Made by a program: the position numbers and the translations under genes. From assembly GCA_041648975.1 (NCBI GenBank), contig JBAZNZ010000006.1, positions 5,723 through 69,722 on the forward strand: DNA of 64,000 bases, read 5' to 3'. Positions 1 to 64,000 of the stretch are shown here, in pieces. The stretch comes from Candidatus Omnitrophota bacterium (lineage in GTDB: Bacteria > Omnitrophota > Gorgyraeia > 2-01-FULL-45-10). Numbering within the stretch: position 1 is the stretch's first letter; every line of letters begins with the position of its first letter. Below the pieces are notes generated by a model, which was given only the letters and a program-made list of their open reading frames with translations, had not been told where the DNA came from and searched no databases.

Positions 1-1
1 A

Positions 2-286
2 GAGCAGGTCTTCCTGGGCCGCGACCTGATAGATGAACGCAATTACAGCGACCAGACAGCGCTCGTTATAGATCAGGAGATCAGGAAGATAATCGATGAC
101 TGTTATACCAGGGCAAAGGACGAGTTGAGCAAGCATAAAGACAAGCTTAAGACCCTTGCCGAAAAACTCCTGGAAAAAGAGGTAATGGAAGTAGAAGAGA
201 TAAGGGTCCTTCTGGGATATAAAAAGGATGAAAAACCTGATCCGAGTAGCTCCGTTAACCCGCCCAGCCAAAACAAGACAGCCTGA
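2..286 (+). CDS. ftsH: ATP-dependent zinc metalloprotease FtsH, C-terminal fragment (5' end outside window)
   Basis: Frame 2 translates to ...EQVFLGRDLIDERNYSDQTALVIDQEIRKIIDDCYTRAKDELSKHKDKL...EVEEIRVLLG, the typical FtsH C-terminal helical region. Stop TGA at 284-286. The ftsH-folP adjacency is widely conserved. Confidence 0.8.
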   Translation, partial: EQVFLGRDLIDERNYSDQTALVIDQEIRKIIDDCYTRAKDELSKHKDKLKTLAEKLLEKEVMEVEEIRVLLGYKKDEKPDPSSSVNPPSQNKTA

Positions 287-341
287 TATCGATATAGAGA
301 TCGGCAGGTTTCGTCTCGCCTTCAGCGTCAGGACATACGTT

Positions 342-1133
342 ATGGGGATCCTGAACGTAACTCCCGATTCCTTTTCCGACGGAGGAAAGTTCTTCGACAA
401 GGATAAGGCCGTGAAGCATGCCATGGATATGGCGCGCGAAGGAGCGGACATTATAGACGTCGGAGGGGAGTCTGCAAGGCCCGGCTCAACCGAGATCAGC
501 GTTGAAGAAGAGCTCGATCGCGTCATGCCGGTCGTGGAGGCCATGGCAGGGAAAGCGGGCGTCCCTGTGTCGATAGATACACGAAAAGGGAAAGTGGCTG
601 AGGCCGCATTGAGGGCCGGCGCGAAAATAGTGAATGACATTTCGGGATTCAAGTATGATCCGTATCTGGCTGCCGTTACCGCGCGATATGACGCAGCTGT
701 CATATTGATGCACATGCGCGGGACGCCTCTAGATATGCAGAAGGCGCCGCGCTACAAGAATGTGATGAAAGAGGTTGCCGGGGAATTGCAGCGATCTATC
801 AAGATCGCCGTCGATGCGGGTGTGAAAAAGGAGAAGGTGATCATAGATCCCGGTATAGGTTTTTCAAAGACTGCCGAACACAATCTCGTCATCCTCAACA
901 GGCTTGATGAGATCAAGGCTCTGGGCTATCCGGTCTGCGTCGGGACTTCGAGAAAGTCATTCATAGGAAAGGTCCTGGGCATCGAGGGTACGAATAACAG
1001 GCTGGCAGGTACGCTGGCTACATGTGTAATGGCGATCATGAAGGGCGCCAATATTTTAAGGGTCCATGATGTCAGGGAGGTTGTTGCGGTAAGTCGTATG
1101 ACCGACAGCGTATTACGGGAAAGGGCCTTTTGA
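342..1133 (+). CDS. folP: dihydropteroate synthase
   Basis: Contains the DHPS signature GILNVTPDSFSDGG plus DVGGESARPG and GVPVSIDT, in the 228..1133 ORF. The ATG at 342 (MGILNVTPDSF) is the likely true start, because upstream codons overlap ftsH. Confidence 0.85.
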   Translation: MGILNVTPDSFSDGGKFFDKDKAVKHAMDMAREGADIIDVGGESARPGSTEISVEEELDRVMPVVEAMAGKAGVPVSIDTRKGKVAEAALRAGAKIVNDISGFKYDPYLAAVTARYDAAVILMHMRGTPLDMQKAPRYKNVMKEVAGELQRSIKIAVDAGVKKEKVIIDPGIGFSKTAEHNLVILNRLDEIKALGYPVCVGTSRKSFIGKVLGIEGTNNRLAGTLATCVMAIMKGANILRVHDVREVVAVSRMTDSVLRERAF

Positions 1134-1134
1134 T

Positions 1135-1923
1135 ATGTCATATATTTCGAACTGGAAGATAATCCTGGAACTGGCGCTTCTATGGTATGTGATATATATG
1201 GTACTCCTATTTGTGAAAGGCACGCGTTCGGAGCATCTCCTTAAGGGCCTCCTCATCATAGCATTGATATTCACCATTACCCAGCAACTGAAGCTGGACA
1301 CCATAAATTGGGTGCTCACAAGGCTCGTTCCGATATCTGTAATCGGGCTCGTTGTAATATTCCAGCCGGAGCTTCGTCGGGGCCTCGCGAGGCTGGGACA
1401 GCTTGGCGTCCCGCAGGAGAACGTCGAGGCGATCGACGAGATAGCGAGGGCGTCCTCGGATCTCAGCAAGAGGAAGATAGGCGCTCTTATGGTCATAGAC
1501 AGAGGGAGCGAGCTGAAAAGCTATGTCGAGAGCGGCACGCAGCTTGACAGCAAGGTCAGCGATTATCTCCTGGTTTCGATATTCACGCATCAATCGCCGC
1601 TCCATGACGGCGCTGTCATAATCCAACAGGGACGGTTGACGGCCGCGGGATGCGTATTGCCGCTGCCACAGGACGACAAGGATATCCCGCGCTCTCTCGG
1701 TATGCGGCACCGCGCGGCAGTGGGTATAAGCGAAGAGACCGACGCGCTCTGCGTAGTGGTGAGCGAAGAGACGGGTGCGATCTCGGTTGCCAGCGGAGGC
1801 AACCTGACATACGATATCGGGGAAGATAACCTATCTAAAGTGCTTAAGAGCATACTATATAAGCCGTCGGACCAGAAGACGCCGTTTTCGCATATCTGGT
1901 CCAAAAAGAGGAAGGCAACTTGA
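1135..1923 (+). CDS. cdaA: diadenylate cyclase CdaA (c-di-AMP synthase), N-terminal TM helices plus DAC domain
   Basis: Carries the DAC-domain motifs LHDGAVIIQQGRLTAAGCVLPL and RHRAAVGISEETDALCVVVSEETGAISVA, with two or three N-terminal hydrophobic helices. The ATG follows 1 nt after the folP stop. Confidence 0.8.
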   Translation: MSYISNWKIILELALLWYVIYMVLLFVKGTRSEHLLKGLLIIALIFTITQQLKLDTINWVLTRLVPISVIGLVVIFQPELRRGLARLGQLGVPQENVEAIDEIARASSDLSKRKIGALMVIDRGSELKSYVESGTQLDSKVSDYLLVSIFTHQSPLHDGAVIIQQGRLTAAGCVLPLPQDDKDIPRSLGMRHRAAVGISEETDALCVVVSEETGAISVASGGNLTYDIGEDNLSKVLKSILYKPSDQKTPFSHIWSKKRKAT

Positions 1924-2369
1924 GGATCCCGGAGTTCATTAAAAGTTTTTTTACTAAAAATATAGGACTTAAGGTAACGGCGTTGCTGCTGACATTGGTC
2001 CTATGGTTCTACGTCGTCGGAGAGCTTAATAAGGGCAGCGAGGAAGAGAAGCATTTCCTGAATAAGATACTTCCGTCGGGAGACGTTGCGGCTAAACAGC
2101 TTTCCATACAACCAGTATTCATAGGCAAGCCTCGGCCCGGTTATGCGATAGACATATCGTCAGTGATGGTCGAGCCTGATTACTGTATCGTCATAGGGAC
2201 AAAGGAACTGCTGGGCAAGATACGGGTAGCGTACACTATGCCGATAGACATTGCCGGCGCATCCAGGTCGCTGATCCGGCCCGTGGCGCTTAGCCCGATC
2301 GCGCCCGGTGTTTATATGGAAGAGACGTTCGTGCAGGTCACTGTGCCGATCGAAAAGATCAGGCAATAG
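1920..2369 (+). CDS. CdaR/YbbR-like CdaA regulator (short form)
   Basis: TTG start overlaps the cdaA stop (TTGA). Has an N-terminal TM helix and a YbbR-like beta-rich domain. It sits in the position cdaR usually occupies. Confidence 0.45.
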   Translation: MRIPEFIKSFFTKNIGLKVTALLLTLVLWFYVVGELNKGSEEEKHFLNKILPSGDVAAKQLSIQPVFIGKPRPGYAIDISSVMVEPDYCIVIGTKELLGKIRVAYTMPIDIAGASRSLIRPVALSPIAPGVYMEETFVQVTVPIEKIRQ

Positions 2370-2377
2370 GATCATTT

Positions 2378-3091
2378 ATGGTTAAACTCGGCGTCAATAT
2401 AGACCACGTTGCCACTTTGAGAGAGGCGAGAAAGACCTATATGCCGGATCCGGTAGAAGCGGCCCGGATATGCTTAAAAGCAGGCTGCGATTCGATTGTA
2501 TGCCATTTGCGGGAAGACAGAAGGCATATAAAGGATGCGGATGTGTTGCGGCTGAGAAAGATCCGGGGCATGAGGCTTAATCTCGAGATGTCGGCGGTGA
2601 AAGATATAGTAGATTTCGCGTGTAAGGTGAAGCCTGACCAGGCTACGCTTGTGCCTGAGCGAAGACAGGAGGTCACGACCGAAGGCGGCCTTGATGTAAA
2701 AAAGAATTATAATAAAATAAAATCTGTCGTATCGAGGCTGAAGCGTGCCGGCATTGAGGTCAGCCTATTCATCAATCCGTCGAAACAACAGGTGGATGCG
2801 TCGGCTGATTCCGGCGCTGCGATCATAGAGTTCCATACGGGCGAATATGCCAACGCCGCTTCGAAAGCGGCACGAAGGCGCCAACTAGGTATCCTGAAAG
2901 ATGAAACCGCATACGCTTTGTCGAAGGGTCTCGAAGTTAATGCCGGACATGGATTGAATTACGATAATACGGCTGATGTCGCGGCGATCAAAGGCATGAA
3001 TGAATTGAATATCGGCCACTCTATTATTTGCAGGGCCGTCTTTGTAGGGATGGAAAGGGCGGTCGAAGAGATGCTGGAGATTATAAGATGA
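2378..3091 (+). CDS. pdxJ: pyridoxine 5'-phosphate synthase
   Basis: N-terminus MVKLGVNIDHVATLREAR is canonical PdxJ; also EFHTG and GHGLNY. 237 aa. Confidence 0.85.
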   Translation: MVKLGVNIDHVATLREARKTYMPDPVEAARICLKAGCDSIVCHLREDRRHIKDADVLRLRKIRGMRLNLEMSAVKDIVDFACKVKPDQATLVPERRQEVTTEGGLDVKKNYNKIKSVVSRLKRAGIEVSLFINPSKQQVDASADSGAAIIEFHTGEYANAASKAARRRQLGILKDETAYALSKGLEVNAGHGLNYDNTADVAAIKGMNELNIGHSIICRAVFVGMERAVEEMLEIIR

Positions 3092-3471
3092 TATTCGGCG
3101 CCGGTGTCGACATAGTCGAGGTATTCAGGATGAGAGACGCTATAAATAAGTGGGAGCACAGCTTCCTGTCGAAGATATTTACCGAGAAAGAGATCGGTTA
3201 CTCGATATCACGGAGGTTCTCTTACCAGCACTTTGCCGCCAGGTTCGCGGCAAAAGAGGCGGTTATCAAGGCGTTCGGCGAGCCCCGCAAATTTCCCATC
3301 AAATGGACGGACGTCGAGGTATTGAACGATAAAGAGGGTAAGCCCATGATAGAATTCCGCGGCGACGCGCTTAAGCTGAAAAAGAGGAAGAAGATCGACC
3401 GGATAATCGTCAGCATGTCCCATTCCAAGAATTACGCGATAGCGAACGTTATATTGATGAAGAAAGGTTAG
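3088..3471 (+). CDS. acpS: holo-[acyl-carrier-protein] synthase
   Basis: MIFGAGVDIVEV...FAARFAAKEAVIKAFG. The start overlaps the pdxJ stop (ATGA). pdxJ-acpS linkage is conserved. Confidence 0.8.
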   Translation: MIFGAGVDIVEVFRMRDAINKWEHSFLSKIFTEKEIGYSISRRFSYQHFAARFAAKEAVIKAFGEPRKFPIKWTDVEVLNDKEGKPMIEFRGDALKLKKRKKIDRIIVSMSHSKNYAIANVILMKKG

Positions 3472-3473
3472 CG

Positions 3474-4337
3474 ATGCAGCAGATAAAAGACGCGCTGACG
3501 AAGTTCCCTAAAAGGGCGACGGATGCGCATAAGGGTGACTTCGGCCACGTCCTTGTCATGGCGGGATCGTGCGGATATACCGGTGCTGCGTATCTCGCGA
3601 GCCAGGCCTCAGCGCTTTCGGGCAGCGGACTCGTGACCCTTGCGATAGCGAAAAGCCTGTACGGTGTGCTAGCGTCAAAATTGACGGAGGTAATGGTCCG
3701 TCCGTTCATCGAGACTAAAGACGGTTCCCTAAGTCTCCTGGCCGAAAAAGACCTTGTCGGCTTTGCGCATAAATGTAATTCTATCGCGATCGGCCCTGGA
3801 CTGTCGCAGAATAAGGAGACGCAGCGGCTTGTAAGGAATCTACTGGAAAAACTCGACAAGCCGGTTGTACTTGACGCGGACGGTATTAACGCATTTGTAG
3901 GATGCCTGGATGCCCTGAAAAATTCGAAGCGACCGCTTGTAATGACACCTCATCCGGGAGAGTTGGCGAGGCTGATAGGGAAAGAGGCGGAAGAGATTCA
4001 GAAGGATAGAAAAAATATTGCTTTAAGCTTTGCTAATGAGTATAATACGGTCTTAGTTTTAAAGGGGCACAACACTGTCATTGCAGAACCGGGCGGCGAA
4101 TATTATGTGAATGAGACCGGCAACGTTGGGATGGCTTCCGGCGGCACAGGCGATGTGTTGACAGGAATAATAGCTAGCTTCATAGGACAGGGGCTAGATC
4201 CTTTTACAGCCGCTGTGTTGGGCGTATATTTTCACGGCCTGGCCGGCGATGAGGCGGCTAAAGAGAAGGGCCAACTCAGCCTGCTCGCTACGGATATATT
4301 AAATAAGTTGCCGGAAGTTTTGACGGTGCTGGGGTAG
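3474..4337 (+). CDS. nnrD: ADP-dependent NAD(P)H-hydrate dehydratase (YjeF C-terminal domain, carbohydrate-kinase fold)
   Basis: HKGDFGHVLVMAGSCGYTGAAYLAS, TPHPGELARL and GGTGDVLTGIIAS are YjeF_C motifs. The TAG stop overlaps the downstream tRNA. Confidence 0.75.
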   Translation: MQQIKDALTKFPKRATDAHKGDFGHVLVMAGSCGYTGAAYLASQASALSGSGLVTLAIAKSLYGVLASKLTEVMVRPFIETKDGSLSLLAEKDLVGFAHKCNSIAIGPGLSQNKETQRLVRNLLEKLDKPVVLDADGINAFVGCLDALKNSKRPLVMTPHPGELARLIGKEAEEIQKDRKNIALSFANEYNTVLVLKGHNTVIAEPGGEYYVNETGNVGMASGGTGDVLTGIIASFIGQGLDPFTAAVLGVYFHGLAGDEAAKEKGQLSLLATDILNKLPEVLTVLG

Positions 4338-4403
4338 CTCAATTGGCAGAGCACCGCATTTGTAATGCGGACGTTGAAGGTTCAATTCCTTTCCCCAGCT
4401 CCA
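4328..4403 (+). tRNA. tRNA-Thr (anticodon TGT)
   Basis: 76-nt cloverleaf. Acceptor gctgggg/ccccagc, D arm gctc-aattggca-gagc, anticodon stem ccgca/tgcgg with loop tttgtaa (anticodon TGT, A37), T arm gaagg-ttcaatt-ccttt, encoded CCA. Confidence 0.8.
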
Positions 4404-4653
4404 AGTTATTTAAGTCGAAATAGTACAGATAGGAATTGAAGCGAATACAATAAATATTTATATAAATGCGAAAATTAAATAAATATAAAATCAAATCATT
4501 GTATTGGAATAAGGATTATACAGCTATACGCATTCACGCGTTAATCTAAAGAAGGCAAGAATATACTGGCATAAAATAACAGGAGTGCCGCTTGCTCAAT
4601 TTACTAAGCCATATGTACGAAAAGGAAATCCGAATCTAAGCAATAGAAAATTG

Positions 4654-4682
4654 CTTTACGGGCTTGTCCATATTCGCTATAA
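4654..4682 (+). promoter_or_regulatory. putative sigma70-type promoter for tRNA-Tyr (TTTACG-17-TATAAT)
   Basis: A perfect -10 TATAAT at 4677-4682, with a weak -35 TTTACG 17 nt upstream, lies about 60 nt before the tRNA-Tyr 5' end. Confidence 0.3.
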
Positions 4683-4743
4683 TGACAAAAAGCTGTTGGA
4701 AACGATACATAATTGGATTGATATATATGTAGATCAGTTTAGT

Positions 4744-5039
4744 GGTGAGGTACCATAGCGGCCAAATGGACCAGACTGTGGTGAACGCAGCGTCATGAAG
4801 AAATTCATGATGGAAAAGCGGGTGAATTCAGGGGAGCCCTTAATAGCGAAACATTAAGGGGAATCCTGAGCCAAGCCTAGAACCGTAATGGTTCTTTGAA
4901 GGTGCAGAGACTAAGCGCCCGCCGCCTAAAGTTCGCAAGAACCAAGGTGATGAGATAGTCCAAGCCTCGAGGTAACTTGAGGGCCCTTGAAATCTGGCGG
5001 CGCAAGCCTTCGATGGTTCGAATCCATCCCTCACCACCA
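4744..5039 (+). tRNA. tRNA-Tyr (anticodon GTA), type II, interrupted by a 210-nt group I intron in the anticodon loop (exons 4744..4779 and 4990..5039)
   Basis: Exon 1 is ggtgagg-ta-ccat-AGCGGCCAAA-tgg-a-ccaga-ctgt. The D loop AGCGGCCAAA matches E. coli tRNA-Tyr. Exon 2 is aaa-tctgg-cggcgcaagccttc (long variable arm, GGC/GCC stem)-gatgg-ttcgaat-ccatc-cctcacc-a-cca. The spliced anticodon loop CUGUAAA is the tRNA-Tyr loop, and the acceptor stem is perfectly paired. Confidence 0.8.
4780..4989 (+). ncRNA. group I self-splicing intron (IC3-like, ORF-less) inside tRNA-Tyr
   Basis: Core elements are recognisable. P-like GAATTCAGGGGAGCC, Q-like GGAATCCTGAGCCAAGCC, R-like GGTGCAGAGACTAAG, S-like GATGAGATAGTCCAAG. 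These match the cyanobacterial/plastid tRNA-Leu(UAA) intron core. The 5' splice site follows U, the intron ends in G, and there is no internal ORF. Confidence 0.7.
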
Positions 5040-5184
5040 ACTTAACAGATTTATTGCATAAGTTCTATAGTGTCAGTGAGTTATGCGACCTGGAGATTTT
5101 AGACTTTAACAAAAAGCCATTAAAATTGGTTCCGGTAAAAATATTTTCTGTCTAATATGGAAAGAGGTCTACAACGAATTAACT

Positions 5185-5264
5185 CTTGAAAATTATAGAT
5201 TCAGAAAAAGGATCTGTATGTAAATGAGACAAAGCGCTGGCTGGTATGGCCAGCGCTTTTAATT
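5185..5264 (+). repeat. about 80-nt intergenic module, copy 1 (roughly 75% identical to 6070..6147), ending in a terminator-like hairpin
   Basis: CTTGAAAATTATAGATTCAGAAAAAGGATCTGTATGTAAATGAGACAAAGCGCTGGCTGGTATGGCCAGCGCTTTT aligns with the second copy. Confidence 0.5.
5233..5264 (+). terminator. rho-independent terminator-like hairpin (AGCGCTGGC-TGGTAT-GCCAGCGCT followed by TTTTAATTT)
   Basis: Perfect 9-bp GC-rich stem followed by a T-rich tract. Lies downstream of tRNA-Tyr. Confidence 0.4.
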
Positions 5265-5279
5265 TGGGGGTAATGAGGT

Positions 5280-5528
5280 ATGAATGCTGACGATTATATA
5301 GGGAAAGGCTCGGAACATATAGCAAAGGCTATTGCAGGGGTTGCGAAAGAGCCTCCGTCATGGCAACAATTATTACTTCAGGAGTATTTGAAGGTGGAAT
5401 TAAACAGAGAACTAATAGAGAGCCAAAGGAAGCATCAGGACGATTCAATTAAGCAGATGAAGCACCTTGTTTATGCAACGTGGGGATTAGTCGTGGCAAC
5501 GTTGTTATTGGTGCTAATAAAGCATTAA
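5280..5528 (+). CDS. hypothetical small protein with C-terminal TM anchor (82 aa)
   Basis: ORF with C-terminal hydrophobic helix WGLVVATLLLVLI. No recognisable motif. Confidence 0.35.
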   Translation: MNADDYIGKGSEHIAKAIAGVAKEPPSWQQLLLQEYLKVELNRELIESQRKHQDDSIKQMKHLVYATWGLVVATLLLVLIKH

Positions 5529-5539
5529 AAGGAGAGGCT

Positions 5540-5932
5540 ATGGGATATTTGATAGGTTTTTATCATAACGCGTGGGGATTGGTTCCATTTGCTTTAGTGG
5601 CATCTTTAGTGTTGTTTTTATTCAGAAGGTGTGGCTTCATCAAATATTTCTCTGTTTTATGGTTGGTTCTAATTGGATACGAATATTCACAAGTCTATGG
5701 TGGGAATGTCTATGGAGCTATGATACAGAGTGGAATGGCAAGGACTTATTCTAAAGTGGTGGGTTATCTTGTGGGGTATCTGTATTTTTCTATCGTTGCT
5801 TCTGTTCCATTTATTTTTATGGATGTAATAAAGAGTAAACTAGCTAAAAAACTATATCTTTTGATGTTCGTTATATTTATGTGGGTAACGCCATTTATAT
5901 GTGAATTTATCGGAGATATTGCGAAAAGATAA
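5540..5932 (+). CDS. hypothetical integral membrane protein (about 4 TM, 130 aa)
   Basis: ATG at 5540 is preceded by AAGGAGAGG. Four hydrophobic segments. The longer 5480 start overlaps the previous ORF. Confidence 0.45.
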   Translation: MGYLIGFYHNAWGLVPFALVASLVLFLFRRCGFIKYFSVLWLVLIGYEYSQVYGGNVYGAMIQSGMARTYSKVVGYLVGYLYFSIVASVPFIFMDVIKSKLAKKLYLLMFVIFMWVTPFICEFIGDIAKR

Positions 5933-6069
5933 GTAGGTAGTAGAGAATGAGGAATTATGGGACGCGTCAAAAAAGGACACGCAGTTTGAGTGGAATGCCC
6001 CCAAAGTGACACGTCCCTAATAGCTGCCTTTGCTGCGCAATGCAGAAAGAGGTGTGAAACGAACAAAAA

Positions 6070-6147
6070 CTTGAAGATTTTAGATATAGAAAACGGATCC
6101 GTGTAAATTGGGAGAAGCGCTGGCTATTGTATAGTCTGCGCTTTTTT
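6070..6147 (+). repeat. about 80-nt intergenic module, copy 2 (paralogue of 5185..5264), ending in a terminator-like hairpin
   Basis: CTTGAAGATTTTAGATATAGAAAACGGATCCGTGTAAATTGGGAGAAGCGCTGGCTATTGTATAGTCTGCGCTTTTTT. Confidence 0.5.
6116..6147 (+). terminator. rho-independent terminator (AGCGC...GCGCT followed by TTTTTT) after the 5540..5932 gene
   Basis: Stem agcgc/gcgct with an internal loop, followed by six T. Confidence 0.45.
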
Positions 6148-6182
6148 GCTTGAACGCGTATTTTGTGAGTCATGGCAAGGAG

Positions 6183-6611
6183 ATGGTAATTATGATGAAA
6201 ATTTTAGCGTATATATTCTTCGCATATCTTTACATATCAGTTGGCGTATTTATTTACTTCTTGATTCGTGATAAACGAGGGAAAGTGCCTTATAATCCTA
6301 ATAACCTAAATGGCTTGTCAGCGATTTTTTCGCTTGGAACACTTATTATGCTTTGGTTAATTTTAAGCATAGGCATAGAAAAGTTTTTACTTGCACCCAT
6401 ACCTTATTCTTGGGGGTGGCACGAAGGAGAAGGAGTTAAGAATTCATTAAGATTCAATTTAGCTTGGATGATTGCTCTTGCAATATCAGTTTATATATTT
6501 TGGATTATAGGAGAGCTTCAAAGGAAAGAAAAGGTTATAAAAGAGTTGCAAGCTCGGTATCAAAAATTAAAGGGGACAGATAAAGGGGAGTGCAAAAATG
6601 GGCATGGCTAA
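6183..6611 (+). CDS. hypothetical membrane protein (3 TM, C-terminal coiled-coil/K-rich tail)
   Basis: ATG at 6183 follows AAGGAG. Hydrophobic helices ILAYIFFAYLYISVGVFIYFLI, LSAIFSLGTLIMLWLILSIGI and LAWMIALAISVYIFWIIG. Overlaps the next gene. Confidence 0.45.
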   Translation: MVIMMKILAYIFFAYLYISVGVFIYFLIRDKRGKVPYNPNNLNGLSAIFSLGTLIMLWLILSIGIEKFLLAPIPYSWGWHEGEGVKNSLRFNLAWMIALAISVYIFWIIGELQRKEKVIKELQARYQKLKGTDKGECKNGHG

Positions 6612-7143
6612 TCTTTCAGACATAAAATCAGAGCCGATTCTTCTCAAAGATAAGGAGTGGAGCTTGATTGATGGCGAGCTTTGTCTTGTAACGGAATTTT
6701 TCCCAATGATGGGGAGTAGCGTTAAGGATGGGGTTGTAATATCGCCCAGCACCTCCGCCCCTTACGCAAAAATTACTATTAGATGTAAAAAAATACCCAC
6801 TGAAATAACCGCCTTTATAACACATTCCATTGACTTTGCTAACCTTTGGGATGCCTTTAGGTATAGAGAAACACATAATAAGACCGATGAGATACTTATT
6901 TATTGGTCAACGAAGCATTATAATAGTGTCATTGCAAAGATAATATCCTCGGTTATGCTAACTATCCTCGGTGGCACGTCTCTGCCGAAAATCCTTATTA
7001 TGCTTCGTCCTAACGGTGCTTATGAAAAAAGCGGGAGTGATTCAAGATTGCCCCACGATATAAATGCAAATGTTTTTATATATGGCTCATTACCTATTAA
7101 GTGTTGGATACCTGATATTATGAATGAGGCAGTTAAACATTAA
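6598..7143 (+). CDS. hypothetical soluble protein (181 aa)
   Basis: The start overlaps the upstream gene end, suggesting translational coupling. No known motif recognised. Confidence 0.45.
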   Translation: MGMANLSDIKSEPILLKDKEWSLIDGELCLVTEFFPMMGSSVKDGVVISPSTSAPYAKITIRCKKIPTEITAFITHSIDFANLWDAFRYRETHNKTDEILIYWSTKHYNSVIAKIISSVMLTILGGTSLPKILIMLRPNGAYEKSGSDSRLPHDINANVFIYGSLPIKCWIPDIMNEAVKH

Positions 7144-7166
7144 AAGCTAAATAGAGAGGTGCGAAA

Positions 7167-7532
7167 ATGTCAGAGCAAAATCCTGCAACAATAATAAAAA
7201 ACGCAGTAGAAGACCTTGCGGGGAAAATAATATTTTTATCAGGCGAAGTAGCAACTTTTAAGCAAGCTCTGTGCGACCTCGTAATCAAGGCGAATGATTC
7301 GAGCAATAAAATGCTTAAGGCTTCAAAGATGTATTTTGCAGGAAGTATTATTCTGTCAGCAGTTATAGCCTTTAGTGCGTTAGTTCCTAAGTGGGGTTTT
7401 GTATCCACTCAAGGCGGTTATACATTAAAGTATAATCAGGTTACAGGGAAAGCTGTTGTGTATAAATGTAATTATTCAACCGAAGGGAAGTATGTATACC
7501 AAGAATTCCCTGTCGAAAAATATAAGCCTTAA
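7167..7532 (+). CDS. hypothetical protein with one central TM helix (121 aa)
   Basis: Follows the previous ORF after 23 nt. Central helix is AGSIILSAVIAFSALV. Third gene of an apparent operon. Confidence 0.4.
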   Translation: MSEQNPATIIKNAVEDLAGKIIFLSGEVATFKQALCDLVIKANDSSNKMLKASKMYFAGSIILSAVIAFSALVPKWGFVSTQGGYTLKYNQVTGKAVVYKCNYSTEGKYVYQEFPVEKYKP

Positions 7533-7640
7533 GATTTCGTTGTTAAAGAAATAAATGAACAATCAAGCCATAGCATATTGCGGATGCTTTACCGATATGC
7601 AGGAAATGTTGATTCTTGACAGCATACCTTTTTAGGTGTC

Positions 7641-7681
7641 TTGACACTACAGGTGTAATATGCTACACTTATCGGTGTAAT
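7641..7681 (+). promoter_or_regulatory. sigma70 promoter (TTGACA-17-TACACT) with flanking GGTGTAAT direct repeats (putative operator)
   Basis: Consensus -35 TTGACA at 7641-7646 and -10 TACACT at 7664-7669. GGTGTAAT occurs at 7652-7659 and again at 7674-7681, straddling the -10 element. The site lies just upstream of the wHTH-nucleotidyltransferase gene. Confidence 0.45.
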
Positions 7682-7694
7682 GTGAGGAACGCAT

Positions 7695-8240
7695 ATGATC
7701 CCGCTTAAATCGACAATAACTAAAAAGATACTAAATTACTTTTTTGTCAATCCACAAGAAAGCTTATATGTAAATGAGCTGTCCCGGAAGCTATTTCTGG
7801 ATAAAAGGAACCTGGTAAAAAAGATCAAGGAGCTAGAGGCTGAAGGGATATTGGTTCATGAGACGAGAGGCAACCTTAAGTTATATGCTATAAATGCTAG
7901 CTATCCTTTATATAAAGAATTTCGTAAAATTATCATGACAACGGTAGGAGTCGAGGAACAACTGAGGCATCTTTTAAAAGGAGTTACTGGAGTTAAAGAA
8001 GCGTATATTTATGGCTCATATGCGAAAAATGCTATGGATACTCATAGCGATATCGACGTTCTTATTGTAGGTAGTGTAGGTGTTGTAACCGTACAAAAGC
8101 ACATAAGCAAGCTACAGAGAGAAATAGATAGGGAGATAAGCGTTACTGTTATGACCAAAAAGGACTTTACCCGGCGCGTAAAGGCAAAAGATCCCTTTAT
8201 TAGTGGTGTGCTCAAACAAAAGCACATAAAGATAATATGA
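7695..8240 (+). CDS. winged-HTH DNA-binding domain fused to a minimal nucleotidyltransferase (MNT/Pol-beta fold), MntA/AbiEii-like
   Basis: The N-terminus (ILNYFFVNPQESLYVNELSRKLFLDKRNLVKKIKELEAEGIL) looks like an ArsR/MarR-type wHTH. The C-terminus carries the NTase motif GSYAKNAMDTHSDIDVLIVG. Confidence 0.65.
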   Translation: MIPLKSTITKKILNYFFVNPQESLYVNELSRKLFLDKRNLVKKIKELEAEGILVHETRGNLKLYAINASYPLYKEFRKIIMTTVGVEEQLRHLLKGVTGVKEAYIYGSYAKNAMDTHSDIDVLIVGSVGVVTVQKHISKLQREIDREISVTVMTKKDFTRRVKAKDPFISGVLKQKHIKII

Positions 8241-8644
8241 TGAAATTCGAAGATAAATATTTCAAAGATTTTGTATTTACAAAGGATCAGGTCAAAAAGA
8301 ATTTCGATAATGCCTTAAAAGATATTAAGATTGCGCGTCAAGATGCCATCCCGGATGTCAAATTCACATACTCTTATGATGCACTTATTAAAGGTGGTAT
8401 TGCTTTGATAAGCAGCTACAACAAAAAAGTCAAAAGTGCGCCAGGGCATCATGTGAAGATTATAGAGATGGTTGCGAAAATATTAAATGACGACACAATT
8501 GAAGCTGTGGGCGGCGCTATGCGCTCAAAGCGCAATGTGGATTTCTACGATGGCGGGGTGGAGGTTACCGAAAAAGAGGCGTGCGAATATTTGGGTTTCG
8601 TAGACAGTATTTTGAAAAAAATTGAAAAAGCCTTAAATATCTGA
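8237..8644 (+). CDS. hypothetical protein, putative partner of the upstream nucleotidyltransferase (possible toxin or antitoxin)
   Basis: ATGA overlap with the NTase gene suggests a coupled two-gene module. No canonical HEPN Rx4-6H motif was seen, so its family is undetermined. Confidence 0.4.
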   Translation: MMKFEDKYFKDFVFTKDQVKKNFDNALKDIKIARQDAIPDVKFTYSYDALIKGGIALISSYNKKVKSAPGHHVKIIEMVAKILNDDTIEAVGGAMRSKRNVDFYDGGVEVTEKEACEYLGFVDSILKKIEKALNI

Positions 8645-8657
8645 TAATATGCTTGCG

Positions 8658-8705
8658 GGTGAGGAAGTTTCTATATGTTAAGTTCGAGGCGAACCCTCAC
8701 CACCA
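8658..8705 (+). repeat. tRNA-Tyr-derived acceptor/T-arm-like fragment (GGTGAGG...GTTCGAGGCGAACCCTCACCACCA), putative att remnant
   Basis: Its 5' GGTGAGG and 3' CCCTCACC-ACCA reproduce the tRNA-Tyr acceptor stem, and it ends in a T-arm-like CGAAC. It is homologous to 11459..11503. Confidence 0.5.
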
Positions 8706-8884
8706 GTAATATCTACTCAGTTCGACTGAGTATTATAATACCCGCGTTGAAGATGGATTCGCAAAAAGGGTTTTTAAGGGAAAAAAGAATTTTTTCCCTT
8801 ATCGGCGCACGAGAACATCTATGCGGAAGAAAGGATAACATTAAAAGGAAAACATCAGGTTTTCCTTTTAAGGAGCCCATAGCC

Positions 8885-8916
8885 TAAGTTCAGGGCGACG
8901 AATCCGTCCCTCACAA
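8885..8916 (+). repeat. degenerate copy of the tRNA-Tyr 3' end (CGAATCCGTCCCTCAC against tRNA CGAATCCATCCCTCAC)
   Basis: One mismatch over 16 nt to the tRNA-Tyr T-arm/acceptor region. The upstream CCCATAGCC resembles the tRNA-Tyr D-arm CCATAGCGG. Confidence 0.4.
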
Positions 8917-9015
8917 TAGTTAAATGAGTGTGCTATGTGATAATTTTAGACCTAATAATACCCGTAAATTAGCATCCGCAGTTGTGGGGTGCTAATTTTA
9001 TTTTAAGGGGGTAAT

Positions 9016-9609
9016 GTGGAAGAAAAAAATCTAAACGAGACAATTAAAGAAGCGGTTACTGCAGAAAGCCGTAAAGACAGTTGGTTAGAAACGCTTGGCA
9101 TATCATGGGAAGATGTTATTAAGGCACTTGAACAATCGGAGAAAGATGAGAAATATTTAACGGAATTAGCTAAAAAAACAGCATCTAATAAATCGAGACA
9201 CTTTATAGTTGTGCGCAGTATAGTATTAGACATTCATTTGCTTTTGGATTATACCGTAAGCTCTGTCATTGGGTTTATGCTTGTCTTTCGGGGTGGACAT
9301 CATGGAAAGGAATATAATGGGCAAGAGGTTCAGGAAATTATAGATTTTATACATGACAAGGTTGACTATGCAAAGAGGGTGCATATCATAGAGAGGCTGA
9401 AGATATTTAGCAAAGACGCTATCAAAATATTATATGCAGTTAATAATCTTCGAGTTGCTTTTGCTCACGGTAAAAAGAACGTAGAGTACAATTACTTCAA
9501 TAAATCGGTATTTGATAAGAATACTATTGATAGACTACAGGCAGATAAAAACAAGGTATTGGGAGAATACTCGGAGTTTCTGAAGAATAGCACAGATAAG
9601 AAAACATAA
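9016..9609 (+). CDS. hypothetical protein with C-terminal Rx4H motif (possible HEPN/Abi-like)
   Basis: GTG start follows AGGGGG by 6 nt. The C-terminal LRVAFAHG matches the HEPN catalytic Rx4-6H pattern. Confidence 0.4.
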   Translation: MEEKNLNETIKEAVTAESRKDSWLETLGISWEDVIKALEQSEKDEKYLTELAKKTASNKSRHFIVVRSIVLDIHLLLDYTVSSVIGFMLVFRGGHHGKEYNGQEVQEIIDFIHDKVDYAKRVHIIERLKIFSKDAIKILYAVNNLRVAFAHGKKNVEYNYFNKSVFDKNTIDRLQADKNKVLGEYSEFLKNSTDKKT

Positions 9610-9618
9610 GGAGAAGTA

Positions 9619-9646
9619 AGTAGCTGACGTTTAAACGTCAACTACT
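9619..9646. repeat. near-perfect 28-nt palindrome centred on GTTTAAAC
   Basis: AGTAGCTGACGTTTAAACGTCAACTACT has one mismatch. It lies just after the 9016..9609 stop codon. It may be a terminator (no T-tract) or a protein-binding site. Confidence 0.3.
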
Positions 9647-9688
9647 TTGTGGGTAACTAGAGTATTGGGATGAATTAAGAATAAAATA

Positions 9689-10228
9689 ATGAAAATTAAG
9701 ATTAGTAAAATTCAAGCCGCAGAAGCGCAGCTAAATGAAGCTATCTTTTTATTTTTTGATGAGGCTAATCCTGTAGTTATTGAAACATTGATAGGGGCTG
9801 TTATAGGTATATTGCGACCTATAGGTAAAAAATATGGCATTCAAGCCCCTTCCCATGATTCGGATAAAATAAAGCCAGAATATAAGAAGCTATGGATAGA
9901 CACTCTTCATAAAGCTCAGAATTTTTTTAAACACGCTGATAATGATTCAGATGATATTTTATCTTACGAAAATGATATATTGCCTTTTTGCATTGTTGAA
10001 GCATGTCATTTGTTCAGATATGTCGCATCCGATAAATGCTTGAAATATCGACAGTCTCAGCCTGCCCTACTGTTTGAAATATGGTTTTGGCTGAAATATC
10101 CCCATTTATTAAAAGACTTAGCTGAGACTGAGAAATTCTTGCAGGCTGTAGGTATGCCAAAAAGTTTTAGTGTTGATGATTTCGAAGTGCTGAAAATGTT
10201 GGCAGATAAGTATCGGATAAAATTATAG
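9689..10228 (+). CDS. hypothetical protein (179 aa)
   Basis: ORF with its ATG following GGGATGAATTAAGAATAAAATA. No recognised motif. Confidence 0.4.
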   Translation: MKIKISKIQAAEAQLNEAIFLFFDEANPVVIETLIGAVIGILRPIGKKYGIQAPSHDSDKIKPEYKKLWIDTLHKAQNFFKHADNDSDDILSYENDILPFCIVEACHLFRYVASDKCLKYRQSQPALLFEIWFWLKYPHLLKDLAETEKFLQAVGMPKSFSVDDFEVLKMLADKYRIKL

Positions 10229-10238
10229 TTTTCTATAA

Positions 10239-10847
10239 GTGGGGGGCATGATGGATACGATATTTTTTATTTCTATAGGTGTGGTTGGCATCATTAGTGT
10301 GCTCGTAGGATTTTTGCCGCAAGAAAAATTAAGCAGGCATCTTAAAATATTATTTCTTGTAATCACGGCAGCGTGTCTTATGTTTCAAGGGTTTTACGGG
10401 TTAAAAGAGAAGAGATCCTCGGATTATAAAAAATACAGAGATGACTTGTACCAAAACGATATGCTAACGGGGCAAAGTGAGATTTCGGATGGTATGAAGG
10501 AACTGAAAGAAAAAAGTAAAAAAGGTGTTTTAACAGAGGCCGAATATGGACTGTATATTTCCAATTATTTAGAAAGCATAGATCTTAGCTTAAAGCGCTT
10601 GGGTTGGAAACATAATAGAGAGCGGATCATTGATTATTATGAAGAAATTGCTAAGATTCCAGATTATTTTACTTTTCAAGAATGGAGTGCTGCCGAGGCA
10701 TTTATATATAACTCGATGATGGATGAGATCAACAATAATTTCAGTGCTAGAAATATGTACGATAGTAGCGCAAGAACAAAAGTGCTGGAGAGTTTTGAGC
10801 GCGAACGCGGAAGGCTAATTACAGCAAAAGAAAGAGAGTTTAGTTAA
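10239..10847 (+). CDS. hypothetical membrane protein with SHOCT-like motif
   Basis: Two N-terminal TM helices. KELKEKSKKGVLTEAEYGLYISNYL resembles the SHOCT oligomerisation motif (G-[LIV]-[LI]-T-x-E-E-Y). Confidence 0.4.
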   Translation: MGGMMDTIFFISIGVVGIISVLVGFLPQEKLSRHLKILFLVITAACLMFQGFYGLKEKRSSDYKKYRDDLYQNDMLTGQSEISDGMKELKEKSKKGVLTEAEYGLYISNYLESIDLSLKRLGWKHNRERIIDYYEEIAKIPDYFTFQEWSAAEAFIYNSMMDEINNNFSARNMYDSSARTKVLESFERERGRLITAKEREFS

Positions 10848-10921
10848 AACAAGGGAATGAGAAGGGTGGCTCTATTAAATGTTAGATATGTTTGTTCCCG
10901 TAAAATATATTTACAATTATA

Positions 10922-10950
10922 TTGACAAAAATATGTATATCGAGTATACT
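10922..10950 (+). promoter_or_regulatory. sigma70 promoter (TTGACA-17-TATACT) for brnT-brnA, overlapping palindrome GTATATCGAGTATAC
   Basis: Consensus -35 with a near-consensus -10 ending 5 nt before the ATG, implying a leaderless or short-leader mRNA. The palindrome over the -10 is consistent with an autorepressor operator. Confidence 0.4.
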
Positions 10951-10955
10951 TAATT

Positions 10956-11237
10956 ATGCTCGAAGAACATAACAGTTTTGTGTGGGATCCGAGGAAAGAA
11001 AGAATAAATGTAATAAAGCACCGGATCGATTTTACTACGGCAGCCTATGCATTCGACGATCCTAAAAGAAAGATATTTGCCGACCTTTGGCATAGTGAGC
11101 ACGAACAAAGATATTTTTGTATAGGAAGGATAAATAATAAGATAGTAACCGTGCGCTTTACTCGTAGGGGTAACAAGATTAGGATAATTGGCGCGGGTTA
11201 CTGGAGAAAGGGGAGAAAATACTATGAAAAAGCATAA
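10956..11237 (+). CDS. brnT: BrnT-like type II toxin (DUF497 ribonuclease)
   Basis: FVWDPRKERINVIKHRIDFTTAAYAFDDP...IIGAGYWR matches the BrnT/DUF497 signature (F-x-WD-x-x-K-x-x-x-N-x-x-KHG-[IV]-x-F). Confidence 0.7.
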   Translation: MLEEHNSFVWDPRKERINVIKHRIDFTTAAYAFDDPKRKIFADLWHSEHEQRYFCIGRINNKIVTVRFTRRGNKIRIIGAGYWRKGRKYYEKA

Positions 11238-11454
11238 AATCGATTACGATATGCCTATAGGTGAACTAAAAAGAATAGACGACTTTTTACCGCCTCCCAA
11301 GGACCTGGCTATGCCGGAACATACCGTTATGGTTACTTTGAGGCTTAGCGAGAAGAGTGTTGAATTCTTCAAAGATCAGGCTAAAAAGTATCATACCAAG
11401 TACCAGAAGATGCTTAGATTTTTGGTGGATAAGTACGCGGAGAAGTATTCATAA
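11224..11454 (+). CDS. brnA: BrnA-like antitoxin (RHH/CopG family)
   Basis: Begins at MKKHKIDYDMPIGELKRIDDF and overlaps the brnT 3' end. Size and position match the BrnA antitoxin. The upstream extension of the ORF from 11188 is unlikely to be translated. Confidence 0.6.
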   Translation: MKKHKIDYDMPIGELKRIDDFLPPPKDLAMPEHTVMVTLRLSEKSVEFFKDQAKKYHTKYQKMLRFLVDKYAEKYS

Positions 11455-11458
11455 AAAG

Positions 11459-11503
11459 TGAGGGAATTCTATCTGTTAAGTCCAGATCGAACCCTCACCA
11501 CCA
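11459..11503 (+). repeat. tRNA-Tyr-derived acceptor/T-arm-like fragment, right-end att-like repeat (GTGAGGG...GATCGAACCCTCACCACCA + TTTTTT)
   Basis: About 80% identical to 8658..8705. Ends in CCCTCACC-ACCA as tRNA-Tyr does. The AT-rich island ends here. Confidence 0.5.
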
Positions 11504-11686
11504 TTTTTTGCATGTAGACTTCGTCAGGGCAAAAAATGATCCCGAGTAACTATAATTAGACTGAGGCTATGAGGGACTTCCTTTAAATGGACGCCATCCC
11601 GGGCAATAAATTTCATAAGAGAAAAACACTGTTTTTCGTCTCTTCACGAGCCTTACTTTCCTATATTTGTGAAGGGTTATTTTTTC

Positions 11687-11714
11687 TTGCATCCATGCCG
11701 AGATATAGTACAAT
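11687..11714 (+). promoter_or_regulatory. putative promoter (TTGCAT-16-TACAAT) for the sensor kinase operon
   Basis: Sequence match about 160 nt upstream of the kinase start. Confidence 0.3.
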
Positions 11715-11812
11715 ATCAGCATAGTCACTTGCGAGGGATGCTTTGGAAACTAAGAACGACGCTAGAAGCAATCAGTCGTCAAAGCGCTATAGTTGCCGGT
11801 TTGTCTAATTTG

Positions 11813-11860
11813 AACCCAGGAGTATTGTGCGGGAAAGCACAAGGCCCTGGGTTTTATTTT
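11813..11860 (+). promoter_or_regulatory. terminator-like hairpin plus U-tract in the 5' leader of the sensor kinase (possible attenuator or riboswitch expression platform)
   Basis: AACCCAGG-AGTATTGTGCGGGAAAGCACAAGG-CCCTGGGTT followed by TTTATTTTT. It ends 15 nt before the ATG at 11876. Confidence 0.35.
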
Positions 11861-11875
11861 TGCGAGGGCTAAAAA

Positions 11876-14800
11876 ATGAGAAATAAAATGGCGTTACACG
11901 AACCGGATATTGGAGCGCTGTTAAAATATGCCAATGGTATTATAGCTACGCTAAGAGAGCCTTTTTTGGTCTTGGACAAGAACTTAAAAGTCATTTCCGC
12001 CAACAAATCCTTTTTCACCATCTTTAAGGTCACGGGAAAAGAAACAATCGGCCAGCCGCTTTATGATCTAGGAAACAAACAATGGAAAATACCTAAGCTG
12101 CTTAAGTTGTTAGAAGAGATCGTGCCGGACAAGAAGATCGTAAAAGATTACGAAGTAGCGCATGATTTTGAACAGATCGGCGCGCGGGTCATGATCCTGA
12201 ATGCGTGCAAGCTGCGTGTTCCTGATGATACCGCGGCAATAATATCGTCGAAAGTAAAAGGAAATATATCAGAAGGGGATCTGATCCTACTGGCCATCGA
12301 AGACGTTACCGAACGTAAGCGGTTGCAGGAAGAATTGAAGGAGTCTGAGGCGCGTTATCGCAGGGCATTTGAGACGTCGCGCGACGGACTGTTGCTCGTG
12401 CATAAAACCGAAGGCAGCATCCTGAACTCTAACGAATCTGCGCAGGAATTATTGAGATATTCCCATGCTGAGCTTTTGAAAAAGAAACTCTGGGGAATAT
12501 GCGCGGTTAAAGACCGCGAGGATTTTCTAAAGACAATGTCAAGGCTGGAAAAAGACGGTGTAGTGCATTACGAAGACATTTCGGTAAAGACCAAAGAAGG
12601 CCTGAGCATTGATTCAGAGGTCATTTTAGTCAATAAAGCGAAAGTCATGCAATGCAACATCCGTAACATCACCGAGCGTAAGCGCATAGAGGGTGAATTG
12701 ACGCTGGCCAAGGAACGGGAGTACAGGACGCTTATTGAAAGTCTCCCCGGAAAGGTGTTTTTAAAAGACAAGGATTCGGTTTACAAATTCTGCAATGAAG
12801 AATACGCAAAGGACCTCAAGATAAAAGCCGATGAGATCGCAGGCAGGACAGACTATGAGTTTTTCCCTACGCATTTAGCTGAAAAATACAGGGCTGACGA
12901 TAAGAGAATCGTACAATCCGGGGAAACTGAGAACTTTGAAGAGGAGTATATGGTGATAGGGGATTACCTTGATAAGGCTAAGAAGATCATTATCAATACA
13001 GTAAAAGTTCCCGTAAAGAACAAGGTGGGCAACGTTACGGGGATCCTTGGTTTCTTCTGGGATATCACCGAGCGCAAGAATGCGGAAGAGGAACTGCGAA
13101 AAAATAGAAAGTTGCTGCTCGAAATGACAAGCCAGATTCCAGGCGTTGTCTATCAGTTCTACGCCAGGCCGAATGGCAAGATGGGTGTGTATTATGTCAG
13201 CAGCATGGCGGAACAGATCTTGGGCATAAAACCCGGTCCTGATCTGGAAGGATTTTTTGAGCGATTCAGCGAGCTGGTAGTTCCTGAGTACAGGGAAAGC
13301 TTTTTTAAGTCAATTGATAAGGCGGTCAGCGAAGTAAATGAATGGAAATATGATGGTGTGCTGCAAAAACCTTCAGGCGAGAAAATATGGTTTTCCGGGA
13401 ACGCAACTCCTATACGGCGGGATGATGAGATAATTTTTAATGGGATGATATTTGATATTACCGAGCGTAAGAAAGCGGAGGAGTTATTGCGGGAGAGTGA
13501 ATTAAAATTCAAGGCTATTGTTGAGGGTTCAAACGACGGGATTATTTTTTGCGATACCGAGACTCAGGAGATTGTCTATTCCAACGATGCTATGGCGCGG
13601 TTATTGGGCCATTCAAAGGAAGATATAATCAATATGACCATTCAAAATCTTCATCGTGAAGACGATTGGGGTTCTGTAAAACTGGAGTTCCTACGGCATG
13701 TCACCGGAGAAACTTCTTTATCATCCAATATCCCCGTCGTAAGGAAAGACGGCAGTATTTTTTTTGCGGATGTTGCTTCCGTAAATCTCATTATGGATAA
13801 TAGAAGATATTTTGTAGCCTTTTTTCGGGACGTCACCGAACGTAATAAGGCAGCGGAGGAGATACGTTTAAACCAGGAAAAGATCAGAGTTATTTTTGAC
13901 CAAACCTTCCAGTTCATCGGCATGATGACGGTGGACGGGAAATTGATAGAGGCAAACAGGACGGCTATGGAGTTTGCCGGTATTGAAAAATCGGATTGCA
14001 TAGGCAAATTTTTCTGGGATACTCCCTGGTGGACGCATTCTAAAAAGATGCAGGATAACCTGCGTGAAGCCGTAATAAAAGCCGCTAATGGCGAAACCGT
14101 GTTTTTCGAAGCGACCCATCCGGCCGCCGACGGATGCATACATTACGTGGATTTTTCGCTTAAGCCGATCAGGGACCAAAACGGCAAGGTGGTATTTCTT
14201 ATCCCTGAAGGGCGCGACATTACCGATCGTAAGAAGGTGGAGAACGAGCGTGAAATGACATTAAAATGGCAAGAGGATGTAAATGCGCTCAGGCAATCGC
14301 TTCTTGTTCCTTCTCCCCTTGAGCATAAGCTCAAGGTAATAACCGATAGCGCCGTGCGGATCTTCAACGCCGATTTTTGCCGGATATGGCTGACCCGGCC
14401 GGGAGATCTGTGCGACAAAGGTTGCGTACACGCCAAAGTTACTGATGGGCCGCATGTATGCCGTTTTCGCAACAAGTGCCTGCATTTAGTAGCAAGCTCC
14501 GGCAGGTACACCCACATAGACGGTAAAGGACATGCCCGTGTACCGTTCGGATGTTATAAGATCGGGCTCGTCGCTTCCGGCGAGGAGCATAAATTCCTGA
14601 CGAATGACGTGCCAAACGATCCAAGAGTGCATGATCATGAATGGGCTCGCGAATTGGGTCTGGTGTCGTTCGCGGGTTACCAGCTCAAAAATACCAGTGG
14701 AGATACGTTCGGTGTTATGGCGCTCTTTGCCAAGCATCCGATACTTCCGGCTGAAGATGCGATGTTGTACAGTCTCAGCGTCACCATTTCTTTTGTTGTC

Positions 14801-15538
14801 CAGCAGGCTGCCGCAGCCGAAGAAATAATCAGGGAGCAGGCCATGAAATCTTCATTAGAGATAAAAACAAGCTTTACCGGTATGGTCTCCCATGAACTGA
14901 GGACGCCGCTTGCCGCTATCAAAGAAGGCGTCTCTGTGGTCTTAGACAAGGTAACGGGAGATATAAATATCGAGCAGAACAAGTATCTCAGTATAGTAAA
15001 AAATAACGTCGACAGGTTGGACCGGTTGATCTCCGAGGTTCTTGATTTTCAGAAACTTGAATCCGGGAAAATGGAACTCAAGGCGGAAGATAGTGATTTG
15101 AATGAAGTGGTTAAGGGGATGTGTGATACAATGGCGCTATTATTCAAGAAGAAACATTTGGCTCTTAAGCTGGATCTTTGCGACGATCTTCCAAAAGTCA
15201 AGTTCGATAGGGACAAGATCAGCCAGGTTTTGACCAATCTGGTAAATAACTCCCTCAAGTTTACGGAAAAGGGCTCTGTTACTGTTCGCACGAGCAAGGG
15301 GGACAATTTTATCCAGGTCATGGTTAAAGACACGGGTGTCGGCATCAAGAAAGGAGATATCCAAAGGCTGTTCCGCGAATTTACACAATTACAGAGAAAA
15401 GTAGGCGGCGCCGGACTCGGCCTTTCTATTTGTAAGAGGCTGATAGAGGCGCACAGAGGGAAGATCTGGGCAGAGTCAGAATTCGGCAAAGGCGCAAGTT
15501 TTTATTTCAATATTCCTATTAAAGAGCGGAGGGAATAA
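11876..15538 (+). CDS. multi-sensor hybrid-type histidine kinase (at least 6 PAS/PAC, GAF, HisKA, HATPase_c; 1220 aa)
   Basis: The PAS-boundary motif D[IV]TERK occurs six times. A GAF-like region precedes the H-box MVSHELRTPLAAIKEG. N/G1/G2 boxes are present (NLVNNSLKFT, DTGVGI, GGAGLGLSI). Confidence 0.85.
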   Translation: MRNKMALHEPDIGALLKYANGIIATLREPFLVLDKNLKVISANKSFFTIFKVTGKETIGQPLYDLGNKQWKIPKLLKLLEEIVPDKKIVKDYEVAHDFEQIGARVMILNACKLRVPDDTAAIISSKVKGNISEGDLILLAIEDVTERKRLQEELKESEARYRRAFETSRDGLLLVHKTEGSILNSNESAQELLRYSHAELLKKKLWGICAVKDREDFLKTMSRLEKDGVVHYEDISVKTKEGLSIDSEVILVNKAKVMQCNIRNITERKRIEGELTLAKEREYRTLIESLPGKVFLKDKDSVYKFCNEEYAKDLKIKADEIAGRTDYEFFPTHLAEKYRADDKRIVQSGETENFEEEYMVIGDYLDKAKKIIINTVKVPVKNKVGNVTGILGFFWDITERKNAEEELRKNRKLLLEMTSQIPGVVYQFYARPNGKMGVYYVSSMAEQILGIKPGPDLEGFFERFSELVVPEYRESFFKSIDKAVSEVNEWKYDGVLQKPSGEKIWFSGNATPIRRDDEIIFNGMIFDITERKKAEELLRESELKFKAIVEGSNDGIIFCDTETQEIVYSNDAMARLLGHSKEDIINMTIQNLHREDDWGSVKLEFLRHVTGETSLSSNIPVVRKDGSIFFADVASVNLIMDNRRYFVAFFRDVTERNKAAEEIRLNQEKIRVIFDQTFQFIGMMTVDGKLIEANRTAMEFAGIEKSDCIGKFFWDTPWWTHSKKMQDNLREAVIKAANGETVFFEATHPAADGCIHYVDFSLKPIRDQNGKVVFLIPEGRDITDRKKVENEREMTLKWQEDVNALRQSLLVPSPLEHKLKVITDSAVRIFNADFCRIWLTRPGDLCDKGCVHAKVTDGPHVCRFRNKCLHLVASSGRYTHIDGKGHARVPFGCYKIGLVASGEEHKFLTNDVPNDPRVHDHEWARELGLVSFAGYQLKNTSGDTFGVMALFAKHPILPAEDAMLYSLSVTISFVVQQAAAAEEIIREQAMKSSLEIKTSFTGMVSHELRTPLAAIKEGVSVVLDKVTGDINIEQNKYLSIVKNNVDRLDRLISEVLDFQKLESGKMELKAEDSDLNEVVKGMCDTMALLFKKKHLALKLDLCDDLPKVKFDRDKISQVLTNLVNNSLKFTEKGSVTVRTSKGDNFIQVMVKDTGVGIKKGDIQRLFREFTQLQRKVGGAGLGLSICKRLIEAHRGKIWAESEFGKGASFYFNIPIKERRE

Positions 15539-15539
15539 T

Positions 15540-15908
15540 ATGGGAAAAATGATCCTCGTAGTTGACGATGAACCTGACATTATGGATGTTGCGACAGTCA
15601 GGTTGAGGCACTTAGGATATGAAATAGTACCTGCGGCCGATGCAGAGGAGGCTCTGGTTGTTTTACAGAAGGATGTTCCCGATCTAATATTGCTGGATCT
15701 GCTCTTGCCCAACATGCAAGGCGACGAGCTCTGTAAAAAATTGAAATCTGACAATAAATTTAAAAATATCCCCATTATACTATTTACAGCCAGCGCTATC
15801 CGGACCAGCCTGCCGGAAAAGGTTAAAGAGATAGGCGCGGATGATTGCATATTGAAGCCATTTGAGCCGCAGGAATTATTAAGTAAAGTCAAAAAATTTA
15901 TAGGATGA
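15540..15908 (+). CDS. single-domain response regulator (CheY-like receiver)
   Basis: ILVVDDEPDI...LILLDLLLPNMQGDELCKKLK...ILFTAS. Starts 1 nt after the kinase stop. Confidence 0.8.
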   Translation: MGKMILVVDDEPDIMDVATVRLRHLGYEIVPAADAEEALVVLQKDVPDLILLDLLLPNMQGDELCKKLKSDNKFKNIPIILFTASAIRTSLPEKVKEIGADDCILKPFEPQELLSKVKKFIG

Positions 15909-16103
15909 CTTATGTGCAGCAACAGACGCGTTTAAGCTCAGGCTATTGCTTGTTGCATATTAATGCTGCGTTATATACTGCCGTACAAGGTCGATACTCC
16001 GATCTCGCGTCGATAAACACTCTAACTGAAATTATAGCCTTGTTATCATAAGATAATATGATATAATCATAGCATTATAATGAACGCGAAGAGTAAATAA
16101 ATC

Positions 16104-16115
16104 GCGGGCGTAGCT
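16104..16115 (+). repeat. 12-nt duplicate of the tRNA-Gly 5' end (GCGGGCGTAGCT), 250 nt upstream of the gene
   Basis: Exact match to the first 12 nt of tRNA-Gly at 16354. A chance match is unlikely in 64 kb. Confidence 0.35.
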
Positions 16116-16353
16116 TCCGCCTTCGCTATGGTGGTTAGATTGTAATGAAGCTTCGGCGGATTTCGCCATGAATAGTGTAGTGTTGGGTTTAGGCTCAACA
16201 ATCTTGTACTAAAGGTGAGCCTAAATAAGCTCCATGTTTTTTTGGTTTTTAGAGTTTGAGTCAGAGGAAGAAAAACAATATGGTTTGACAGCAGTTGCGA
16301 CGGCCTCGGCCAGAGGCCTCGGCACTTAGTTAGCACTATGGCTGAATAAACTT

Positions 16354-16427
16354 GCGGGCGTAGCTCAATGGTAGAGTGCTAGCCTTCCAAGCTAGCTACG
16401 TCGGTTCGATTCCGATCGCCCGCTCCA
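16354..16427 (+). tRNA. tRNA-Gly (anticodon TCC)
   Basis: 74-nt cloverleaf. Acceptor gcgggcg/cgcccgc, D arm gctc-aatggta-gagt, anticodon stem ctagc/gctag with loop cttccaa (anticodon TCC), T arm with ttcgatt, discriminator t, CCA. Confidence 0.85.
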
Positions 16428-16440
16428 AATTTCGCTATAG

Positions 16441-16552
16441 TCTAACTCAGGCGAAATTTGATCCCGAGGAAGTTGCAGTTAGACGGTATACTGACGAGGG
16501 ACTACCTATAAAAGGACTGTCTCTAACTCAGGCAAAATTTGATCCTGAGGAG
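16441..16552 (+). repeat. two copies of a 30-nt direct repeat (TCTAACTCAGGCRAAATTTGATCCYGAGGA) 82 nt apart, each able to form a CTCAGG/CCYGAG hairpin
   Basis: Copies at 16441-16470 and 16523-16552, between tRNA-Gly and the terminator at 16638. They are probably co-transcribed with the tRNA. Confidence 0.4.
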
Positions 16553-16637
16553 GAAGTAGTTAAACTGAGGTCCGACGAAGGACCTATATCGGTTCACTAT
16601 TTTGTACTGAAAATAGAGTAAAGGTATTTCGACAGCT

Positions 16638-16666
16638 AAAATCCTCCCAATGGGTCGGATTTTTTA
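16638..16666 (+). terminator. rho-independent terminator (ATCC-TCCCAATGGGTC-GGAT + TTTTTT)
   Basis: GC-rich stem-loop followed by a 6-T tract, about 210 nt after tRNA-Gly. Confidence 0.5.
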
Positions 16667-16709
16667 ACGCTGTCTCAATATCAAATTTGCACGCAAATTT
16701 GGAGGCGCT

Positions 16710-17114
16710 ATGGACTATTCAAAGCCGTTATGCAAGATATTGACCGTTGATGATGAGCTTGGCATCGACTCGTTCTTTTACGAGTTTTTTACGGCGCGCA
16801 ACTATGAAGTATTTAACGCAAGGAGCGGCAAATCCGCGTTGGAGATCATCGAAAAGGAGCATCCGAGCATCATCCTACTGGATGTGAATATGAAAGGGAT
16901 GAGCGGCATAGAGGTCTTGAAAAAGATAAAAGAGATAGATAAGAAGATAATAGTTATCATGGTGACCGGCATGAAAGACGATGACATCAAGAAGAGCGCG
17001 ATGGACGCAGGCGCGGATGAGTACATTACAAAACCTCTCAGCCTGGAGTATCTTGATAAGGTCGTGACATCGAAATTCCTTAACATCCAGATAAGGGATC
17101 TGGGTGCGACTTAA
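16710..17114 (+). CDS. single-domain response regulator (CheY-like receiver)
   Basis: ILTVDDELGI...IILLDVNMKGMSGIEVLKKIK...IVIMVTGMKDD...GADEYITKPL. Confidence 0.75.
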   Translation: MDYSKPLCKILTVDDELGIDSFFYEFFTARNYEVFNARSGKSALEIIEKEHPSIILLDVNMKGMSGIEVLKKIKEIDKKIIVIMVTGMKDDDIKKSAMDAGADEYITKPLSLEYLDKVVTSKFLNIQIRDLGAT

Positions 17115-17195
17115 CCGATGCCGTTTTTGCGGAATCTCAAAGCCTGTTCTGCGCGCTGTTGGGATTTTTTATTTTAAGGATGCAATAAACATGAA

Positions 17196-18206
17196 ATGAT
17201 GGAGGAGCATATGCATAACGCTAACGTAGAGGCGATGAATGAGAAGGTCAAGAAAGAGAGCGTCTTTGTTCAGGCGCTGATACACGAGATGGAGAAGGTC
17301 ATAGTCGGGCAGAAATATATGATAGAAAGGCTCCTTGTAGGGCTTCTCGCGAACGGCCACATCTTGATCGAAGGTGTGCCCGGACTCGCGAAGACGCTCT
17401 GCGTCAAGGTGCTGGCGCAGTCGATAGACACGAAGTTCCAGCGTCTCCAGTTCACTCCGGACCTGCTGCCAGCCGATCTGATAGGGACTTTGATATATAA
17501 TCCAAAAGACGGGGCGTTCACGACAAAAAAAGGGCCGATATTTGCCAATATAATACTTGCCGACGAAATAAACCGCTCGCCGGCCAAAGTCCAGAGCGCG
17601 CTCCTGGAAGCGATGCAGGAGAGGCAGGTCACCATCGGCGAAAATACTTTCAAGCTGGATGAGCCGTTCCTGGTGCTGGCGACGCAGAACCCGATCGAGC
17701 ACGAGGGCACATACCCGCTTCCCGAAGCGCAGGTCGACAGGTTCATGTTGAAATTGAAGATCGGTTATCCTACCAAGGAAGAAGAGTTCAAGATAATGAA
17801 GAGGATGGCCTTGACCGATAAGAAGATAGACGTCGATGCCGTAGTCGGTCCAAGCGATATCGTGAAAGCTAGAAAAGTAGTCGATGACATATATATGGAC
17901 GAAAGGATAGAGAAGTACATCATCGATATAGTCTTTGCGACCAGGGAGCCGAAATCGTTCAAGCTGGACGAGCTGACTTCGCTAATACAATACGGTGCCT
18001 CCCCGAGGGCGAGTATATATCTTTCTATAGCGTCAAAGGCGTACGCGTTCCTGCAGGGCAGGGGCTATGTGGTTCCGCAAGACGTCAAGACGATCGGCAT
18101 GGATATACTGAGGCATCGCGTCATCGTGAGTTATGAAGCCGAGGCGGAGGATAAGACGTCGGAGGACGTCATAAAGAGGGTATTCGAAGAAGTTAAAGTG
18201 CCATAA
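17196..18206 (+). CDS. moxR: MoxR-family AAA+ ATPase
   Basis: Walker A GVPGLAKT, ILADEINRSPAKVQSALLEAMQERQVTIGE, and MoxR C-terminal region. Confidence 0.85.
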   Translation: MMEEHMHNANVEAMNEKVKKESVFVQALIHEMEKVIVGQKYMIERLLVGLLANGHILIEGVPGLAKTLCVKVLAQSIDTKFQRLQFTPDLLPADLIGTLIYNPKDGAFTTKKGPIFANIILADEINRSPAKVQSALLEAMQERQVTIGENTFKLDEPFLVLATQNPIEHEGTYPLPEAQVDRFMLKLKIGYPTKEEEFKIMKRMALTDKKIDVDAVVGPSDIVKARKVVDDIYMDERIEKYIIDIVFATREPKSFKLDELTSLIQYGASPRASIYLSIASKAYAFLQGRGYVVPQDVKTIGMDILRHRVIVSYEAEAEDKTSEDVIKRVFEEVKVP

Positions 18207-18224
18207 CCTGGTATCCGAGAGGCC

Positions 18225-19100
18225 ATGCTCCCAAAAGATATAATCAAGAAGATACGGCGTATAGAGATAACGACGTCTAAGCTCGTTACCGATATGCTTG
18301 CTGGCCAGTATGAGAGCGTCTTCAAGGGGAGGGGCATCGAGTTCGACGAGGTAAGGGAGTATCAGCCCGGCGACGAGATCCGCTCCATAGACTGGAACGT
18401 CACCGCCAGGATGGGCCATCCTTTCATCAAGAAGTTCGTAGAAGAGCGGCAGCTTACGGTAATGATACTCCTCGACGCGTCCGGCTCCTCTTATTTCGGG
18501 ACATCGCACCGCCTCAAGCGCGAGTTAGCCTCAGAGGTGGCGGCTGTGCTGGCGTTCGCGGCGACACAGAACAAGGACCGGGTCGGCCTCCTTATATTTT
18601 CAGATAAGATCGAGAAGTTCATCCCGCCGAGAAAAGGACTGCCGCACGTCCTGCGCGTTATAAGGGAATCGCTATATTTTAAGCCCAAAGGTAAGGGAAC
18701 AGACATAGCCGGAGCGCTCAGGTATCTCGACAGCGTCACGACCAGACGCGCGGTCGTCTTCATCATATCCGATTTTTTCGCGAAAGATTTCAAGAAATCC
18801 CTTTCGATAGCTAATAAGAGGCATGACGCCATAGCCATCACGTTAACTGACCCAAGAGAATTGGAGCTGCCGAACGCAGGCCTGATGGAGTTTACGGACG
18901 CCGAGACCGGTAAACTCTTCCTGATCGATACATCAAGGGCGTCGATAAGGAAGAGATACGCCGATAGGTCGCAAGAACTGATCCGCGAGCGGCTGAAGAC
19001 ATTCGCCTCCATAAATATGGACCATATGGACATACGGACCGACAGGCCGTATATAGACGAATTCATAAAGTTTTTCAAACGCCGAAAAAAAAGAATTTAA
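18225..19100 (+). CDS. DUF58 protein (vWA-like), MoxR partner
   Basis: EFDEVREYQPGDEIRSIDWNVTARMGHPFIKKF is the DUF58 hallmark. Confidence 0.75.
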   Translation: MLPKDIIKKIRRIEITTSKLVTDMLAGQYESVFKGRGIEFDEVREYQPGDEIRSIDWNVTARMGHPFIKKFVEERQLTVMILLDASGSSYFGTSHRLKRELASEVAAVLAFAATQNKDRVGLLIFSDKIEKFIPPRKGLPHVLRVIRESLYFKPKGKGTDIAGALRYLDSVTTRRAVVFIISDFFAKDFKKSLSIANKRHDAIAITLTDPRELELPNAGLMEFTDAETGKLFLIDTSRASIRKRYADRSQELIRERLKTFASINMDHMDIRTDRPYIDEFIKFFKRRKKRI

Positions 19101-19103
19101 AAG

Positions 19104-20039
19104 ATGAAGATAGTGAAAATATCTATCCTGGCGGTCTGTTTTCTATCTCTCTTATCAACGTTCGCCCTGGCCTCCGATGATAAGCCGGTGATGCGTGTCT
19201 CTGTCGACAGGAGGAACATCCTGATAGGAGACAGGGTCAGGTATACGGTTTCCGTAAAATATAGGGAAGGGCTCGAGCTTGAATTCCCGAATTTCAAAGA
19301 AGGTGTAATGGGGGATTTTGAGATAAAGGATTTCGGGTCAATCCGTAAAAAAGGCATTTTCGGAAACAGGTCCATCTCGCGCTGGTATTCGATAACGTCA
19401 TTTTCAGTCGGCAAGCATGAAGTGCCGCAATATGACCTGAGGTATAAGAAAAAAGGCGAGAAAGACTGGAATAATATTCACTCCGAGAAGATCGTTGTAG
19501 TCGTGGAGAGTATATTGCCGGAAGGCGCGGCTCTCGTTGACATAAAGGACATAAAAGGGCCAATGTCTATACGTGAGATAGATTGGGCCCTGGTTGCCAT
19601 AGTTTTCTTTATATTTGGTATCGCGGGCGTGGCCGCGCAAATCTGTATTAAAAGACTGCGCATGCGTCCTCCAAGGCCGCCGCATGAGGTTGCTTTGGAG
19701 GAATTAGAGGCGATAAACGCGCTGTTAGCCAGGACAGGCGACATCAAGGAGTTCTACATCGGGATATCCGACTCGATCAGACGCTATATAGAGAGCGTCT
19801 TTAGGCTAAAGGCCCCGGAGATGACGACCGAGGAATTCCTGAATTCCCTGAATGATTCAGCTGCCCTAACGGCTTCACAGAAAGAAGTGCTCAAGGAATT
19901 CATGAGCGCGTGCGACCTTGTCAAGTTTGCCAAATATACTCCTCGAAAGGACGAGATAGAGTCCGTCTTTACCGCGGCAAAGAAGTTTATAGGAGAAACA
20001 ACATATCCCGTCGTCGGGAAATTGCCCCAAAAGGTGTAA
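19104..20039 (+). CDS. hypothetical Bat-operon membrane protein (N-terminal signal sequence, central TM)
   Basis: Sits between DUF58 and batA, as in Bacteroides-type aerotolerance operons. Confidence 0.5.
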   Translation: MKIVKISILAVCFLSLLSTFALASDDKPVMRVSVDRRNILIGDRVRYTVSVKYREGLELEFPNFKEGVMGDFEIKDFGSIRKKGIFGNRSISRWYSITSFSVGKHEVPQYDLRYKKKGEKDWNNIHSEKIVVVVESILPEGAALVDIKDIKGPMSIREIDWALVAIVFFIFGIAGVAAQICIKRLRMRPPRPPHEVALEELEAINALLARTGDIKEFYIGISDSIRRYIESVFRLKAPEMTTEEFLNSLNDSAALTASQKEVLKEFMSACDLVKFAKYTPRKDEIESVFTAAKKFIGETTYPVVGKLPQKV

Positions 20040-20042
20040 AAT

Positions 20043-21041
20043 ATGGTAACGTTCAAATACCCTGCAGCCTTATGGCTGATCCTTCTGCTGCCTCTTCTTT
20101 TCATAATAGTTAAGAGCAGGCGCACCGACACGACATTCATCTTTTCCTCACGCGAACTCCTGGAGGGGCTTAAGCCGACGCTCCGCCTACGGCTCTCGAA
20201 GTTCATGATATTTTTTAGGGTTATAGCGCTGTGCCTTTTCATAATGGCCCTCGCCAGGCCGCAATCTGTTCTGGAAGGAACCAAGACAGTATCCGAAGGC
20301 GTCGACATTGTAGTTGCGCTTGACACATCGACGAGCATGCTGGCCGAAGACTTCAGGTTGGGGGCGTCGCGCGTGAACAGGTATGATGTGGTAAAGGAAG
20401 TCGTCAAGGAGTTCTTCAGGAAGAGGAAAGATGACAGGATCGGTATGATAGCGTTCGCGGCGCGCGCTTATACCGTATGCCCCCTGACTACCGATTACGC
20501 GTGGCTGAACGAAAATCTCGATAGGGTGAGGGTCGGAATGATCGAAGATGCCACCGCCATCGGCTCGGCGCTGGCCAGCGCCAGCAACAGGCTGCGCACA
20601 TCCAAAACAAAATCCAAGATAATAATACTTCTTACGGACGGCGTAAATAACGCGGGCACGATCTCGCCTATAGTCGCGGCCGAGGCCGCGAAGGCGCTTA
20701 AGATAAAGATATACACGATAGGCGTGGGCACAAAGGGGCTCGTCCCTTATCCTTTTAAGGACGTCTACGGCAGGACAGTTTACCAGAAGATACCTATAGA
20801 GATCGACGAAGAGGTCCTCAAAAAGATCGCCGATATCACGGGCGGAAAATATTACCGCGCGACGGACACGGAGACCCTGCGTAAGTTATTCGACGACATA
20901 AACCGGCTTGAAAAATCGAATATCGAGCATTTCGGCTACAGGGAATATAGCGAGCTCTTCTATATTTTCCTTATACCGGCGCTGATTATGCTGGCGCTTG
21001 AGATATTCCTTGCGAACACTCTATTTTTAAAGGTGCCATGA
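20043..21041 (+). CDS. batA: BatA-like von Willebrand factor A domain membrane protein
   Basis: vWA MIDAS motif DTSTSM with LLTDGVNNAG. N-terminal TM helices. Confidence 0.75.
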   Translation: MVTFKYPAALWLILLLPLLFIIVKSRRTDTTFIFSSRELLEGLKPTLRLRLSKFMIFFRVIALCLFIMALARPQSVLEGTKTVSEGVDIVVALDTSTSMLAEDFRLGASRVNRYDVVKEVVKEFFRKRKDDRIGMIAFAARAYTVCPLTTDYAWLNENLDRVRVGMIEDATAIGSALASASNRLRTSKTKSKIIILLTDGVNNAGTISPIVAAEAAKALKIKIYTIGVGTKGLVPYPFKDVYGRTVYQKIPIEIDEEVLKKIADITGGKYYRATDTETLRKLFDDINRLEKSNIEHFGYREYSELFYIFLIPALIMLALEIFLANTLFLKVP

Positions 21042-22048
21042 ACTACGCGAACCCGGATTATTTTAATATTATCTATTCTTTGACCGCGCTCCTGGTGCTG
21101 TTTTATATATGGACCTTCAGGCGCAGGCAGGCGCGCATCAGAAAGTTTGCGGACAAGACGTTACTGTCGAGCATCGCACCCACGGTAAGTATGAGGCGGA
21201 AGTTGATAAAGATGGCGCTGATCACGATAGCCGTATCCTTAAGCTTCATCGCGCTCGCGCGTCCGCAATGGGGGTTCGAATGGGAAGAGACGAAGAGGAT
21301 GGGGCTGGATATATTGGTAGCCATAGACGTCTCTAACAGCATGCTCGCTACAGATGTCAAGCCCAACAGGCTCGAACGTTCCAAATTTGCCGTAAAGGAC
21401 ATGATAAAGAAGCTGAACGGCGACAGGATAGGGCTGATAGCGTTTGCCGGAGCGTCGTTCCTGCAGTGCCCGCTGACGATCGATTATAACGGATTCGTTC
21501 TCGCCCTTGATGACCTGAACACAGAGACGATCCCCAGGGGAGGGACATCCATAGCGAGCGCTATAAAAGAAGCGATGAGGATATTGAGCGGGCAGGAGAA
21601 GAAGTACAAAGTGCTCGTCATCATCACCGACGGGGAAGATCTGGAGGGCGATGCGCTCTCGGCGGCAAAAGAGGCCGCTGAGGCGGGAATAAGGATATAC
21701 TGCATAGGCGTAGGGACGGCGGAAGGCGAATTGATACCCACCATAGGGGAGCGCGGCGACAGGGAATATCTCGTAGACAGTAAAGGTAATATTGTAAAGA
21801 CGAAACTGAACGAAGATGTGCTGAAACAGATAGCGATCGCTACAGACGGCAATTATGTCCGGGCGACGCAGGCCGAATTCGGGCTCGTCCTGTTATATGA
21901 TAAAAGCATTTCAAAGCTTGAAAAACGCGACATCGAAGCCAAAATGAGGAAGCGTTACAGGGAGAAGTTTCAGTATTTCCTGGCGTTCGCCATACTACTG
22001 CTCTTCATCGAACCGCTCATTTCCGAGAGGAGGCGTATCGCGACATGA
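21038..22048 (+). CDS. batB: BatB-like vWA domain membrane protein
   Basis: DVSNSM, ITDGEDLEG. Start ATGA-overlaps the batA stop. Confidence 0.75.
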   Translation: MNYANPDYFNIIYSLTALLVLFYIWTFRRRQARIRKFADKTLLSSIAPTVSMRRKLIKMALITIAVSLSFIALARPQWGFEWEETKRMGLDILVAIDVSNSMLATDVKPNRLERSKFAVKDMIKKLNGDRIGLIAFAGASFLQCPLTIDYNGFVLALDDLNTETIPRGGTSIASAIKEAMRILSGQEKKYKVLVIITDGEDLEGDALSAAKEAAEAGIRIYCIGVGTAEGELIPTIGERGDREYLVDSKGNIVKTKLNEDVLKQIAIATDGNYVRATQAEFGLVLLYDKSISKLEKRDIEAKMRKRYREKFQYFLAFAILLLFIEPLISERRRIAT

Positions 22049-23253
22049 TAAGGGTGATCTCGATCGCGTTCCTCATGTGCTTCGCGATCAGCGAATGCGC
22101 CTTCGCCACGCTTAAAGATGATGTGAAAAAAGGCAATTTATTATATAATGATAAAAAATATTCCGAAGCGGCCAAGATATATTCCGCGGCGTTGAAAGAA
22201 AAACGCGATTCCGGGGTTGTGAATTTCAATATCGGGGCCGCGAAGTACAAGGAGGGGTCATATTCCGGTTCGATAGATTCTTTCAATAAAGCGATAGCTT
22301 CAGGTGACGCTGGATTGGTGCCAAAGGCAGATTACAATATCGGAAACGTCCAGTACAAGATAGGGACAACAAAACAGAAGAGCGATTTCAATAAGACTAA
22401 AGAACTGTACGAGACAGCGCTTAAATTTTATAAGCGCGCTATAGACCTGGATCCGTCCGACAAAGACGCGAAATATAATTATGAGTTCGTTGAGAACAGG
22501 CTCATGCAGCTGATGGAGCAGAAAAACCAGGAGCAGGAGAAAAAACAGGATCAGAAACAGGATAAGGACCAGAAGAAGCAGGACAAAGAGCAGCAGAAGG
22601 ATCAGCAGAAAAACCAGGATAAACAGCAACAGGATAAGCAGGAACAGCAGAAGGATCAGCAAAAAGGGTCTCAGCCCCAGGATGCCGGCGGCGGGGGAAG
22701 TCAGGAAAAAGAGGAAACTGGGAAGCAGGAAGAGCAGCAGAAAGAAGGGAAATCCAGCTCCGAACAAGATAAAGGTGACCAGAAGGACCAGGATCAAAAG
22801 CAGGGCGAGGACGAGAAGAACGCCGCTGACAACAAAAAAGAGGGCGAAGAGTCTGATCAGCAGAAGAAAGAAGGCGGCGAGCAGGAGGAAAATCCGAAGG
22901 AGCAGGACGGCGATAAGGAAGAACAGCAGAAGCAGGAAGGCGAGAAGGAGAATAAGCAGCAGCCCGGGGATCAGGAAAAGGATAAGGGCGGCACGGGAGA
23001 AGAAGAGCAGGAGCAGCCGAAGCCATCTGAAGAAGGAAAGGAAGAAGAGACAGCCGGTATTTCAAAAGAGGACGAGGAAGGCGGAGGATTGACAGCATAT
23101 CAGTCACCGCAGGAGCAGGGAGAGCCTGGTGAGATGTCGGAACAGGAAGCTAAGATGATACTCGAAGGATATAAAGGGGAAGAGGCTACCGGCGGCGCGA
23201 TAAAGATGATGAAGAAAAGGGTGAACCTTCCGGAGCCGTCCAGAGATTGGTAA
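22045..23253 (+). CDS. batC: BatC-like TPR protein with a long K/Q/E/D-rich low-complexity region
   Basis: N-terminal TPR-like helices (YNIGNVQYKIG, YETALKFYKRAIDLDP), followed by about 250 aa of QEQEKKQDQK-type repeats. Confidence 0.6.
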   Translation: MIRVISIAFLMCFAISECAFATLKDDVKKGNLLYNDKKYSEAAKIYSAALKEKRDSGVVNFNIGAAKYKEGSYSGSIDSFNKAIASGDAGLVPKADYNIGNVQYKIGTTKQKSDFNKTKELYETALKFYKRAIDLDPSDKDAKYNYEFVENRLMQLMEQKNQEQEKKQDQKQDKDQKKQDKEQQKDQQKNQDKQQQDKQEQQKDQQKGSQPQDAGGGGSQEKEETGKQEEQQKEGKSSSEQDKGDQKDQDQKQGEDEKNAADNKKEGEESDQQKKEGGEQEENPKEQDGDKEEQQKQEGEKENKQQPGDQEKDKGGTGEEEQEQPKPSEEGKEEETAGISKEDEEGGGLTAYQSPQEQGEPGEMSEQEAKMILEGYKGEEATGGAIKMMKKRVNLPEPSRDW

Positions 23254-25094
23254 ATAAGGTGTGTATGAAAAAACGCATTTATATATTTATAGTTTTAGCC
23301 ATTACGATCTGTTCGCTGGCGTCCTTATTATATGCAGAGGACGGAAGATTCGAAGTAAGCCTTGACCGCCGGCAGGTAGCCCTCGGCGAGTCCGCGCAAC
23401 TGGGGCTCTCCTTCCGCGGGACCCAGAGCATGCCTGCGCCCGACATAGGGAATATCAGCGGACTCGAGATACGGTATCTAGGGCCGTCGACCATGATGAC
23501 CGTCATCAACGGCCAGGTATCCACCGCCATAACGCACATGTATACCGTCCTACCCTTGAAGATAGGGACTTTTCAGTTGGGGCCGTTCTCTTTCAAATAT
23601 AAAGGAGACAATTACGTATCAAATACGGTGACGCTGGAGGCTACGGCTGAGAAAGTGATCGCGGCAAAGAGCGTCGAAGAGTCATCCGCGGATAATATTG
23701 AACTGGGCGACAGGATATTCGTAAAGCTTGAGATCAGCAAGGCCTCGGCTTATGTAAACGAACTTATTCCGGTAAAAGTGAAATTTTATGTGAACAGGCT
23801 CAATGTGAGCGATATCCAGTTGCCGACCTTTGCCCAGGAAGGGTTTTCAAAGATAGAGTTCAAGGAACCGAAACAATACAGGGAGCGTATGGGAGGATTG
23901 TTATACGACGTCCTCGAGTTCAATACGAATATATTTGGGACCAAGAGCGGCGACTACTCGCTCGGCCCCGCAAAGATCAAGTGCAATGTGATTGCCAGAA
24001 AGAGGCTGGCCAGGATGCCGTCTATGATGGATGATTACGACAGTTCACCCTATAGGGATTCGTTTGACGATTTCTTTACCCGGTATGAAAAGCATCCCAT
24101 GGAGCTGAAATCCCAGGAAACCAGGATAACGATAGAGCCCATCCCTGCCGAAGGCAGGCCTAAAGACTATCTCGGCGCTGTCGGCGATTATCAGTTCATA
24201 TACAGCGCCAATCCTAAGAAAGTAAAAGTGGGTGATCCTTTGACGGTCACTATGGTCATTAACGGCACAGGCAACTTCAATACGGTGCTTTCGCCCAGGA
24301 TAGATAATACCGAAGGTTTTAAGGTCTACGATCCGCAGGTCAAGACCGAAGAGAATAGGAAGACCTTTTCCCAGGTCCTCATCCCAACTACCGACATGAT
24401 CACACAGATACCTAAAGCTGTCTTCAGTTATTTTGACCCGGCGCAGAAGATGTACAAGGTGATAACTCAGGATCCGATCCCGCTGCAGGTGGAGAAGGGC
24501 ATTGAAGAGTCGCCGTCCCAGGTGATAGGCGCGGCATCCGTGCCTGAGCGGAGGACTGAGGAAAAAGAAGATCTGGCCAGAGACATCATATATATAAAGG
24601 AATCTCCGGGCGCATGGCTGCCTAAAAATTACCAGATATACAGGAGTAATCTATTTATTGTCCTTACAATTGTACCAATTGTGTTATTGATATCTCTTTA
24701 TGTAACCAATGCGCGCAGGAACAGGATCAGATACGACACGGAATACGCCGCGCGCCTGGCTTCTTTCCGGTATGCCAAAAGAAGTGTGAGGGAGTTGAAA
24801 CGACACTTAAAACCGGAAGACCCTAGGATATTTTACGAGACCCTGTTCAAGACGCTTCAGGGGTATCTCGGGAACCGTTTCTACATCGCTCCGGCAGGAA
24901 CAACATATAGTGAGATAGAACGGATCGCCCTGGAGAAGGGCGTAGACCGCGATATCATCCAGAAGATAAAGAAATTGTTCGATGCCTGCGATGAGATGAG
25001 ATTCGCTTTCTCGAAGACGGATATCTATAAGATGCAGGATAACGTAAAGGATGTGGCGGAGATCATAAGATACCTGGAGCGCAGAAAATTATGA
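23247..25094 (+). CDS. batD: BatD-like oxygen-tolerance protein
   Basis: Size of 615 aa, N-terminal signal peptide, a C-terminal TM helix (LFIVLTIVPIVLLISLYV) followed by a cytoplasmic tail, and operon position all match BatD. Confidence 0.65.
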   Translation: MVNKVCMKKRIYIFIVLAITICSLASLLYAEDGRFEVSLDRRQVALGESAQLGLSFRGTQSMPAPDIGNISGLEIRYLGPSTMMTVINGQVSTAITHMYTVLPLKIGTFQLGPFSFKYKGDNYVSNTVTLEATAEKVIAAKSVEESSADNIELGDRIFVKLEISKASAYVNELIPVKVKFYVNRLNVSDIQLPTFAQEGFSKIEFKEPKQYRERMGGLLYDVLEFNTNIFGTKSGDYSLGPAKIKCNVIARKRLARMPSMMDDYDSSPYRDSFDDFFTRYEKHPMELKSQETRITIEPIPAEGRPKDYLGAVGDYQFIYSANPKKVKVGDPLTVTMVINGTGNFNTVLSPRIDNTEGFKVYDPQVKTEENRKTFSQVLIPTTDMITQIPKAVFSYFDPAQKMYKVITQDPIPLQVEKGIEESPSQVIGAASVPERRTEEKEDLARDIIYIKESPGAWLPKNYQIYRSNLFIVLTIVPIVLLISLYVTNARRNRIRYDTEYAARLASFRYAKRSVRELKRHLKPEDPRIFYETLFKTLQGYLGNRFYIAPAGTTYSEIERIALEKGVDRDIIQKIKKLFDACDEMRFAFSKTDIYKMQDNVKDVAEIIRYLERRKL

Positions 25095-25861
25095 AGAGAT
25101 ATATAGCGGCTTTATTTATATTGTTTACCCTTGCAAGCCGGGCGTGTGCCGCGGAACCTGCCGCGAAGGATCCTAACCAGTTATTTTACTCAGCGAATCG
25201 TTCATACGGGGCCGGAGACTATAAGAAGGCGCTCGAAGAGTACCTTATGGTGCTCGATACCGGAGTGGAGAACGGAAGGCTGCATTATAATATAGGTAAC
25301 GGTTTCTTTAAACTCGGAAAGATCGGTTACGCTATCCTATGCTATGAGAGGGCCAGGAGGCTCATTCCGCAGGATGGCGACCTGAAGTCCAACCTAGCGT
25401 ACGCCAAGACAATGGCAGGGACTTCGTATCCTGACGACAGCGCCATCCGGAGGCTTACAGGGTACATTAAGGCGCCATTTTTGGACATGAACCTGAATGC
25501 CCTCGCGAACCTGACATTGGCCCTGTATCTTATCATCATGGTGGTCCTGGCAATATTTATCTTTAACCGTATAATTGCCAGGAAGGGTATATTATTATTC
25601 ATCGTTCTGACGGCGATATTTTTGGTCGCACTCAGCGCGGTCTCTGTCCGCTATTACGATGAAGAGATCTTGAGGCACGGTATAATCATAGAAAAAGATG
25701 TCGAATGTAAATACGAGCCTATAGACAAATCCACAACTTATTACAAGCTGCACGAGGGGGATGAGGTGACCGTCCTGACGACGAGAGAAGGATGGCGCCG
25801 GATAAAGCGTCCCGACGGAAAACTCGCCTGGATCAAAAAAGAAGCGGTCGAGATCATATAA
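25091..25861 (+). CDS. batE: BatE-like TPR/SH3-domain protein
   Basis: Signal peptide, TPR helices, TM segment, and a C-terminal SH3-like region EGDEVTVLTTREGWRRIKRPDGKLAWIKKEAV. Confidence 0.55.
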   Translation: MKRYIAALFILFTLASRACAAEPAAKDPNQLFYSANRSYGAGDYKKALEEYLMVLDTGVENGRLHYNIGNGFFKLGKIGYAILCYERARRLIPQDGDLKSNLAYAKTMAGTSYPDDSAIRRLTGYIKAPFLDMNLNALANLTLALYLIIMVVLAIFIFNRIIARKGILLFIVLTAIFLVALSAVSVRYYDEEILRHGIIIEKDVECKYEPIDKSTTYYKLHEGDEVTVLTTREGWRRIKRPDGKLAWIKKEAVEII

Positions 25862-25874
25862 ATTAAAAAAATAC

Positions 25875-25902
25875 TTGACATATTTGAGTTTTTTGTTATA
25901 AT
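25875..25902 (+). promoter_or_regulatory. strong sigma70 promoter (TTGACA-16-TATAAT with A-rich UP region) for tRNA-Thr and tuf
   Basis: Perfect consensus hexamers with 16-nt spacing, preceded by ATTAAAAAAATA. About 150 nt upstream of tRNA-Thr(GGU). Confidence 0.5.
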
Positions 25903-26053
25903 AAAAAAACTCTATATATTGTATTAGATATTATATTATATAGTTTATTTAGAAGAGTTTTATACACGATAACTCTGACGTGGAGGAGTTTTTGTAATTT
26001 TTGTTTATAGCCGCTGCAGAGTCAATGCCTGATGACATTAGCGGGACTGAGCG

Positions 26054-26129
26054 GCTGCAGTAGCTCAGTCGGTAGAGCACATCCTTGGTAAGGATGAGGT
26101 CATCGGTTCAATCCCGATCTGCAGCTCCA
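26054..26129 (+). tRNA. tRNA-Thr (anticodon GGT)
   Basis: 76-nt cloverleaf. Acceptor gctgcag/ctgcagc, D arm gctc-agtcggta-gagc, anticodon stem catcc/ggatg with loop ttggtaa (anticodon GGT), T arm with ttcaatc, CCA. Confidence 0.85.
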
Positions 26130-26157
26130 TGAATAAGTCAAAGAGGAGGGAGAGTTT

Positions 26158-27354
26158 ATGGCAAAGGAAGCGTTTGTAAGATCTAAGCCGCACGTGAACA
26201 TCGGCACAATCGGCCATATCGATCACGGCAAGACTACTTTGACGGCAGCAATTTTAGCGACCCTTGCCAAAAAGGGCAAGGCGCAGGTTAAGTCCTACGC
26301 CGATATCGCCAAGGGCGGCACCGTCAGGGATGAAACCAAGACCGTTACTATCGCCGTAGCGCACGTTGAATACGAGACCGAGAAGAGGCATTACGCCCAT
26401 ATAGACTGCCCCGGACACGCCGATTACATCAAGAATATGATAACCGGAGCCGCGCAGATGGACGGAGCCATACTTGTGGTATCGGCAGTGGACGGCCCGA
26501 TGCCCCAGACAAGAGAGCATATCCTCCTGGCCCGCCAGGTCAATGTCCCTTCAATAGTCGTATTCCTCAATAAAGTAGACCTTGTGGAAGACAAGGAACT
26601 CGTGGACCTGGTCGAGCTGGAAGTGAGGGAGCTTCTCACCAAGTACCAGTTCCCCGGAGACAAGACCCCCGTGATAAGGGGCAGCGCATTAAAAGCGATG
26701 TCGGCGCCCGATAACCCGGAATCCACAAAGAGCATATTCGAGCTCATGGAAGCATGCGATACGTTCATCCCCGAGCCCAAGAGGGACATAGATAAACCCT
26801 TCCTCATGCCCATAGAAGACGTCTTCTCGATAACAGGCCGCGGCACAGTAGGAACAGGCCGGGTCGAGAGAGGCCAGATAAAGGTGGGCGAGGAGATCGA
26901 GATAGTAGGCATACGCCCCACAAAGAAGTCCGTAGTCACGGGCGTTGAGATGTTCAGGAAGCTGCTCGATTCAGGACAAGCCGGAGACAACATCGGCGTC
27001 CTGTTAAGGGGTATCGAGAAGACAGACCTCGAGAGGGGGCAGGTCCTGGCAAAGCCGGGTTCCATCACCCCTCACACCAAGTTCAAGGCAGAGGTATATA
27101 TATTGAGCAAAGAAGAAGGAGGCCGTCACACGCCCTTCTTTAACGGTTACCGCCCGCAGTTCTACTTCAGGACCACAGACGTCACGGGAGTAGTAACCCT
27201 CCCCAAAGAGGTCGAGATGGTCATGCCCGGCGATAACGTAAGCTTCGAAGTAGTTCTGATAACCCCGATAGCCATGGAAAAAGAGTTGAGGTTCGCCATA
27301 CGTGAAGGCGGACATACTGTTGGCGCAGGGGTCGTAACCGAAGTCATAGAATAG
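26158..27354 (+). CDS. tuf: elongation factor Tu (copy 1)
   Basis: [26 protein letters not shown]. Predicted protein and nested-ORF pattern identical to the copy at 41715..42911. Confidence 0.95.
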
Positions 27355-27465
27355 GACAACAGTAACCAGAAAGAAAGTAACCAGTAACCAGATAAAAAAC
27401 GGCAGTCTAATTGTTCTGGTTTCTGGCAACTGGGCTCTGGTTACTAAGGGTTTAGGAGCTGTACC

Positions 27466-27618
27466 ATGGCGCAAGAAGTTATCACCTTTGAATGCACCAA
27501 ATGCAAGAATCGGAATTATTCAACTACTAAGAATAAGAAGAAGAATCCGGATAAGCTGGAACTTAGCAAGTTTTGTAAGTTTTGTAAGAAACATACAGCG
27601 CATAAGGAGATTAAGTAA
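27466..27618 (+). CDS. rpmG: 50S ribosomal protein L33 (Zn-ribbon form)
   Basis: [50 protein letters not shown] (50 aa). Not in the ORF track because it is under 60 aa. Confidence 0.8.
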
Positions 27619-27750
27619 GCCCGCGCGCATATCGGCGTGTGGTGAGAGGAGTGGGTGGTGCCCGCCGGCATAATATGGAATGAGAGGCGGGAATGTAAGC
27701 CAACAGTCTCCCTTAGTCCCGCCAGGTTAGAGTCAGGAGTGATCTTAGGG

Positions 27751-27826
27751 AGGCCAGTAGCTCTAATGGCAGAGCAGCGGTCTCCAAAACCGCGTGTTGG
27801 GGGTTCAAGTCCCTCCTGGCCTGCCA
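27751..27826 (+). tRNA. tRNA-Trp (anticodon CCA)
   Basis: Acceptor aggccag/ctggcct, anticodon stem gcggt/accgc with loop ctccaaa, T arm ggggttcaagtccct, CCA. Canonical position between tuf/rpmG and secE. Confidence 0.85.
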
Positions 27827-27989
27827 AATTTGCGATAGCAAATTTGGTCCAGAAGTTGCGACGAATAGGAGCAGCTGAAGGACCTAAATGCGTCGCTAAA
27901 TTTGGGCCTGCAATTTCCCGAAATAAATACGGGAATAAACAAAGCTCAATCCCGGAAAGGACACTGAGCGCGGAAAGATATTAGAAAAA

Positions 27990-28181
27990 ATGGCAAATAA
28001 AGTTGCTAATTTCTTTAAAGAGATAAAGCTCGAGATGTTGAAGGTGTCATGGCCTACGAGAGAAGAATTGATAGGCTCAACGGTCGTGGTCCTTGTATCT
28101 TTAGCGATACTCTCATTATTCATAGGGGTCTGCGACATCATATTGTCCAAGATCATTAACGTCATCATGTCAAGTTTATAA
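27990..28181 (+). CDS. secE: preprotein translocase subunit SecE
   Basis: 63 aa with a single C-terminal TM helix, upstream of nusG. Confidence 0.8.
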   Translation: MANKVANFFKEIKLEMLKVSWPTREELIGSTVVVLVSLAILSLFIGVCDIILSKIINVIMSSL

Positions 28182-28199
28182 GGCTGGGTAATTTAAGAG

Positions 28200-28730
28200 A
28201 TGGCAAAACAGTGGTATGTAGTGCACACACAGACGGGTTACGAAGACAGGGTGAGGAACGTCCTCGAGGGTAAGCTCAAGGCCGGCCTCGCTAAAGATAA
28301 TATTTCCCAGATCCTGGTGCCGATAGAGCAGGTATCGGAAGTGAAGGGCGGAAAGAAGCGGATATCGCAGCGCAAGTTCTTCCCGGGATATATATTGGTG
28401 GAGATGGAACTGAATGATGAGACGTGGTACCTCATCAAGAGTATACCGGGCGTTACAGGATTCGTCGGGGCCGGCGCGAGGCCGTTGCCGCTCAGGGAAG
28501 ATGAAATAGATATGATACTGAAGCAGGCTAAAGAAGCGAAAGAGAAACCGACGCCTAAGGTTGTTTTTGATAAAGGCGAAAATATCAGGGTCAATGACGG
28601 GCCGTTCACGAATTTTAACGGTGTGGTGGAAGAAGCTAATCTGACCAAAGGCAAGATAAAGGTTATGATATCGATATTTGGAAGGGCGACACCGGTCGAA
28701 TTAGAGACCTGGCAGGTGGAGAAGATTTAA
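28200..28730 (+). CDS. nusG: transcription antitermination factor NusG
   Basis: NGN plus KOW domains ([11 protein letters not shown]...[12 protein letters not shown]). Confidence 0.9.
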
Positions 28731-28731
28731 A

Positions 28732-29157
28732 ATGGCCAAGAAGGTAAAAGCGATAATAAAGCTATATTGTTCCGCGGGAGCCGCCAATCCGGCGCCTCCG
28801 GTAGGACCTGCCCTGGGCCAGCACGGCCTGAATATAATGGATTTTTGTAAAAGATTCAATGCGCAGACACAGAACCAGGAAGGATTGACCCTTCCAGTTG
28901 TTATTACAGCATATGAGGACAGGTCCTTTACCTTTATTATTAAGAGCCCCCCGTCTTCCGTGCTCCTGAAGCGCGCTTGTGGCATCGCCAAAGCAAGCGG
29001 CGAACCTAACAAGACCAAGGTCGGCAAGGTTACCATTGAACAGGTAAAAGAGATCGCCAAAATGAAGATGAAAGATTTAAATACACAGAATATGGAAGCG
29101 GCAATAAACATCGTTAAAGGGACCGCCAGAAGCATGGGAATTGATATAGAAGGATAG
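28732..29157 (+). CDS. rplK: 50S ribosomal protein L11
   Basis: [30 protein letters not shown]. Confidence 0.95.
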
Positions 29158-29167
29158 GCCGGAGATA

Positions 29168-29866
29168 ATGAAAAAACTTACGAAAAGATTGAAAGTGGTC
29201 CAGGCTCTTGTAGATAAACAGAAGCTCTATAGCCTTAAGGATGCCATCGCAATACTTAGGAAAGCCCCGAAGCTGAAATTTGACGAGACCGTAGAGATAT
29301 CCGCCAAGCTAAGTATAGACCCTAAACAGGCTCAGAGCGCGTCGATCCGCGGCACGGTTGCCCTTCCTCATGGAACCGGCAAAAAGGTCAGGGTCGTAGT
29401 GTTCTGTAAGGGTGAAGAGGATAAGAAAGCAAGGGATGCGGGCGCTGATGTCGTAGGCGCAGAGGAGTTAGTGGCGAAGGTTCAGGGCGGATGGGCTGAT
29501 TTTGATGTAGCTATAGCGACTCCTGACATGATGAAAGACATAGCGAAGCTCGGAAAAGTTCTCGGCCCGAGAGGTCTCATGCCGAACCCGAAGTCCGGCA
29601 CAGTTACGCCGGATACGGCTAAGGCCATTAAAGAGGTTAAAGCCGGAAAGATTGAGTTTAAGATGGATAAACAGGCGGGCATACATGCGCCGGTCGGCAA
29701 GCTCTCTTTTAAGGAAGAGGCGCTCTACGAGAACTCGATGACTATCATAGACGCGATAATGGGGTCCAATCCCCAGGGGCTGAGAGGGCAGCATGTGAAG
29801 ACGCTTTTTATATCGACTACGATGGGTCCAGGCGTGAAGCTGGACCTGTCGGAATTTAGGAAATAA
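29168..29866 (+). CDS. rplA: 50S ribosomal protein L1
   Basis: Conserved L1 motifs and operon position. Confidence 0.95.
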   Translation: MKKLTKRLKVVQALVDKQKLYSLKDAIAILRKAPKLKFDETVEISAKLSIDPKQAQSASIRGTVALPHGTGKKVRVVVFCKGEEDKKARDAGADVVGAEELVAKVQGGWADFDVAIATPDMMKDIAKLGKVLGPRGLMPNPKSGTVTPDTAKAIKEVKAGKIEFKMDKQAGIHAPVGKLSFKEEALYENSMTIIDAIMGSNPQGLRGQHVKTLFISTTMGPGVKLDLSEFRK

Positions 29867-29871
29867 TTGTC

Positions 29872-30441
29872 ATGATAGCAAAAGATAAATACGGGAAGCT
29901 CTGTAAAGAACTGATGATAGAGGAGATAGCCTCGAGGTTCAAGGAGCGTCCGAATTTCGTGATCACAAGTTATATGGGGTCGTCCGTCGCGGACCTCGAA
30001 TCGCTCAGGCGGAACCTTAAGCAGTCGTCTTCGACGTTTTTTGTAGTGAAGAATTCTGCGCTTAAGATAATATTTGAAAAGATAAAGATGGAGTCGGAAG
30101 TCTCCAAGATCGACAGCGGGATGGGCATCTCGTTAAGCGGCGAAGATATAGTAGCGACCTGCAAGATACTGGCCGCCTTCGCAAAGGATCATGATAAATT
30201 CAAGATAAAAGGCGCTGTCATAGACGGAAAGCCGCTGCCGCCGGAGAAAGTGAAGGAGTTGGCCGGCCTGCCGCCGAAGAACGTGCTGCTGGCTCAGGTA
30301 GTGGGCGGCATAAAATCGCCGATAACGGGATTTGTCAATACGCTGTCAGCGGTATTAAGGAAGTTCGTCTATGTGGTCGACGCTATAAAAACGAGCAAAC
30401 AGAGTACGCCCGCCGCGGGCGCGCAGGAAGTAAGAACTTAA
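29872..30441 (+). CDS. rplJ: 50S ribosomal protein L10
   Basis: Operon position between rplA and rplL, and size. Confidence 0.85.
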   Translation: MIAKDKYGKLCKELMIEEIASRFKERPNFVITSYMGSSVADLESLRRNLKQSSSTFFVVKNSALKIIFEKIKMESEVSKIDSGMGISLSGEDIVATCKILAAFAKDHDKFKIKGAVIDGKPLPPEKVKELAGLPPKNVLLAQVVGGIKSPITGFVNTLSAVLRKFVYVVDAIKTSKQSTPAAGAQEVRT

Positions 30442-30472
30442 GACAGAATAAACAAGAAGGAGAGGTAAAGAC

Positions 30473-30886
30473 ATGGAAGCAAAAGAAGCAAAAGTTGAAT
30501 TGACTGAAAAGATGAAGAGCGTAATGGACACCATCGAGAAGATGACCGTTATGGAGTTGGCTGATCTGGTCAAGGCCCTCGAGGATAAGTTCGGGGTCGT
30601 GGCAGCCGCAGCTGTCGGCGTGCAGGTAGCATCGGGCGCCGGAGCGGGCGCAGCGCCTGCAGCCGCAGAAGAGAAGACTTCGTTCACGGTAGTCCTGGCG
30701 GCAGCGGGAGCGAGCAAGATCCAGGTCATCAAAGAGCTTCGTACCTTGACGAACCTGGGCCTGAAGGAAGCCAAGGATCTTGTCGACGGAGCGCCGAAGA
30801 CAGTTAAAGAAGGCGCCACAAAGGAAGAAGCCGATAAGATAAAGAAGCAGCTTGAAGCGGCGGGCGCGAAGATCGAATTAAAATAA
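30473..30886 (+). CDS. rplL: 50S ribosomal protein L7/L12
   Basis: Ala-rich hinge and C-terminal domain [23 protein letters not shown]. Confidence 0.95.
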
Positions 30887-30928
30887 CTGGTTACTGGTAT
30901 CTGGTTACTATAATTTAAGAAGGAAGAC

Positions 30929-33900
30929 ATGCCTAAGCGCAAAAGTTACGCAAAGATAGAAGAGTGTTACCGGCTCCCTAATCTACTGGAGATACAGCTT
31001 GACTCTTATGCCGAATTCCTGCAATCGGATACTGCTAAGAGCAAAAGGAAGAACCAGGGGTTGGAATCAGCGTTCCGTGAGGTGTTCCCGATAGAGACTG
31101 CTGACGGCGAGCATAAGCTTGAATATCTAAGCTACACTATCGGCAAGCCGAAATACGACATACCGGAATGCAAGAAGCGCGGCATGAGCTTTGCCGGAGC
31201 CCTCAAGATCATGCTAAGGCTTAAATCGAAGACCGAGACGAAAGAGCAGGAAGTCTATCTTGGCGACATACCTCTTATGACCGACACCGGCACATTCATA
31301 GTGAACGGGGATGAGCGCGTTGTCGTCAGCCAGCTTCATCGCTCACCCGGCATTTCATTCGAATCAGAACCGCATGCGTCGGGCAAGACGATATTTTCCG
31401 CGCGCATAATTCCATATAGGGGCGCATGGGTCGAATTCGAATTTGATATTAACGATGTGCTTTATGTATATGTCGACAGGAGGCGCAAATTCCTCGCGAC
31501 GCCGTTCTTCAGGATATTCGGCTACTCTTCCGATTACGACATCCTTAAGGCATTTTGCGGAGTAGAGACTCATGAGATAACAAGACAGGCGCAGCTTGAG
31601 AAACTAATAGGAATGACTATTGCCAGAGACCTGGTCGAAAAGGAAACGAACGTAGTAGTCGCCGAGAAACTGCACAAGATCACTAAAGAGTCGGCGGAGA
31701 GGATATGGAATTCGTCCGCGCGCAAGGTCGATGTGCTGACCAAGGTGGTTCCGGAGATATTGAATACGCTGAAGAAAGATCATACTAAGACCAAAGAAGA
31801 TGCGGTAATGGATGTATATAGAAAACTCAGGCCCGGCGATCCCCCAACGCCGGAATCGGCCGCCAATCTTATGCAGAGGCTGTTCTTCGACATGAAGAGA
31901 TACGATCTTGGCCAGGTCGGCCGTTACATGCTTAACCGAAAATTGAATATGGACGTGTCTCTGGAAGAGAGGCTTATAACCCCGGATACGCTCGTCCAGG
32001 TCATAAACAGGCTTATATCAGTTAAGAACGGAGAGGGAACGACGGATGATATCGACCATTTAGGCAACAGGCGCGTCCGCTGTGTTGGAGAATTGCTTTT
32101 AAATCAGATCAGGATAGGGCTGGCAAGGGTCGACAGGTCGTGCAGGGAGAGAATGAACCTTTATGACCTTTCCAATGTGATGCCGCACAACCTGGTGAAC
32201 GCAAAGCTTGTGTCCGGCGTTATCAGGGATTTCTTCGGCAGGAGCCAGTTGTCCCAATTCATGGACCAGACGAATCCGCTGGCCGAAATGACGCACAAGC
32301 GCCGCATGAGCGCGCTTGGGCCAGGAGGTCTTAATAGGGACAGGGCGGGATTCGAAGTCCGCGATGTCCATTATTCCCACTATGGCAGGATGTGCCCTAT
32401 TGAAACGCCTGAAGGCCCGAACATAGGCCTTATAGCCTCCTTGAGCACATACGGAAAGATAAACCCGTTCGGTTTTATCGAAACGCCATACCGGAAAGTT
32501 GAGAATGCCCGCGTTACCGATAAGATCGACTATTTGTCGGCTGATGTAGAGGACCTTTACATCATAGCTCAGGCCAATTCAAAGATAGACGCGAAAGGCA
32601 ATCTTACGGAAGATAAGGTATTCTGCCGTTTTAAAGATAATTTCCTCCAGACTGAGCCTAAGGATGTCCAGTATATGGATGTATCGCCCAGGCAGCTTGT
32701 GAGCGTGGCCGCGAGCCTTATCCCGTTCCTTGAACACGATGACGCCAACAGGGCGCTTATGGGCTCCAACATGCAACGCCAGGCTGTTCCTCTCCTGTAT
32801 ACGGAAGCTCCGCTGGTAGGCACAGGCATGGAGTATAGGACCGCTAAAGATTCCGGGGCCGTAATCTCATCGAAGAATTCCGGAACGGTGACAAGTGTTG
32901 ACGCAGGCGAGATAGTTGTAAGCGGCAAGAGCTATAAGCTGATAAAATTCGACAGGTCAAATGCCAATACATGCGTAAACCAGAGGCCAATAGTCAAGCT
33001 TGGGGATAAGATAAAAGAAGGAGATGTTATTGCCGACGGCGCAGCGACTGACAAGGGCGAGCTGGCTCTGGGGAAGAACGTGCTCGTGGCGTTCATGCCT
33101 TGGAGAGGATATAATTTTGAAGACGCTATCCTGCTGAGCGAAAAGCTTGTGGCGGAAGATAAATATACATCCCTCCATATCGAGGAATTTGAACTTGAGG
33201 CCAGAGATACCAGGTTAGGAAATGAAGAGATAACCAGGGATATCCCTAATATCGGCGAGGAAGCTCTCAGGAACCTGGACGAAAGCGGAATAATAAGAGT
33301 CGGTGCCGAAGTTGAGCCCGGAGATATCCTGGTGGGCAAAGTTACGCCTAAGTCCGAAACCGAGCTATCTCCTGAAGAAAAACTGCTGCGCGCGATATTC
33401 GGAGAAAAGGCCGGCGACGTGAGGGATTCGTCCCTGATCGCGCCTCCGGGAGTTGACGGTATAATCGTTGATGTAAGGGTATTCTCGCGAAGGGACGCGC
33501 GTTCTAAAACAAAAGAAGAGAGGACGCTGGAACTGAAAGAGATAAAGATCCTGGAGGGCACGTTCCAGACACAGATAGAAAAGATAAAAGAAGAGAAGTA
33601 TAGGAAACTCCACAACCTGCTGGTGGGCCGCAAACTTGCGGCTGGAATACTGGACCAGGAATCCGGCAGGGCGCTGATCTCCCAGGGCAGGACCGTAAGG
33701 GTAAAAGACCTGAATAAGATAGTCGATAAGGGAGACCTGGAGAATGTCAAGGTCAATAATCCCGAGATAGAGCAGGAGATAGCCAGGATCACCAGGTTGC
33801 TCGACAGCCAGATAGAAGAGCTTACATTTGAACTCGAAAGGGAGATAGATAGAGTCAAGAGAGGCGACGAGCTTCCACCTGGTGTATTGAAGAAGGTCAA

Positions 33901-34639
33901 AGTATATGTAGCGAGCAAGAAGAAGATATCGGTCGGCGACAAGATGGCGGGAAGACACGGGAATAAGGGGGTCGTCGCGAAGATCCTGCCCGAGGAGGAT
34001 ATGCCGTTCCTCGCAGATGGGACGCCTGTTGAGATAGTGTTGAATCCGCTCGGAGTGCCGAGCCGTATGAACGTAGGGCAGATACTCGAAACGCATCTCG
34101 GATGGGCCGCCAAGATACTCGGTTTCACCGTAGCGAGCCATGTCTTTGACGGCGCGAGCGAAAATGAGATCAAAGAAGAAATGAAGAAGGCCGGGATACC
34201 GCTTGAAGGCAAGGTAAGCGTGTATGACGGGTTTACAGGAAAACCGTTCGACCAGAAAGTGACGGTTGGCTACATTTATATGCTGAAACTGGCCCATCTG
34301 GTCGACGACAAGATACATGCAAGGTCCATCGGGCCGTATTCGCTCGTTACTCAGCAGCCGCTTGGAGGAAAAGCGCAGTTCGGCGGACAGAGATTCGGCG
34401 AGATGGAAGTGTGGGCTCTCGAAGCCTACGGCGCGGCGTTCACTTTACAGGAATTGCTTACTGTTAAATCGGACGATGTTGTCGGAAGGACGAAGATATA
34501 TGAAGCCGTGGTCAAGGGCGATAATAAACTTCAGTCGGGTACGCCCGAATCCTTCAACGTCCTTGTAAAAGAATTGCAGTCGTTGGGACTCGAAATCAAG
34601 CTGGAGAAGAGATCTCCTGTTGAAGAAAAGGATAAATAA
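30929..34639 (+). CDS. rpoB: DNA-directed RNA polymerase subunit beta
   Basis: 1236 aa with canonical beta motifs ([32 protein letters not shown]). Confidence 0.97.
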
Positions 34640-34641
34640 TA

Positions 34642-37600
34642 ATGGTCGAGGATATCGGTTATTTTAATGCAATAACCATAAAGATAGCGTCACCCCAGGT
34701 CGTGAAGTCATGGTCTAAAGGCGAAGTCAAGAAGCCGGAGACTATCAACTACAGGACGCTGAAGCCCGAGAAAGACGGACTCTTCTGCGAGAGGATATTC
34801 GGGCCTACCAAAGACTATGAATGCAATTGCGGGAAATATAAGCGCATAAAGCATAAGGGCATCATATGCGACAGGTGCGGGGTAGAGGTCACCCGCTCCA
34901 GCGTTCGCAGGGAGAGGATGGGCCATATAGAGCTCTCCTGTCCGGTGTCGCATGTTTGGTTCTTTAAGGTCATGCCGTCAAGGATCGGTATCATGCTGGG
35001 CATAACTTCCAGAGAGTTGGAGAAGGTGCTCTATTACGAAGAATACATAGTCATCGATCCGGGTGAGACATCGCTGAAGAAGATGGACCTGCTGTCCGAA
35101 GAGCGTTATAAAGAGTTCAGGGAAAAATTCGGCCAGAAATTTACGGCTAAGATGGGGGCTGAAGCTATAAGGGATCTGCTTAAAGACATCGACCTCGATA
35201 AGCTGGCCTCGAAGATAAAACGCGAGATCAAAGACTCCAAGTCCGATAACATCCAGAAGAAGAGCGTAAAGATCCTCAGATTCATAGAATTGTTCAAGAA
35301 TTCAGGAAACAAGCCGGAATGGATGATATTCGACATATTACCGGTCATCCCTCCCGACCTAAGGCCTCTCGTGCCGCTTGACGGCGGGCGGTTCGCGACA
35401 AGCGACCTTAACGACCTCTATCGGCGTGTGATAAACAGGAACAACCGGTTGAAGAAGTTGATAGAACTGAAGGCGCCGGAGATCATCATAAGGAACGAAA
35501 AGCGCATGCTCCAGGAGGCTGTCGACGCCCTCTTCGATAACGGACGTCACGGAAAGGCCGTTCTGGGCCCCGGCAACAGGCCTTTGAAGTCGCTGAGCGA
35601 TATGTTGAAGGGAAAACAGGGGCGTTTCAGGCAGAACCTGCTGGGTAAGAGGGTAGATTATTCCGGAAGAAGCGTTATAGTAGTCGGTCCTGAGCTGAAG
35701 CTCAAAGAATGCGGGTTGCCAAAAAAGATGGCTCTTGAACTCTTTGAGCCTTTTATTATAAAGAAACTGAAAGAAAAAGGGTTTGTCCATACGATAAAGA
35801 GCGCCAAAAAGATGGTCGAGAAGGCGAAGCTGGAGGTTTGGGACATTTTGGACGATGTTATAAAAGACCATCCCGTTATGTTAAACAGAGCCCCGACCCT
35901 GCACAGGCTGGGTATACAGGCGTTCCAGCCGATACTGATCGAGGGCAATGCCATTCGCATACATCCGCTCGTCTGTACAGCTTTCAACGCGGACTTTGAC
36001 GGTGACCAGATGGCGGTGCACGTTCCTCTTTCTATCGAGGCGCAGACCGAGTGTAAACTGCTCATGATGGCCACAACAAATATATTTTCACCGGCAGACG
36101 GCAGGCCGATCACGAGCCCGACCCAGGATATTGTCCTCGGATGTTACTATATGACGAAGGAGAAGCCCGGCGCCAAGGGCGAAGGAAAGATCTTCAGCTC
36201 GTCCGAGGAAGTCGTTATCGCTCATAATGACGAAGAGGTCGATTTGCACGCGAAGATAAAGGTCGACATAGGCGGCAAGCTTATTGAAACAACGGTTGGC
36301 AGGGTCTTATTTAACCTTCTTCTGCCCGAAGGCATAGTCTATGTGAACGAGACTATGAGCAAATCCAAATTAAGCAAGACCATATATAGCTGCTACAAGA
36401 CAAAGGGACATCAGGTGGTCATAAAGCTGCTCGATGATCTCAAGAGGGCTGGATTCGAAGAGGCGACGAAAGCGGGCCTATCGATATCCGTAAATGACCT
36501 GCAGATACCGAAGAAAAAAGACGAATATCTCCAGAAGACGATCACAGACGTCAACCACGTCGAAGAGCAGTATAAGAGAGGGCTCATAACAGACCGCGAG
36601 CGTTATAATAAGATCATAGACCTGTGGACACATGCGACCGACGACGTATCGGACCTCATATTCCAGGAACTCGATTCGTTCAATCCTATATTCATGATGG
36701 CGGATTCCGGCGCACGCGGTTCGAAGCTCCAGATCAGGCAGCTCGCCGGCATGAGAGGACTGATGGCAAAACCTTCCGGAGAGATTATAGAGACCCCTAT
36801 CAAGGCTAACTTCAGGGAAGGGCTGACTGTGCTGGAGTATTTCATATCTACGCACGGCGCGAGAAAAGGTCTGGCAGATACTGCGTTGAAGACAGCTGAT
36901 TCCGGATACCTTACTCGCAGGCTCGTCGATGTGGCGCAGGACGTCATAGTCAGCGAAGACGATTGCGGGACGTTGAACGGTATATTGATAAGCGCGATCA
37001 TCGAAGGCGACGAGGTGGTCGTGAAGCTGGCCGAAAGGATAATAGGAAGGGTCGCGCTCGACAACATAGTCGACGTTATAACAGATACGGTACTTGTAGA
37101 AGCGGGCGCCGAGATTACCGAAGAGAAGGCAAAGCAGATCGAAGAGGTCGGCATAGAGAAGATCAGGATCAGGAGTGTTCTTACTTGTGAATCAAAGCAC
37201 GGATGTTGCGTAAAATGTTACGGAAGAAATCTCGCAACGGGCAGGATCGTTGAACTCGGTGAGGCAGTCGGTATAGTTGCGGCACAGTCTATAGGTGAGC
37301 CCGGTACGCAGCTGACGATGAGAACATTCCATATAGGAGGAACCGCCTCGAGGATAGTGGAGCAGTCATTTACTGAATCGAAGTATAAAGGTATGATAAA
37401 ATACCACAATTTGAGGGTCGTTGCAACCAAGAAAGAAGGCGAATTGGTCGTCCTGAACAGAAACGGCCAGGTGAGCATCAATGATCCGCAGGGACGCGAA
37501 CTTGAACGATATACGATCCCCCAAGGGGCTATATTAAGGGTTGAAGACGGTAAGCCGGTAGAAGAAGGTTCGATATTCGTGAAATGGGATCCCTACACTG

Positions 37601-38694
37601 TACCCATCCTTACAGAAGTTTCCGGCAAGACAAAGTACGAGGACATCAAAGAAGGCGTTACCATGAAGGAAGAGCTCGACCCCGCGACGAAGTTGAAGAA
37701 CCGCGTCATCGTCGAGCACAAAGGCGACTACCATCCTCAGATACTTATATTAAACAAGGACGGAGAGGTTCTCGCTATATACCCGATCCCTGCCGGCGCC
37801 CATATCGTAGTACATGATGGTAAAGGGGTTACTGCCGGAGAGGTTCTCGCTAAGACTCCCCGCGTCTTCGGTAAGACCAAAGATATAACCGGAGGTTTGC
37901 CAAGGGTCGCTGAGCTCTTTGAGGCAAGACGGCCTAAGGATCCCGCCATCATAAGCGAGATCGACGGTTTAGTAGAATTCGGCGAGTCGAAGAAAGGGCA
38001 GAAAAGGGTCATAATCACATCCCCGACAGGTATGAAGAAAGAATATGTCATTCCGCACGGAAAACACCTTAACGTGTATAAGGGCGATAAAGTCACAGCG
38101 GGCGAGCAATTGATAGACGGTCCCGTAGTCCTGCAGGACATCTTGAGGGTTTCCGGAGATAAAAAACTTCAGGAGTATCTGGTAAATGAAGTTCAGGAAG
38201 TTTACAGGTTGCAGGGCGTCAATATTAACGATAAGCATATCGAGGTCATAGTGCGGCAGATGCTGCGCAAGGTGAGAATAGAGAACCCGGGAGACACGAC
38301 GTTCCTGATGGGGCAGCAGGTCGATAAGACCGTTTATATTGAAGAGAATAAGAGGGCGACCAAGAAGAAAGGTAAGGGGGCAAGTGCGGTGCCTGTGTTG
38401 TTGGGTATAACGAAGGCGTCGCTGAACACCGAGAGTTTTATCTCGGCCGCAAGCTTCCAGGAGACGACCAGGGTGCTGACCGAAGCTGCCGCAAGCGGCA
38501 AGACGGATAACCTGATCGGGCTGAAAGAGAATATCATCATGGGCCATCTGATACCGGCTGGAACTGGTTTTGATTTCCACAGGAACATATCGATAGTAAA
38601 GCATGTGCTGGACGACGCCAAGAAAGACAAAGAAGAGACTAAAGAAGATAAAAAGGGGAGCACAAAAGAAGATAAAGCAGGGGAGCAGGGATAA
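34642..38694 (+). CDS. rpoC: DNA-directed RNA polymerase subunit beta'
   Basis: 1350 aa with Zn-binding [23 protein letters not shown] and catalytic NADFDGDQM. Confidence 0.97.
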
Positions 38695-38699
38695 TACAA

Positions 38700-39101
38700 A
38701 TGCCGACGATAAACCAGCTTATAAGATTGGGAAGAGAAAAGTTCAAAAACAGGAGCAAGTCGCCCGCTCTCAAGGGCTGTCCGCAGAGAAGGGGCGTGTG
38801 CCTTCAGGTAAAGACGCAGACTCCCAAAAAGCCGAATTCAGCGCTGAGAAAAGTTGCCAGGGTAAGGCTGACGAATTCAATAGAAGTCACATCTTATATA
38901 CCGGGAGTCGGCCATAACCTGCAGGAGCATTCCATAGTGTTGGTCAGAGGCGGCAGAGTAAAAGACCTTCCGGGTGTCAGGTACCACATCGTGAGAGGAG
39001 TGCTCGACACGGCAGGTGTGACCGACAGACGTAAATCGAGATCGAAATACGGAGCAAAAAAACCGAAAGATAAGGCAGCGCCAGGTAAAGCCGCAAAATA
39101 A
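38700..39101 (+). CDS. rpsL: 30S ribosomal protein S12
   Basis: MPTINQLIR...[11 protein letters not shown]. Confidence 0.95.
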
Positions 39102-39119
39102 AAAAGGTAAGGATAATCG

Positions 39120-39587
39120 ATGAGAAGACGCAGAGCTGATAAGAGAGAGATCATACCGGATCCAAAATATAAGAACGCCACTGTGGCAAGATTTATCAAT
39201 ATAATGATGCTGCAGGGCAAGAAGTCTACCGCGGAAAAGATAGTTTACAAGTGTTTCGGCATATTAGGCGAGAAGACCGGTAAACCGCCTCTGGAGGTTT
39301 TTCTGAAAGCTCTCGATAACGTCAGGCCGTTATTGGAAATAAAGCCGAGAAGGATCGGAGGAGCAACATATCAGGTCCCTATCGATGTTAAGTCAGAAAG
39401 AGGTATTTCTATCGCGATGAGGTGGATACGGAACTTCGCGCGAGCGAAGAAGGGCAAGCCGATGGAGATAAAGCTTGCGGATGAGATGTTGGAGGCTTAC
39501 AAAGGAGAAGGCTCTGCCATGAAGAAGCGGGAAGATACACATAAGATGGCTGAAGCGAATAAGGCCTTCGCTCATTACAGATGGTAA
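39120..39587 (+). CDS. rpsG: 30S ribosomal protein S7
   Basis: Conserved S7 sequence and str-operon position. Confidence 0.95.
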
Positions 39588-39607
39588 GCGAGGACGTTGA
39601 TAAAAAA

Positions 39608-41704
39608 ATGACTACAAAAGACACAAGATTATTTAATTTAAGGAACATAGGCATAATAGCGCATATCGACGCCGGCAAGACGACGACGACCGAACGCATG
39701 CTATTTTTTACCGGCAAGGTATATAAGATCGGCACTGTCGACGAGGGGACCGCAGTAATGGACTGGATGGTCCAGGAGCAGGAGCGCGGTATTACTATTA
39801 CGAGCGCCGCAACCACCTGTTTTTGGAAAGACAAGAATATCAATATTATAGATACCCCCGGCCACGTCGACTTTACGGTAGAGGTCGAGAGATCCCTTAA
39901 GGTACTTGACGGCGCCGTTGTTGTTCTCTGCGCCGTTGGAGGCGTCCAGCCCCAATCCGAGACCGTATGGCGCCAGGCGGAGAAGTATAAAGTTCCAAGG
40001 ATCGCTTTCATCAATAAGATGGACAGGACCGGCGCGAACTTCTTTAAGGTTCTTGATGATATGCGCGAGCGATTGGCGGCGAATCCCTTGCCGCTCCAGA
40101 TACCTATAGGTGCGGAAGACAAGTACCAGGGGGTCATAGATCTTATAACGATGAAGGCTATAATCTACTTAGGCAGCGAAGGAAAATCCGGGTTTGAGGT
40201 TACCGACATACCCGAGGACTTGAAGAAATTGGCGAGCAAGTACAGGCATAATCTGATAGAGAAACTAGGCGAGGTAGACGAGACGGTCATGGACAGGTAC
40301 ATCAATGAAAAAGGACTCTACCCTCATGAAGTAAGGAATTTTATCAGGAAAGCTACATTAGCCGCAAAAATAATTCCCGTATTCTGCGGCGCTTCCGCGA
40401 AGAACAAAGGCATAGAGCCTTTATTGGACGGTATCTGCGATTTCCTGCCGTCGCCGCTCGACCTTCCTCCTGTCAAAGGGATCAACCCGGAGACGGAAGA
40501 AGAGGTGACGAGAGAGCCGTCTGAAAACGAGAAGTTCTGCGCGCTTGTATTCAAGATCAAGGCCGATCCGTTCGTCGGAAAACTGGCTTACGCGCGCGTT
40601 TATTCCGGGATACTCGATCCGGGGCAATATGTTTACAATTCCAAGAAAGATACAAAAGAACGCATCGGCAAGATATTGAAGATGCATGCAAATAAGCAGG
40701 AGATCGTCGATAAGGCGATGGCCGGCGATATCGTCGCGCTCGTCGGGTTGAAAAATACGACGACCGGCGACACCATCTGTTATGAAGACAACCCCATTGT
40801 CCTGGAGACGATGCATTTTCCGGAACCTGTCATATCTATGGCGATAGAGCCTAAGACAAAGGCAGACCAGGAAAGGTTGGGTTTGGCTATGAACAGGCTC
40901 GCGGAGGAAGACCCGACTTTTAAGGTAACCTACGCTAAAGAGACCGGGCAGACGATAATAAGCGGCATGGGCGAACTGCATCTGGAGATAATAGTCGATA
41001 GGATGTTCAGGGAATTTAATGTCGCGGCCAATGTGGACAAGCCTCAGGTAGCTTATAAAGAGACTCTGACCAGGCAGGTCAGGGCCGTAGGCAAGTTTAT
41101 ACAGCAGAGCGGGGGCAGGGGCCAATACGGGCATGTCGTGCTGGATGTAGCGCCGGCGCAGAAAGGCGCAGGCGTATTATTTGAGTCGAAGATCATAGGC
41201 GGCGCCATTCCCCGGGAGTATATCTCGTCCGTCAAAGAGGGCGTGATAGATGCCGCCCAGAACGGGCAGCTTGCCGGATATCCCGTGACTGATATCGACG
41301 TGAAACTGGTAGACGGTTCTTATCACGAAGTAGATTCATCCGACCTGGCGTTCCATATGGCGGGCTCGATCGCCGTGGGTGAGGCGCTCAGGACCGGGGG
41401 ATCGATACTTCTTGAGCCTATCATGAACCTGGAAGTAATTACTCCGGACAATTATATGGGCGACGTTATCGGAGATCTCAGTTCGCGCAGGGTAAAAATA
41501 GAAGCCATTACGGACAGGTTGAATATTAAAGTCATACGAGGGTTCGCGCCGTTAAGCGAGATGTTCGGTTATGCGACTACCGTAAGAAGCCTTACGCAGG
41601 GACGCGCTTCTTACACCATGGAGCCTTCCTATTATCAGGAAGTGCCTAAAAATATATCGGAAAAAATAATAGAATTAAGCGGACGCGTTAAAGAAAGAAA
41701 ATAA
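39608..41704 (+). CDS. fusA: elongation factor G
   Basis: [23 protein letters not shown]. The ATG at 39608 ([13 protein letters not shown]) is preferred over the 39581 start, which overlaps rpsG. Confidence 0.93.
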
Positions 41705-41714
41705 AGGAGAGTTT

Positions 41715-42911
41715 ATGGCAAAGGAAGCGTTTGTAAGATCTAAGCCGCACGTGAACATCGGCACAATCGGCCATATCGATCACGGCAAGACTACTTTGAC
41801 GGCAGCAATTTTAGCGACCCTTGCCAAAAAGGGCAAGGCGCAGGTTAAGTCCTACGCCGATATCGCCAAGGGCGGCACCGTCAGGGATGAAACCAAGACC
41901 GTTACTATCGCCGTAGCGCACGTTGAATACGAGACCGAGAAGAGGCATTACGCCCATATAGACTGCCCCGGACACGCCGATTACATCAAGAATATGATAA
42001 CCGGAGCCGCGCAGATGGACGGAGCCATACTTGTGGTATCGGCAGTGGACGGCCCGATGCCCCAGACAAGAGAGCATATCCTCCTGGCCCGCCAGGTCAA
42101 TGTCCCTTCAATAGTCGTATTCCTCAATAAAGTAGACCTTGTGGAAGACAAGGAACTCGTGGACCTGGTCGAGCTGGAAGTGAGGGAGCTTCTCACCAAG
42201 TACCAGTTCCCCGGAGACAAGACCCCCGTGATAAGGGGCAGCGCATTAAAAGCGATGTCGGCGCCCGATAACCCGGAATCCACAAAGAGCATATTCGAGC
42301 TCATGGAAGCATGCGATACGTTCATCCCCGAGCCCAAGAGGGACATAGATAAACCCTTCCTCATGCCCATAGAAGACGTCTTCTCGATAACAGGCCGCGG
42401 CACAGTAGGAACAGGCCGGGTCGAGAGAGGCCAGATAAAGGTGGGCGAGGAGATCGAGATAGTAGGCATACGCCCCACAAAGAAGTCCGTAGTCACGGGC
42501 GTTGAGATGTTCAGGAAGCTGCTCGATTCAGGACAAGCCGGAGACAACATCGGCGTCCTGTTAAGGGGTATCGAGAAGACAGACCTCGAGAGGGGGCAGG
42601 TCCTGGCAAAGCCGGGTTCCATCACCCCTCACACCAAGTTCAAGGCAGAGGTATATATATTGAGCAAAGAAGAAGGAGGCCGTCACACGCCCTTCTTTAA
42701 CGGTTACCGCCCGCAGTTCTACTTCAGGACCACAGACGTCACGGGAGTAGTAACCCTCCCCAAAGAGGTCGAGATGGTCATGCCCGGCGATAACGTAAGC
42801 TTCGAAGTAGTTCTGATAACCCCGATAGCCATGGAAAAAGAGTTGAGGTTCGCCATACGTGAAGGCGGACATACTGTTGGCGCAGGGGTCGTAACCGAAG
42901 TCATAGAATAG
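41715..42911 (+). CDS. tuf: elongation factor Tu (copy 2, same predicted protein as copy 1)
   Basis: Same 398-aa protein and same nested-ORF pattern as 26158..27354. Canonical str-operon position after fusA. Confidence 0.95.
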
Positions 42912-42919
42912 AGAAGAAT

Positions 42920-43234
42920 ATGGCGCAACAAGAGATTCAAAAAATCAGGATAAAGTTACTTGCTTATGACAACAGGCTATTGGATCTGTCCGCGCAGGAG
43001 ATAGTGGAGACGGCCAAACGCACCGGTGCCGGTGTTGCCGGACCGATACCTCTCCCGACCAGACGCGAGATATTTACGGTCTTGAGGTCGCCTCATGTGG
43101 ACAAGAAGTCCAGGGACCAGTTCCAAATAAAGACACATAAGCGGATACTGGATATAATAAACCCGACGGCAAAGACTATCGATGCCTTGAAGAAGCTGGA
43201 CTTACCGGCCGGCGTTTATGTGGAAATAAAATAG
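42920..43234 (+). CDS. rpsJ: 30S ribosomal protein S10
   Basis: [15 protein letters not shown]... Confidence 0.95.
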
Positions 43235-43273
43235 TTCATAGCTGATTGTTCGTAGTAGATAGAAGGGGAAGGC

Positions 43274-43978
43274 ATGATAGGATTATTGGGTAAAAAAATA
43301 GGAATGACGAACATATTCGATGAAAGCGGCAGGAACATCCCCGTCACTCTCGTCGAAGCAGGACCATGTTATATCCTCCAGATCAAGACAATGGAGAACG
43401 ACGGCTACAATGCCCTGCAGATAGGCTTCGGCGCGAAGCGAGAGAAACTTGTCAATAAACCCGATAAGGCAAGATTCAAAAAAGCCGGCGTTGACGCGGT
43501 CCGTTTCGTAAAGGAATTGAGGGTCAATGATGTCGCGCCTTATAAGCTAGGGCAGAAGATAGAAGTGGATGTATTTGCCAAAGGCGATTACGTTGATGTC
43601 GTCGGCACATCGATCGGTAAAGGATTCCAGGGCGGCGTTAGGAGATGGAATTGGAAGGGCGGTCCGGGCGGGCACGGTTCGATGTTCCACCGCGCCGTAG
43701 GCTCCATCCAGTCCGGCGCAAGACTTGGCAGAGTGACAAAAGGGCATCATTTGCCCGGGCATATGGGTGTTGACAGGATAACGATACAGAATCTGGAAGT
43801 CCTGGATGTTGATAAAGAGAATTCTCTTATAATTATCAGGGGCTCGGTTCCGGGGCATAAGAACAATTTTCTTGTGGTTAAGGAAGCCAGAAAGAGGCCA
43901 AAAGGATTCGTAAAGGCCAAAGCCGTACAGGTCTCATCTAAGAAGAGCGTTAAAGCCACGGTCGGCAAGAAAAAATAA
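43274..43978 (+). CDS. rplC: 50S ribosomal protein L3
   Basis: Conserved L3 and S10-operon order. Confidence 0.93.
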   Translation: MIGLLGKKIGMTNIFDESGRNIPVTLVEAGPCYILQIKTMENDGYNALQIGFGAKREKLVNKPDKARFKKAGVDAVRFVKELRVNDVAPYKLGQKIEVDVFAKGDYVDVVGTSIGKGFQGGVRRWNWKGGPGGHGSMFHRAVGSIQSGARLGRVTKGHHLPGHMGVDRITIQNLEVLDVDKENSLIIIRGSVPGHKNNFLVVKEARKRPKGFVKAKAVQVSSKKSVKATVGKKK

Positions 43979-43988
43979 AAGTGAGCAT

Positions 43989-44711
43989 ATGAAATCAAAG
44001 ACAAGAGCACAGAGGACGAAGACAAGAGCAGATTTAAAAAAGCGGGTATCTACAGCTAAGAAAGCCGCTCCCGGCGAATTTAAAGGCTTCTCCATACCTA
44101 TTTATAATGTCAAGGGTAAGGAAGTCGGGACGTTTGATTTTAATAAGAAGATATTCGACGGGGAGGTCAACAAGAAGATCCTCTACCAGGCTATCCTCAT
44201 GTATAACTCGAATAAGCGCCAGGGAAATGCCGCGACTAAAACGAGAGGCGATGTATCGGGCGGTGGGAAGAAACCTTTTAGACAGAAGGGTACGGGAAGG
44301 GCTCGCGCAGGTTCTACGCGTTCACCTCTTTGGAGGCACGGCGGCACCGTATTCGGTCCGCACCCGAGAGATTTCCATTACAGCATACCGAAACAGATGA
44401 AACGGCTGGCATTCCTGTCGATCATAAATTCGAAGCTTAACGACAATAAGGTTATAGGCATAGACTCTTTAGTCCTGGAGGAAGCTAAGACTAAAAAATT
44501 CAAAGGCATAATGGATGCACTGAAGCTCCAAGGAAAGAGCCTGTTCATCCTGGACGCCGTAGACGAAAAGATAATGAGGGCGTCGAGGAATCTCCAGGAG
44601 GCCGATATAAAAAATTACAGGGATTTCAGTACGCTTGATGTGCTCAAATGCGACACCGTAGTCATGACTAAAACAGCTTTAGAAAAGCTGCCGGAAAGGT
44701 TTAAAAACTAA
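43989..44711 (+). CDS. rplD: 50S ribosomal protein L4
   Basis: S10-operon order. Carries an N-terminal K/R-rich extension. Confidence 0.9.
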   Translation: MKSKTRAQRTKTRADLKKRVSTAKKAAPGEFKGFSIPIYNVKGKEVGTFDFNKKIFDGEVNKKILYQAILMYNSNKRQGNAATKTRGDVSGGGKKPFRQKGTGRARAGSTRSPLWRHGGTVFGPHPRDFHYSIPKQMKRLAFLSIINSKLNDNKVIGIDSLVLEEAKTKKFKGIMDALKLQGKSLFILDAVDEKIMRASRNLQEADIKNYRDFSTLDVLKCDTVVMTKTALEKLPERFKN

Positions 44712-44989
44712 TGAAGGCGCCTCAGGATATAGTAAAAGGGATGATAAGGACCGAAAAGGGTGCTATGCTTATGCCGCTCAATAAGTACCTTTTCTGGGTC
44801 GATAGTGACTCCAATAAGATAGAGATCAGGAGAGCGATTGAGGAAATGTATAAAGTCAAGGTCAGCGCCGTAAACACCATAACGATGCGCGGCAAGATGA
44901 AACGCGTCCGCTACAAGATGGGCAAGACACCTGATTGGAAGAAAGCTGTAGTCACATTAAAAGAAGGGAGCAAGATTGATGTTACGTAA
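44711..44989 (+). CDS. rplW: 50S ribosomal protein L23
   Basis: S10-operon order, 92 aa. Confidence 0.9.
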   Translation: MKAPQDIVKGMIRTEKGAMLMPLNKYLFWVDSDSNKIEIRRAIEEMYKVKVSAVNTITMRGKMKRVRYKMGKTPDWKKAVVTLKEGSKIDVT

Positions 44990-45094
44990 TGTTGCGTAAG
45001 GTTAGTGAATGTTGCGTAAGGTTACAAAGACTAAAATAACCTTACGTAACCTTAATTAACCTTCCTTAACTTTACATAACCTTGCTTTAATATT
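44990..45094. repeat. structured 105-nt rplW-rplB spacer with tandem ATGTTGCGTAAGGTTA (x2) and its inverted complement TAACCTTACGTAACCTTA, plus an AACCTT run
   Basis: A 14-bp hairpin is possible (GTTGCGTAAGGTTA / TAACCTTACGTAAC). These two genes are normally tightly linked. Confidence 0.5.
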
Positions 45095-45913
45095 ATGGGA
45101 ATAAAAAAATTCAGACCGATGACACCGGGGTTAAGACATACGGCGATTTCCAATTTCGACGAGCTCACAAAGGGAAAACCGGAGAAGAACCTGCTCGTCG
45201 CGTTGAAGAAATCAGGGGGAAGGAATAACCGCGGCAGGATCACCTCGAGGCATCGCGGCGGCGGCCATAAGAGGATGGGGCGCATAGTTGATTTCAGGCG
45301 CGATAAGTTCGATGTGCCGGCCAAAGTCCTTGCGATAGAATATGACCCGAATAGGTCAGCGCGCCTCGCGCTTGTCCAGTATACTGACGGCGAGAAACGC
45401 TATATCATCGCCCCGGTAGGATTGAGCGTAAAAGACGAAGTAATATCAAGTAAGACCGCCGAAGTAAAAGTCGGCAATTCAATGCAATTGTCCAATATAC
45501 CGGCGGGTATCCCTATCTATAATGTAGAGCTTAAAAAAGGTTCGGGTGGGTGCATCGCGAGGTCGGCAGGTAATTCATGCCTCATAATGGCCAAGGAAGG
45601 CGACTATGCGCATGTCAAACTCCCGAGCGGCGAGATAAGGCTCATTAGCGTCGAGTGCATGGCAACTATCGGGCAGGTGGCAAATATCGAGCACGAGACG
45701 ATATCGATAGGCAAGGCCGGCAGATCCAGGTGGATGGGCAAAAGGCCGTATTCCAGAGGAGTCGCGAAGAATCCCCACGACCATCCGATGGGCGGCGGCG
45801 AGGGTAAGGCAACAGGCGGATTGCCAAGATCCCCGTGGGGCCAGTACGCAAGGGGATTGAAGACGAGAAAGACTAAGCATTCGGATAAATTCATAGTGAA
45901 ACGGAGAAAATAG
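45095..45913 (+). CDS. rplB: 50S ribosomal protein L2
   Basis: Conserved L2 ([19 protein letters not shown]). Confidence 0.95.
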
Positions 45914-45914
45914 A

Positions 45915-46199
45915 ATGTCGAGATCGACCAAAAAAGGCCCGTTTATTGATGAAAAGCTTTTGATCAAGGTGCAGAAGGTAATTAAGTCCGGCGATAAGAA
46001 GCCTATAAAGACATGGTCCCGCAGGTCAACTATAACTCCGGAATTCGTAGGGATCACACTGTCTGTCTACAATGGCAAGAAGTTCCTGCCGGTGTATGTC
46101 ACGGAGAATATGGTTGGACATAAGTTAGGCGAATTTGCTCCTACCCGGGTATTTAAGAAACATGGAGCGGCCACAGAGATATCGATGGAGAAAACGTAA
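45915..46199 (+). CDS. rpsS: 30S ribosomal protein S19
   Basis: [12 protein letters not shown]... canonical. Confidence 0.95.
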
Positions 46200-46255
46200 T
46201 TTGTTAGTTGTAAGTTATAAGTGGTAAGTTGTAAGTAAAAAAGGAAGCAAAGATA

Positions 46256-46771
46256 ATGGTGACAAAAGCAGTAGCTAGATATATAAGGATAAGTCCGAGG
46301 AAGTTCAGGCTCATAATCCCTCTTGTAAAAGGGAAGAATCCCGAGGCGGCGATAGCGATACTGATGAACGTAAAGAAGGGCGCGTGCGTTTACGCTATCG
46401 AATTGCTCAAATCCGCTATTGCTAACGCAAAACGGAAACAGGGTGTTGACGTCTCAAACCTCTATATATCCAGGTTCTTTGCCGACTGCGGCCCTACGCT
46501 GAAACGGTTCAGGGCGGCCTCTATGGGCAGGGCGAGCACTATAAGAAAGAGGACTTCGCATATTACGGTAGAGTTGGACGAGTTTACAAACAAGAAAGAA
46601 AATAAGCGCGTCGAAGCGGCGCATGCCGGAACCAGGGCCCATAAAGAAGACGCTCAATACGCCGTTAAAGCAAAAGAGAAAGATAAGGCTAAGGATGCGG
46701 CAGCGCACGCAAAGCCGCATAAAGCCAGAGAGACTAAAAAGGCCGAATCGGGCAAAAAAGGTAAGGAGTAA
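46256..46771 (+). CDS. rplV: 50S ribosomal protein L22 with a roughly 55-aa basic C-terminal extension
   Basis: L22 core then K/A/E-rich tail. Confidence 0.9.
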
Positions 46772-46772
46772 G

Positions 46773-47447
46773 ATGGGACAAAAGGTTCATCCATACGGGT
46801 TCAGGGTAGGGTACATATACGACTGGAAATCTCGGTGGTAGTCGACAAGGCAGGAATTCGCTAAGCTCCTGATAGAAGATGTTAAAATACGGAAATACAT
46901 AAAGAAGGTATTGTCCGCCGCCGCCGTTTCCAAGATAGAGATCGAAAGGGCGAGCGATAAGATAAGGATCATGATATTTTCGGCCAGGCCGGGCATAATA
47001 ATCGGCAGGCGCGGATCCGAGATAGAGAAATTGAAAGAGACGCTCCATTCGATAGCCGGCAGAGAGGTCCTGATAGATATTAAAGACATCAAGAACCCTA
47101 ATGTAGACGCCCAGCTTGTGTCGGAGAACATAGCGTTCCAGATAGAGAAGCGCATACCGCACAAACGCGCCATGAAGAAATCCATACAGAATGCGCTTGA
47201 TAGCGGAGCTAAAGGCGTCAAGATCCTGTGCTCCGGGAGGCTCGGCGGCGCCGAGATCGCGCGCAGAGAGAGTTATCGCGTCGGATCAATACCCGCGCAG
47301 ACGCTGAGAGCGGATGTGGATTACGGATTTTCCGAGGCTGTAACTACCTACGGGTTGATCGGCGTTAAGGTATGGATATATAAAGGCGACAGGGTGCTTG
47401 ATAAGAAGGTTGAAGATACGACAGTAGAAGAGAAGAAACAGCTATAA
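46773..47447 (+). CDS. rpsC: 30S ribosomal protein S3, reading frame interrupted by an in-frame TAG at codon 23 (46839..46841)
   Basis: Translates [89 protein letters not shown].... This is colinear with S3 across the stop, with no frame change. The TAG sits where Tyr/Phe is conserved (W-[YF]-A). Confidence 0.8.
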
Positions 47448-47465
47448 CATAGCGCGAGGGATTTC

Positions 47466-47885
47466 ATGGGTTTAATGCCAAAGAGAGTAAAATTCAGGAA
47501 GAGCCAGAGGGGCAGGCGCTTTGGAACATCATGGAGGGGCGCAACCCTCTCTTTCGGCGAATTCGGTCTGAAGGCCCTAGAAAATGCCTATTTTTCCGAC
47601 AGGCAGATAGAAGCGGCAAGGGTCGCGTTCATGAGGAGCCTCAAGGGCGGCGGAAAGATATGGATCAGGGTATTCCCGGATAAATCCATAACGAAGAAAC
47701 CGGCGGAGACCAGGATGGGTAAAGGTAAAGGCATCCCGGACCACTGGGTAGCCGTCATAAAGAAAGGCAAGATACTGTTCGAGATGGACGGCGTGCCGCT
47801 TGAGATAGCTAAAGAATCTATGCGTGTAGCGGCGCATAAGATACCTTTCCGGACAAAGTTTATCACGAGAGGGATTGCGCACTAA
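47466..47885 (+). CDS. rplP: 50S ribosomal protein L16
   Basis: Conserved L16. Confidence 0.93.
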
Positions 47886-48085
47886 TGATAAAGACCAATG
47901 AAATACGGAACATGACCGTAGAAGAAATAGGGCACAAGCTTGAGGCTCTGAAGAAGGACCTTTACAACGCACGGACCGAGGCTGAGGCAGGCAGGATCGA
48001 GAAACCTCACAGGATAGCGGAAGCGCGGAAGGATATTGCAAGATGTGAGACGGTGTTAAGGGAGAAAATAAATGCAAAGCAATGA
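47885..48085 (+). CDS. rpmC: 50S ribosomal protein L29
   Basis: 66 aa, operon position. Confidence 0.88.
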
Positions 48086-48362
48086 TAGGGGCATGCGTAA
48101 AACACGCGTAGGTGTGGTTATAAGCGATAAGATGGATAAGACCGTTACGGTGCAAGTGGCAAGAGTGGTACGCCATCCGGTCTATAACAAGATGGTCAGG
48201 ACCGCTACTAAATTCAAGGCACATGACGAAAAGGATGAAGCGAAGATGGGCGATACGGTCAGGATAGAAGAGACCAGGCCCATGTCAAAAACGAAACGGT
48301 GGAGATTGGTGGAGATAATTAAGATTGCCAACCCCGTAGAAAAAGAACAGGTAACGACATGA
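48072..48362 (+). CDS. rpsQ: 30S ribosomal protein S17
   Basis: S17 OB-fold sequence. The alternative ATG at 48093 would remove the overlap with rpmC. Confidence 0.88.
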
Positions 48363-48727
48363 TCAGGATGAGAAGCATACTTGATGTAGCTGATAACACG
48401 GGCGCCAGGAAGGCGTCTATGATAGGTGTGATCGGCAGGGGGAACCGGAAATACGCCGACGTAGGTGATATTATTACATGCAACATTAAGGAGGCCTCAC
48501 CCGACGCGATCGTCAAGGACCATGAGGTCGTTAAGGGCGTCATCGTAAGAAGCGCTTTTCCCATTACCAGGCCGGACGGAAGCCGTTTGAGGTTTGACCG
48601 GAATGCCGTTGTAATCATCGACCTTCAGATGAACCCGAGAGGGACGAGGATATTCGGCCCCGTGGCAAGAGAGCTGCGCGACAAGAACTTTATGAAGATA
48701 ATCTCCCTGGCGCCGGAGGTACTGTGA
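48359..48727 (+). CDS. rplN: 50S ribosomal protein L14
   Basis: Conserved L14. Confidence 0.95.
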
Positions 48728-49035
48728 ATAAGATTAAAAAGAATGATATAGTTTTTGTGCTTTCCGGCAGGTCGCGCGGAAAGACGGGAAAGGTTTTCAG
48801 GATATTCCCGAAAAAGGAGCGCGCGCTCGTCGAAGGCGTCAATTACGTGAAGAAGCATGTGAGGAAGACGAAGAACGACCAGCAGGGCGGCGTAGCTCAA
48901 AAAGAGAGTCCTATACAGATATCGAATCTGGCGCTATTTTGTAAGACCTGCAATAAGTCCGCCCACGTCGGCGTCAGCGTGCTTGCCGACGGCACCAGAG
49001 CCAGGTTCTGCAAGCGCTGCAAAGAGGTAATATAA
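48724..49035 (+). CDS. rplX: 50S ribosomal protein L24 with a C-terminal CxxC...CxxC (putative zinc-ribbon) variant
   Basis: GTG start overlaps the rplN stop. KOW domain, then [28 protein letters not shown]. Confidence 0.85.
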
Positions 49036-49038
49036 TAT

Positions 49039-49638
49039 ATGATAACACCAAGACTTTTGGAAAGATTCAGAAAAGAGATTGCTTCGGAAATGACCAAGAT
49101 CTTCGGCTATAAGAATTTGCTGGAGGTACCACGGTTGACAAAGATCGTCGTGAACATCGGCCTTGGCGAGGCGACTCAGGACATCAAATTACTTGAAAGC
49201 GCCCAGTCTGAAATAGCTATGATCACCGGGCAGAAACCTGTGGTGACCAAAGCCAAAAAGGCTATAGCCAATTTTAAGATACGTAAGGGTTCGCCGATAG
49301 GATGCAAGGTAACGCTCAGGCGCGCCAGGATGTATGAATTTCTCGACAGACTCATATCTGTTTCAATACCCCGGATCAGGGATTTCAGGGGGCTGTCTAC
49401 CGAATCGTTTGATGAGGGCGGTAATTATTCGTTTGGATTGAATGAACAGCTGATATTTCCCGAGATCGACGCGGATAAGGTCATGAAAGCGCATGGCATG
49501 GATATAACTATATGTACTACCGCAAAGACAAAAAAAGAGGCGTTTGAACTTTTGAGGCTGGTCGGGATGCCGTTTATCCGTCCCATCGAAGGAAAAGCGC
49601 CTGCAGCAGAGCAGGCCCGCCTGCCCGGCAAAAACTAA
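49039..49638 (+). CDS. rplE: 50S ribosomal protein L5
   Basis: Conserved L5. Confidence 0.93.
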
Positions 49639-49674
49639 CTCAGGCGGGCAGGTTAAAAAATAGGAAGTGATGAT

Positions 49675-49860
49675 ATGGCAAAGACGTCGTTAATAGTCAA
49701 GTCGCAGAGGACACCCAAGTTCAAGGTCAGAAAGTATCATAGGTGCCTTATCTGTGGAAGGCCGCGCGGTTTCATAGGCAGGTTCCAGATCTGCAGGCTG
49801 TGTTTCAGGGAACTTGCTTCGCGAGGCGAAATACCCGGCGTTGTAAAAGCAAGCTGGTAA
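49675..49860 (+). CDS. rpsZ: 30S ribosomal protein S14 type Z (zinc-binding, 61 aa)
   Basis: [23 protein letters not shown]. Confidence 0.9.
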
Positions 49861-50025
49861 TTGAGGTAAACAACTTTGTGTAATGTTATATGTGGAATGT
49901 GTAAAGTAGGTTTAATGGTTAATTGTGTAATGAAAGAGAATTTTCCATTACACATAGCTTCATTACACCGGCATTACACATTACACTTTGCACATTACGC
50001 AAACATTTAGGAAGCGAGCAGCAAT
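49861..50025. repeat. 165-nt rpsZ-rpsH spacer packed with TGTGTAATG / CATTACACA inverted repeats
   Basis: At least 2 copies of TGTGTAATG and at least 4 of CATTACAC. A perfect 9-bp hairpin is TGTGTAATG-aaagagaattttc-CATTACACA. Confidence 0.5.
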
Positions 50026-50424
50026 ATGTCAGTGACAGACCCGATATCAGATATGCTTACAATCATAAGGAACGGAAGTTCCTCCAAGAAAGAGGTCGTA
50101 GAGGTAAAGAACTCGATCTTTTCCGAAGAAATATTGAAGATACTGAAGAGAGAAGGATTTATAGCAAATTATAAGCTTATCAAGGACAATAAGCAGGGGC
50201 TGCTGAGGGTATATCTCAGGTACTCTAAAGACGGAGTACCGGCCTTGATGGGTATAAAGCGTATCTCTAAGCCCGGCCTAAGGATATATAAGAAGACCGA
50301 CGCGCTACCTAAAGTATACAGCGGATTGGGCGTTGCGATAATTTCCACATCCAACGGGCTGATGACCGATACGGCTGCGCGTGAAAAGAAGGTGGGTGGA
50401 GAAGTAGTCTGCTACGCCTGGTAA
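50026..50424 (+). CDS. rpsH: 30S ribosomal protein S8
   Basis: Conserved S8. Confidence 0.93.
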   Translation: MSVTDPISDMLTIIRNGSSSKKEVVEVKNSIFSEEILKILKREGFIANYKLIKDNKQGLLRVYLRYSKDGVPALMGIKRISKPGLRIYKKTDALPKVYSGLGVAIISTSNGLMTDTAAREKKVGGEVVCYAW

Positions 50425-50433
50425 GGACTGAAT

Positions 50434-50997
50434 ATGTCAAGAATCGGTAAAAAACCATTGAGTCTGCCTAGCGGCGTAAAAGCCTCGATCTCAGGCAGCG
50501 CCATTACAATCGAAGGGCCGAAAGGCAAACTGACCTATAAGGCAGATCCTCGTTTCAAGATCGAGATAAAGGAAAAGCTGGTCTCTGTCGCAAGGCCGTC
50601 GGACGAAAAGCAGGATAAGTCGACGCACGGCCTGATAAGGAGCCTTCTGAACAATATGATAATCGGCGTAACCGAAGGTTATAGGAAGGACCTGGAAATA
50701 ACGGGCGTGGGTTTCAAAGCCGGCGTCCAGGGGAAGGTATTGAATATACAGCTCAGCTTTACGCATCCTATAAATTACAATATACCTGAAGGCATAACGA
50801 TCGAGACGCCGAAGCCGAACCAGATCGTCATAAAAGGGATCGACAAAGCGAAGGTAGGGGAAGTCGCTGCCGAGATCAGGGATTATTACAGGCCGGAACC
50901 TTATAAAGGGAAAGGCATAAAATACGTCGGAGAACATGTCAGGCGCAAAGCCGGTAAGGCTGTCGCAGGCGCAGGCGCCGGCGGAGCGGGCGGATAA
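50434..50997 (+). CDS. rplF: 50S ribosomal protein L6
   Basis: Conserved L6. Confidence 0.93.
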   Translation: MSRIGKKPLSLPSGVKASISGSAITIEGPKGKLTYKADPRFKIEIKEKLVSVARPSDEKQDKSTHGLIRSLLNNMIIGVTEGYRKDLEITGVGFKAGVQGKVLNIQLSFTHPINYNIPEGITIETPKPNQIVIKGIDKAKVGEVAAEIRDYYRPEPYKGKGIKYVGEHVRRKAGKAVAGAGAGGAGG

Positions 50998-51000
50998 CAT

Positions 51001-51369
51001 ATGAAGAGATGGATAAAGATCACAGGTTTGGAGAGAAGGCATAAGATAATCCGGAAGAAGATATCGGGAACGGCTCAAAAGCCGAGGCTGAGCGTCTACC
51101 GCAGTTTGAATAACCTCTACGCGCAGCTTGTCGATGATGTCACGGGGAAGACGCTGGTTTCTTTGTCGACCAACTCGCCGGATCTTAAAGACAAGGTAAA
51201 GAAGGACGCCGGGAATGTAAAAGGGGCAGGTATGTTAGGGGTAGCCCTGGCAGAGAAGTGCAAATCTAAAGGGATCACGGATATAGTGTTCGACAGGTCG
51301 GGATATCTTTATCACGGCCGCGTAAAAGCCCTGGCGGATGCCGCCAGAAAAGGCGGATTGAAATTCTAG
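51001..51369 (+). CDS. rplR: 50S ribosomal protein L18
   Basis: Conserved L18. Confidence 0.9.
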
Positions 51370-51382
51370 AAAGGGATTTAAA

Positions 51383-52075
51383 TTGGCAAAACCTGACAAT
51401 AGCGAAAATAACGGGAAGACCGAAGTGAATGGACCTAAAGCCCAGCCTGCCGGAGTTGAAAAACCTGAACAGGCTCCCGATAAGGTTGTAGAGAAGAAAG
51501 AAGCCGCTGCGGCTCCTCAGCCGCCAGCCGCGAGACAGGATAGGTCAAGGAAGGGCGGCAGAGGCGGTTTTGGCGGAAAGCGCCAGTCGCGCGCCGCTTC
51601 GGAAGAAGGGCTTATCGAGAAAGTAGTTCTTATAAAGAGAGTCGCTAAGGTCGTCAAGGGCGGCCGAAGGTTCTCATTTAACGCGTTGGTGGTGGCTGGC
51701 GACGGTAAAGGCACTGTCGGGCTCGGTTTCGGCAAGGGCAACGAAGTCGCCGACGCTATACGAAAAGGCCTGACGGACGCTAAGAAAAATTTCTTTAAAT
51801 TAACTCTCAGCGGAACGACAATACCTCATGAGGTAATAGGACATTATAAAGCGGCGCGTGTTTTACTGAAGCCTGCTGTCGAAGGAACGGGGGTTATTGC
51901 CGGCGGCGCCATACGGGCTATTTGCGAAGCAGGCGGCATAAAAGATATATTGACCAAAAGCCTCGGTTCCGATGCGGCACTGAATGTCTTAAAAGCAGGC
52001 ATCGAGGGCTTAAAACAGCTTAGGCGGCAGAGAGAATTCGCTCCGCAAGGGGAAGTGAAAAGTGAAAATAACTGA
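51383..52075 (+). CDS. rpsE: 30S ribosomal protein S5 with a roughly 60-aa low-complexity N-terminal extension
   Basis: TTG start. S5 core [31 protein letters not shown]. Confidence 0.88.
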
Positions 52076-52505
52076 GATCGGCGCGCCGTACGGCGCCAAT
52101 AGGAAGACGAAGCGTCGCGGCAGGGGATCGGGTTCCGGTCATGGCAAGAACGCGTGCCGGGGCCGCAAAGGCGCATTGAAGAGATCAGGCAGGACTACGC
52201 GTCCGGGATTTGAAGGCGGACAGATGCCCCTTATCCGGCGCATACCCAAGAGAGGTTTTAATTCACTATTCAGAGATGCTTATCAGGTGGTCAATGTCGA
52301 GTCGCTTAACAGGTTCGAGAAGAATACGATTGTCGGGCCTGCCGAATTAAAAAAGGCCGGCCTTATAGGCAGCGAGAAGGATCGCATTAAGGTGCTGGGA
52401 AGCGGGAAATTGACCAAGGTTTTGACCATAAAGGCGCATAAGTTTTCTGAAAGCGCGAAGAAACAGTTAGAGGCGGCCGGAGCGAATGTCGAGTACCTGA
52501 AATAA
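52062..52505 (+). CDS. rplO: 50S ribosomal protein L15 (no rpmD/L30 gene between rpsE and rplO)
   Basis: GTG start overlapping rps[11 protein letters not shown] motif. Confidence 0.9.
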
Positions 52506-52535
52506 TACTTCGTTTAATATATTACTGGCGGACAT

Positions 52536-53888
52536 ATGCTAGAAGCGTTTGCAAATATCGTTAAGATCCCTGACCTGCGGAAGAAGATATTCTTCACGCT
52601 CGCAATGATCGCCATATACCGCGTAGGAACATACATACCGACGCCGGGCATCGACGGCACGGCTCTCGCTCAGTTTTTTGCTAACCTCGCGCAACAACAG
52701 GGCGGGGCGCTCTTTGGCATAATGAACATGTTTTCCGGAGGCGCCATATCGCGTTTGACGATATTTGCTCTCGGTATCATGCCTTATATATCATCGTCTA
52801 TCATACTGCAGCTGTTGACGGCCGTAATACCGGCCCTGGAGAAATTGGCCAAGGAAGGCGAATCCGGGCACAAGAAGATAGTCCAATATACAAGATACGG
52901 TACGATTGCGCTGGCAGTGATACAGTCGTTCTTTATAGCCTTATGGCTTGAAAACCCGGCGAGATTCCAGGGACTGCAGATAGTCCAGTTCCCCGGATGG
53001 CCGTTCAGGATACTGACCGTTATTACGCTTACCAGCGGTACCGCGTTCATCATGTGGCTGGGCGAGCAGATACAGGAGAACGGTATCGGTAACGGGATGA
53101 GCCTCCTTATAACGGCGGGTATAGTGTCGAGGATACCAACTGCGTTGTATCAGTTATGGGCCCTGTTTTCTCCCTTTGCGCCGGAAAAAGCTCAGCTCGA
53201 CCCGTTCACGCTCATACTCATGGTGGTGATGTTGGTATTCGTTGTGGTGGCCGTAATAGTTGTAACTCAAGGGCAGAGAAAGATCCCCGTGCAGTATGCT
53301 AAACGCGTCGTCGGCAGGAAGGTCTACGGCGGCCAGGCGACGTTCTTGCCTCTCAGAGTAAATCAGGCGGGAGTTATTCCTATTATATTCGCGCAAAGCA
53401 TCATATTGTTCCCGGCTACGATTGCCGGCTTTATACCGAGCCGCGGCTTTCAGAAATTCGCGGAGGTACTGACTAGAGGTGAAATATTATATAATTCCAT
53501 ATACGCACTTTTGATAGTGTTTTTTGCATATTTTTATACCGCCATTACGTTCAATCCGATAGACATTTCGGACAACATGAAAAAATACGGCGGATTTGTT
53601 CCGGGGATAAGGCCCGGCAGGCAGACGGCAGAATACCTGGATTTTATAATGACGAGGATCACTTTTCCCGGCGCGATATTTCTGGCATTGATTGCTGTAT
53701 TTCCGAGCATTATTTCCAGCTGGCTGAAGATACCGTATCTCGTAGCAAGTTTCTTCGGCGGCACGGGCTTGCTGATCATAGTCGGAGTCATGCTCGATAC
53801 TATGAAGCAGATTGAGTCGCATCTCTTGATGCGGCATTACGAAGGTTTCATGAAACGCGGCAAATTAAAGGCCAGGATATCATCGTAG
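52536..53888 (+). CDS. secY: preprotein translocase subunit SecY
   Basis: 10 TM, 450 aa, conserved SecY. Confidence 0.95.
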   Translation: MLEAFANIVKIPDLRKKIFFTLAMIAIYRVGTYIPTPGIDGTALAQFFANLAQQQGGALFGIMNMFSGGAISRLTIFALGIMPYISSSIILQLLTAVIPALEKLAKEGESGHKKIVQYTRYGTIALAVIQSFFIALWLENPARFQGLQIVQFPGWPFRILTVITLTSGTAFIMWLGEQIQENGIGNGMSLLITAGIVSRIPTALYQLWALFSPFAPEKAQLDPFTLILMVVMLVFVVVAVIVVTQGQRKIPVQYAKRVVGRKVYGGQATFLPLRVNQAGVIPIIFAQSIILFPATIAGFIPSRGFQKFAEVLTRGEILYNSIYALLIVFFAYFYTAITFNPIDISDNMKKYGGFVPGIRPGRQTAEYLDFIMTRITFPGAIFLALIAVFPSIISSWLKIPYLVASFFGGTGLLIIVGVMLDTMKQIESHLLMRHYEGFMKRGKLKARISS

Positions 53889-53907
53889 GGCCTATAGGGG
53901 AAGAAAA

Positions 53908-54564
53908 GTGAAATTGGTTTTGTTAGGGCCTCCGGGCGCCGGCAAGGGAACTCAAAGCGCTGTCCTTGCCAAAGAGTATAAGATACCGCATATCTCGACG
54001 GGCGATATCTTGAGAGCGGCGGTGAAGAGCGGCTCGCCCATGGGCATGAAGGCCAAGGCCTTCATGGATAAAGGCGAACTTGTCCCGGATGAGGTAGTGA
54101 CCGGCATCGTTGTAGAGAGGCTGAAGCAGTCCGATACGAAAAAGGGCTATATACTCGACGGGTTCCCGAGGACGCTTAAGCAGGCTAATGATCTCGACGA
54201 AGCTTTAAAGTTGATGGGCGAAAGCCTCGACCTGGTGATATATTTTGATACGACGGCTAAGGTGGCAATCGAAAGGCTTTCCGGGAGGCGTGTTTGTAAA
54301 AAATGCGGTTTTAATTATCACGTGAAAAATATTCCGCCGAAGAAAGAAGGCGTCTGCGATAAATGCGGAGGCGAACTTTTTCAGCGTCCCGACGATAAAG
54401 AAGCTACGGTGCTGAACAGATTGAAGGTCTATGAGGAGCAGACGAAACCGCTCATTGATTATTACGCGAATAGAGGTAATTTGAAAAAGGTGTCGGGGGA
54501 CCTCGGAGTGGATAAGCTGTTCAAGGTCCTTTCCGCGATGTTCCAGGACGCCGGAGTTGTATGA
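53908..54564 (+). CDS. adk: adenylate kinase (Zn-binding lid CKKCG...CDKCG)
   Basis: LLGPPGAGKGTQ, four-Cys lid. Confidence 0.93.
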   Translation: MKLVLLGPPGAGKGTQSAVLAKEYKIPHISTGDILRAAVKSGSPMGMKAKAFMDKGELVPDEVVTGIVVERLKQSDTKKGYILDGFPRTLKQANDLDEALKLMGESLDLVIYFDTTAKVAIERLSGRRVCKKCGFNYHVKNIPPKKEGVCDKCGGELFQRPDDKEATVLNRLKVYEEQTKPLIDYYANRGNLKKVSGDLGVDKLFKVLSAMFQDAGVV

Positions 54565-55304
54565 TCGTCCTTAGAAGCGGCGACGAGATAGCGAAGATAA
54601 GGACAGCGGGGAAGATAATAGCGTCAACGTTTAAAAAGCTAAAAGGGTTCGTTAAGCCGGGTATTACGACGCAAGAGCTCGACGTTATAGCGCGGGAAGA
54701 AATACTTAGGCTGGACGGTTATCCGGCTTTTAAAGGTTATAAAGGATATCCCGGAAACATCTGCACCTCGATCAATGAAGCTGTGGTCCACGGGATACCG
54801 TCTAACAGGTCACTGAAAAGCGGCGATATAATCTCATTAGACGTTGGCGTCAAGTTTGGTGATTATTTTGCCGATGCCGCTATAACGGTCGGCGTAGGCA
54901 GGATCGATGATGCGGCAACCAGGCTCATCGAGGTGACGGAACGGGCTCTTTACAAAGGTATCGATAATGCGCTGGCGGGAAACAGGTTGTCTGGGGTATC
55001 CTGCGCCGTGCAGGAATTCGTCGAGTCGAACGGTTTTAGCGTAGTGAGGGCGTTTGTCGGGCACGGTATAGGAACGAAGATCCACGAAGAGCCTGAGATA
55101 CCGAATTTCGGCAGGCGTGGAATAGGGCCCAAGCTCGAAACCGGAATGGTGCTGGCTATCGAACCTATGGTAAACACAGGGACGCACGAGGTCGAAATTC
55201 TTGAAGACGGATGGACGGCAGTTACAAAGGATCGAAAGCTGTCGGCTCATTTTGAACATACCATAGCTGTCACGGACGGTGAAGCGCAGATATTAACCAG
55301 ATAG
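54561..55304 (+). CDS. map: methionine aminopeptidase type I
   Basis: Conserved metal ligands and spc-operon position. Confidence 0.93.
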   Translation: MIVLRSGDEIAKIRTAGKIIASTFKKLKGFVKPGITTQELDVIAREEILRLDGYPAFKGYKGYPGNICTSINEAVVHGIPSNRSLKSGDIISLDVGVKFGDYFADAAITVGVGRIDDAATRLIEVTERALYKGIDNALAGNRLSGVSCAVQEFVESNGFSVVRAFVGHGIGTKIHEEPEIPNFGRRGIGPKLETGMVLAIEPMVNTGTHEVEILEDGWTAVTKDRKLSAHFEHTIAVTDGEAQILTR

Positions 55305-55354
55305 AGCAGTGAATATTTACTGGTACCAAAATATAGTCGAGACCGGAGTTTTAT

Positions 55355-55576
55355 ATGTGCCCGAAAGAAGAACCGATCACCGTAGAAGGAAAAATTCTGG
55401 AGACGTTGCCGAACGCCATGTTCAGGGTGGAGTTGGCAAACGGACACAGAGTGCTTGGGCACGTTTCAGGCAAGATGCGGATGAATTTTATAAGGATACT
55501 GCCGGGGGATACTGTTACGATCGAGTTGTCGCCGTATGACCTTACAAGAGGCAGGATAATCAGAAGGGAAAAATAG
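55355..55576 (+). CDS. infA: translation initiation factor IF-1
   Basis: [32 protein letters not shown]. Confidence 0.95.
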
Positions 55577-55590
55577 GGGCAAGCAATAAT

Positions 55591-55704
55591 ATGAAAGTAC
55601 GTTCAAGTATAAAAAAAATATGCCCGAAATGTAAGGTCGTCCGCAGGAAAGGGACTCTTATGATAATCTGCGCGGAGCCTAAACACAAGCAGAGGCAAGG
55701 GTAA
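55591..55704 (+). CDS. rpmJ: 50S ribosomal protein L36
   Basis: [37 protein letters not shown] (37 aa). Absent from the ORF track because it is under 60 aa. Confidence 0.85.
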
Positions 55705-55787
55705 AGGGAGGTCCCTCGCGCCTTTAAGAAAGCGACAGGCGCTCGGGACAAATTGCTGGACGAAACTGAAGCAATCTGGAGGACAAA

Positions 55788-56201
55788 GTGCCGAGAATAG
55801 TTGGTGTTGACATTCCTAAGGAAAAAAGGGTCGAGATGGCATTAGGCTATATTTACGGTATAGGAAGAAGCCTCTCGAACAAGATCTTGAAGATCGCGAA
55901 TATAAGCCCCGACAAGAGGGCCAAGGACCTGACCGAAGAAGAGATCGCGCGGCTATCGACCATAATTCAGAAGGACTATAAGGTCGAGGGCGACCTCAGG
56001 AGAGATATATCGGCCAACATAAAGAGACTTATAGATATAGGTACATACAGAGGGCTGAGGCACAGGAGAGGGTTGCCTGTCAGGGGACAGAGAACCAGGA
56101 CTAACGCCAGGACGCGCAAAGGTCCAAGAAAGACCGTCGGCGTCACAAGGCAAAAAGCAGAAAGGGCGGTTACTAAAGACAGTGGAACAGAAAAAAAGTA
56201 A
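55788..56201 (+). CDS. rpsM: 30S ribosomal protein S13
   Basis: GTG start. (M)[25 protein letters not shown]. Confidence 0.92.
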
Positions 56202-56220
56202 GCCAAAAAAAAGTAAAAAG

Positions 56221-56577
56221 ATGGTGAAGGCTCCGTCCAGCGGCATAGCGCACATACTCGCTACTTTCAACAATACGATAGTGACTATCGCCGATAAGGA
56301 AGGAAATACCGTGGCCTGGGCGTCAACCGGGAGCGCGGGTTTCAAGGGATCAAAGAAATCGACGCCGTTTGCCGCGGGCATAGCCGCTGAAAGCGCGTCA
56401 AAGAAAGCGTTGGAGCGCGGCGTTAAAGAGGTCGAGGTGTACGTGAAAGGCCCGGGCGCCGGCAGGGAGTCGGCAATAAGGTCTGTCCAGGCGGCAGGTC
56501 TTACTATAAGAAGCATCAGAGACGTCACCCCTATACCGCATAACGGCTGCCGGCCTCAGAAACGAAGGAGAGTGTAA
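56221..56577 (+). CDS. rpsK: 30S ribosomal protein S11
   Basis: [22 protein letters not shown]. The ATG at 56221 is preferred; the GTG at 56182 would overlap rpsM by 20 nt. Confidence 0.88.
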
Positions 56578-57203
56578 TGGCAAGAAATACTGGTCCATCA
56601 TGCAGGCTTTGCAGGAGAGAGGGTGTCAAGCTCTTTCTGAAGGGCTCGAGGTGTGTGAGCGACAAATGCGCCATAACGAGCAGGAACTCTGCCCCAGGCC
56701 AGCATGGTCAGATGCGCAAGAAGGAATCGAACTACGGCGTTCAGCTTAGAGAGAAACAAAAGGTCAAGCGGATATACGGGGTCCTGGAAAAACAATTCAG
56801 GCACTATTTCAGTATAGCTGAGCAGGCGAAAGGCGTAACAGGTATCACGCTATTGCAGCTTCTGGAACGGAGGCTCGATAATGTCATATTCAGGATGAAT
56901 TTCGCAAGCTCAAGGTCGGCAGCCAGACAGATCGTACAGCACGGGCATGTTTATGTCAATAATAAAAGGGTCGATATCCCGGCTTTTACCGTAAGGTTAG
57001 GCCAGGAGGTCTCGATAAAGGTAAAGGAACCCGTGCAGAAGAGACTGGCTGAGACAGCGGAAGCTCTTAAGGACAGGGCGATCCCGAAATGGCTGGAGGT
57101 CGATACGAAGAATTTTAAATCTAAAGTAGTTGCCATACCTACAAAAGAAGACGTCGGTTTTCCAATACAGGAACAGCTGATAGTAGAATTGTATTCTAAA
57201 TAA
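56577..57203 (+). CDS. rpsD: 30S ribosomal protein S4
   Basis: Zn-ribbon CRLCRREG...C, S4 domain. Confidence 0.93.
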   Translation: MARNTGPSCRLCRREGVKLFLKGSRCVSDKCAITSRNSAPGQHGQMRKKESNYGVQLREKQKVKRIYGVLEKQFRHYFSIAEQAKGVTGITLLQLLERRLDNVIFRMNFASSRSAARQIVQHGHVYVNNKRVDIPAFTVRLGQEVSIKVKEPVQKRLAETAEALKDRAIPKWLEVDTKNFKSKVVAIPTKEDVGFPIQEQLIVELYSK

Positions 57204-57227
57204 GGCTATACGCGGAGGAGAAATCAC

Positions 57228-58223
57228 ATGGGTATAAGTATGAAGAATTTCGAGATGCCGAAGAAGCTCGTACTCGATGATGCGAGCTATACCCCCACAT
57301 ACGGCAAGTTCATGGCGGAACCGTTTGAGAGGGGATACGGCGTTACTGTGGGAAATTCGCTGAGGCGCGTCCTTATCTCGTCGATAGAGGGGACGTCCGT
57401 CACGTCTATCAAGATAGCGGGTGTCCAGCATGAGTTCTCCGCGATACCGGGCGTGGTGGAGGATGTGCCGCAGATAATACTCAATATTAAGAAGCTCGTG
57501 CTGAAATCACATTTCAAGATCCCTAAGCCGATGTTCATAGAAGTAGATAAAAAGGGCGATGTGACCGCTAAAGACATACAGACCGACGAGACGGTGGAGA
57601 TAGTTAATCCCGATCTGCATATAGCTACATTGACAAAAAACGTGAAGTTTCATGTCGAGATGAATGTCGCCCGCGGGAGAGGATATGTCCCGGCCGAGAG
57701 GAATAAGAAGGAAGACCAGCCCATAGGCGTCATTGCGATAGATTCTATATATACGCCTGTGAAGAAAGTTAATTTCTTTGTCGAAAATACGAGGGTCGGT
57801 CAGATAACGGATTATGATAAGCTGATACTTGAAATATGGACCAACGGGTCCATTGAGCCCAAAGACGCGCTTCTGTACGCGTCGAACATACTCCAAAGGC
57901 ATCTTGATATATTTGTCGGATTTGGAAAACTTCCGGAAGAGGAGGAAGTGCCCGAAGAGACCGAAGAGAAGAAGATGATGAGGGAGAAGCTGAAGGTCCC
58001 TATCTCCGAGCTCGAATTGTCCGTGCGCAGTTCCAACTGTCTTAGAGAGGCCAGGATCAAGACAATCGGGGATCTTGTGAGGAGATCGGAACTCGAGATG
58101 CTTAAATACAGGAATTTCGGCAAGAAGTCGCTTGCCGAGATAAATAAGATATTGGGAGAGATGGGGCTGTCGCTGGGCATGAAGCTCGACGGAGAAAAGA
58201 AGAAGAAAGAAGAGTCCGAGTAA
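57228..58223 (+). CDS. rpoA: DNA-directed RNA polymerase subunit alpha
   Basis: NTD YGKFMAEPFERGYGVTVGNSLRRVLISSIEG and alpha-CTD. Confidence 0.95.
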   Translation: MGISMKNFEMPKKLVLDDASYTPTYGKFMAEPFERGYGVTVGNSLRRVLISSIEGTSVTSIKIAGVQHEFSAIPGVVEDVPQIILNIKKLVLKSHFKIPKPMFIEVDKKGDVTAKDIQTDETVEIVNPDLHIATLTKNVKFHVEMNVARGRGYVPAERNKKEDQPIGVIAIDSIYTPVKKVNFFVENTRVGQITDYDKLILEIWTNGSIEPKDALLYASNILQRHLDIFVGFGKLPEEEEVPEETEEKKMMREKLKVPISELELSVRSSNCLREARIKTIGDLVRRSELEMLKYRNFGKKSLAEINKILGEMGLSLGMKLDGEKKKKEESE

Positions 58224-58224
58224 T

Positions 58225-58875
58225 ATGAGACACAGAAAAAAACATTCAAAGTTAAGCATGATGACGAGCCGCAGGACTATGACGATGCGGAATATGGTCA
58301 GGGGCCTGTTCAAGCATCAAAAGATAGTGACCATCCTCGCGCGCGCCAAGGAGGCCCGCAGGCTCGCCGAAAAGCTCATTACGATCGCTAAGAATGATAC
58401 TGTAGTCGCCAGGCGAAGGGCCTATGCCGAACTCGGCGACAGGGACATGGTTGCGCGCCTGTTCAAGGAGATCGCGCCGCTTTTTAAGAACAGGCAGAGC
58501 GGCTATACCAGGATTATTCCTCTGGGGTTCAGGCGGGGTGACGGCGCTACTTTGGCTATCCTGGAATTGACCGAAAAGAAGATTGTGGAGAAGCTGCCAA
58601 AGAAGAAAACAGATAAGGCCAAGCTCCCCGACGAAAAAAGCGGCGCGCAATCCGTAAAGCCGGGTAAGCCGGAAGAGTCAAAGAAGCCGAAGGAAGAGCA
58701 GAAAAAAGAGGCGCACAAAGAAGAGCCGAAGATAAAGTCGGTGCCCAAGTCCAAGCCTAGCCTTGAAGAAGAGAAGAGGCATGAGAAGGCAAAGAGCGAA
58801 GATAGAAAGGCTGCCGGCCAGCGCGGTTTCATGAAGAATCTCCGCGGTTTATTCCGTAAGCGGGGAGACAGGTAG
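58225..58875 (+). CDS. rplQ: 50S ribosomal protein L17 with a roughly 95-aa K/E-rich C-terminal extension
   Basis: L17 core (MRHRKKHSKLS...), then a low-complexity tail. Confidence 0.9.
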   Translation: MRHRKKHSKLSMMTSRRTMTMRNMVRGLFKHQKIVTILARAKEARRLAEKLITIAKNDTVVARRRAYAELGDRDMVARLFKEIAPLFKNRQSGYTRIIPLGFRRGDGATLAILELTEKKIVEKLPKKKTDKAKLPDEKSGAQSVKPGKPEESKKPKEEQKKEAHKEEPKIKSVPKSKPSLEEEKRHEKAKSEDRKAAGQRGFMKNLRGLFRKRGDR

Positions 58876-58896
58876 CGATACTGATAGATCATAGCC

Positions 58897-58936
58897 AGCC
58901 CCCTGATCTGGTTAAGCCAGACCAGGGGGCTTTTTA
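58897..58936 (+). terminator. rho-independent terminator of the alpha operon
   Basis: AGCCCCCTGATCTGG-TTAA-GCCAGACCAGGGGGCT followed by TTTTT. Confidence 0.7.
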
Positions 58937-59032
58937 TGCGTTTGCGGCTACAAGAGTTTACAAAATTTACGCTTGCGATTTGCTCTATTTATTATATAAT
59001 ATATAATATAATATTGCTAAATAGGAAGAATT

Positions 59033-60199
59033 ATGAGGCTTGCCAAAAGAGTGTCGGATATCGCAGGATCGGTCACGCTTGAAATAGCCGCTAAGGCCAA
59101 AAAGATGGTTTTCGAGGGTGCCGATGTAGTAAGCTTGTCGGCGGGCGAACCGGATTTCGACACGCCTTTGCACATTAAAGAAGCGGCAAAGCAGGCTATC
59201 GATAAAGGTTTTACCAAATATACCCCATCAAGCGGTACGCTTGAGTTAAGGGAGGCCATATCGCGCAAGTTCAAAGCCGATAATTCGCTCGATTACAGTC
59301 CTTCGCAGATAGTCGTTTCGAACGGCGCGAAACATTCTCTCAATAACGTTATCCAGGTTTTATGCGAGGAAGGCGACGAAGTCATAATACCGTCGCCTTA
59401 CTGGTTGAGTTATCCCCCGATGGTCAAGATGGCCGCAGCCCGTCCTGTATACTTAGAAACGGACAGGGCCGCCTGTTTTAAGGTGACCGAGAGGTCGCTT
59501 ACGTCCAGGCTTACGAAGAATACCAGGTGCCTTATATTGAACAGCCCCTCCAATCCGACCGGCTCGGTTTACAACGCGGAAGAGCTGAAGATGATAGCCC
59601 GGCTTGCTGTCAAACACAATTTTTTTGTACTAAGCGACGAGATATACGAGAAACTTATCTACGATAATAAAAAATGCGTATCTATAGCGTCTTTGGATAA
59701 AGATATCTATGGACTCGCTATAACGGTTAACGGATTATCGAAGAGCTATTCCATGACAGGATGGCGGATAGGATATGCGGCAGGACCTTTAGATGTAATG
59801 AAGGCTGTGGCCAATCTCCAGAGCCACGCGGCTTCGAACCCTGTTTCCATAAGCCAGAAAGCGGCGCTTGAGGCATTGACCGGCAGCCAGGAATGCGTGG
59901 AAGAGATGAGGGTCGAATTTCAGAAGCGGCGCGATTATATGGTAGCCCGCATAAATAGCATGAAAGGGATATCCTGCGATAAACCTGAAGGCGCTTTCTA
60001 TCTCTTTTGCGACATATCCAAGCTTAAGATAGGATCGATAGACGCTTCAAAACGTCTCCTTGACGAGGCTAAAGTAGCTGTGGTGCCGGGCGGACCGTTC
60101 GGGGCAGATCATTTCGTACGGTTAAGCTTCGCGACCGGCATGGAGAAGATAAAAAAAGGATTGGACAGGATAGAGGGATGGGTGGATAAAAATGGGTAA
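59033..60199 (+). CDS. class I pyridoxal-phosphate aminotransferase (aspartate aminotransferase-like)
   Basis: PLP-lysine region GLSKSYSMTGWRIGY, NPTG motif, 388 aa. Confidence 0.8.
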   Translation: MRLAKRVSDIAGSVTLEIAAKAKKMVFEGADVVSLSAGEPDFDTPLHIKEAAKQAIDKGFTKYTPSSGTLELREAISRKFKADNSLDYSPSQIVVSNGAKHSLNNVIQVLCEEGDEVIIPSPYWLSYPPMVKMAAARPVYLETDRAACFKVTERSLTSRLTKNTRCLILNSPSNPTGSVYNAEELKMIARLAVKHNFFVLSDEIYEKLIYDNKKCVSIASLDKDIYGLAITVNGLSKSYSMTGWRIGYAAGPLDVMKAVANLQSHAASNPVSISQKAALEALTGSQECVEEMRVEFQKRRDYMVARINSMKGISCDKPEGAFYLFCDISKLKIGSIDASKRLLDEAKVAVVPGGPFGADHFVRLSFATGMEKIKKGLDRIEGWVDKNG

Positions 60200-61454
60200 A
60201 ACTATTGCGGAAAAGATATTATCTCATCACTCAGGCAAGGACCTGAAAGCCGGCGATATCGCGATATGCGACGTAGATTTCTGCTTCGGACAGGACGGCA
60301 CAAGTTCCATAATAATCGACAGTTTTACAAGGCTGGGCGTGAAGAAGGTCTTCGATAAGGCAAAATTTTGCATTGTAATAGACCACAGCGCGCCGAGCCC
60401 TAACCTGGGAGTTTCGGAGATACACCGGAAGATCAGGAAATTCTCCAAGACATTTGACGTCGGCTTATACGATGTAGGGTGCGGCGTATGCCACCAGCTC
60501 GTTCCGCAAAAGGGCCATGTAACGTGCGGCGGCCTCGTCCTTGGCGCCGACTCGCATACATGCACATACGGCGCCATAAATGTATTTTCTACCGGTGTGG
60601 GATCTACCGACGTCGCGATAACGCTTGCAAGCGGGAAGAACTGGTTCAGGGTGCCGGAGACGATAAAGGTTATAGTCTCGGGGAAGCTGCCGAAAGGCGT
60701 CTATTCAAAAGATATAATACTGCATATAATAAAAGATATCGGCGCGAACGGCGCAACATATAAATCGGTGGAGTTCTCCGGCAGCGCCATATCGGACCTT
60801 AGCGTCGACGCCCGGTTCACCATATCGAACATGGCAGTGGAGATGGGCGCCAAGGCCGGATTGATGGAAGCCGACGAAAAGGTGCTGAAGTGGCTGTCGG
60901 AGCGCTCTGATAAGGAGCCTAAGCCTGTAAAACCGGATCCGGACGCCAGGTATTGCGCGATAAAGAAGTACGATGTTTCCAAAATTGCTCCAAAAGTCGC
61001 TAAGCCGCACGCCGTTGATAACGTCTCAGACGCGGCTGAGCTTGCCGGAGTGAAGATAGACCAGGCATATGTCGGGACTTGCACTAACGGAAGATTGGAA
61101 GATCTCGAGATCGCCGCGAAGATATTGAAGGGCAGGTCCATTCACCCCGACGTTAAATTTATAATTGCTCCCGCTTCAAGAGAGATATATTTGCAGGCCA
61201 TAAAGAAAGGGCTTGTGGAGATATTCGTAAAGTCCGGTTGCACGGTCGTCGGGCCGGGCTGCGGACCGTGCGTCGGCACCCATAACGGCGTCCTGGCTGA
61301 CGGAGAGGTCGCGATATCGACTGCTAACAGGAATTTCAAGGGCAGGATGGGTAATCCCAATTCATTCATATATCTGGCGAGCCCGGCTACTGTGGCCGCT
61401 TCTGCATTGACTGGGACCATCTCGGACCCGCGAGAACAGAAAAAGAGGCTTTGA
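60192..61454 (+). CDS. aconitase-family dehydratase large subunit (LeuC / homoaconitase-like)
   Basis: 420 aa. Fe-S cluster ligands in the GxCTNGR and GPGCGPCVG contexts. Confidence 0.8.
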   Translation: MGKTIAEKILSHHSGKDLKAGDIAICDVDFCFGQDGTSSIIIDSFTRLGVKKVFDKAKFCIVIDHSAPSPNLGVSEIHRKIRKFSKTFDVGLYDVGCGVCHQLVPQKGHVTCGGLVLGADSHTCTYGAINVFSTGVGSTDVAITLASGKNWFRVPETIKVIVSGKLPKGVYSKDIILHIIKDIGANGATYKSVEFSGSAISDLSVDARFTISNMAVEMGAKAGLMEADEKVLKWLSERSDKEPKPVKPDPDARYCAIKKYDVSKIAPKVAKPHAVDNVSDAAELAGVKIDQAYVGTCTNGRLEDLEIAAKILKGRSIHPDVKFIIAPASREIYLQAIKKGLVEIFVKSGCTVVGPGCGPCVGTHNGVLADGEVAISTANRNFKGRMGNPNSFIYLASPATVAASALTGTISDPREQKKRL

Positions 61455-61455
61455 G

Positions 61456-61956
61456 ATGAAGCATTTCGCCAGAAGATTAAAGGTCCAGGACAATATCAAC
61501 ACAGATTATGTCATCTCAGGCCGGTATAAATTTAAAATACAGGATCCAAAGGAGCTCGCCAAGCACATATTCGAGGATATAGACCCGAACTTTGCCGCAC
61601 GCGTATTAAAAGGCGACCTCCTTGTCGCAGGCGAAAATTTCGGCTGCGGCTCTTCCCGCGAACAGGCGCCGCAGTCGCTCAAGCAGGCGGGTTTTTACGC
61701 GATTGCCGCAAAGAGCTTTGCCAGGATATTTTACAGGAACGCCTTTAACATCGGCCTGCTCCTCATCGAATGCAATACGGACTTTATAGATGACGGTGAT
61801 GAGCTAGAGCTGGATATTGAGAACGGCAAACTCAGAGACAGGGTAAAGGGGCTTGTCCTCGACATAAAGCCGGTGCCGCCGGTCATGAAAAAGTTGCTGG
61901 ATGACGGCGGAGTCATCGAACATTTCAAGAAACACGGAGGATTTAAGTTTGAGTAA
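61456..61956 (+). CDS. aconitase-family dehydratase small subunit (LeuD-like)
   Basis: [18 protein letters not shown], the swivel-domain motif. Confidence 0.8.
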
Positions 61957-63037
61957 ATATAAGATAACATTGATACCCGGCGACGGCACGGGGCCTGAAC
62001 TTGCTCTTGCGGCCAGGCGGTGTGTGGATGCTCTCGGCCTTAATATAGAGTGGGAGGTCATGGAGGCCGGAGAATGTGCGTTGGAAAAATATAAGACGCC
62101 TCTTCCGGATAACGTGCTCGAATCGATCAAACGCAATAAGATCGCTTTGAAAGGGCCTATTACTACACCCATAGGTACGGGATTCAGAAGCGTTAACGTA
62201 GAGCTGAGGAAGAGGCTCGATCTCTATGCCTGCCTCAGGCCCTGCAAGAGCTATACCGGTGTACGGAGCCGTTATGAAAACATGGACCTCGTGGTGGTCA
62301 GGGAGAATACTGAGGATCTTTACGCAGGCATAGAGTTCGAAAAAGGGGCTGCGGAAACAAGAGAGCTTATATCTTTGCTGGAAAAAATGAGCAAGAAGAA
62401 GATACGGCCCGATTCAGCGATAAGCATTAAACCCATATCGGTTGAAGGTTCGCGCAGGATAGTCAAATACGCTTTCGAATACGCCGTAAAGAACAACCGC
62501 AAGAAAGTGACGGCTGTCCATAAGGCCAATATCATGAAGTATACTGACGGACTTTTTCTCGAAGTTGCCCGCGATGTGGCTAAATCATATTCCGGTAAGA
62601 TAATATTCGAAGATAGGATAGTCGACAATATGTGTATGCAGCTTGTGCAGAAACCTGAGGATTACGATGTCCTGGTCCTGCCGAACCTTTACGGCGATAT
62701 ACTGTCTGACCTGTGCGCAGGCCTGGTAGGCGGACTTGGCGTAGCGCCGGGAGCGAACATAGGCGACGGACTCGCCGTATTCGAGCCTACGCACGGCAGC
62801 GCGCCGAAGTATAAAGGCATGGATAAGGTAAATCCGGCGGCAATCATACTTTCCTGCGTAATGATGTTAAAATATATGGGCGAAGACGCGCAGGCGGATA
62901 GGTTGGAAAAGGCCATTTCCGCGGTCATAAAAGAAGGCAAAGACGTGACTTATGACCTTAAAAAAGACAGGAAAGACCCTTCGGCTGTAGGGACCAGCCG
63001 CATGGCCGACGCTATAATCGGCAAACTGAAACGATAA
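61949..63037 (+). CDS. isocitrate/isopropylmalate dehydrogenase family protein (NAD(P)-dependent beta-decarboxylating dehydrogenase)
   Basis: [13 protein letters not shown] and [14 protein letters not shown] start at 61949 overlapping the leuD-like stop by 8 nt is preferred to the ATG at 61901. Confidence 0.8.
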
Positions 63038-63059
63038 CTCAGATAAATACGGGGAGAAC

Positions 63060-63986
63060 GTGAAGATATCCGTAATAGGCGCAGGTGCCGTAGGGGCAAC
63101 TCTGGCACAGAGGATATTGGAAGGCGGGATTGCAGATGTCGTGCTTCTCGATATCCTGAAAAATTTAGCTTGCGGAAAATCACTCGACCTGCTGGATGCG
63201 GCGCCGCTCGTAGGCCACGAGAAGAGCATGACAGGAACCGATGACTATAAAGAGATAAGATCCTCGGATATCGTCGTTATAACTGCCGGTCTTGCCCGGA
63301 AGCCCGGCATGACAAGGGAAGATCTGATCGCCAAAAATGCGGATATTATAAAAGACGTCGCGTTCAATGTGCGCCAATACGCGCCTTCATCGATCGTCAT
63401 AGTAGTTACAAACCCGCTTGACGCAATGACCTATCTTACGCTGAAAATCACCGGTTTTCCAAAGAATAGGGTTTTTGGAATGGCGGGCGAACTGGATGCC
63501 TCGCGATTTATATACCTTATAGCGGAGGAATTAAAGGTCCCGAGGTCGACTGTCAAGACGTATGTCCTGGGCAGCCACGGCGACACCATGGTGCCTGTGC
63601 TGTCTCACACGCGTGTCTCCGGCAAACCTCTTTTCGATATGCTTACTCCGGAAAAGATAGAAGGTATCGTAAAGAGGACCTGCGATCGTGGGGCGGAGAT
63701 AGTCGCTTTATTGGGATCGGGGAGCGCGTATTATTCGCCGAGCGCCGCTGTATTTAAGATGATAAAGGCTATTGCGCTTGATACTAAAGAGGTACTTACG
63801 GCCTCTGTGCTGCTGAGCGGCGAATACGGGTTGAAGGATATCTGTATAGGTGTTCCATGCGAAATAGGCAGGTCCGGCATTGAAGGGATAGTGAAGCTGG
63901 ACCTGTCGAAGGAAGAGGAGACGGCATTTCACAGATCCGTCAAAGCGATAAAGAGTTCCGTAGAACTTTTGCCTGCAGTCGAATGA
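63060..63986 (+). CDS. mdh: malate dehydrogenase (LDH-like family)
   Basis: (M)KISVIGAGAVGATLAQRIL, ITAGLARKPGMTREDL, catalytic SHGDTMVP. Confidence 0.85.
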   Translation: MKISVIGAGAVGATLAQRILEGGIADVVLLDILKNLACGKSLDLLDAAPLVGHEKSMTGTDDYKEIRSSDIVVITAGLARKPGMTREDLIAKNADIIKDVAFNVRQYAPSSIVIVVTNPLDAMTYLTLKITGFPKNRVFGMAGELDASRFIYLIAEELKVPRSTVKTYVLGSHGDTMVPVLSHTRVSGKPLFDMLTPEKIEGIVKRTCDRGAEIVALLGSGSAYYSPSAAVFKMIKAIALDTKEVLTASVLLSGEYGLKDICIGVPCEIGRSGIEGIVKLDLSKEEETAFHRSVKAIKSSVELLPAVE

Positions 63987-64000
63987 TATGAAAAATTACG

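Follow-up and report, generated by a model that had tools for sequence, protein, structure and literature searches.

The question raised by this locus is whether three tightly packed genes constitute one functional system or separate passengers of a mobile region. The genes lie on the + strand of a 64,000-nucleotide stretch of DNA from a Candidatus Omnitrophota bacterium (referred to here as the window), and the earlier note had read them as an operon encoding a candidate novel system, composed of a protein with three transmembrane (TM) segments, a soluble protein of 181 aa and a protein with one TM helix. The three genes are:

6192..6611, + strand: ORF1, 139 aa, three TM segments (hydropathy), supported by homology to the protein P0012
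6598..7143, + strand: ORF2, 181 aa, member of an undescribed domain family
7167..7532, + strand: ORF3, 121 aa, bitopic membrane protein (hydropathy, homologs)

All three ORFs exist with the strand, overlap and spacing originally described (ORF1 and ORF2 overlap by 14 nt, and 23 nt separate the end of ORF2 from the start of ORF3), but the start of ORF1 is better placed at 6192 than at 6183. The open frame of ORF1 spans 6150..6611. The ATG at 6183 directly abuts an AAGGAG sequence (6177–6182), which is spaced more suitably from 6192 (or 6195). Position 6192 is also the choice of public gene callers (139 aa), and it aligns with the N-terminus of the homolog P0012. Ribosome-binding sites were found for the trio ORFs, no terminator-like sites are present within the trio, and no paralogs of its members occur elsewhere in the 64-kb window. 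The predicted topologies were in agreement with those proposed before. In ORF1, hydropathy analysis places three TM segments at residues 7–25, 44–62 and 88–106. The protein contains a conserved PYSWGWH loop and ends in a charged, lysine/arginine-rich, coiled-coil-like tail of 33 aa, and its predicted orientation by the positive-inside rule is N-out/C-in. ORF3 has a single central TM segment (residues 55–73). ORF2 has the expected size and contains one hydrophobic stretch (residues 111–129). It is most likely soluble, because this stretch forms a buried helix plus strand in a high-confidence structural model and is partly missing in most family members.

All three ORFs are real protein-coding genes, since each of them has diverged homologs and ORF2 and ORF3 are under purifying selection. 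ORF2 has six homologs with 49–57% identity and many more distant ones. The sole diverged homolog of ORF1 is P0012 (54% identity over 95% of the query in BLASTP, 56% in a pairwise alignment), with which it shares the motifs PYSWGWH and GELQRKE.VIKELQ.RYQKLKG. Two homologs of ORF3 (63% and 53% identity) were found, and the conserved part comprises the N-terminal 54 aa and the TM segment, while the C-terminal tail is not conserved. The ORF1 and ORF3 families are thus tiny, with one and two diverged homologs among 5.8 billion proteins, respectively. In codon alignments (dN of 0.29–0.49, dS of at least 2 or saturated), identity at third positions is far lower than at first and second positions. For ORF2 and four of its homologs, the corresponding values are 0.35–0.46 at third and 0.71–0.80 at second positions, with dN of 0.30–0.42 and dS of at least 2 or saturated, and the ORF3 alignment shows a similar pattern. 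For ORF2 and ORF3, the bias in composition between codon positions reaches significance. Poor coding potential, which had been raised as a possible objection to the operon, therefore does not apply to these two genes, which are both periodic and selected. Only ORF1, which is very hydrophobic, lacks a significant bias when taken alone (chi-square p = 0.47), but it has a homolog.

No known family covers any of the three proteins. Scans of ORF1, ORF2 and ORF3 against Pfam, NCBIfam, PADLOC and PHROGs returned no match, and no match exists in the PDB either, which bears out the initial view that they carry no assignable motif. In PADLOC-DB 2.0, zero families match any of them at E ≤ 1, and the family library scans revealed no known toxin or antitoxin domain in the trio.

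The surroundings of the trio are more readily interpreted, and the relevant features, from left to right, are:

4744..5039, + strand: tRNA gene with a group I intron (Rfam RF00028, ARAGORN), left border (attL side)
5142..5263, + strand: leader module copy 1, conserved stretch of ∼90 nt, hairpin at 5231–5259 and T-run
5280..5528, + strand: 82-aa protein, soluble at its N-terminus and with a TM segment at its C-terminus
5540..5932, + strand: 130-aa multi-pass membrane protein, hydropathy peaks at residues 10–28, 76–94 and 107–125
6026..6149, + strand: leader module copy 2, same conserved blocks, terminator-like hairpin and T-run
7695–8240 and 8237–8644, + strand: adjacent pair of a wHTH-nucleotidyltransferase and a small HEPN-like partner
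8669..8705, + strand: att-like repeat that closes the first islet on its right side, with the tRNA 3′ end core CCCTCACCACCA as its last part
11467..11503, + strand: second att-like repeat, closing the second islet on its right side immediately behind BrnT/BrnA

The tRNA gene is composed of a 5′ exon (∼4744–4779), an intron (∼4780–4989) and a 3′ exon (4990–5039), and the intron is recognized by the Rfam group I model RF00028 (86.4 bits, E = 5.8e-21, 4768–4982). In-silico splicing after U and after G produces an 86-nt class II tRNA-Tyr(GUA) according to ARAGORN, and this is most likely the identity of the intron-bearing tRNA. In the raw, unspliced sequence the gene was missed by ARAGORN. The last 12 nt of the tRNA (CCCTCACCACCA) recur as exact copies at 8694–8705 and 11492–11503. 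These copies are the ends of two 37-nt arms (8669–8705 and 11467–11503) that are 84% identical to each other, and a degenerate copy of the tRNA 3′ end is located at 8896–8919. The region therefore consists of two or more small integrative islets that are related and arranged in tandem (5040–8705 and 8706–11503, with sizes of 3.7 and 2.8 kb). The GC content is 0.33–0.42 over ∼5000–11500, compared with 0.49–0.54 upstream, and ordinary core genes are found upstream of ∼4400. Each islet closes with a toxin-antitoxin (TA)-type pair, the wHTH-nucleotidyltransferase/HEPN-like pair in the first and BrnT/BrnA in the second. The earlier placement of the trio in a tRNA-linked islet near TA modules is thus confirmed by the tRNA border, the 3′-end repeats, the GC trough and the TA-type pairs.

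In several respects the region resembles typical tRNA-linked integrative islands. It has a border at a tRNA 3′ end and distal direct repeats of that end, its GC content is lower than that of the flanks, and it carries TA modules (MNT/HEPN-like and BrnT/BrnA) and hypothetical cargo genes, all on one strand. However, the islets are very small, the host tRNA gene contains a group I intron, and no integrase or excisionase is detectable within 5040–11503. Among the twelve islet proteins in this interval, ten have no match to a recombinase family in Pfam or NCBIfam, and the other two are BrnT and BrnA. The islets look decayed or mobilised in trans. The nucleotidyltransferase that follows the trio matches Pfam NTP_transf_2 and Polbeta, and the pair at 7695..8644 matches the PADLOC families PDC-M05A (6e-44) and PDC-M05B (2e-9). 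This compact module, of the kind envisaged in the earlier note, is located directly 3′ of the trio on the same strand and in the same islet, but its two genes stand apart as a unit and have a promoter-like site of their own (7641–7669 in a promoter scan), and the trio proteins have no match to it.

The ∼80-nt leader module that was thought to precede both the trio and the 5280/5540 gene pair is real, duplicated and terminator-like, but it is longer than first described. The two copies (5142–5263 and 6026–6149) are ∼75% identical over ∼120 nt (nhmmer E of 1e-35 to 1e-37), and both end in a GC-rich hairpin and a T-run shortly 5′ of a ribosome-binding site. Copy 1 ends 17 nt upstream of the 5280 start codon, and copy 2 ends 43 nt upstream of the start of ORF1. 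Upon folding, the terminal hairpin is the only structure common to both copies (z = −0.6 for copy 2). No Rfam family is found at either position, and neither a conserved leader peptide nor a convincing sigma-70 promoter could be derived. The module may be a promoter plus attenuator, a small RNA or a terminator with a downstream promoter. The leader appears to be specific to this region, as nhmmer detected no further copies in the rest of the window or in 41 other loci, and scans for exact patterns had no match in JGI metagenomes or IMG/VR. The duplication does not extend to recognizable paralogy of the genes that follow it. Comparisons of the 82-aa protein with ORF3 and of the 130-aa protein (three hydropathy peaks at the threshold used) with ORF1 by BLASTP and hhalign were negative, and the 82-aa protein has no homologs in the libraries searched.

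Whether the trio is a conserved unit was assessed in 28 independent loci with ORF2 homologs, located on 4 metagenome contigs and in 24 species-representative genomes. BLASTP and phmmer searches against all ORFs of these loci identified no relative of ORF1 or ORF3. Conversely, ORF1 and ORF2 were not found in three loci with ORF3 homologs. In one of them, from another Omnitrophica MAG, a tRNA-Glu gene, a NarE-like gene (27.2 bits against a cutoff of 27) and a gene for a 72-aa TM protein are located upstream, and in another the ORF3 homolog follows the 3′ end of a type I restriction-modification hsdS-like gene. All-against-all clustering and phmmer comparisons did not detect any recurrent neighbour family around the ORF2 homologs. 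When 85 flanking proteins were scanned with Pfam and PADLOC, they were heterogeneous, with at most two members per family, and included ABC transporters, HTH_3, GmrSD_C, Zeta toxin, PD-(D/E)XK, Hypoth_Ymh, DUF2971, radical SAM and housekeeping enzymes. The same layout is found in one unrelated locus (L020, from a gammaproteobacterial MAG), in which the ORF2 homolog lies 4 nt behind the gene for a small TM protein and 19 nt ahead of that for a bitopic TM protein, but the two flanking proteins have no sequence similarity to ORF1 or ORF3. A hidden link between ORF1 and ORF2, for example in the form of a disrupted ORF2-like gene, could be present on the 979-nt ENA contig of P0012 (sample ERZ27297570), where the ORF1 homolog is followed by genes for proteins of 70 aa and at least 61 aa. 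Since relatives of ORF1 and ORF3 are absent from all 28 loci, these comparisons provide no evidence that the trio is a conserved three-component system. Co-occurrence in other genomes was the test that the earlier note had itself put forward, and its outcome (0/28), together with the different contexts of the ORF3 homologs, speaks against its proposal.

ORF2 has a much wider distribution than its neighbours. An exhaustive profile search returned 285 representative clusters (defined at 50% identity) at E ≤ 1e-3 and 177 at 1e-10. The family is present in 25 GTDB species from many bacterial phyla, including CPR, and from some archaea, with members in Planctomycetota, Patescibacteria, Chloroflexota, Gammaproteobacteria, Bacteroidota, Zixibacteria, Omnitrophota, Aenigmatarchaeota and Promethearchaeota. 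In an alignment of 37 sequences, D79, P130 and P172 are invariant, and W21, Y56, F80, E98 and W103 are nearly so. Most members stop right behind a W-x-P-x-V/I-M motif. The domain is built from two subdomains, a beta one at the N-terminus and an alpha/beta one at the C-terminus, and the AlphaFold model of ORF2 is confident (pLDDT of 92.5, pTM of 0.86). Neither a Foldseek search of the PDB with this model nor a sequence search of the PDB with two profiles returned a match. Scans of 37 diverse members against Pfam-A 2025 and NCBIfam 20.0 at E ≤ 1 gave no family in more than three members, with all matches far below cutoffs. PADLOC gave only scattered single matches (E ≥ 0.01) for the 37 members, and no PHROGs model covers the family. 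ORF2 itself has no match in phage, plasmid and IMG/VR collections, and no relatives were found in 50,697 phage genomes (INPHARED), IMG/VR and BFVD. The small number of invariant polar residues (one Asp and a near-invariant Glu) and the many invariant aromatic and proline residues suggest a binding or adaptor function, and not that of an obvious hydrolase.

N-terminal extensions are present in 20 of 156 family members (∼13%), and in these fusions the ORF2 domain is always C-terminal. TM segments occur in seven of the 20 extensions and belong to three or more unrelated types, a CpXC zinc ribbon makes up another extension, and the rest are uncharacterised soluble regions. Members with a fused N-terminal multi-TM region account for ∼4–5% of the family. 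Genes of the family are usually solitary and located in variable regions, often near tRNA or tmRNA genes, and have no recurrent partner. A tRNA or tmRNA lies within ∼3 kb in 9 of the 28 loci, compared with 2–5 expected from generous tRNA densities, although this statistic is rough (binomial p ∼0.007). One homolog starts 31 nt behind a tmRNA, and in a Roizmanbacteria genome (L019) the homolog is located next to tRNA-Lys in a 4.1-kb segment between 290-nt direct repeats. Around the homologs in nine other loci, no att-type repeats of tRNA ends of at least 12 nt were found. Small HTH genes are located directly upstream of three homologs (L010, L027 and L037). The proximity to tRNA and tmRNA genes, the direct repeat and the HTH genes fit a cargo gene that occurs alone, in small regions that are integrative or variable.

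Taken together, these results favor, with a probability of roughly 0.55, a mosaic of three independently acquired cargo genes downstream of a duplicated islet leader over a conserved three-component system. Each gene of the trio has its own sparse and separate phylogenetic distribution. According to this reading, the trio would reside in the first of two tandem integrase-less islets at the intron-containing tRNA-Tyr gene and would probably be co-transcribed from the duplicated, islet-specific leader, and the 14-nt overlap points to translational coupling of ORF1 and ORF2. ORF1 may be a membrane anchor encoded apart from the ORF2 domain that keeps this domain on the cytoplasmic side, an idea prompted by this coupling and by the fusion of the ORF2 domain to multi-TM anchors in other proteins. 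The case for such tethering, made by analogy, is weak. ORF1 has no detectable similarity to the TM regions found in the fusions, and its comparisons with that of P0033 by BLASTP and hhalign were negative. ORF3, a small bitopic membrane protein, would be an unrelated passenger. The most plausible class of role is a function in mobile-element conflict or maintenance. The tight packing of the genes, the ORF1/ORF2 overlap and the single upstream leader, which resemble a functional operon, argue against the mosaic. As a system, the trio is ordinary, a set of hypothetical genes carried by an uncultivated bacterium in a small and decayed islet, and it is ORF2 that is worth keeping, as a widespread family that is absent from Pfam and NCBIfam and has a confident model with no fold match in the PDB. 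Should the family act in the conflict or maintenance of mobile elements, it would enlarge the set of domains known for such functions by a new one. Solving its structure and curating the family would also be cheap.

A more ambitious, and in our estimate unlikely, interpretation is that the ORF2 domain, with a fold absent from solved structures, forms the core of a new class of module in mobile-element conflict (defence or counter-defence) that acts at the membrane through variable TM anchors, either paired with it or fused to it. ORF1–ORF2, with or without ORF3, would be a split, tethered version of this module, carried by islets that target tRNA and tmRNA genes across bacteria and archaea. 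Split forms of membrane-anchored single-domain proteins (the Rosetta stone principle) offer a parallel to the anchor role suggested for ORF1, as the ORF2 domain is fused to multi-TM regions in at least seven members and the 3-TM ORF1 is encoded immediately 5′ of ORF2 with a stop/start overlap. However, ORF1 has no detectable homology to the TM regions of the fusions, and most members of the family are anchorless.

The trio could also be envisaged as a new three-component anti-phage or abortive-infection system with ORF2 as the sensor or effector and ORF1 and ORF3 disrupting the membrane on infection. In line with this, the islet also contains TA or defence-candidate modules (PDC-M05A/B, BrnT/BrnA), the operon is compact and has a shared leader, some neighbours of the ORF2 family are of defence type (GmrSD_C, Zeta toxin, PD-(D/E)XK, Hypoth_Ymh, radical SAM), one ORF3 homolog adjoins hsdS, and locus L020 has an analogous TM/ORF2/TM layout. 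We nevertheless consider such a system improbable, as the three families are never found together in the 28 + 3 other loci, most ORF2 homologs are solitary with unrelated neighbours, the ORF1 and ORF3 families are tiny, and PADLOC has no match for the trio proteins or for the 37 ORF2-family members.

Doubtful as well is a toxin-immunity or addiction pair, ORF2 + ORF3 or ORF1 + ORF2, that stabilises the islet, with ORF2 as a new toxin or immunity domain and a small membrane protein as its partner. Two other TA pairs close the two islets, an ORF3 homolog is located behind the NarE-like ADP-ribosyltransferase gene, whose score barely exceeds the cutoff (27.2 bits and 27, respectively), and a small TM gene, and small HTH genes directly precede the ORF2 homologs in L010, L027 and L037. 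A conserved small neighbour is, however, missing from most ORF2 homologs, few polar residues are conserved across the family, and the trio shows no similarity to known toxin or antitoxin families, such domains being confined to the neighbouring MNT/HEPN-like and BrnT/BrnA pairs.

Very unlikely is a remnant phage lysis cassette in the lambda S-R-Rz order, with ORF1 as the holin, ORF2 as the lytic enzyme and ORF3 as a membrane accessory protein. The gene order is indeed the same as in lambda-type cassettes (a small 3-TM protein with a charged tail, a soluble protein of ∼180 aa and, last, one anchored in the membrane), the stop of the first gene overlaps with the start of the second, and ORF1 has the generic look of a class I holin (small, 3 TM segments, predicted N-out/C-in, charged tail). 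However, ORF2 is unlike any lytic enzyme or solved structure and has no match to a muralytic or other known domain, no holin family in Pfam or PHROGs matches ORF1, PHROGs is empty for the whole trio, and the TM segment of ORF3 is central and not N-terminal as in i-spanins. Moreover, no relatives were found in the phage collections (50,697 phage genomes, IMG/VR and BFVD), ORF2 homologs are solitary in cellular genomes and non-phage contexts, and the islet contains no other phage genes.

Finally, the possibility of spurious ORFs in a non-coding region, for which the insignificant codon-position bias of ORF1 alone (p = 0.47) could be cited, is refuted by the diverged protein homologs of all three ORFs, the strong purifying selection and composition periodicity of ORF2 and ORF3, the ribosome-binding sites and the confidently predicted fold of ORF2. 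The trio proteins are identical to the NCBI entries WC592_02600, 02605 and 02610 of a Candidatus Omnitrophota MAG, and the identical stretch is also present on three other metagenome contigs. One further locus (L042) is a strain variant of the stretch, 1 SNP apart, and is uninformative.

Three short repeats resembling a tRNA 3′ end indicate that related integrative islets were inserted in tandem at the intron-containing tRNA gene of the window, where two low-GC stretches (the islets, 5040-8705 and 8706-11503) follow its 3′ end. The relevant window features are as follows:

4744-5039, tRNA gene containing a group I intron (86.4 bits, Rfam RF00028)
7695-8644, wHTH-nucleotidyltransferase (181 aa) and partner (135 aa), matching PADLOC PDC-M05A and PDC-M05B
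8669-8705, 8896-8919 and 11467-11503, the three tRNA 3′-end-like repeats
9016-10847, three second-islet proteins of 197, 179 and 202 aa
10956-11454, BrnT/BrnA, following these three proteins

Two of the three repeats lie within 37-nt arms that are 84% identical, and both clear repeats stand directly after a TA-type pair. The right end of the first islet (CTGTTAAGT-like, 8673-8684) recurs in inverted form at the left end of that islet (ACTTAACAG at 5040). No detectable integrase is left in the tandem islets. The tRNA gene was not detected by ARAGORN, and splicing in silico gave a class II tRNA-Tyr(GUA). Bacterial tRNA group I introns are known to be hosted by Leu(UAA), fMet, Ile(CAU) and Arg(CCU), and Tyr(GUA) would be an unusual host in Omnitrophota. 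The AT-rich spacer between this gene and a tRNA-Thr contains a 57-aa ORF (4585-4758), which overlaps the beginning of the 5′ exon and could be either spurious or a fragment of a gene.

Downstream of the trio (ORF1–ORF3) in the first islet, the nucleotidyltransferase pair matched the components of PDC-M05, a PADLOC candidate system, at 6e-44 (PDC-M05A) and 2e-9 (PDC-M05B); a promoter-like TTGACA-17-TACACT with TG upstream is located at 7641-7669. The 197-, 179- and 202-aa proteins of the second islet had no library matches. The first contains an RVAFAH (Rx4H) motif, and the last has two TM segments, both N-terminal.

Homologs of ORF2 and ORF3 were found at the following loci in other genomes:

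L013, 5012-6265, Omnitrophica CG1_02_46_14 (MNVS01000071), three-gene set closed by the ORF3 homolog P0010
L019, 6044-6332 and 10463-10736, Roizmanbacteria GW2011_GWC2_34_23, two copies of a 290-nt direct repeat
L020, 121-1488, Gammaproteobacteria MAG, tight three-gene set
L028, 4461-5372, Zixiibacteriota MAG, ORF2-family gene near tmRNA

In the L020 set, the ORF2 homolog follows a 92-aa protein whose TM segment is C-terminal, after a gap of 4 nt, and precedes, by 19 nt, a 187-aa protein whose TM segment is central; the architecture is identical to that of the window trio, but the flanking sequences are unrelated. In L019, the repeat copies (92-99% identical) come from a HAD-like gene, of which they represent the 5′ part, and enclose a 4.1-kb segment adjoining tRNA-Lys. 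Besides the ORF2 homolog, this segment contains three single-TM proteins paralogous to one another and, on the minus strand, three small genes. It has the appearance of an insertion that duplicated its target. In L028, the ORF2-family gene starts 31 nt beyond the tmRNA gene's 3′ end, a classic site of island integration. The L013 set, immediately downstream of tRNA-Glu, may be a further tRNA-linked islet. It encodes a 152-aa NarE-like protein, possibly an ADP-ribosyltransferase, that scores 27.2 bits (cutoff 27), followed by a 72-aa TM protein and P0010.

Follow-up and report, generated by a model that had tools for sequence, protein, structure and literature searches.

Stop codons inside otherwise coding sequence are known from several settings. 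In draft genomes and MAGs, consensus or assembly errors create internal stops that turn intact genes into apparent 'pseudogenes'. In supF-type suppression, a mutant tRNA-Tyr with a CUA anticodon inserts Tyr at UAG; in pyrrolysine and selenocysteine recoding, an in-frame stop lies inside a functional reading frame; and in some phages and eukaryotes, UAG has been reassigned across the whole code. Here, we examine an in-frame TAG at codon 23 of rpsC, the gene encoding ribosomal protein uS3 (S3), in a 64,000-nucleotide stretch of DNA from an uncultured member of the Omnitrophota (hereafter, the window). uS3 is essential, and if translation of the sole rpsC seen ended at codon 23, this ribosomal protein would be lost. 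We confirmed the observation of the TAG, but a genuine biological feature is most likely not what it represents.

Results

The rpsC frame runs from 46773 to 47447 on the + strand and comprises 224 codons followed by TAA, but in the window it is broken by a TAG at codon 23 (46839-46841, +). The gene is housed on the + strand in a str/S10/spc/alpha ribosomal gene cluster of typical bacterial form, with rplV (46256-46771) on one side and rplP (47466-47885) on the other, and it has the placement expected in an S10 operon, as the gene order S19-L22-S3-L16-L29-S17 in the sibling DNA is collinear with the window. Reading the sequence directly, we placed the true start at the ATG at 46773, preceded by the Shine-Dalgarno motif AAGGAG (46763-46768, +). 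Beyond the TAG, the same frame continues unbroken as full-length uS3 to the TAA at 47445-47447, which bears out the first-pass annotation, made from the letters of the window, in its claim of an in-frame stop within a genuine rpsC. Upon substituting Tyr for the stop, we obtained a product that scored 292.3 bits over residues 1-207 against the NCBIfam equivalog TIGR01009 (rpsC_bact; curated cutoff, 114.5 bits), and that could be aligned, from its first residue on, with bacterial uS3 chains of solved structure (best E = 3e-73), which have Tyr at position 23. The list of open reading frames was, as had also been remarked, limited to 46911-47447 (+), from a TTG start. This 178-aa frame is spurious, and it is the form in which S3 appears in a public protein collection (JGI/IMG record P0123, on a 79,438-nt contig). 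Since the public collection holds the truncated 178-aa protein, the TAG belongs to the deposited assembly and did not arise when the window was extracted. A tblastn search revealed no second copy of rpsC in the 64-kb window.

To find sibling DNA, we looked for proteins identical to the flanking L22 and L16 or to other proteins of the window, which led us to three other assemblies of the same species. Of the 64-kb window, ~60.9 kb was covered by contigs of ERZ27247363 (ENA), and a total of 7 mismatches was seen, of which those at 23528, 24788, 24803, 24809, and 34728 are synonymous third-position differences. The only non-synonymous differences between the window and ERZ27247363 across ~61 kb are a pair in rpsC, 5 bp apart. 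At 46841, the window has G where ERZ27247363 has T, so that TAT becomes TAG (Tyr23 to stop), and at 46846 the window has C where ERZ27247363 has A, so that AAA becomes ACA (Lys25 to Thr; codon 25, 46845-46847, +). The first-pass annotation was thus right about the stop but overlooked the linked AAA-to-ACA change 5 bp downstream. In Logan SRR8542065, the 2.9-kb rpsC contig reads TAT...AAA, with 46841 and 46846 as its sole differences from the window, and a 4.2-kb contig at the window start is identical to the window. The MAG GCA_028715235.1 is a more distant sibling, with 13 mismatches in 4.5 kb (99.7% identity); it too has TAT...AAA, and its deposited protein MDD5423068.1 has W-Y-S-K. The rpsC frame is intact in both same-strain assemblies (ERZ27247363 and Logan SRR8542065), and in the third sibling, where a contig edge ends the gene and leaves it partial, the frame is open through codon 188. 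A comparison with sibling genomes, which the first-pass annotation had suggested as a check, hence returned TAT at codon 23 in three of three assemblies.

These assemblies can be told apart. At 23528, Logan shares the base of ERZ27247363, but at 24788, 24803, and 24809 it has that of the window, and this mosaic shows that the siblings do not all go back to one and the same assembly. Because the more distant GCA_028715235.1 likewise carries TAT...AAA, the Tyr23/Lys25 combination is ancestral. Judged from these sequences, the species state is Tyr23/Lys25, and the TAG/ACA pair of the window is private and derived. The variant is missing from all three independent sibling assemblies, as is expected of an artefact. 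Exact-pattern scans of genome and metagenome contig collections retrieved neither the TAG nor the TAT version, and our literature search found no mention of SRR8542065, ERZ27247363, or JAQUSE. Separately from rpsC, the synonymous SNPs that form a mosaic among the three near-identical assemblies, at 23528 and 24788-24809, lie in a BatD-like gene (23247-25094), and their pattern indicates either coexisting or recombining haplotypes in the population or chimeric consensus paths.

In the wider lineage, the nearest S3 proteins all come from Omnitrophota MAGs and are all full length, with identities of up to 88%. Phe occupies position 23 in 110 of the 120 nearest homologues and Tyr in the remaining 10, in agreement with the earlier expectation of a Tyr or Phe at this site; while the residue class was correctly called, it had gone unremarked that the nearest relatives mostly carry Phe (TTY) and that this species uses TAT. 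Position 25 in the same 120 proteins is Lys in 74, Asn in 34, Arg in 4, Ser in 3, Asp in 3, and Gly in 2, and as Thr occurs in none of them, both of the linked changes are damaging. Since an interrupted gene would be missing from protein databases, we read codon 23 from the DNA of 160 related rpsC loci, of which species-representative genomes and metagenome contigs supplied 80 each. The codon was TTC in 75 loci, TTT in 37, TAC in 28, TAT in 18, and ATC in 2; TAG was found in none of the 160, and no stop occurred anywhere in the alignments. A stop at codon 23 was accordingly conserved nowhere, neither among the 160 related loci nor among the 3 same-species assemblies. Given the TAT of the siblings and the lack of any stop in the 160 loci, site-specific recoding is removed as a feature of the lineage, and the TAG characterises neither the species nor the lineage. 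We found no relevant literature on stop-codon recoding in Omnitrophota.

The two substitutions have an unusual form. The 46841 T>G and 46846 A>C changes are the outer bases of a hexamer (46841-46846) that reads TTCGAA in all three sibling assemblies and GTCGAC in the window, so that one palindrome, identical on both strands, is replaced by another, the SalI recognition site. The change is symmetric, with T>G on each strand when read 5' to 3', and both private changes are A:T>C:G transversions; by our own count, 22 further differences separate the window from its siblings, with 16 being transitions and only 3 belonging to the A:T>C:G class. The pair of changes in rpsC is anomalous. A motif-linked systematic error at TTCGAA, for example a methylation-related miscall, was rejected as an effect acting across the window: the hexamer is unaltered at 23 other sites in the window, and no motif-wide systematic error therefore accounts for the change. 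Counts of TTCGAA, GTCGAC, and the half-converted hexamers in the window were all near the Markov expectation. Templating by a nearby repeat or quasi-palindrome was rejected as well, as the lone other copy of a 10-mer across the site (at 62619) shares 10-11 bases, which is at chance level, and a 20-mer spanning the site had no other match in the window at up to 3 mismatches. For Illumina data, A>C has been described as one of the commonest miscalls, with G/T and A/C being read with the same lasers (PMC2532726), and T as the base most often miscalled and G as the one preferentially misincorporated, with substitution errors that cluster (PMC4787001). The T>G and A>C changes are consistent with these classic same-laser miscall types, which makes them compatible with error but is not proof of it. 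On the sequence comparison, two linked damaging changes fit noise and not a selected feature.

TAG serves as a regular terminator in the window, where it ends 13 of 78 non-overlapping + strand ORFs. Upon direct check of nine genes, we could confirm the earlier statement that it is a genuine terminator here, ending both tuf copies, rplK, acpS, nnrD, map, infA, and rplQ. Only one large gene in the window, rpsC, is split by a single in-frame stop. Reassignment of the UAG codon hence fails as an explanation, with 13 of 78 ORFs ending in TAG and no gene besides rpsC split, and we agree with the first-pass annotation that wholesale reassignment is unlikely; its description of the sequence proved correct in each detail that we checked. 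The two tuf (EF-Tu) copies, at 26158-27354 and 41715-42911, are themselves identical at all 1197 bases, and the sibling short-read assemblies break at these repeats.

We also looked for signals that could rescue the stop. ARAGORN and Rfam searches of the 64-kb window and of the scanned sibling DNA turned up no tRNA whose anticodon is CUA. The RNA from 46836 to 46935 (100 nt from the Trp22 codon) showed no unusual structure, with z = +1.18 and 184 of 200 shuffles folding at least as well. The bases flanking the TAG are identical to those flanking TAT in the siblings, and no dedicated signal has thus evolved at the TAG.

Apart from rpsC, the window encodes a well-formed tRNA-Tyr(GTA) at 4744-5039 (+), with a long variable arm and an encoded CCA, whose anticodon is split by a 210-nt group I intron at ~4780-4989 (actGT-intron-Aaatc). 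The intron matches Rfam RF00028 at 4768-4982 (86.4 bits, E = 1.2e-20). The intron-bearing tRNA-Tyr was missed by ARAGORN in its default mode, and its sequence is identical in ERZ27247363. Bacterial tRNA group I introns are known from tRNA-Leu(UAA), fMet, Ile2(CAU), and Arg(CCU), and in view of these hosts, tRNA-Tyr may be an unusual one. A low-GC island at ~4400-11870 (0.37-0.41, versus ~0.50 elsewhere) directly follows a tRNA-Thr(tgt) at 4328-4403 and contains many small ORFs without Pfam match, an NTP_transf_2 gene with its partner (7695-8644), and, at 10956-11454, a toxin-antitoxin pair of the BrnT/BrnA type. The assembly graph of the sibling is interrupted at 5016-5131, and one sibling contig starts with 593 nt that do not match the window, which together suggests a variable junction.

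Discussion

We infer a technical cause for the TAG, which is probably a sequencing or assembly artefact of one assembly. The organism's rpsC would then be ordinary and intact, encoding Trp22-Tyr23-Ser24-Lys25, and the TAG would be half of a private two-base difference (46841 T>G, 46846 A>C) found in a single assembly. The pair most likely entered during sequencing, error correction, or assembly, for example where coverage was thin and a single faulty read, or a handful of them, set the consensus, and no recoding, suppression, or readthrough would be involved. Against an artefact speaks that two errors reaching the consensus at normal coverage would be unusual, and that the population contains real segregating SNPs, so that assembly of a real minor haplotype is conceivable. 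Of the three options that the first-pass annotation had laid out, the TAT codons of the siblings favour an error, site-specific recoding drops out as a lineage feature, and a private nonsense allele is retained as a tentative alternative. Such an allele would be a real but non-representative, defective form of rpsC, produced by one multi-nucleotide event and carried on a haplotype that was by chance followed during assembly. It would be a dead or dying variant without dedicated rescue, having arisen in a single lineage or subpopulation of the community sampled. We regard this as the main rival to an artefact, though clearly the less likely of the two. The mosaic of synonymous SNPs in the three closest assemblies implies that several haplotypes coexist, two changes 5 bp apart would form one assembly-graph bubble and be co-inherited, and natural mutations are known to include clustered multi-nucleotide events. 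Loss of uS3 should, however, be lethal, and cells that suffered it should not dominate an assembly path. Furthermore, both changes belong to the rarest natural class here (3 of the 22 remaining differences), the exact symmetry within the palindrome would have to be coincidental (for a second hit within 10 bp, we estimate ~1 in 60), and the variant is found in no other assembly, with the exact-pattern scans of the collections being empty for either version.

A TAG that is real and rescued, with full-length S3 being made by means of an amber-suppressor tRNA (e.g., tRNA-Tyr with a CUA anticodon) or near-cognate readthrough, seems very unlikely to us. While it would account for the intact frame, Shine-Dalgarno motif, and downstream codons, and while the tRNA scan spanned only part of the genome (the window plus sibling DNA), no CUA-anticodon tRNA appeared in that DNA, and the tRNA-Tyr at 4744-5039 has a normal GTA anticodon. 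An efficient suppressor would also be costly, as TAG ends 13 of the 78 ORFs, including the highly expressed tuf, rplK, and infA. The 100 nt from the Trp22 codon lack unusual structure (z = +1.18), the flanks identical to those of the TAT siblings indicate that no dedicated signal evolved, and rescue would leave the linked K25T change unexplained. Similarly improbable is that this strain lives with a UAG in its sole rpsC by virtue of a strain-specific amber suppressor or efficient readthrough that inserts Tyr or a near-cognate residue. As to site-specific recoding (pyrrolysine-like or other) or UAG reassignment at the level of this Omnitrophota group, to which we assign a negligible probability, the presence of the TAG is all that speaks for it. 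None of the 160 related rpsC loci has TAG or any other in-frame stop, the same-species siblings have TAT, and conserved genes that close with TAG do so at the usual C-terminus; the TAT siblings and the 160 stop-free loci effectively refute it.

A TAG that was both real and rescued would constitute a rare natural case of an essential ribosomal gene that depends on amber suppression, in an uncultured member of the Omnitrophota. With an artefact as the preferred explanation, the practical value of the analysis is curatorial, in that the public 178-aa S3 should be a 224-aa protein with Tyr23 and Lys25. More generally, in-frame stops in core genes of MAGs call for a check of sibling assemblies before recoding is proposed.

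Compared with the known systems, the rpsC stop resembles whole-code UAG reassignment in that a TAG lies within coding sequence, but it is one such TAG in 64 kb, in DNA where TAG terminates 13 of 78 ORFs. With pyrrolysine and selenocysteine recoding it shares an in-frame stop inside a functional reading frame, but the stop is unconserved, is followed by no downstream structure, and occupies an ordinary Phe/Tyr position. The likeness to supF-type suppression is closer at the level of the codon, as the UAG stands where the wild type has Tyr and insertion of Tyr would restore the exact protein; here, however, no CUA tRNA was found, the tRNA-Tyr carries GTA, and TAG is a widely used terminator. The internal-stop errors of draft genomes and MAGs differ from the present case in one respect, namely that rpsC carries two linked substitutions placed symmetrically in a 6-bp palindrome. 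In the other respects they are alike: a single essential and otherwise perfectly conserved gene is broken, the interruption is missing in other assemblies of the same strain, and the substitution types would match miscalls known from the Illumina platform.
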